The notes under the pieces are model-generated. The model had not been told where the DNA came from, made no database searches, and was given only the letters and a program-made list of their open reading frames with translations. A stretch of 27,889 bases of DNA, taken from positions 1 through 27,889 of the forward strand of contig JAWLEP010000034.1 in NCBI GenBank assembly GCA_041686025.1, given 5' to 3'. This DNA is from Candidatus Fermentibacteraceae bacterium (GTDB taxonomy: Bacteria > Fermentibacterota > Fermentibacteria > Fermentibacterales > JCC-6). Made by a program: the position numbers and the translations under genes. This document shows, piece by piece, positions 1 to 27,889 of the stretch. Numbering within the stretch: the first letter of the stretch is position 1; the number at the start of each line of letters is the position of its first letter.

Positions 1-1
1 A

Positions 2-76
2 TGGCGACCCCAACGGGACTCGAACCCGTGTTGCCGGCGTGAAAGGCCGGTGTCCTAACCACTGGACGATGGGGTC
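2..76 (-). tRNA. tRNA-Glu (anticodon TTC)
   Basis: Reverse complement GACCCCA...TGGGGTC-G-CCA cloverleaf; anticodon arm CCGGC-CT-TTC-AC-GCCGG; T-loop GGTTCGAGTCC; CCA is encoded. Confidence 0.97.
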
Positions 77-91
77 GCCGGAGCAGGCCGT

Positions 92-120
92 ACAATTGCG
101 GCGATGGCCGTATTCGTCAA
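92..120 (-). promoter_or_regulatory. Possible sigma70 promoter in the tRNA-Lys/tRNA-Glu spacer
   Basis: Minus strand TTGACG-N17-AATTGT just upstream of tRNA-Glu; the -10 is imperfect. Confidence 0.35.
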
Positions 121-126
121 TGGAGA

Positions 127-202
127 TGGTGAGCCGCGGGGGGATCGAACCCCCGACCCTCGGATTAAAAGTCCGATGCTCTGCCAACTGAGCTAGCGGC
201 TC
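127..202 (-). tRNA. tRNA-Lys (anticodon TTT)
   Basis: Reverse complement GAGCCGC...GCGGCTC-A-CCA; D-arm AGCTCAGTTGGCAGAGC; anticodon arm TCGGA-CT-TTT-AA-TCCGA; T-loop GGTTCGATCC. Confidence 0.97.
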
Positions 203-227
203 ACGGTGTGGACTCTCCGTCTGCGCT

Positions 228-256
228 ACAATAAGGCTGCATGTTTGCCTGTGCAA
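228..256 (-). promoter_or_regulatory. Sigma70-type promoter for the tRNA-Lys/Glu genes
   Basis: Minus strand TTGCAC-N17-TATTGT about 25 nt upstream of tRNA-Lys. Confidence 0.6.
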
Positions 257-278
257 AATCCGGCTCTCTCGGAAATTG

Positions 279-307
279 TTGGAACCGGCCCGATGGGTTA
301 TTAGTTT
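279..307 (+). promoter_or_regulatory. Putative sigma70 promoter for the RND-birA-phoH operon, divergent from the tRNA promoter
   Basis: TTGGAA(279-284)-N17-TAGTTT(302-307) in an AT-richer intergenic patch. Confidence 0.45.
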
Positions 308-363
308 AGCCAGTCTACGGGGCCATGCTTTTCGGCGTCCAACTACGCAGACGGGAGCCGCGC

Positions 364-3300
364 TTGAAGCTGCCAGCTCTTTCTGTCCGCAGGCGAGTCA
401 CCTTCATAATGGTCTTCATCGGCATCCTGGGCGTGGGTCTGTTCGGTCTGACCCAGCTGGGGGTGGATCTCTTCCCCAAGCTGGTCCTTCCCCAGATGAT
501 GGTCTTCAGCCAGCTGCAGGGGGCAGGGCCAGAGGAGGTGGAGCGGCTGGTCACCGACTACCTCGAGCAGGCCGCCGCCTCCACCAAGAACGTCAACACG
601 ATCAGCTCCCGGTCCTCGCCCGGCATTAGCGTGGTCACCGCCGAGTTCAACTGGGGCACGGACATGAACCAGGCGGAGACCGACCTGCGCCGGGTGCTGG
701 ACCGCTACGAGAATTTCATACCCGACGAGGCCACCGAGCCCAGCGTGCTGCTGATGGACGCCAGCCTGCAGCCGGTGATGTTCGTGACTTTCTCCAGCGA
801 TGTCCTCAGCTCATTCGAGCTTCGGGACACCGTGGAAGACGAGATAGTCCCCCTGATGAACAGGGTGGAGGGCGTGGGCTCGGTGACCCTGGGGGGAGGT
901 CTGCGCCGCCAGATCCGGGTGGAGGCGGACCCGGTGAAGCTCAGCCAGTACGGGGTCTCCCTTTCCCAGATGGTGGGGGCCATAGGATCGGTGCGGGAGG
1001 ACGTTCCAGCCGGGGAGATGGAGGTGGGCGGCCTCAATGCCAGCGTCAAGATCGGCACCGCCTACAACAACCTGGATGACATCCGTCAGCTGGTGGTTGC
1101 CCGCCACGAGGGGATGCCGGTTCTGGTGGAGCACCTCGGCGAGGTGATCGACGGCCTCGAGGAGAAGCGCAACTACACCAGGCTCAACGGCCAGGAGGGC
1201 ATAATAGCCGTTGTCTCCCGGCGCTCCGACGCCAACACCGTAAACGTGTGCGAGGCCCTGGTGGAGCAGCTCGGCGAGATCAACCGGGACTACTCGGGAG
1301 TACTCTCCTCCAGCATCATCTTCAACCAGGCGGACTTCATCAACAAGTCCATCGGCAACCTGTACTCCACCGGCCTGCAGGCCATCCTGGTGGCTTTTCT
1401 GGTATTGCTGTTCTTCATCAGATCGCCGAAGAGCTCGCTGGTGGTGGCCATCTCCATGCCCATGTCCATCATCGCCACCTTCTCGGTGATGTACTTCGTG
1501 GACGTGAACATCAACATCATCTCGCTGGCGGGCCTGGCCCTGGCCGTAGGGCTGCTGGTGGACAACTCCATAGTGGTCCTGGAGAACATCGTCCGCCACC
1601 GCGAGGAGGGGGAGGACAGGGCGGAGGCCGCCGTGACCGGTGCCTCGGAGGTGGGCATGGCCATCACGGCCTCCACCCTCACCACTCTGGCGGTGTTCGT
1701 GCCCATACTGTTCGTGCCGGGGCTGGCGGGCCAGATATTCCGGGACATGTCCCTGACCATCAGCTTCAGCCTTGTGGTCTCGCTGTTCGTAGCGCTGTCG
1801 CTGATCCCCCTGATCACCTCCAGGATGAAGGGCATCACCGCCAGACGGTCGAAGGGCAGGCTCAGCCGGCTGATAGGCGGGTGGCTGGAGTCGCTGGAGG
1901 AGCGCTACTACGGTTGGGTGAACTGGGCCGTGCGCCACAAGAAGATAGTGATCTTCAGCACCCTCGGGCTGCTGGTGCTGTCCATACTCGTCATCACCCG
2001 GGTGCCAACGGAGTTCTTCCCCGACTCCGACGACGGCTTCATCAGCCTGGACCTCTACCGCTCCCCCGGTACCGAGCTGGCCGAGACCGACTCCACCATC
2101 CGGGTGGTGGAGGAGGGGGTGAGGGAGATCGTCAGGCCCGAGCACCTGGAGGACATCTACGCCAACGTGGGGGCCGGAGAGGGCTTCGGGGCCCTGTTCG
2201 GGGCCAGCGGCTCCAACGAGGCCGGGATGTTCGTGAAGCTGGTGGACCGGGACAGGCGCAACATCTCGATGAGCCAGTACGAGGACAGCATCAGGGTCTT
2301 CCTGGACCACATACCGGACCTGGAGTACGAGTTCTCCGAGGGCGGGCCCATGGGCGGCGGAGCCCCCATAGAGATCGTGATATACGACGAGAGCCTCGAG
2401 GAGCTGCGCCGGGTTACCGAGAGGATCGCCGCCAACGTGCGGGAGATACCCGGTACCCGGGACGTCCAGACCTCCATGGACGTGCAGAGGCCGGAGCTCA
2501 CCTTCGAGCCCGACCCCTATGTGCTGGCCCTGCGGGGCGCTTCCCGGGGTGCAATGGCCAGCGCCGGCGACGCTTTCGCCGGGGTGCAGGCCGGCTTCTT
2601 CCGTGAGGGGGGCAAGGAGATAGACGTGGTGGTGCGGTATCCGGAGCGGTACCGGTCCGCCTTCGAAGACATACTGGCCGCCCCGTTCATGGGCGCCCAG
2701 CTGGGCTCCTGGGGCCGGCTGGTCAGCGGGCTGGTCCCCGAGACCATCAACAGGAGGGACCAGGCCAGAATGGCCACCGTCACCTGCGCCGCCTCCGGCA
2801 GGTCGCTGGGAGACATCAGCGCCGACGTGAGGGCCATGATGGACACCACCGACCTGGGGGGCAGGCGCTGGGAGATAGGGGGCCAGGCGGAAGATCAGCA
2901 GGAGACCTTCGGGTACCTGGGCCTGGCCATACTGGCTGCAGCGGCGCTGGTGTACATGGTGATGGCCAGCCAGTTCGAGAGCTACCTGGAGCCCTTCATC
3001 ATCATCTTCACCGTGCCCATGGCCTTCATCGGTGTGGCCTGGACCCTCTTTCTGACGGGCACGAACCTCTCCGTCACCGCCCTGATCGGTCTGCTCATGC
3101 TGGCGGGCATAGTGGTCAACAACGGCATCGTTCTGGTGGACTTCGCAAACCGCCAGCGGCGCGACAAGGGCATGGAGGTGCTGGAGGCGGTCACCACCGC
3201 CGGCCGGATCAGAATGCGCCCCATCCTGATGACGGCATTCACCACCATTCTGGCCATGCTGCCCCTGGCCCTGGGAGCCGGGGAGAGCGGGGAGACCTGG

Positions 3301-3444
3301 GCCCCCATGGCCAGAAGCGTCATGGGCGGGCTGCTGGTGGCCACCGCCCTTACGCTGATCGTGATCCCCTGCCTCTACGCCGCCCTGGGCTGCTACAAGC
3401 AGTTCGGATCCGCCGCGGCATGCGGGGTCGAGGATAGCGATTAG
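364..3444 (+). CDS. RND efflux transporter permease subunit (AcrB/AcrD/AcrF family, SwrC/MdtC-like)
   Basis: About 1026 aa with a 12-TM-type pattern. Motifs GAGPEEVERLVT, GLLVDNSIVVLENI, GIVVNNGIVLVD and RMRPILMT. Start taken as TTG364 (MKLPALSVRRRVT, GGAG at 354-357); ATG325 is the in-frame alternative. Confidence 0.95.
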   Translation: MKLPALSVRRRVTFIMVFIGILGVGLFGLTQLGVDLFPKLVLPQMMVFSQLQGAGPEEVERLVTDYLEQAAASTKNVNTISSRSSPGISVVTAEFNWGTDMNQAETDLRRVLDRYENFIPDEATEPSVLLMDASLQPVMFVTFSSDVLSSFELRDTVEDEIVPLMNRVEGVGSVTLGGGLRRQIRVEADPVKLSQYGVSLSQMVGAIGSVREDVPAGEMEVGGLNASVKIGTAYNNLDDIRQLVVARHEGMPVLVEHLGEVIDGLEEKRNYTRLNGQEGIIAVVSRRSDANTVNVCEALVEQLGEINRDYSGVLSSSIIFNQADFINKSIGNLYSTGLQAILVAFLVLLFFIRSPKSSLVVAISMPMSIIATFSVMYFVDVNINIISLAGLALAVGLLVDNSIVVLENIVRHREEGEDRAEAAVTGASEVGMAITASTLTTLAVFVPILFVPGLAGQIFRDMSLTISFSLVVSLFVALSLIPLITSRMKGITARRSKGRLSRLIGGWLESLEERYYGWVNWAVRHKKIVIFSTLGLLVLSILVITRVPTEFFPDSDDGFISLDLYRSPGTELAETDSTIRVVEEGVREIVRPEHLEDIYANVGAGEGFGALFGASGSNEAGMFVKLVDRDRRNISMSQYEDSIRVFLDHIPDLEYEFSEGGPMGGGAPIEIVIYDESLEELRRVTERIAANVREIPGTRDVQTSMDVQRPELTFEPDPYVLALRGASRGAMASAGDAFAGVQAGFFREGGKEIDVVVRYPERYRSAFEDILAAPFMGAQLGSWGRLVSGLVPETINRRDQARMATVTCAASGRSLGDISADVRAMMDTTDLGGRRWEIGGQAEDQQETFGYLGLAILAAAALVYMVMASQFESYLEPFIIIFTVPMAFIGVAWTLFLTGTNLSVTALIGLLMLAGIVVNNGIVLVDFANRQRRDKGMEVLEAVTTAGRIRMRPILMTAFTTILAMLPLALGAGESGETWAPMARSVMGGLLVATALTLIVIPCLYAALGCYKQFGSAAACGVEDSD

Positions 3445-3451
3445 TCCCCCG

Positions 3452-4210
3452 GTGGACTACTGGCAGACCATCCGCCTGGACGAGGTCGACTCCACCAGCA
3501 GCTTCCTGAAGCGAAACGCCGCGGAGCTTCCCAACCGCCTCGTCGTCCGGGCCGACACCCAGACCGGAGGCCGGGGCAGGCTGGGCAGGGAATGGTCCTC
3601 GCCCCGGGGCGGGCTGTACATGAGCCTCCTGCTGCGGCCGGCGCCGGAGCCCGAGGTGGCGGCCCTCATCCCCCTGGTGGGGGCATACGTGATATGCGGG
3701 CTGTTCACCGATAGGACCGGTGTACCGGCTCTGGTGAAATGGCCCAACGACGTCATGGTCCCCGGCGGCAAGATGGCGGGGATACTGGCGGAGTACGGAG
3801 GCCGGAAGGAGCCCTGGCTGGTGGTGGGATTCGGCCTGAACCTGGCAGCCCGGCCTCAGGTCCACCGGCCCGGCGGAATGCCGGCGGCGGCCTGGTCGGA
3901 CTACGGAGAGCCCCCGGACCCCGGGGAAGCGCAGGAGCTTGTTCTGGAAGGCCTGGACCGCCTCTGGCCCGACGGCCGGGGCAATCCCCTGCCCGCCATC
4001 CGCTCCCGCGTGGAGGGACTGCTGTGGATGAGGGGCCGGGAGGTGAGGGCCTCCGCCGCCGGCGGGACTCTGAGGGGAGTCGTTGAGGGTCTGGACGATC
4101 TTGGCCATCTTAGGCTGTACGGACCGGACGGGGCGGCCGTTCTCGACAGCGGCGAGATACGCCCGGAGCCACTGGAGAGCCCAACCACGATACCGGGAGG
4201 CGCGACCTGA
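3452..4210 (+). CDS. birA: Biotin--[acetyl-CoA-carboxylase] ligase, monofunctional (no N-terminal HTH)
   Basis: Motifs VDSTS, QTGGRGRLGREW, GGLYMS, KWPNDV, KMAGIL and GFGLN; C-terminal SH3-like GLDDLGHL...SGE; GTG start. Confidence 0.92.
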   Translation: MDYWQTIRLDEVDSTSSFLKRNAAELPNRLVVRADTQTGGRGRLGREWSSPRGGLYMSLLLRPAPEPEVAALIPLVGAYVICGLFTDRTGVPALVKWPNDVMVPGGKMAGILAEYGGRKEPWLVVGFGLNLAARPQVHRPGGMPAAAWSDYGEPPDPGEAQELVLEGLDRLWPDGRGNPLPAIRSRVEGLLWMRGREVRASAAGGTLRGVVEGLDDLGHLRLYGPDGAAVLDSGEIRPEPLESPTTIPGGAT

Positions 4211-5550
4211 TGGATGATTCCGATACGGAGCGCAGCATCTTCGTTCTGGACACCAACGTCCTTCTCTACGACCACAACTGCGTCGACCACTTCGAGGAGC
4301 ACGACGTGGTGATACCCATCACCGTGCTGGAGGAGCTGGACGACTTCAAGAAGGGCAGCGACCTCATCAACTTCCAGGCCAGGGAGTTCATACGCAAGCT
4401 GGACAGGCTGGCCGGTGACCGGCTGCTCTCCGAGGGCATACCCCTGGGTGAGGAGCGGGGCCGGCTGTTCGTGCGGATAGGCACCCGGGACCCGGGCCTG
4501 CTGGGCCAGGTGTTCATGCAGAACAAGGCCGACCACAGGATACTGGCAGTGGCCACCGAGCTCTCCGACGAGAACCCCGACCGGCGGGTGCTGCTGATCA
4601 CCAAGGACATCAACCTGCGAATGAAGGCCCGCTCCATAGGGATAGAGGCCGAGGACTACGAGACCGGCAAGGTGCGGGACATAGACTCCCTCTACACCGG
4701 CAGCGCGGTGATGGACGGCGTGGACACCGACCTCATATCGCGCTTCTACAAGCAGCCCTTCGCCATTCCCGTGGAGGACTCCCCCATAGGCCACGACAGC
4801 CTGGAGGCGAACAAGTACTTCATCCTGCGCAACGGGAGCAACAGCGCCCTGGCCTACTTCAATCCCGAGGAGGGAGCGCTGGAGAGGGTGATGAAGGTCC
4901 GGGCGTACGGAATCAGCCCGCGCAACGCCGAGCAGACCTTCGCCCTGCACGCCCTGCTGGACGGGGACATCCAGCTGGTGACGCTCACGGGCAAGGCCGG
5001 TACCGGCAAGACCCTCCTGGCCCTGGCGGCGGCGCTGGCCCAGCGCAAGGACTACCGGCAGATCTACCTGGCCCGGCCGGTGGTCCCCCTGGGCAACCGT
5101 GACCTGGGCTACCTGCCCGGCGACGTCCAGTCCAAGCTGGACCCCTACATGCAGCCTCTCTACGACAATCTGGGCGTGATACAGAACCGGTTCCCCCAGC
5201 AGAGCGCCGAGCACATCCGGATCTCGGAGATGCTGGAGACCGAGAAGCTCTTCATCGCGCCCCTGGCCTACATAAGGGGCCGCAGCCTGGACAGGATATT
5301 CTTCATAGTCGACGAGGCGCAGAACCTGACCCCGCACGAGGTGAAGACCATCATCACCAGGGCGGGAGAGGGGACGAAGATCGTGTTCACCGGGGACATC
5401 TACCAGATAGACACCCCCTACCTGGACAGCAAGTCCAACGGACTCACCTACCTGGTGGACAAGATGAAGGGCCAGGAGCTCTACGCCCACGTCAATCTCC
5501 TGAAGGGGGAGAGGAGCACGCTGGCCGAGCTGGCCAGCAACATCCTTTGA
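4210..5550 (+). CDS. PhoH-family ATPase with N-terminal PIN domain (PhoH2/YlaK-like)
   Basis: PIN motifs VLDTNVLL, VLEELD, ADHRIL and ITKDINLR; Walker A GKAGTGKT; LGYLPG, YIRGRS, IVDEAQN and TGDIYQID. TGATG coupling to birA. Confidence 0.93.
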   Translation: MDDSDTERSIFVLDTNVLLYDHNCVDHFEEHDVVIPITVLEELDDFKKGSDLINFQAREFIRKLDRLAGDRLLSEGIPLGEERGRLFVRIGTRDPGLLGQVFMQNKADHRILAVATELSDENPDRRVLLITKDINLRMKARSIGIEAEDYETGKVRDIDSLYTGSAVMDGVDTDLISRFYKQPFAIPVEDSPIGHDSLEANKYFILRNGSNSALAYFNPEEGALERVMKVRAYGISPRNAEQTFALHALLDGDIQLVTLTGKAGTGKTLLALAAALAQRKDYRQIYLARPVVPLGNRDLGYLPGDVQSKLDPYMQPLYDNLGVIQNRFPQQSAEHIRISEMLETEKLFIAPLAYIRGRSLDRIFFIVDEAQNLTPHEVKTIITRAGEGTKIVFTGDIYQIDTPYLDSKSNGLTYLVDKMKGQELYAHVNLLKGERSTLAELASNIL

Positions 5551-7043
5551 GCGCAGCAGAGAAGCTCCGGACGAGGCTGCTGCTGGCGGGTGGCGCAGTG
5601 GGCCTGGTCCTGGCCCTGGTCCCTCTGGCCTCCGGTCGGAGCCGCAGCGCCGCGGTGGGCCCCTACTCCCTGGCCAGGCTGGTGATCATGCTGGCGGTGG
5701 CCCTTGCCGCGGCCGCTTCGCTGCTGGGGGCCGTCATGCCGGGCCTCTCCCCCGTGCGCTCAGCGGCTAGGCTGCTGCGCCGCACCGCCCGCCGGGTCCC
5801 GGTCCCGGAGCTGGCCCTGCCGCTCTCCGTACTTCTGGTCTTCTCTCTGTGGCTGCTGCATCCGCTGCCGGTATTCGACGATCCCCGTTTTACCCTCGGG
5901 CTGATGCTGGCAGGCGTCTGCCTTCCCTCGGCATGGATATCGGCCATGGAGAAACCGCGGCGGCGGCTGGCCGCCGGAAGGGCGGCGGCCGCCCTGGGCG
6001 GCATCCTGATGGCCGTTCTGGCCGGGGAGGTACTGGCCAGAGCGATTATGCCCGGTCTGGTGTTCGACCCCAGGTTCAGGCTGAGGCCCCACATGAGCTA
6101 CCGGATCGAGGTGGACCTTCCCGGGGTCTCACACGGAGGGACCGTGACCACCAACCGGTGGGGGCTGCGGGGGGAGGAGCCTCCCGGCGAGTGGGAGGAA
6201 TGGACCACCATCATGGCGGTAGGAGGCAGCACTACGGTCAACTTCTATCTGGGGGACTCGCTCACCTGGCCCGCCGTGATGCAGCGGGAGCTCAGGGAGG
6301 TCGAGCCCAGGGTCTGGGTGGGCAACGGCGGGGTCCCCGCGCAGTCGGCCGAGACCCACGAGATCTTTCTGCGGGAGGTAGTGGAGCCCATCGGGCCGGA
6401 TTACGCCGTGTTCCTGGTGGGGGCCAACGACATGGACATCTTCCTCAGAGGGGGCCCGCGAGGGAGAGGGGACCGCCTGCCCGAGCTGGGCCCCAGGGTC
6501 TGGCTCTACCGTCACTCCCGGCTGTATCAGGCCCTCTACATGGCCAAGAAGGTGGCCCTGGACAACGCCGTGGTGGTCCGGGAGACGTCGGACCCGCCCT
6601 TCGAGCCCCGGCCGCTTCCGGAGGAGGCTCCCCTGCCGGAGGACCTGCACGCCCGGATGCCCAGCCCCGACATCTACCGCCACCGCATACGCCAGCTCGT
6701 AGAGACCAGCCGTGAGATAGGGGTCCGGCCGGTCTTCCTCACCCAGCCGGTCCTGTACGACGATTCGCCCAGGTGGAGGTCGCTGGCCGCCGCCACCGTC
6801 TGGACGGGGCAGGGGGAGCTGCCCATCTCCGGCGCAACCTTCTGGCGCATGCTGCAGACCCTCAACGGCGACCTCATTGACGTGTGCAGGGAGATGGACG
6901 TCCCCTGCTTCGACCTTGCCGGCCACTTCCCCCATGACCAGCGGTACTTCTACGACGCCATGCACTTCACCGAGGATGGAGCGGAGCTGGTGGGGAGGCT
7001 GGTCGCCCGGTTCCTGGAGGAGGAGGTTCTGGGGGAGCCGTAG
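5547..7043 (+). CDS. Membrane-anchored SGNH/GDSL-family hydrolase or acyltransferase
   Basis: About 5 N-terminal hydrophobic helices, then [14 protein letters not shown] (block I), NGGVP (II), LVGAND (III) and DAMHFTEDG (V). TTG start overlaps the upstream stop; exact start uncertain. Confidence 0.8.
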
Positions 7044-7062
7044 CTTTTCGGGGGCCTTCGGG

Positions 7063-7091
7063 TGGACAGTACCGTATGCATCTAGGATAAT
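7063..7091 (+). promoter_or_regulatory. Putative promoter for wrbA
   Basis: TGGACA-N17-GATAAT about 40 nt upstream of ATG7132. Confidence 0.4.
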
Positions 7092-7131
7092 GCCTCTGGT
7101 GCGCCGAAGGCCCAGAGAAGCGGGGGGTTCG

Positions 7132-7752
7132 ATGAGAGTTCTCGTTATCTACTACTCCCTCTACGGACATGTTCACAGGCTGGCCGAAGCGGTGGCCGAG
7201 GGTGCCTCCGAGATCAGGGACACCGAGGCCTTCCTGCGCAGGGTTCCGGAGACCCTTCCCGGAGACGTTCTGGAGAAGATGGACGCCCTGGAGGCCCAGA
7301 GCGGCATGCAGCACATTCCCGTCTGCGGCGTCGACGAGCTGGCCTCGGCCGACGCCATCGTGTTCGGAACGCCCACCAGATTCGGCAACATGTGCGGACA
7401 GATGCGCCAGTTCCTGGACTCCACCGGCACCCTGTGGCAGCAGAGGAAGCTGGTGGGCAAGGTGGGCAGCGTGTTCACCAGCAGCGGCACCCAGCACGGC
7501 GGGCAGGAGTCCACGATACTGTCCTTCCACATCACGCTGCTGCACCACGGGATGATACTGGTGGGTCTGCCCTACGTCTTCCACGGCCAGTCCAAGATGG
7601 ATTCCATAACCGGCTGCTCGCCCTACGGGGCCTCCACGATAGCCGGCCCCGACGGCTCCCGGATGCCCAGCGAAGACGAGCTGGCGGGAGCCCGCTTCCA
7701 GGGGCAGTGGGTGGCCGAGATCGCCCGGAAGCTCAACCGGGATACGGACTGA
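7132..7752 (+). CDS. wrbA: NAD(P)H:quinone oxidoreductase, type IV (flavodoxin-like WrbA)
   Basis: [14 protein letters not shown] start; [24 protein letters not shown] and [18 protein letters not shown]; 206 aa. The track's extension to 6877 overlaps the upstream gene. Confidence 0.95.
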
Positions 7753-7754
7753 GC

Positions 7755-9260
7755 CTAGTTCCGCCTTCGGTCGGGCAGGTCCATCAGGGCGGTGTGGGTG
7801 GCCCTGAACCACCGGGGGGTCCGCTGGAGCGCGGCCGATACGACGGGTGAGCCCATCAGCTCTTCTGCTATGAACTCCCGCGCCTCCCTGCGAAGATCCC
7901 TTCCCTGCCAGAAGAATGGCCTGTACAGCTGCATCACGCCTTCCTCGCTGGAGTAGACGCCGGCCTCCACCTCCAGCTCCGCGGACATCTCGGGAGCCGA
8001 CCGCCAGGGCATGTTGAAGACCGAGAGGTTCAGGAAATCGAGGCTGTCCCCCGCCCTCTCCAGCAGCTCCCGGGAGAGGCGCCTGTCCTGCGGCTCCTCC
8101 CCGGGAAGCCCCAGAAGCATGTAGGCGTAGGTGCGTATGCCCTCGGCCTCCAGAGCCCTCAGAACCTCCAGCGAGACCGAAGGGTCGGTCCCCTTGCGGT
8201 GAAGCCCCATCAGCCCGGCGCTGCCGCTCTCCACTCCCAGCTGCAGCATGAGGCAGCCGGCCTCCGCCAGCCTGGCGGCCAGCCCCTCCTCCAGGAGGTC
8301 GGGCTCCGGCCTGGCGAAGCCGTAGAAGGAGACGGGAAGGCCGCTCAGAACCTCAGGAAGCTCGTTGAGGTAGGCCGGGGGCACCGCGGAATCCGCCAGG
8401 TGCAGCACGGGGCGGCGGGCCATGACCTCCGGAGGGACCCGCTCCAGGAAACGGCCCAGGCCCTCGATGGCGGCCCTGCGGAAGGGCTTCCACCTGTCGG
8501 GGCAGAAGAGGCAGCGTCCCCAGGCGCATCCGGTGGAGAGGGGCAGGGGTATCACCGGGCGGCTGCAGAGGTAATCGCGCTCCCCCAGGATCTCGGGCCA
8601 TGCCGGGGCCCTGGGCAGAGCGTCCTCTTCGCCCCCGGCCAGATGCGACCCGTCGGAGAGGTCCAGCTCGGGAACGGCCTCCGCCAGGTACTCGATTCCG
8701 CTGCCGGAGGAGGCAAGGCTCCTGGGCATCGACCCGCCCAGCAGGAAGTCGATTCCGGCCCTCCGCATCAGCAGGGCCAGCTCCAGGGCCGCCGGAAGCT
8801 GTGAGAGGTAGGAGACGGAGAGCAGGACCCTCTCCGCCGCCGCATCCCCTATTCGGGGCATGGCGTACTCCCGCAGGAAGCCGCTGTAGGGGGCATCGCC
8901 TTGGCCGGCGGAGGCCAGCAGCCGGGGCAGGGAGTGCAGACGCCCCGGAGGCGATACGTCCATCAGCGTCACCTTCCATCCCGGGGCGGTCTTAAGGCTG
9001 CGGAGCCTGGAGTGGAGCACTCCGGCGGCGCTGCGGTGCCGGTGGGGGTCGTAGAGACCGCTGCCGGCCTCGCCGCTGCCCAGGTACGCCAGCGGAGGCG
9101 CCGTGCGGCGGTCTTCCAGCAGGCCGAGAAGGAAGGGGGGCGAGAGGTCCAGAAAACCGGAGGGTGAGCCCATTCCGCAGAGTCCCGCCGCCAGAGCGAA
9201 CGGCCCGGCGGGGGGCTGCGCCGGCTGGGAGACGGGCGGGGATACCACCAGATAGCGCAT
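7755..9260 (-). CDS. Radical SAM protein with a probable (degenerate) N-terminal cobalamin-binding-type domain
   Basis: MRYLVVSPP start at ATG9260; SVSYLSQ and LLGGS in the N-terminal part; GCAWGRCLFC (Cx4Cx2C), LGVESGS and MLLGLPGE motifs typical of B12-binding radical SAM proteins. Confidence 0.8.
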   Translation of the reverse strand: MRYLVVSPPVSQPAQPPAGPFALAAGLCGMGSPSGFLDLSPPFLLGLLEDRRTAPPLAYLGSGEAGSGLYDPHRHRSAAGVLHSRLRSLKTAPGWKVTLMDVSPPGRLHSLPRLLASAGQGDAPYSGFLREYAMPRIGDAAAERVLLSVSYLSQLPAALELALLMRRAGIDFLLGGSMPRSLASSGSGIEYLAEAVPELDLSDGSHLAGGEEDALPRAPAWPEILGERDYLCSRPVIPLPLSTGCAWGRCLFCPDRWKPFRRAAIEGLGRFLERVPPEVMARRPVLHLADSAVPPAYLNELPEVLSGLPVSFYGFARPEPDLLEEGLAARLAEAGCLMLQLGVESGSAGLMGLHRKGTDPSVSLEVLRALEAEGIRTYAYMLLGLPGEEPQDRRLSRELLERAGDSLDFLNLSVFNMPWRSAPEMSAELEVEAGVYSSEEGVMQLYRPFFWQGRDLRREAREFIAEELMGSPVVSAALQRTPRWFRATHTALMDLPDRRRN

Positions 9261-9261
9261 G

Positions 9262-10701
9262 TCAGGGGGCTGCTTCCTCCGGGGGCAGGGCGAGGACCAC
9301 CTGCATGAGGTCACCGGTGGGAAGCGCCTCCTCCAGGTCCAGACCGCTTCGGCCGACCACCTCGTCGGCAGGCATGCCGCTCCAGTAATCCTTGACTACC
9401 CAGGCCCTGCCATCGGTTCTATCCATGCGGCCCAGCTCCCGTACGGCCTGCGGCGGTGTCATCACCCGGGCCTCGATCTCCGGAGCGTAGTAGCTCCAGA
9501 CCGTTCCGCTCTGCCTGTTGAGCACCAGTACCCGGTCGCCCTCCCGCCAACGGCGGCTAACCGCCGCAGCGGCGCTCCTCCAGTCTGCTCTGTGGTAGGG
9601 AAAGGATGGTATTCCGTAGTAAGCAACAAGGAGCGCAAGCATTCCCCCGGCAGTGGCAACTCCCGCCCAGCGCATGCGGGAGGCCGCCGCTCCCAGGACC
9701 AGTCCGGCCGGCAGCCACAGGACGGACAGCTGTCGGGCCCCCATGGGTTCGACCATCTGCGCGGCCAGGGGAATCACCGCTGTTGCGGCCGCCCAGAGGC
9801 GGACCCGGGGAGACAGCCTCTTCGCGGACAGGGCTCCGGCCGACACCAGGACACCGATGAGCAGAGCGTACAGAAGCAGCCGCTTCTTGCCCGCCAGCAG
9901 GGGCTCGGCCGGCCTCTGCAGCACGCCTCCGGGCATGAGCCTGGCCAGAACGACGGGGGTGTCCGATGCGGCTCTCGAGACATCCACGGAAGGGATGCCG
10001 GCCCGTTCCTCCCGGCTGGTCCTGCCGGCCATCTCGTCCCCCGAGGACAGGAGAATGGGAAGGGCCAGAGCGGCTATGGCAATTGCCGCTGAAGCGGGCA
10101 GCCACGGGCTGACCCTCCTCCGCCCGTTAACCGTTGCCCACAGCCCCAGTCCGGCCAGGGCGAACAGGCCGAAGAGCAGAGAGGTCCATACTCCCGCTGC
10201 CGCCACTGCCAGCATGGGCAGCAGCAGTCTCCTGCTGCCGCGCCAAACCTCCAGGGAGAGGGCGGCGAAGAGAATGCCCAGGCCCGCCAGCGTACCGTAT
10301 ACCCAGGCCTCCTGTCCGAGAGAGACCGCGTACGGAGCCAGGCCCCAGAACAGTCCGGCCCACAGGCCCGCACGCCTGCCCGCCAGCCTGGCCACAAGCA
10401 GCATCAGGGGCAGAACCGCCAGACCGGAGAGCAGTGCGGACGGAAGCCGAAGGGCGGCCTCGGAGCTTCCGAAGACGCTCATGGATGCCTTGACCAGCAG
10501 GAAGTGGAGGGGGGCATGAGGGATGGCGGCGGAGGGAAGCCCCAGTATCCGGTCCACCGGGAGTCGGGCCACTTCCAGGGCAAGGGCCTCGTCCAGCCAC
10601 AGGCTCTTGGATCCGATGGAGAACAGCCTGGCTGCCAGCGAAAGGGCCGTTGCCAGCCCGGCCTTCAGCAATGTGCCGCGTCTGGTGACCGGAAGAGCCA
10701 T
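9262..10701 (-). CDS. Multi-TM GT-C glycosyltransferase (ArnT/PMT, GT39/GT83-like)
   Basis: SKSLWLDEA first-loop motif, HAPLHFLL and SEAALRLPSAL; about 10-12 TM helices; C-terminal RADWRSAA extracytoplasmic domain. Confidence 0.8.
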   Translation of the reverse strand: MALPVTRRGTLLKAGLATALSLAARLFSIGSKSLWLDEALALEVARLPVDRILGLPSAAIPHAPLHFLLVKASMSVFGSSEAALRLPSALLSGLAVLPLMLLVARLAGRRAGLWAGLFWGLAPYAVSLGQEAWVYGTLAGLGILFAALSLEVWRGSRRLLLPMLAVAAAGVWTSLLFGLFALAGLGLWATVNGRRRVSPWLPASAAIAIAALALPILLSSGDEMAGRTSREERAGIPSVDVSRAASDTPVVLARLMPGGVLQRPAEPLLAGKKRLLLYALLIGVLVSAGALSAKRLSPRVRLWAAATAVIPLAAQMVEPMGARQLSVLWLPAGLVLGAAASRMRWAGVATAGGMLALLVAYYGIPSFPYHRADWRSAAAAVSRRWREGDRVLVLNRQSGTVWSYYAPEIEARVMTPPQAVRELGRMDRTDGRAWVVKDYWSGMPADEVVGRSGLDLEEALPTGDLMQVVLALPPEEAAP

Positions 10702-10738
10702 GCAACCCCCTCTGCCTGCGAAAGCGGACTCGAGGAGC

Positions 10739-10744
10739 TATAAT
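10739..10744 (+). promoter_or_regulatory. -10 hexamer (TATAAT) in the divergent intergenic region
   Basis: Perfect TATAAT upstream of the PAP2 fusion gene; no convincing -35. Confidence 0.4.
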
Positions 10745-10798
10745 ACTGTATGTACCCAGAGGCTGCTAACGTAGAACTCCGCCGCTGAGGGGGCGCCC

Positions 10799-12280
10799 AT
10801 AGCCTGGCCCGCTGCCGATCTGGACCTGCTGCTGGCTGTGAACAGGGGGCTGGCCTGGAGGCCCCTTACCGCCGTGATGCGGGCGGTCACCGACGTGGAC
10901 CTCTGGGTCCCCGTCCTGCTGCCGGCGGTGATCATCATGCTGGCCTGGAGGCGCATACCCCCGCCGCTTCTGCCCTTCGGCCGGCGTCTGTCCGGCGCCC
11001 TGCGCACCCGCTCGGCGATGGTGGTGCTGGCCCTTGCCCTGGCCACCGGCGGGGCGGACTTCGTCGCGAACCATCTGAAGGACCTGGTGGGCCGGGTACG
11101 GCCCTGCAAGGACCCGGAGGTCGCCGCCCTTGTCGAGGCCAGGTGGGAGGTGCACGGCAGGAGGTCGTTTCCCTCCTCGCACGCCGCCAACTCCGCCGCC
11201 ATGGCCACAACGGCCGCGCTGTTCTATCCCGGCGCGGCTCTGCCGGCGGCAGCCCTTGCGTTCCTGGTAGGATTCAGCAGGATATACCTGGGCGTCCACT
11301 ATCCGATTGACGTAGGCGCCGGATGGCTTCTGGGAATGCTCTCCGGAGGTGTTTGGTACATGGCTCTGAAGCGGTTCGCCGTTCCCAGGGAGTCCTGGGC
11401 CTTTACCCGGCGATTCAGACGGGCTTCCCGACAGTCCTTCAAACCCCAGCGGGTGGCCGGTGTATCCGCGGAGTGGGAGCGCCTGCCCATGGAAAGCCTT
11501 GACGGCCTGGCGGGAAACGGATGGCTGTTGCGGGCCGGCAGTCGCCTGGCGGTGGTGGTTCACGGGCTGGGAGCCGGCCTGGAGGCGGCTGCCGTACCCG
11601 GCGCAGAGCTGGCCCGAAGGGGCTACTCGGTCCTCCTCTGCCCGCTGCGGGGCCACGACAACGTATCTTCCAGGCCCACCAGCGGAGGGCCCGAGGAGGC
11701 CTACGACCTTCTCGGCGCCCTGTGCGCCGGCACCGACGAGGGCTATCCGCCCGGGCGGACCCTCCTCTACGGCTCCTCCATGGGCGCAGGGGTATGCCTC
11801 AAGGCGGCGGCCATTACGGGCGAGACCTACATGGGGGTGGTTCTCCACGCCGTGGTGCCGGACTTCCGCTCGGCGGCGGCCAGCAGGCTGGGCAGCCTGC
11901 AGGCCGGGCTGCTGATGCGGATGATACCCACTCCCCGCAGAAGGGGTCTGGATGCCTGGGATCCGGTCATGTACGCGGGGCTGATGGATGGACAGACCCC
12001 GGTGGCCGCCCTCTGCGGCAGCAGGGACGCCCTGTCCACGCCGCAGGACGCCGAGAGCGCCTGCTCCCATGCCGGCCGCAGCATGGTGGCCGTCCTCGGA
12101 GGCGCCCGTCACCCGAACTGGCTCTCCGAGGGGATCGACATGTACCAGTACCGGGCGGCGCTGGAGCAAGTATTGGGCTTTATAGATTCAGAAGATGCCG
12201 TAACCCGTATTTACATTGACGAGAACGGAGAAGTTCGCAATCTTCCGTCCTCACACCGAAGGATGGGGGCGCAAACATGA
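10799..12280 (+). CDS. PAP2-family phosphatase fused to a C-terminal alpha/beta hydrolase
   Basis: PAP2 motifs KDLVGRVRP, FPSSH and SRIYLGVHYPIDV; hydrolase motifs HGLG, GSSMG, GSRD and GARH. Start is either GTG10838 or the non-canonical ATA10799 (see findings). Confidence 0.85.
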   Translation: MAWPAADLDLLLAVNRGLAWRPLTAVMRAVTDVDLWVPVLLPAVIIMLAWRRIPPPLLPFGRRLSGALRTRSAMVVLALALATGGADFVANHLKDLVGRVRPCKDPEVAALVEARWEVHGRRSFPSSHAANSAAMATTAALFYPGAALPAAALAFLVGFSRIYLGVHYPIDVGAGWLLGMLSGGVWYMALKRFAVPRESWAFTRRFRRASRQSFKPQRVAGVSAEWERLPMESLDGLAGNGWLLRAGSRLAVVVHGLGAGLEAAAVPGAELARRGYSVLLCPLRGHDNVSSRPTSGGPEEAYDLLGALCAGTDEGYPPGRTLLYGSSMGAGVCLKAAAITGETYMGVVLHAVVPDFRSAAASRLGSLQAGLLMRMIPTPRRRGLDAWDPVMYAGLMDGQTPVAALCGSRDALSTPQDAESACSHAGRSMVAVLGGARHPNWLSEGIDMYQYRAALEQVLGFIDSEDAVTRIYIDENGEVRNLPSSHRRMGAQT

Positions 12281-12543
12281 AGCGATACAAGGACGCGGCC
12301 GAGCTGGCAACGGCTTTCTCCGCGGTAGTCAACGAGATGAAGAGGCGCTTTTCGGATACGGATACCCTGCCCATTGCCGACGACGAGGATTTCAGGGACT
12401 ACCAGAACTTCATAGCCAGGGTAATACTGGTGCAGCGGGACCTGGACGACCTGCTGGAGCAGGCCATCGGCCTGGAGGACGGCTCGGAGGAGAGCCCGCT
12501 GCAGGTTCTCGACTTCTCATCGGAGTGGGAGAGCTACGACTGA
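12277..12543 (+). CDS. Small acidic helical hypothetical protein (88 aa)
   Basis: ATGA overlap with the upstream stop, GGGGG RBS-like run and host-like codon usage; no recognised motif. Confidence 0.7.
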   Translation: MKRYKDAAELATAFSAVVNEMKRRFSDTDTLPIADDEDFRDYQNFIARVILVQRDLDDLLEQAIGLEDGSEESPLQVLDFSSEWESYD

Positions 12544-12583
12544 CAGCTGATCCTGCGGGGCCGGTAACGTCCACCTCCGCCCC

Positions 12584-13081
12584 TCAGCCCCATCTCCTCT
12601 TGGCCCACCAGAGCGCCAGCAGAGCGACAACCAGCGTTACGCCCGTGAGCATCATGCCCATCAGTATCCTCTGGCCGCTGCTCACGGCTGCGCCCTCCCT
12701 CCCCGGGGAGAGGGGGATGCTTCTCCAGTAGAACCTACCGTCCCGAAAGACCACCTCGGTCCTTCCCCGTACCACGCGGTCGGTTCCCTCGCCGTCGGTC
12801 CAGGTCCATTCGGATTCGGGGAACACCAGCACGTAGAAGGTCTCGCCGGTCTCGCCCAGCTCGTGCTCGCCGGGCTCCACCGACAGGTCGGAGCACGACT
12901 GCAGGAGAGCGCGGATGGTATCCGGATGGGCCGAGGGCGTCGTGCCGGCCGGGTCGGCGCAGGACTGCCAGCAGCGAACCGCCCCCTCTCCGGAACAGCG
13001 GGAGCAGAGGGAGTCCAGCAGGGCCTCCGGCGACTCTGCGAAAGCGCTCACTGCAAGTGCGAGCAGCATCTGAAGGATCAT
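12584..13081 (-). CDS. Hypothetical exported protein with C-terminal membrane anchor (165 aa)
   Basis: GAGGAG RBS before ATG13081; signal-peptide-like MILQMLLALAVSAFA; C-terminal hydrophobic helix followed by WWAKRRWG; four Cys in the N-terminal half. Confidence 0.75.
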   Translation of the reverse strand: MILQMLLALAVSAFAESPEALLDSLCSRCSGEGAVRCWQSCADPAGTTPSAHPDTIRALLQSCSDLSVEPGEHELGETGETFYVLVFPESEWTWTDGEGTDRVVRGRTEVVFRDGRFYWRSIPLSPGREGAAVSSGQRILMGMMLTGVTLVVALLALWWAKRRWG

Positions 13082-13146
13082 TGTCTCCTCCCGGGACGGT
13101 TGATCGGGCTGACACTGCCAAGGCTCGAGTTCCCGGTCAAGAGTCC

Positions 13147-14487
13147 CTAGCCGGTGATCCGCCTCAGGGCCGAGACCAGTGTCGACCTCTCCGCCGGCAG
13201 CGGTATCCTGTACTCCGGCTCTCCGGGCCCCGGAGCGGAGTGAACCGTTCCTCCCGCCACCAGCAGGGGCTGAAAGGGCATGCGCGCCGCGAGAGCAGCG
13301 GGAAGGCCCGGCATGGGCCCCGCCGCTCCCAGCAGAAGACCGTCTGCGATGGGCTGCAGCCTGGCCAGCTCCTCCCCGGACTCCGCGACCCTCACGGCGA
13401 CCCCGGCCTCCTCGGCGGACTTCAGCACCTGACCGAAGCCCGGCTCTTCGCCGGCGTAGGCCGCCAGTCCAACCGAGGCCCGGGGGCGGGGCAGCGCCTT
13501 CGGAAAGGCTACTCGAAGACTCCCGTCCTCCCCGTCCGTCTTCATCCAGCCGCCCATGGCCGCCATTCGCTGCGAGAGGCCCCTCAGGGCCTCCGATTGC
13601 CACCGGTCGGGGCTGCTCTGAAGCTCCAGGTCCAGGGCCAGGTAGCAGCCGGGAAGGGCCCGGGGCCAGATCTCCTCACCGGTCTCGATGGCGCTGCAGG
13701 AGAGCCACAGAGAGGGGCACAGCCCGGCGGCTGCGCGTAGTATGCCCGCCAGGAGCCGGTCCATCACCCCGGGGAGGATCCACGTGGAAAAGCCCCCGGC
13801 GGCCTCCGGGGATATGTCGTAGCTCCATCCCAGTGACTCGGCCACGGTGGCCAGGCGGGACACGGGATCGGAGGCGGCCCCCCCGTGGCGGAAGCACGGC
13901 CGGAGCAGGTACATGGGCTCGGCGAGGCCCAGCTCGGCGAGGTCGATCAGGAGGTGATGGAGTCCGCCCTCCGCCGCCGGCAGGAGCACGCTGGCCAGGT
14001 TTCCTCCGGCCAGCACCGTGCCTTGCGCCTCTCCGCGCACCGTACCCGCGACCTGGCGGCGTATCCTGCTGCTGTGCAGCCTGCCCAGCAGCCTCTCCGC
14101 CGGCTGTCCCGCCGCCCTTCCCGCTTCGATTCCGGTCCTTCTGGCATGAAGCCCCTCCCAGGCCTGCACGGTCCCCCCGGACGAGTAGACGGCTGTACCG
14201 ACGCCCCGGGGGAGCCTGTCGATGGGCGACGCCGGCCCCGGCCAGACCGCCAGCTGCAGCCCGGGCAGGAAGTGCAGCACCTCCCGGGGCCCGACGGGAT
14301 GGTTGACCTCCACCGTGCCCTCGCTGCGGGAACCGGACCTCAGCGGACAGCGCGGACAGGGGTCGTTCCTGCCGTAGAGGCTGTAGCAGCGGGTGAGGCT
14401 CTCGATGCCCCAGGACCAGAGCACCCGGTACTCACGTATCGCCGCTATGCCCCCGCAGGGCAGCTGCGCGCTCATGTCCCGATTCAT
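13147..14487 (-). CDS. Hypothetical protein resembling a degenerate PAS-PAS-HATPase-receiver hybrid kinase
   Basis: GGAGGGGG RBS before the ATG; CYSLYGRNDPCPRCP motif; PAS-like IDRLPRGV...TGIEAGRAAGQP; HATPase-like PGCYLALDLE and MGGWMKTDGEDGSLRVAFP; REC-like VRVAESGEE...DGLLLG...PLPAERSTLVSALRR. Confidence 0.65.
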   Translation of the reverse strand: MNRDMSAQLPCGGIAAIREYRVLWSWGIESLTRCYSLYGRNDPCPRCPLRSGSRSEGTVEVNHPVGPREVLHFLPGLQLAVWPGPASPIDRLPRGVGTAVYSSGGTVQAWEGLHARRTGIEAGRAAGQPAERLLGRLHSSRIRRQVAGTVRGEAQGTVLAGGNLASVLLPAAEGGLHHLLIDLAELGLAEPMYLLRPCFRHGGAASDPVSRLATVAESLGWSYDISPEAAGGFSTWILPGVMDRLLAGILRAAAGLCPSLWLSCSAIETGEEIWPRALPGCYLALDLELQSSPDRWQSEALRGLSQRMAAMGGWMKTDGEDGSLRVAFPKALPRPRASVGLAAYAGEEPGFGQVLKSAEEAGVAVRVAESGEELARLQPIADGLLLGAAGPMPGLPAALAARMPFQPLLVAGGTVHSAPGPGEPEYRIPLPAERSTLVSALRRITG

Positions 14488-14736
14488 CCCCCCTCCGGCC
14501 GGCCAGTATGTAATCTATGCAAGGGAGCCCGGGGCGGTAACCCGCGGGCTGCGGAGTACGGCCTACGGAAGGCATTACACAAGCAATTGGGCCACAACGG
14601 CTTGATGTGCTTCATTGACATCGCCTGCGCCGAACATCATATAACCTCTCCCCTCGGGGCGCGGAGACGCGGAACCCCGGGAGGGGAATTTCCATTCTGC
14701 ATAATGGCCGCGACCGCCCGATGTGCAAGACCGGCC

Positions 14737-14765
14737 TTGACAGAGCAGTCTGGAATACCTAGCAT
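14737..14765 (+). promoter_or_regulatory. rrn promoter P1
   Basis: TTGACA(14737-14742)-N17-TAGCAT(14760-14765). Confidence 0.75.
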
Positions 14766-14853
14766 TGAGGCCTTGTCGTAAAGACATCGGCTGAGATGCC
14801 GGGCCCGGTGCGAAGGCGCTTTCGAAGCCTTCCGAGCCGGGCCGAAATTAACC

Positions 14854-14882
14854 TTGACACCGAAGGCCCCGTTGCCTAGTGT
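14854..14882 (+). promoter_or_regulatory. rrn promoter P2
   Basis: TTGACA(14854-14859)-N17-TAGTGT(14877-14882), followed by a GC-rich discriminator; 117 bp downstream of P1. Confidence 0.75.
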
Positions 14883-14907
14883 TGAGGCCGCGCCAGAGAC
14901 GGCGCCA

Positions 14908-14955
14908 GATCATTGACATTGTGGAGAAGGCAAGCAAAGCCGAAAACGTCTGTGT
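14908..14955 (+). promoter_or_regulatory. boxA-like element and 5' arm of the 16S processing stem
   Basis: GATCATTGACA is boxA-like; GGAGAAGGCAAGC can pair with GCTTGTCTTCTCC (~16716-16728) downstream of 16S. Confidence 0.55.
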
Positions 14956-15070
14956 GGATTCCCCGTCTGCAGGCGTAGGGGCGCAAGTCCCCGCGCAACG
15001 GGCAGCACGGCCCTACCTGTGGCCAACCGGCCCGGCAGACAGAGAATCAGCTAACTTACAGGTTTGAACT

Positions 15071-16638
<1,568 letters not shown>

Positions 16639-16772
16639 TAAGGAGACAAAGGTGTGCGTTTGGGGGCTTACGCTCTCGAACAGACCTTAGGTTGAGCGCA
16701 GACCGAGTAGGCTGCGCTTGTCTTCTCCCTCTAATAGAGCTTCGGCCTGATCCCATTCAGGCCCAGGACTAT

Positions 16773-16849
16773 GGGCCTGTAGCTCAGTTGGTCAGAGCGC
16801 ACGCCTGATAAGCGTGAGGTCACTAGTTCAACTCTAGTCAGGCCCACCA
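16773..16849 (+). tRNA. tRNA-Ile (anticodon GAT)
   Basis: GGGCCTG...CAGGCCC-A-CCA; anticodon arm CACGC-CT-GAT-AA-GCGTG; located in the 16S-23S spacer. Confidence 0.98.
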
Positions 16850-16864
16850 CAGCTTACTGGGCAT

Positions 16865-16940
16865 GGGGATGTAGCTCAGCTGGGAGAGCATCGGCTTTGC
16901 AAGCCGGAGGTCGCCGGTTCGAGCCCGGCCATCTCCACCA
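16865..16940 (+). tRNA. tRNA-Ala (anticodon TGC)
   Basis: GGGGATG...CATCTCC-A-CCA with a G3:U70 pair; anticodon arm TCGGC-TT-TGC-AA-GCCGG. Confidence 0.98.
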
Positions 16941-16976
16941 GCATGGGACAGGCAGACGGATCTTCTGCGAGGCAAT

Positions 16977-17008
16977 CGCGCAGCTCTTTGACATTTGTGC
17001 AGGGCAGA
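16977..17008 (+). promoter_or_regulatory. Spacer boxA and 5' arm of the 23S processing stem
   Basis: GCTCTTTGACA boxA; TCGCGCAGCTCTTTGACATTTGTGCAGG is near-perfectly complementary to CCTGCACAAATGTGAGAGAGCTGCGCGA (~20064-20091) after 23S. Confidence 0.75.
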
Positions 17009-17042
17009 CGTATCGAAACACCGCATCTGTAGGGCTTTGTGT

Positions 17043-20031
<2,989 letters not shown>

Positions 20032-20107
20032 CAAAGAGTCCGCAGGTGCGTTCGATGCCCTGTCCTGCACAAATGTGAGAGAGCTGCGCGACCACTCGCG
20101 CCGGTAT

Positions 20108-20223
<116 letters not shown>

Positions 20224-20232
20224 GTTCTTCGG

Positions 20233-20266
20233 AAGGCCCCCGGGCATTTGCCCGGGGGCCTTTTTT
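20233..20266 (+). terminator. Rho-independent terminator of the rrn operon
   Basis: GGCCCCCGGGC-ATTT-GCCCGGGGGCC hairpin followed by TTTTTT. Confidence 0.92.
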
Positions 20267-20292
20267 GTCCTTCTGCGGGTATTTCTTATGAT
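20265..20292 (+). promoter_or_regulatory. Possible promoter of the aminomutase cassette
   Basis: TTGTCC-N16-TATGAT in an AT-rich patch overlapping the terminator tail. Confidence 0.35.
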
Positions 20293-20354
20293 ACTGATAC
20301 GGAATAGAAGGCAACGAAACCTGAGACAGAGATATCCATAGGGAGACACCAGCG

Positions 20355-21908
20355 GTGATAACCGACGCCGACGTAAAGAAGATGATGGACCATTACGGAT
20401 ACTCCGATGAGGTCGCAAGGACCATCGAGAGGGAGCGACTGCTGCCCACCGGGCTGCTGAGCAGGCTGCAGGACAACCATCCGGAGCAGTCGGGTTTCGT
20501 GAGAACCCGGGATTTCATGTTCACCCAGCGGAAGAGGTATGCGGGAATAGAGGGCTTCCGCAGCATCGTCGACACCCTGAAGAAGACGGGGATCGAGATC
20601 GGCCATCTCGAGGAGCGCGAGCTCTTCATCAGGGTCTACCGGTTCATGGCCACCGACCACGTCCTGAATGCCATCAACTGGGACGACTTCGAGAACGATC
20701 CGCTGTTCAGCCTGGTCTTCCCGCAGCCGGGGATGATCAGGAAGGACACCGAGGCCGCCTACCTCGCCGCCGACACGGAGGAGGAGAGGCAGGAGATCGT
20801 CGACGGGTACATGGCCAGGACTAATCCCCACGGCTGCAACCAGCTGCTGAACAAGCCCTGGTTCGAGGACTCCGACGGGAGGGTGGAGTTCGTGGAGGGC
20901 AGCCAGCACAAGTACCCTCAGTGTGCCCTCGTTTTCGACAGCACCACGCAGGACTGCTTCGCGTTCTGCACCTATTGCTTCCGGCATGCCCAGGTCCGCG
21001 GCGACGAGGACATGTTCTGCCAGCGGGACCCCGGCCAGGTGCTTCAGTACCTGAAGCTGCACCCGGAGGCCACCGACATCCTCATCACCGGCGGCGACGC
21101 AGGCTTCATGCCGGTGGAGCGCCTCAGGGAGTACGTGGTGCCGATAATGGAGGACCCCGACCTCCGGCACGTACGAACTGTGCGTCTCGGGACCAGGATG
21201 CTCACCTACCTTCCCGAGATGGTCCTGTCGCGCGACTACGATGAGATGCTGGAGCTGTTCGACACCATGTACGAAAGCGGGCTGCAGCTGGCATGGATGG
21301 CCCATTTCTCTACGCCGCGGGAGGTCCTGAACCCTTCCACCATCGCCGCTGTCCGCCGGCTCCAGCGCCATCACGTGGTGATGCGCAGCCAGAGTCCGAT
21401 GATGGACCATGTCAGCCTCTTCCGCGACGAGGCCGGCAAGGTGGACATCGACCGCACCGCGGAGAACTGGGTCAACCTGGCCCTGGTCCTGGGAACGATG
21501 CACATCGGGTTCCACTCCATGTATCTCGCCCGGCCCACCGGGGAGCATCACTACTTCACCACGCCCCTGGCCGACGTGGCGAAGATCGCAGACAGGATCC
21601 ACCGGGACCTGGCCTCCATCTACCGTCCATCCAGGTACATCTCCATGACCTCCTCGGCGGGGAAGATCTCCCTGCTGGGAACCGTCGAGGCGGGCGGGGA
21701 GAAGGCGTTCGCGCTCAAGTTCACCCAGGGGCGGAACATGGAATGGATGGATGGAGTCTTCCTTGCGAAGTACGATGAAGAGCAGTGCAGCATCGACAAG
21801 CTCGAGCCGTTTGAGGGGCGGGAGTTCTTCTTCCGGCAGGACCAGCGGGACATCGAGGCAGCGCTGCTGAAGGCGCTGGAGGGACGGAAGTTCGCCGGAG
21901 ACGAGTGA
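20355..21908 (+). CDS. KamA-family radical SAM/PLP 2,3-aminomutase, substrate uncertain
   Basis: GSQHKYP, CFAFCTYCFR (C201/C205/C208, R210), ILITGGD, RLGTR, MAHF, SQSP and SAGK (candidate PLP lysine K437). GGGAG RBS before the GTG. Confidence 0.88.
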   Translation: MITDADVKKMMDHYGYSDEVARTIERERLLPTGLLSRLQDNHPEQSGFVRTRDFMFTQRKRYAGIEGFRSIVDTLKKTGIEIGHLEERELFIRVYRFMATDHVLNAINWDDFENDPLFSLVFPQPGMIRKDTEAAYLAADTEEERQEIVDGYMARTNPHGCNQLLNKPWFEDSDGRVEFVEGSQHKYPQCALVFDSTTQDCFAFCTYCFRHAQVRGDEDMFCQRDPGQVLQYLKLHPEATDILITGGDAGFMPVERLREYVVPIMEDPDLRHVRTVRLGTRMLTYLPEMVLSRDYDEMLELFDTMYESGLQLAWMAHFSTPREVLNPSTIAAVRRLQRHHVVMRSQSPMMDHVSLFRDEAGKVDIDRTAENWVNLALVLGTMHIGFHSMYLARPTGEHHYFTTPLADVAKIADRIHRDLASIYRPSRYISMTSSAGKISLLGTVEAGGEKAFALKFTQGRNMEWMDGVFLAKYDEEQCSIDKLEPFEGREFFFRQDQRDIEAALLKALEGRKFAGDE

Positions 21909-21942
21909 TCATCTCTGCACAGACTGCATCGTGAGGGGCAAC

Positions 21943-22653
21943 ATGATCGACAAGCAGGTGGAATCCGTTGCCGGGGCCGTGGACGACGTGCATGACGGCG
22001 CGACGGTGCTGATCGGCGGCTTCGGTGCGGCAGGCAGTCCCATCGAGCTGATCCACGCACTGATCGACCTCGGCGTGAAGGACCTGACGGTGGGGAGCAA
22101 CAACACCGGCAGCGGGCAGGTGGGGCTGGCCGCCCTGATCCGGAACGGTCAGGTATCCAAGATGATATGCTCGTTTCCCCGGACGGCGAACTCCACGGTC
22201 TTCCCCGAGCTCTACCGCGCCGGCAGGATTGACCTGGAGCTGGTCCCGCAGGGGACGCTGGCCGAACGGATTCGCGCCGGCGGCGCGGGCATTCCCGCGT
22301 TCTACACCCCGTCGTCCGTGGGGACGGTTCTGGCCGAGGGCAAGGAGACCCGCCGCTTCGACGGCCAGGATTACGTGATGGAGTACGGCCTCAGGGCGGA
22401 CTTCGCGCTGGTCAAGGCGAAGAGGGCCGACCGCTACGGCAACCTCGTCTACAACAAGACCGCGCGCAACTTCGGCCCCATCATGTGCACGGCGGCCGAG
22501 ACCGCCATCGTGCAGGTGGAGGAGGTCGTCCCCGCAGGCGGGATCGATCCCGAGTGCGTCGTGACTCCCGGAATCTTCGTCGACCGCGTCGTCGTGGTCA
22601 GGCAGCCGGCCCAGGAATCGGTGCTCGTGCAGGAGGGGCAGGTATACCCATGA
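21943..22653 (+). CDS. pcaI: 3-oxoacid CoA-transferase subunit A (3-oxoadipate CoA-transferase type)
   Basis: MIDK start after GAGGGG; DGATVLIGGFG, SNNTG, CSFPR (PcaI-type), PQGTLAERIRAGGAGIP, RNFGP and TPGIFVD. Confidence 0.88.
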   Translation: MIDKQVESVAGAVDDVHDGATVLIGGFGAAGSPIELIHALIDLGVKDLTVGSNNTGSGQVGLAALIRNGQVSKMICSFPRTANSTVFPELYRAGRIDLELVPQGTLAERIRAGGAGIPAFYTPSSVGTVLAEGKETRRFDGQDYVMEYGLRADFALVKAKRADRYGNLVYNKTARNFGPIMCTAAETAIVQVEEVVPAGGIDPECVVTPGIFVDRVVVVRQPAQESVLVQEGQVYP

Positions 22654-23354
22654 GCGACGGAAGAGGCTCCCCGAAGAAGGGATGGAGCAGGGAAGGCATG
22701 GCCAGGCGCCTGGCCGTGGACGTTCCCGACGGCTCCTACGTCAATCTGGGCATAGGCATGCCCGAGCTGGTGGCGCAGTTCCTGCCTTCCGACCGGGAGG
22801 TCCTGTACCACACCGAGAACGGCCTTCTGGGGATGGGCCCGCCGCCCCACCCCGACGGGGTCGACCCGGAGCTGATAAACGCCGGCAAGAAGCCGGTGAC
22901 CGCGATTCCGGGGGCCGCCTACTTCCACCACGCCGACAGCTTCACCATGATCCGCGGCGGCCACATAGACCTCTGTGTGCTGGGCGCCATGCAGGTCTCC
23001 GCCTCGGGCGACCTGGCCAACTGGTCCACAGGCGCGGAGGGTGCAATCCCGGCGGTGGGCGGCGCCATGGATCTGGTGCAGGGCGTTCGGACCATCTACG
23101 TGATTACCCGGCACGCCACGAAGAGGGGAGCCCCGAAGATCGTCTCGTATTGCACCTTCCCGCTTACCGGCAGGGCCTGTGTGGATCGCATCTACACCGA
23201 CCTCGCCGTTATGGACGTAGAGCCGGAGGGCCTGGTGGTTAGCGAGCTCGCCCCGGGCGTCAGCTTCGAGCAGGTCCGGGAGGCAACCGACGCCGACGTC
23301 ATCGCGGGGGAGGGGCTTGCAGACCCCGGCACCGGGAAGGGCGGTGGAGCATGA
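22650..23354 (+). CDS. pcaJ: 3-oxoacid CoA-transferase subunit B (3-oxoadipate CoA-transferase type)
   Basis: ATGA overlap with subunit A; YVNLGIGMP, HTENG (catalytic Glu), LINAGK, IRGGHID, GDLANW and VGGAMDL. Confidence 0.88.
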   Translation: MSDGRGSPKKGWSREGMARRLAVDVPDGSYVNLGIGMPELVAQFLPSDREVLYHTENGLLGMGPPPHPDGVDPELINAGKKPVTAIPGAAYFHHADSFTMIRGGHIDLCVLGAMQVSASGDLANWSTGAEGAIPAVGGAMDLVQGVRTIYVITRHATKRGAPKIVSYCTFPLTGRACVDRIYTDLAVMDVEPEGLVVSELAPGVSFEQVREATDADVIAGEGLADPGTGKGGGA

Positions 23355-24670
23355 CCCCCGAAGAGACCAGAAGTCGCGAGCTCTACGAACGAGCGCTGCA
23401 GGTGATGCCGGGGGGTGCCAGCCGGAACACCATCCTCAGGAAGCCCCACCCGCTGTATGTGGTGCGCGGCGAGGGCTGTCGCGTGTACGACGTGGAGGGG
23501 GTGGAGCGCATCGATTTCGCCAACAACATGGCCTCTCTGATCCACGGCCACGCTCACCCGGAGATAGTAGATGCGGTATCGGAGCAGCTCAGGCGGGGCA
23601 CCGCCTTCACCCTGGGCACGGAGCGGGAGATCGAGTACGCCGAGCACATGGTCGGCCGGGTCGACTCCTTCGACAAGATCCGCTTCGTCAACTCCGGCAC
23701 CGAGGCCGTGATGGGGTGTCTGAAGGCCTCGCGCGCCTTCACCGGCCGGCCGAAGATCGCCAAGGTGGAGGGAGCCTACCACGGCCTCTACGACTTCGCC
23801 GAGGTCAGCCAGACCGCGCAGCCGACAACCTGGGGTGACCCCCGTCGCCCCGCCAGCGTACCCGTTGCGTACGGTACGCCCCGGGGCGTGCTGGAAGACG
23901 TGATAATCATCCCCTACAACGACCCCGAGCGGGCGGTGGAGATACTGGACGACCGTGCCGACGAGATCGCCTGCGTGCTCGTGGACCCCGTACCGCACCG
24001 CGTAGGCCTCATCCCGGTGGAACAGGAGTTCGTGAGGACCCTCCGTGAATGGACGGAGAGGAACGGCTCGCTTCTGGTCTACGACGAGGTCATCACCCTC
24101 CGGGTCGCCTACGGAGGCGCCCAGGAGCGGCACGGGGTCCGTCCCGACCTGACGGCCCTGGGCAAGATGATAGGAGGCGGTTTCCCCGTGGGCGCCATCG
24201 CGGGACGGCGCGAGGTGATGGACGTGATGGACCCGCTGGCTCCTGCAGTCCTCTTCCCGCACTCGGGCACCTTCTCGGCGAATCCGATCACCATGACGGC
24301 GGGCCACACGGCCATGAGGCTCTACACCCCGGAGGCGATCCAGCGGATCAACGCCCTCGCCGAACGCGCCAGGAGGCAGATCGAGGACGCCATTCGGGTT
24401 GCCGGGGTTACGGCATGCGTCACGGGAGCGGGATCCATGCTGCGCGTGCACTTCAAGCCGGAGCCGCCGAGGGAGTACCGGACGTCCTACATGGCCTCCG
24501 ACGAGGCCGGGCTGATGGAGGCGTTCCTCGACTACCTGTTCGACAACGGCATTGTCCTGATCAACACCGGCACGGTCATGCTCTCCACGGTTATGACCGA
24601 GTACGAGATCGACACCCTGAGCGAGGCGATGCTGGGCGGATTACGGAAGGTCAGGGAGCTATACCCGTGA
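23351..24670 (+). CDS. Class III PLP aminotransferase, GSA-aminomutase-like fold, probably a beta-amino acid transaminase
   Basis: MPGGASR, RFVNSGTEA, EGAYHG, DEVIT, ALGKMIGGG (PLP lysine) and HSGTFSANP; ATGA overlap with pcaJ. Confidence 0.88.
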   Translation: MTPEETRSRELYERALQVMPGGASRNTILRKPHPLYVVRGEGCRVYDVEGVERIDFANNMASLIHGHAHPEIVDAVSEQLRRGTAFTLGTEREIEYAEHMVGRVDSFDKIRFVNSGTEAVMGCLKASRAFTGRPKIAKVEGAYHGLYDFAEVSQTAQPTTWGDPRRPASVPVAYGTPRGVLEDVIIIPYNDPERAVEILDDRADEIACVLVDPVPHRVGLIPVEQEFVRTLREWTERNGSLLVYDEVITLRVAYGGAQERHGVRPDLTALGKMIGGGFPVGAIAGRREVMDVMDPLAPAVLFPHSGTFSANPITMTAGHTAMRLYTPEAIQRINALAERARRQIEDAIRVAGVTACVTGAGSMLRVHFKPEPPREYRTSYMASDEAGLMEAFLDYLFDNGIVLINTGTVMLSTVMTEYEIDTLSEAMLGGLRKVRELYP

Positions 24671-24708
24671 CCTTCAGACAACACACCCTCTGACAGGAAG
24701 GTTCGAAC

Positions 24709-25917
24709 GTGCGAGACGCATTTATCTGCGATGCGACCCGGACCCCGGTAGGCAGGTACGGAGGGTCACTCTCGTCGGTTCGCACCGATGATCTCGCCAC
24801 CGTTCCCATCGTCGCGCTGATGGAGCGCCATGGGGAGCTCGATGGGGCGGGCGTCGACGAGGTGATCCTCGGCTGCGCAAACCAGGCCGGGGAGGACAAC
24901 CGCAACGTGGCACGCATGGCGCTGCTGCTGGCCGGCCTCCCCGAATCCGTTCCGGGGATCACGGTCAACCGGCTGTGTGCCTCGGGCATGTCCGCGGTGG
25001 GAATGGCCGCCAATGCGATAAGGGTGGGCGAGGGTGAGCTCATGGTGGCCGGAGGAGTTGAGAGCATGTCGCGCGCCCCAATCGTCATGGCCAAGGCCAC
25101 GAAGGCGTTCGACCGCAATGTGGAGGCCTACGACACCAGCATCGGCTGGCGGTTCGTCAACCCCAGGCTCCACCAGCGCTGCGGCACCGACTCCATGCCG
25201 GTCACGGCGGAGAACCTGGTGACGGAGTATGCCATAAGCCGCGAGGACCAGGACCGGTTCGCCTACTGGAGCCAGGAGAAGGCGGCGGCCGCCATGGCCG
25301 ATGGAAGGCTTGCCGAGGAGATCACGCCGGTAACCGTCCCCCGGCGGAAGGCCCCCCCCGTGGTGGTGGATACCGACGAGCACCCCCGGGACACATCCCC
25401 CGAGAAGCTCGCCGCCCTCAGGCCCCTGTTCGCCGACCCCGGCACGGTCACGGCGGGGAACGCCTCCGGTGTCAACGACGGCGCAGCCGCCCTCCTGGTG
25501 GCCTCGGGGAAAGCCGCGGAGGAGCACGGGCTGACGCCGCTGGTGCGCATAGTGGGCACGGCCTCCGCAGGAGTGCCGCCGCGGGTTATGGGCCTGGGCC
25601 CCGTGCCCGCCACCCGCAAGCTCCTCGATCGTCTGGGCATGTCCTTGGAGCAGATGGACTTAATCGAGCTCAACGAGGCTTTCGCCGCTCAGGCTCTGGC
25701 CTGCATCCGCCAGCTGGGTCTGGCCGACGACGACCCGCGGATAAACCCCCTCGGCGGAGCCATCGCCCTGGGGCACCCGCTGGGCATGAGCGGCGCCCGG
25801 ATCGTGACCTCGGCCGTTCACCAGCTGCGCCGCACCGGGGGCCGCTATGCGCTCTGCACCCTCTGCGTGGGCGTGGGCCAGGGCGTGGCCATGGTGCTGG
25901 AGAGGGTGGAGCAGTGA
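24709..25917 (+). CDS. pcaF: Acetyl-CoA C-acyltransferase (thiolase), 3-oxoadipyl-CoA thiolase PcaF/PaaJ type
   Basis: [54 protein letters not shown] and CVGVGQG; GTG start after GGAAGG. Confidence 0.88.
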
Positions 25918-26297
25918 GCGGGACCGACCACGTCACCGACCTGGGCATGGTCCCGGTGGGATTCGTGGACGGCGAGTACGTCGTCGAGCTCGACCTCGAG
26001 GAGCGCCATCTCAACATCGGGGGCATTGCCCACGGCGGCATCTACTGCAGTCTGCTGGACACCGCAATGGCAAGGTCGTTCATCAAATCGGTGTCTGACA
26101 CGGGCCTTCCCGCGGTGACGCTGGAGATGAAGGTCAACTTCCTGGGGGCGGCAGGCGGCGGCAAGCTCACCGCCCGCGGGAGGGTGGTGGCGAAGACCAG
26201 GCGCACCGTGCTCGTCGAGGGCCGCGTGGAGGACGGGGAGGGCCGGCTCCTGGCCCGGGCCTCGGCAACGATGATGAAGACCTCCAGGCAGGGCTGA
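25914..26297 (+). CDS. PaaI-family hotdog-fold acyl-CoA thioesterase
   Basis: [31 protein letters not shown] and [14 protein letters not shown] overlap with the thiolase stop. Confidence 0.9.
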
Positions 26298-26338
26298 CCA
26301 CCTCCGCGCCGGACTTGCCTAGAGACTCTGCTGCGCAG

Positions 26339-26380
26339 CATCCGCTGCAACTCCGAACACGGAAGTCAAGCCCTCCAGTG
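26339..26380 (+). repeat. Degenerate direct copy of an internal 5S rRNA segment
   Basis: 26352-26378 TCCGAACACGGAAGTCAAGCCCTCCAG versus 20146-20172 TCCGAACACGGAAGTTAAGCCCTCCAG (26/27). The ungapped match extends to 35/42 over 26339-26380 versus 20133-20174. Confidence 0.9.
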
Positions 26381-26505
26381 GCTCAGCCCAGGGGTATTCC
26401 ATCGTCGCCTGCAGAAGTGACTGAACCGGTTGGGTGCTTTTCCTCCGTTTTCGGTGTATTCTCTCGTACACGGCTCGGAATGAACACCGGGGAGGTAACT
26501 CGAAC

Positions 26506-27507
26506 ATGATGCTCATACTGGCGCTTCTGGCGTTTCCGTGGCCCGTGGAGGGTACCGGAGATCTTCACGCCATCGAGCTGATACCGTTTGGTGAGGGAAT
26601 AGCGGCAACGGGCCATGCCGGCAGCAGGCTGCTGGTTCTGGACGGCGAGCTGCGGCCGGCCCTGGACCTGACGGCCGAAGAGCTGGGGGTGGACTGGTTC
26701 AGGTCCATAGCGGCCGATCCTGCTGAAGGTGATCTCTGGGTGCTGGCCGAGGATGCGGGACCGTTCCTGTTCGGGTTCGACCGGGAGACGCTGGAGGATA
26801 CCGGCGGATATCGGGCGGAGCAGATAAGCAACCCGGTGGTAGACGGGTCCGGCCGCCTCTGGTTCTCTTCGGACGGCAACCTGTACAGGGACTTCGTGGA
26901 TATCGGTTTGCCGGTGTGTACCAACGGCCTGGCGGTGAGCGCCGACGGTGAGCAGCTGGCATGGGTGGACGGCGAGGACCGGGTCTGGAGCGCAAAGGTA
27001 TCCGACTTCGAGCCGGAGGTGGTGGAGGAGAGGCGCTCCATGGCCCCCTTCTACCTGCCCACCTCACCCGTTCTTGTGGTTCCGCTACTGGAGGGCGGCT
27101 TCGCCATGCACATGCCCGACGGCACGGCGCTGGAGATAGAGGAGGGCATGCAGCCGTCCTGGTGCCCGGTGCCCGAAGGTGTGGTCTACTGTATCTCCAG
27201 GGACGATGGCCACAACATCACCGAGTCCGACATCTACCTGGCTGCGATTACCGGGGAAGTGCTCAGGCTGACGGAGACTCCGGAGGCCCTGGAGACCAAT
27301 CCCTCGGTCTACGACGAGGGCCTCGTGGCGGTGGACGCCGCCAACGGCTGCCTTGTTGTGGTCCCCGACGACTGCCTGCCGAGGGCTTCGGGATACAGAG
27401 CCCCGGCGCCGGCCCACGCCGGCAGCTTTGCGCAGGAGTTGTCTCTACTCCTGGATGCGCTGCTCAGCCCGCGGAATCCGGGTAGTCCCTGCCGGCCTGT
27501 ACTGTAG
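26506..27507 (+). CDS. Exported TolB-like beta-propeller protein
   Basis: GGAGGT RBS; signal-like MMLILALLAFPWP; PD40-like segments LAVSADGEQLAW, PSWCPVPEGVVY and DIYLAAITGEVLRLTETPEALETNPS. Confidence 0.7.
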   Translation: MMLILALLAFPWPVEGTGDLHAIELIPFGEGIAATGHAGSRLLVLDGELRPALDLTAEELGVDWFRSIAADPAEGDLWVLAEDAGPFLFGFDRETLEDTGGYRAEQISNPVVDGSGRLWFSSDGNLYRDFVDIGLPVCTNGLAVSADGEQLAWVDGEDRVWSAKVSDFEPEVVEERRSMAPFYLPTSPVLVVPLLEGGFAMHMPDGTALEIEEGMQPSWCPVPEGVVYCISRDDGHNITESDIYLAAITGEVLRLTETPEALETNPSVYDEGLVAVDAANGCLVVVPDDCLPRASGYRAPAPAHAGSFAQELSLLLDALLSPRNPGSPCRPVL

Positions 27508-27541
27508 GTGCGTTTCGGTACTGATCAACCCGGGAGCGATG

Positions 27542-27826
27542 ATGAAAGGCAAGATCTACAAGCGCAGCGATGACATGGAACTTCGTGAGGTGGGCGCCGA
27601 GCTGATTCTGATCCCAGTGGCCGCCAGCGCCGAAGACACCGATAGCATCTACGTCCTCAACGAGACCGCCGCCGCCGCCTGGGACCTCTTCGACGGTGTC
27701 CTGACTCTTCGGGAGATGGCGGAAGAGATAGCACAGGGATTCGAGGTGACCCCGGAGAGGGCGCTGGAGGACCTGGAGCTGTACGTCGAAGAGCTCCTGG
27801 CCGCGGGGGCTCTGGAGGAGGTCTGA
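27542..27826 (+). CDS. PqqD-family protein (stand-alone RiPP recognition element-like)
   Basis: REVGAELILIP, IYVLNETAAAAWDLFDG, EIAQGFEVTPERALEDL and LLAAGAL; GGGAG RBS. ATG27539 is an alternative start. Confidence 0.85.
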   Translation: MKGKIYKRSDDMELREVGAELILIPVAASAEDTDSIYVLNETAAAAWDLFDGVLTLREMAEEIAQGFEVTPERALEDLELYVEELLAAGALEEV

Positions 27827-27889
27827 GGTGGAGTGCTAGGGCCGCCTTCCGCAGCGAACACCTCTGCGCACGGAGTGGACTGACAGCTG

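What the first reader, a model, noticed from the sequence alone, without database searches (positions are those of the whole stretch)
20355..26297. Candidate undescribed amino-acid catabolic pathway: radical SAM 2,3-aminomutase feeding a beta-transaminase / PcaIJF / thioesterase module
Seen: six co-oriented genes with three overlapping junctions and two ~35-40 nt gaps, encoding a KamA-family aminomutase, CoA-transferase A and B, a class III aminotransferase, a thiolase and a PaaI thioesterase. Known: KamA-family enzymes convert alpha- to beta-amino acids; PcaIJ and PcaF turn 3-oxoadipate into succinyl-CoA plus acetyl-CoA; classical lysine fermentation pairs KamA with KamDE, Kdd, Kce and Kal. 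None of those lysine genes, and no aromatic ring-cleavage genes (pcaGH/B/C/D), are in this window. Inference: the set forms a closed route. L-amino acid -> beta-amino acid -> 3-oxo acid (transamination, before or after CoA activation) -> 3-oxoacyl-CoA -> acetyl-CoA + acyl-CoA -> free acid. Candidate substrates are 2-aminoadipate (giving 3-oxoadipate, which best fits PcaIJF), glutamate, phenylalanine (giving benzoate, which fits PaaI) or leucine (giving isobutyrate). I do not know this gene combination as a characterised pathway.
Basis: partly seen in the sequence, partly recalled or inferred. Interest (0 to 1): 0.85.

Follow-up and report, generated by a model that had tools for sequence, protein, structure and literature searches.

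The report
Probable 2-aminoadipate aminomutase breakdown operon
A tightly conserved five-gene operon most likely lets bacteria break down the lysine product 2-aminoadipate without oxygen, by moving its amino group one carbon along with an uncharacterised radical enzyme and then splitting the molecule into succinyl-CoA and acetyl-CoA, a route I could not find described.

Summary
The six genes are real. Five form a fixed operon: radical-SAM/PLP aminomutase, CoA-transferase A and B, class III transaminase, PcaF thiolase. It is complete and in order in 58 of 80 loci from many phyla, and 13 more are cut by contig ends. The thioesterase is accessory (11 of 80) and fails the PaaI cut-off.

The mutase is its own clade in the KamA superfamily and is below every KamA-family cut-off.

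Most evidence points to lysine via 2-aminoadipate. Enzymes making 2-aminoadipate from lysine lie beside the operon in 12 of 80 loci. All 23 carrier Bacteroidales encode saccharopine dehydrogenase (145 of 278 others) and none encodes KamD. The thiolase and CoA-transferase are 3-oxoadipate types.

Against: Shewanella and Colwellia carriers show no known lysine-to-aminoadipate route, and the semialdehyde dehydrogenase is not enriched genome-wide.

Best reading (about 0.68): 2-aminoadipate -> 3-aminoadipate -> 3-oxoadipate -> succinyl-CoA + acetyl-CoA. No enzyme was assayed and no structure model was obtained. My paper searches found no description of this route. Earlier AI notes of this scan reached the same reading on other genomes; they are not independent support.

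The parts
20231..20272 (+). Terminator-like hairpin with T run after the 5S rRNA gene (rRNA operon 15071-20224), separating it from the operon
20265..20292 (+). Weak sigma-70-like promoter match (9 of 12); 1 found against 0.8 expected by chance, so not evidence of function
20355..21908 (+). Radical-SAM/PLP 2,3-aminomutase of an unnamed ~520-550 aa clade; proposed 2-aminoadipate 2,3-aminomutase. C201-C205-C208, R210 and K437 invariant in 100 of 100 homologues; R393 and S/T430 at the positions of LAM Asp293 and Asp330
21943..22653 (+). 3-oxoacid CoA-transferase subunit A of the PcaI type (ORF open from GTG 21931; ATG 21943 likelier); 59-65% identical to CoA-transferase A in catABC-pcaF-pcaD and IclR-pcaF clusters
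22650..23354 (+). 3-oxoacid CoA-transferase subunit B (PcaJ type), E56 invariant in 87 of 87
23351..24670 (+). Class III (GSAM-fold) beta-amino-acid transaminase; best solved relative is the S. thermophilus omega-transaminase 6K8H; R25 aligns with its R36; K272 and R377 invariant in 83 of 83
24709..25917 (+). 3-oxoadipyl-CoA thiolase PcaF (TIGR02430 and NF006551 above cut-off; E 5e-162 to beta-ketoadipyl-CoA thiolase 6PCA)
25914..26297 (+). Accessory hotdog-fold thioesterase; orthologues (47-88% identity) beside the operon in 11 of 80 loci, upstream or downstream; role unknown
26352..26378 (+). 27-nt copy (26 of 27 identical) of part of the 5S rRNA gene (20146-20172) just after the operon; unexplained, probably not part of the pathway

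Best explanation
The five-gene core is the lower half of an oxygen- and B12-independent lysine breakdown route. (1) Genes elsewhere turn lysine into 2-aminoadipate semialdehyde (lysine 6-transaminase, the saccharopine pair, or a lysine-dehydrogenase-like enzyme) and oxidise it to L-2-aminoadipate. (2) The radical-SAM/PLP enzyme moves the amino group from C2 to C3 by KamA-type chemistry, giving 3-aminoadipate. (3) The class III transaminase deaminates the free beta-amino acid to 3-oxoadipate. (4) The PcaIJ-type transferase moves CoA from succinyl-CoA, giving 3-oxoadipyl-CoA and succinate. (5) PcaF cleaves it to succinyl-CoA and acetyl-CoA. Net for steps 2-5: 2-aminoadipate + 2-oxo acid + CoA -> succinate + acetyl-CoA + amino acid. 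Shown here: genes, families, gene order, co-occurrence, conserved residues. Inferred: all substrates, the direction, and transamination before CoA activation. The thioesterase is optional.
For: Order complete in 58 of 80 loci plus 13 truncated, and in 19 of 20 more. Thiolase passes the PcaF cut-off; the CoA-transferase matches beta-ketoadipate clusters and shares their CS[FY]PR motif. Piperideine-6-carboxylate dehydrogenase, lysine 6-transaminase or saccharopine enzymes lie in 12 of 80 loci, against roughly 0.2-1.6 expected from flank length; they include three unrelated entry enzymes in at least six lineages. In 301 Bacteroidales genomes, saccharopine dehydrogenase is in 23 of 23 carriers and 145 of 278 others (Fisher p 8e-7, kin not independent); the sister family shows no such link, 30 of 48 against 115 of 230; KamD is in 0 of 23 against 42 of 278 (p 0.054). 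The own genome has lysine 6-transaminase and the dehydrogenase above cut-off. KamD, HglS, 2-oxoglutarate dehydrogenase E1, intradiol dioxygenase and COX1 were not found in it. LAM Asp293 and Asp330 are replaced by Arg and Ser/Thr in 100 of 100. Transaminase R25 aligns with R36 of the free beta-amino-acid transaminase StoTA.
Against: The dehydrogenase NF050084 is in only 25 of 50 carrier genomes and 10 of 23 Bacteroidales carriers against 79 of 278 others (p 0.15). Eight of 50 carriers show none of the three upstream markers, among them three Shewanella isolates and two Colwellia genomes; two further PF16653 hits probably belong to a polyamine-pathway dehydrogenase (family name recalled). None of the 20 extra Bacteroidales loci has an upstream enzyme beside the operon. 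Arg at the Asp293 position is shared by the sister ~445-aa family, annotated lysine 2,3-aminomutase in PKS and NRPS clusters, so it does not single out a dicarboxylate. Lysine 6-transaminase is in 30 of 31 relatives, so its presence in the own genome discriminates nothing. The neighbour queries were chosen after seeing the loci. Three loci lack the thiolase and one has only mutase plus transaminase.
Confidence: 0.68

Rival explanations
1. Same end, different order: the mutase acts on lysine (or another C6 intermediate such as the semialdehyde or saccharopine), the neighbouring epsilon-deaminating enzymes then act on beta-lysine, and 3-aminoadipate is reached afterwards.
For: Explains the same lysine-related neighbours and profile. 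The sister family is annotated lysine 2,3-aminomutase and shares R393. It would help explain carriers without an obvious aminoadipate source only if they have unrecognised epsilon-deaminases.
Against: Both aspartates recalled as binding the lysine side-chain amine in LAM are absent in 100 of 100, and so are the Glu and Asp that flank the Arg in actinobacterial sister proteins. The neighbouring dehydrogenases and transaminase pass ordinary equivalog cut-offs.
Confidence: 0.12
2. Glutamate route: glutamate -> beta-glutamate -> 3-oxoglutarate -> 3-oxoglutaryl-CoA -> malonyl-CoA + acetyl-CoA, or decarboxylation to acetoacetate.
For: A basic residue at the Asp293 position fits any dicarboxylate. 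Glutamate 2,3-aminomutases exist, and a sister-family gene lies in a macrolactam-like PKS cluster resembling the IdnL4 setting. Glutamate is available in every carrier, which would explain Shewanella and Colwellia; a GadC-like antiporter follows the operon in L044.
Against: Does not explain the lysine-catabolic neighbours or the 23 of 23 saccharopine dehydrogenase link. The thiolase and transferase are 3-oxoadipate types. TIGR04368 score is 52 against 650. The own genome has another KamA-family gene with Lys/Asn at the two positions.
Confidence: 0.1
3. Reverse, biosynthetic use: succinyl-CoA + acetyl-CoA -> 3-oxoadipate -> 3-aminoadipate (an osmolyte, or a precursor of 2-aminoadipate and then lysine through the saccharopine pair).
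For: lysA was not found in G000, G057 or G027. G027 has both saccharopine enzymes in line with the operon and no NF050084 match. Many carriers are marine or saline, and beta-amino acids serve as osmolytes.
Against: Carriers are not clearly short of lysA: 5 of 23 above cut-off against 18 of 57 controls, any match 15 of 23 against 47 of 57; Shewanella has lysA. The commonest neighbour is the oxidative semialdehyde dehydrogenase. Thiolase condensation is uphill and no aminoadipate reductase was seen in the flanks (energetics recalled).
Confidence: 0.05
4. Hydrophobic substrate: phenylalanine -> benzoate + acetyl-CoA, or leucine -> isobutyrate + acetyl-CoA, with the thioesterase releasing the acid.
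For: The transaminase's best solved relative accepts beta-phenylalanine and beta-leucine. L069 has methylcrotonyl-CoA carboxylase and HMG-CoA lyase genes upstream.
Against: The thioesterase is not PaaI and is absent from 69 of 80 loci. No benzoate or branched-chain genes recur among 242 flanking proteins scanned. The mutase pocket has an invariant Arg.
Confidence: 0.03

Closest known systems
Lysine 2,3-aminomutase KamA/LAM (PDB 2A5H) and the KamA family (AblA, EpmB, glutamate and arginine 2,3-aminomutases)
   Same: CxxxCxxC, the following Arg (R134 = R210), the GGD motif and the PLP lysine position (K337 = K437) are kept.
   Different: About 21% identity to a bona fide AblA; below all six NCBIfam cut-offs; about 100 residues longer; Asp293 and Asp330 replaced by Arg and Ser/Thr; separate long-branch clade (100/100); never beside kamD in the loci examined.
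Sister ~445-aa 'lysine 2,3-aminomutase' family (Bacteroidota, Actinomycetota; possibly including IdnL4-like enzymes, not checked by sequence)
   Same: Nearest clade (32-39% identity); shares the Arg at the Asp293 position.
   Different: Motif FRW[PA]Q instead of FRHAQ; Asp or Asn after the Arg; found in PKS/NRPS clusters or alone in the loci viewed; no link to saccharopine dehydrogenase.
Lower beta-ketoadipate pathway PcaIJ + PcaF (CatIJF)
   Same: Thiolase passes TIGR02430; CoA-transferase A 59-65% identical to copies in cat/pca clusters, same CS[FY]PR motif.
   Different: No ring-cleavage genes in the loci or (intradiol dioxygenase) in the genome; fed instead by a mutase and a transaminase; no IclR regulator, with a divergent LysR in many proteobacterial loci.
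Kat variant of lysine fermentation (Perret et al. 2011, PMC3149608)
   Same: A HemL-like class III transaminase next to a thiolase turns a beta-amino acyl unit into a 3-oxoacyl unit downstream of an aminomutase.
   Different: Kat works only on CoA/NAC thioesters of C4 units after KamA, KamDE, Kdd and Kce; here KamD is absent and the transaminase keeps the Arg proposed to bind a free carboxylate. No sequence comparison with Kat itself was made.
Aerobic 2-aminoadipate route of Pseudomonas putida (transaminase PP_4108, HglS/DUF1338; bioRxiv 10.1101/450254)
   Same: Same proposed substrate; DUF1338 genes lie near the operon in L010, L062, L119.
   Different: That route deaminates at C2 and loses CO2 through an Fe(II) enzyme; this one would keep all six carbons and need no oxygenase.
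Free beta-amino-acid transaminases StoTA (6K8H), MesAT (2YKU), VpAT (4AO9); ForI (6SSD)
   Same: Best PDB matches (E 2e-119 for 6K8H, 9e-111 for ForI); R25 = StoTA R36.
   Different: None is reported, in the passages read, to act on 3-aminoadipate; a basic residue at position 30 (Arg in 71 of 83) stands where StoTA has Ser.

Membership tests
KamA/LAM lysine 2,3-aminomutase (TIGR03820) and KamA family (TIGR00238) | Score above the curated cut-off | tested here: not met
   68.2 vs 525.4 and 68.6 vs 199.2 bits
KamA/LAM lysine 2,3-aminomutase | Radical-SAM CxxxCxxC motif and following Arg | tested here: met
   C201, C205, C208, R210 in 100 of 100 homologues; aligned to 2A5H C125/C129/C132/R134
KamA/LAM lysine 2,3-aminomutase | PLP-binding lysine in the C-terminal GK motif (K337; role recalled) | tested here: met
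   K437 invariant; aligned through an AblA protein to 2A5H K337. Sequence alignment only, no model
KamA/LAM lysine 2,3-aminomutase | Asp293 and Asp330 binding the lysine side-chain amine (role recalled) | tested here: not met
   R393 in 100 of 100, S/T430 in 100 of 100
Glutamate 2,3-aminomutase (TIGR04368) | Score above cut-off; Lys/Asn at the two positions (recalled) | tested here: not met
   52.5 vs 650 bits; Arg and Ser/Thr instead
KamA-type aminomutases (works-like claim) | SAM- and PLP-dependent 2,3-amino shift in vitro | not testable with these tools
   needs enzyme assay
KamA-type aminomutases (works-like claim) | LAM-like fold over the whole chain | tested here: inconclusive
   No model was obtained (unfinished); sequence match to 2A5H covers residues 165-347 only
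PcaF 3-oxoadipyl-CoA thiolase | TIGR02430 / NF006551 above cut-off | tested here: met
   650.3 vs 597; 677.5 vs 605. These models need not separate PcaF from close paralogues such as PaaJ
PcaIJ 3-oxoadipate CoA-transferase | Family I CoA-transferase A/B above cut-off, in the clade found in cat/pca clusters | tested here: met
   TIGR02429 359.6 vs 128.5, TIGR02428 300.2 vs 243.55 (models also cover ScoAB); 59-65% to cat/pca copies
beta-ketoadipate pathway (aromatic) | Ring-cleavage dioxygenase and lactone enzymes upstream | tested here: not met
   PF00775 not found in G000; none among 242 flanking proteins scanned
Classical or Kat-type lysine fermentation | KamDE beta-lysine 5,6-aminomutase in the genome | tested here: not met
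   PF09043 0 of 1 in G000, 0 of 23 carriers while ringing in 42 of 301. Kdd, Kce, Kal and Kat were not searched genome-wide
HemL glutamate-1-semialdehyde aminomutase | TIGR00713 above cut-off | tested here: not met
   350.6 vs 527.3
PaaI thioesterase | TIGR02286 above cut-off | tested here: not met
   41.2 vs 118.9; generic hotdog model TIGR00369 met

The most novel reading that the evidence does not exclude
The first gene is a new enzyme, 2-aminoadipate 2,3-aminomutase, and the operon is a distinct, oxygen- and B12-independent way of breaking down lysine that joins amino-acid catabolism to the beta-ketoadipate end steps. It would yield succinate and acetate with no carbon lost, be spread over hundreds of species in sediments, saline lakes, digesters and marine facultative anaerobes, replace the KamDE pathway where present, and make 3-aminoadipate a common unrecognised metabolite. 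In facultative bacteria it would be the anoxic partner of the HglS route.
Probability: 0.6. Interest if true: 0.85.

Novelty: new variant of a known kind. Interest (0 to 1): 0.72.

Why it matters
If right, it adds a new substrate class to the small set of radical-SAM aminomutases and a new route for lysine carbon in anaerobes. It would explain why many non-aromatic-degrading anaerobes carry pcaIJF-like genes, and correct hundreds of 'lysine 2,3-aminomutase' or 'hypothetical' annotations. It is directly testable with five purified proteins, and culturable carriers exist (Shewanella, Photobacterium, Motiliproteus). A link between 2-aminoadipate and 3-oxoadipate would also interest groups making adipate-type compounds or chiral beta-amino acids.

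Tried and rejected
Structure prediction gave no model (still unfinished), so no fold search was run and residue mapping rests on sequence alignment.

The genome-wide test with the semialdehyde dehydrogenase NF050084 was not significant (10 of 23 vs 79 of 278, p 0.15). Among 31 relatives it was present in both carriers and 6 of 29 others. Lysine 6-transaminase was uninformative: 0 of 301 Bacteroidales and 30 of 31 relatives.

I first read Asp293->Arg as a substrate-specific charge swap and downgraded it after finding the same Arg in the sister family.

Rejected: a six-gene closed pathway (thioesterase 11 of 80, profile search found no further copies); PaaI, HemL, classical KamA; recent insertion at the 5S gene (G057 has the operon at the same site and same-genus G051 keeps a 49-codon remnant; GC3 matches neighbours). 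The lysA test gave no support for a biosynthetic direction. The promoter and terminator scan was at chance level. The ESM Atlas added only 'hypothetical' and 'lysine 2,3-aminomutase' cluster names. No member of the clade was found on plasmids (25 records, all under 60%).

RNA-library contigs had no cover from 26066 to 27000 in four runs; this cannot show that the thioesterase is silent.

Paper searches for Asp293/Asp330 and the aminomutase name phrases returned nothing usable, so those residue roles are recalled.


Full report
OBSERVATION. Six same-strand ORFs lie at 20355-26297 directly behind an rRNA operon whose 5S gene ends at 20224. There are three 4-nt overlaps and gaps of 34 and 38 nt. 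GC3 is 0.86-0.91, like neighbouring genes. CoA-transferase A and B pass TIGR02429 and TIGR02428, the thiolase passes the PcaF models (650 > 597), the transaminase is Aminotran_3 below the HemL cut-off, and the last gene is a hotdog thioesterase below the PaaI cut-off. The first gene has no Pfam hit and scores far below all six KamA-family models; its only PDB match is lysine 2,3-aminomutase 2A5H over residues 165-347 (E 3e-12). The window is a whole contig of an unnamed 2.70 Mb genome, 94.75% complete, 66.9% GC.

THE MODULE RECURS. The mutase has a large family: 1329 proteins at E <= 1e-30 among 8000 candidates scored, the best 120 at 58-93% identity (the 1329 probably include the sister family). 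In GTDB genomes 501 stretches were confirmed and the best 80 fetched; I examined only those 80. The order mutase, transferase A, transferase B, transaminase, thiolase is complete in 58 of 80, cut by a contig or locus end in 13, and different in 9. Of the 9, five Colwellia loci have the mutase apart, and both Colwellia genomes checked keep the other four genes together elsewhere; three lack the thiolase; one has only transaminase and mutase. Twenty further Bacteroidales loci gave 19 complete and 1 cut, two with insertions before the transaminase. The thioesterase is present in 11 of 80 and 0 of 20, so it is accessory. In a tree of 35 proteins, 22 family members form one clade (100/100) on a long branch, sister to a ~445-aa family. 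Among 31 relatives only G000 and G057 carry it, both behind the rRNA operon; same-genus G051 keeps only the first 49 codons.

THE MUTASE. Through an AblA protein aligned to 2A5H, C201/C205/C208, R210 and K437 match the cluster cysteines, R134 and K337. All are invariant in 100 of 100 homologues. At LAM Asp293 and Asp330 the family has Arg (100 of 100) and Ser/Thr (100 of 100). That these aspartates bind the lysine side-chain amine is recalled, not seen in a paper here (searches found nothing). The loss argues against ordinary lysine mutase activity. The Arg is also present in the sister family, whose actinobacterial members are annotated lysine 2,3-aminomutase in PKS and NRPS clusters, so it is not a specific sign of a dicarboxylate. 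No structure model was obtained.

THE DOWNSTREAM ENZYMES POINT TO 3-OXOADIPATE. The thiolase's best PDB matches include beta-ketoadipyl-CoA thiolase 6PCA (E 5e-162). Transferase A is 59% and 65% identical to copies in an Acinetobacter catA-catM-catC-pcaF-pcaD cluster and a Rhizobium IclR-pcaF cluster and shares their CS[FY]PR motif, which the solved ScoA-type chains aligned lack. The transaminase's best match is StoTA (6K8H), a free beta- and gamma-amino-acid transaminase; its R36, proposed to hold the substrate carboxyl (PMC10589169, passages), aligns with invariant R25. Kat, by contrast, takes only thioesters (PMC3149608). I therefore place transamination before CoA transfer; this is inference.

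THE NEIGHBOURS POINT TO LYSINE. I scanned 242 flanking proteins with Pfam (these cover most but not all of 305 representatives listed) and 56 proteins with NCBIfam (the 56 include genes of the own genome). Piperideine-6-carboxylate dehydrogenase (NF050084; four copies scored above cut-off, the rest assigned by tblastn at 52-87%) lies in 9 loci, four times directly upstream of the mutase or one gene away. Saccharopine dehydrogenase lies in L017, L035 and L053, with the reductase half in L035 and L053 (best PDB matches fungal saccharopine reductase and human AASS). L010 has lysine 6-transaminase (TIGR03251 above cut-off), the dehydrogenase and a probable DUF1338 gene divergent from the operon. 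In all 12 of 80 loci, plus DUF1338 in L062. A rough expectation from 783 kb of flank is 0.2-1.6 loci; the queries were picked after seeing the loci, and several loci are kin (five Desulfuromonadales or other deltaproteobacterial genomes, two Cloacimonadota), leaving at least six lineages. The closest annotated transferase on plasmids (Tistrella, 72%) also lies beside NF050084 and DUF1338, without a mutase.

GENOME PROFILE. In 301 Bacteroidales genomes, 23 carry the family and 48 only the sister family. Saccharopine dehydrogenase is in 23 of 23 carriers and 145 of 278 others (p 8e-7; 21 of 21 without the two seed genomes); sister-only genomes show no link; KamD is in 0 of 23 and 42 of 278 (p 0.054). 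Kin are not independent, so the p values overstate. The own genome encodes lysine 6-transaminase (649 > 521) and the dehydrogenase (767 > 730) on other contigs. KamD, HglS, OGDH E1, intradiol dioxygenase, COX1 and lysA were not found in it, which fits an anaerobe with no other obvious outlet for aminoadipate; a ferredoxin-linked 2-oxoacid oxidoreductase was not searched.

RESULTS AGAINST. NF050084 is in only 25 of 50 carrier genomes (50 of the 80 loci were searched) and is not enriched in Bacteroidales carriers (10 of 23 vs 79 of 278). Eight of the 50 have none of NF050084, TIGR03251 or PF16653, including three Shewanella isolates and two Colwellia genomes; the reductase query also found nothing in four of them. 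All four marine gammaproteobacteria tested have DUF1338, in three cases next to an AstD-type dehydrogenase (two of the three scored), which hints at an unrecognised aminoadipate source but does not show one. None of the 20 extra loci has an upstream enzyme beside the operon. L069 has leucine-catabolism genes upstream.

EXPRESSION. Four metatranscriptome runs (two studies, labelled salt lake) hold short contigs of 151-573 nt, many with 0-1 differences, in all five core genes. The organism and operon are present in RNA libraries; transcription is not shown, as DNA can be present.

MECHANISM AND RIVALS. Best reading, 0.68: 2-aminoadipate -> 3-aminoadipate -> 3-oxoadipate -> 3-oxoadipyl-CoA -> succinyl-CoA + acetyl-CoA. 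From lysine this balances as succinate + acetate + 2 NH3 + 6 [H] (my arithmetic), an oxidative branch needing an electron sink. Rivals: mutation of lysine first (0.12), glutamate (0.10), reverse or biosynthetic use (0.05; the lysA test in 23 carriers and 57 controls gave no support), Phe or Leu (0.03).

LITERATURE. Searches of the held library: 2 papers, neither describing this route; aminoadipate + aminomutase + 3-oxoadipate: 0; 39 listings, titles and abstract starts show none on this route; 19 listings; 3 listings; six names for the product or enzyme: 0. The library lacks most subscription papers, so absence is weak; no supplements were read. What I saw: PMC3149608 first 10,000 characters and passages; passages only of PMC8473912, bioRxiv 2025.11.21.689712, PMC11284099, PMC10589169, PMC9850050 and bioRxiv 450254; listings only for the rest. 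Ruzicka and Frey 2007 and Chen 2006 were seen only as reference entries.

EARLIER SCAN NOTES. Nine AI notes on other genomes give the same 2-aminoadipate reading. My reading was written down before I saw them. They are repeats, not evidence.

VERDICT. A real, widespread, undescribed operon built from known enzyme types, with a probably new mutase activity. New variant of a known kind; interest 0.72.

Noticed in passing
window 26352-26378: A 27-nt copy (26 of 27 identical) of part of the 5S rRNA gene sits 55 nt after the thioesterase; it is the only other copy in the genome. Possibly an old recombination scar.
   Followed up: partly
L156 2351-2497 (G051:C16): The same-genus genome keeps only the first 49 codons of the mutase (80% identity) behind the rRNA operon and a 482-aa inserted ORF; the rest of the operon is missing from the 14 kb read, and similarity to the window resumes at the PqqD-like gene.
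   Followed up: partly
L091 1294-3180 (G000:C38): A second, 629-aa KamA-family gene (TIGR00238 above cut-off) with a long N-terminal extension and Lys/Asn at the Asp293/Asp330 positions, a pattern recalled for glutamate 2,3-aminomutase; TIGR04368 score is below cut-off.
   Followed up: partly
L139 599-8391 (Tistrella mobilis pTM2): CoA-transferase A/B 72%/67% identical to the window's lie next to piperideine-6-carboxylate dehydrogenase and DUF1338, with no mutase in the 14.7 kb read; perhaps a remnant of the operon.
   Followed up: partly
L055 4283-10373: A variant with only transaminase and mutase, next to a trimethyllysine-dioxygenase-like gene and an SDR; may act on another substrate.
   Followed up: no
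L107, L108, L110: In Shewanella and Photobacterium carriers DUF1338 directly follows astD, hinting that the arginine succinyltransferase enzymes could supply aminoadipate from lysine.
   Followed up: partly
L143 4990-17194 (Amycolatopsis plasmid): A sister-family mutase lies among MaoC dehydratases, CoA ester lyases, a CoA transferase and a Glu/Leu/Phe/Val dehydrogenase: a different, possibly catabolic, aminomutase cluster.
   Followed up: no
L016, L024, L068, L073: In Motiliproteus/Halopseudomonas loci the operon travels with a BCCT transporter, a PreA-like flavoprotein, the thioesterase and a class I aminotransferase.
   Followed up: no
relatives G051-G080: Lysine 6-transaminase (TIGR03251) is present in 30 of 31 genomes searched around G000, although most lack both the semialdehyde dehydrogenase and this operon.
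   Followed up: no
window 26434-27826: Downstream lie an unannotated ~330-aa protein and a stand-alone PqqD-family gene near the contig end; another radical-SAM gene is at 7755-9314 on the minus strand.
   Followed up: no
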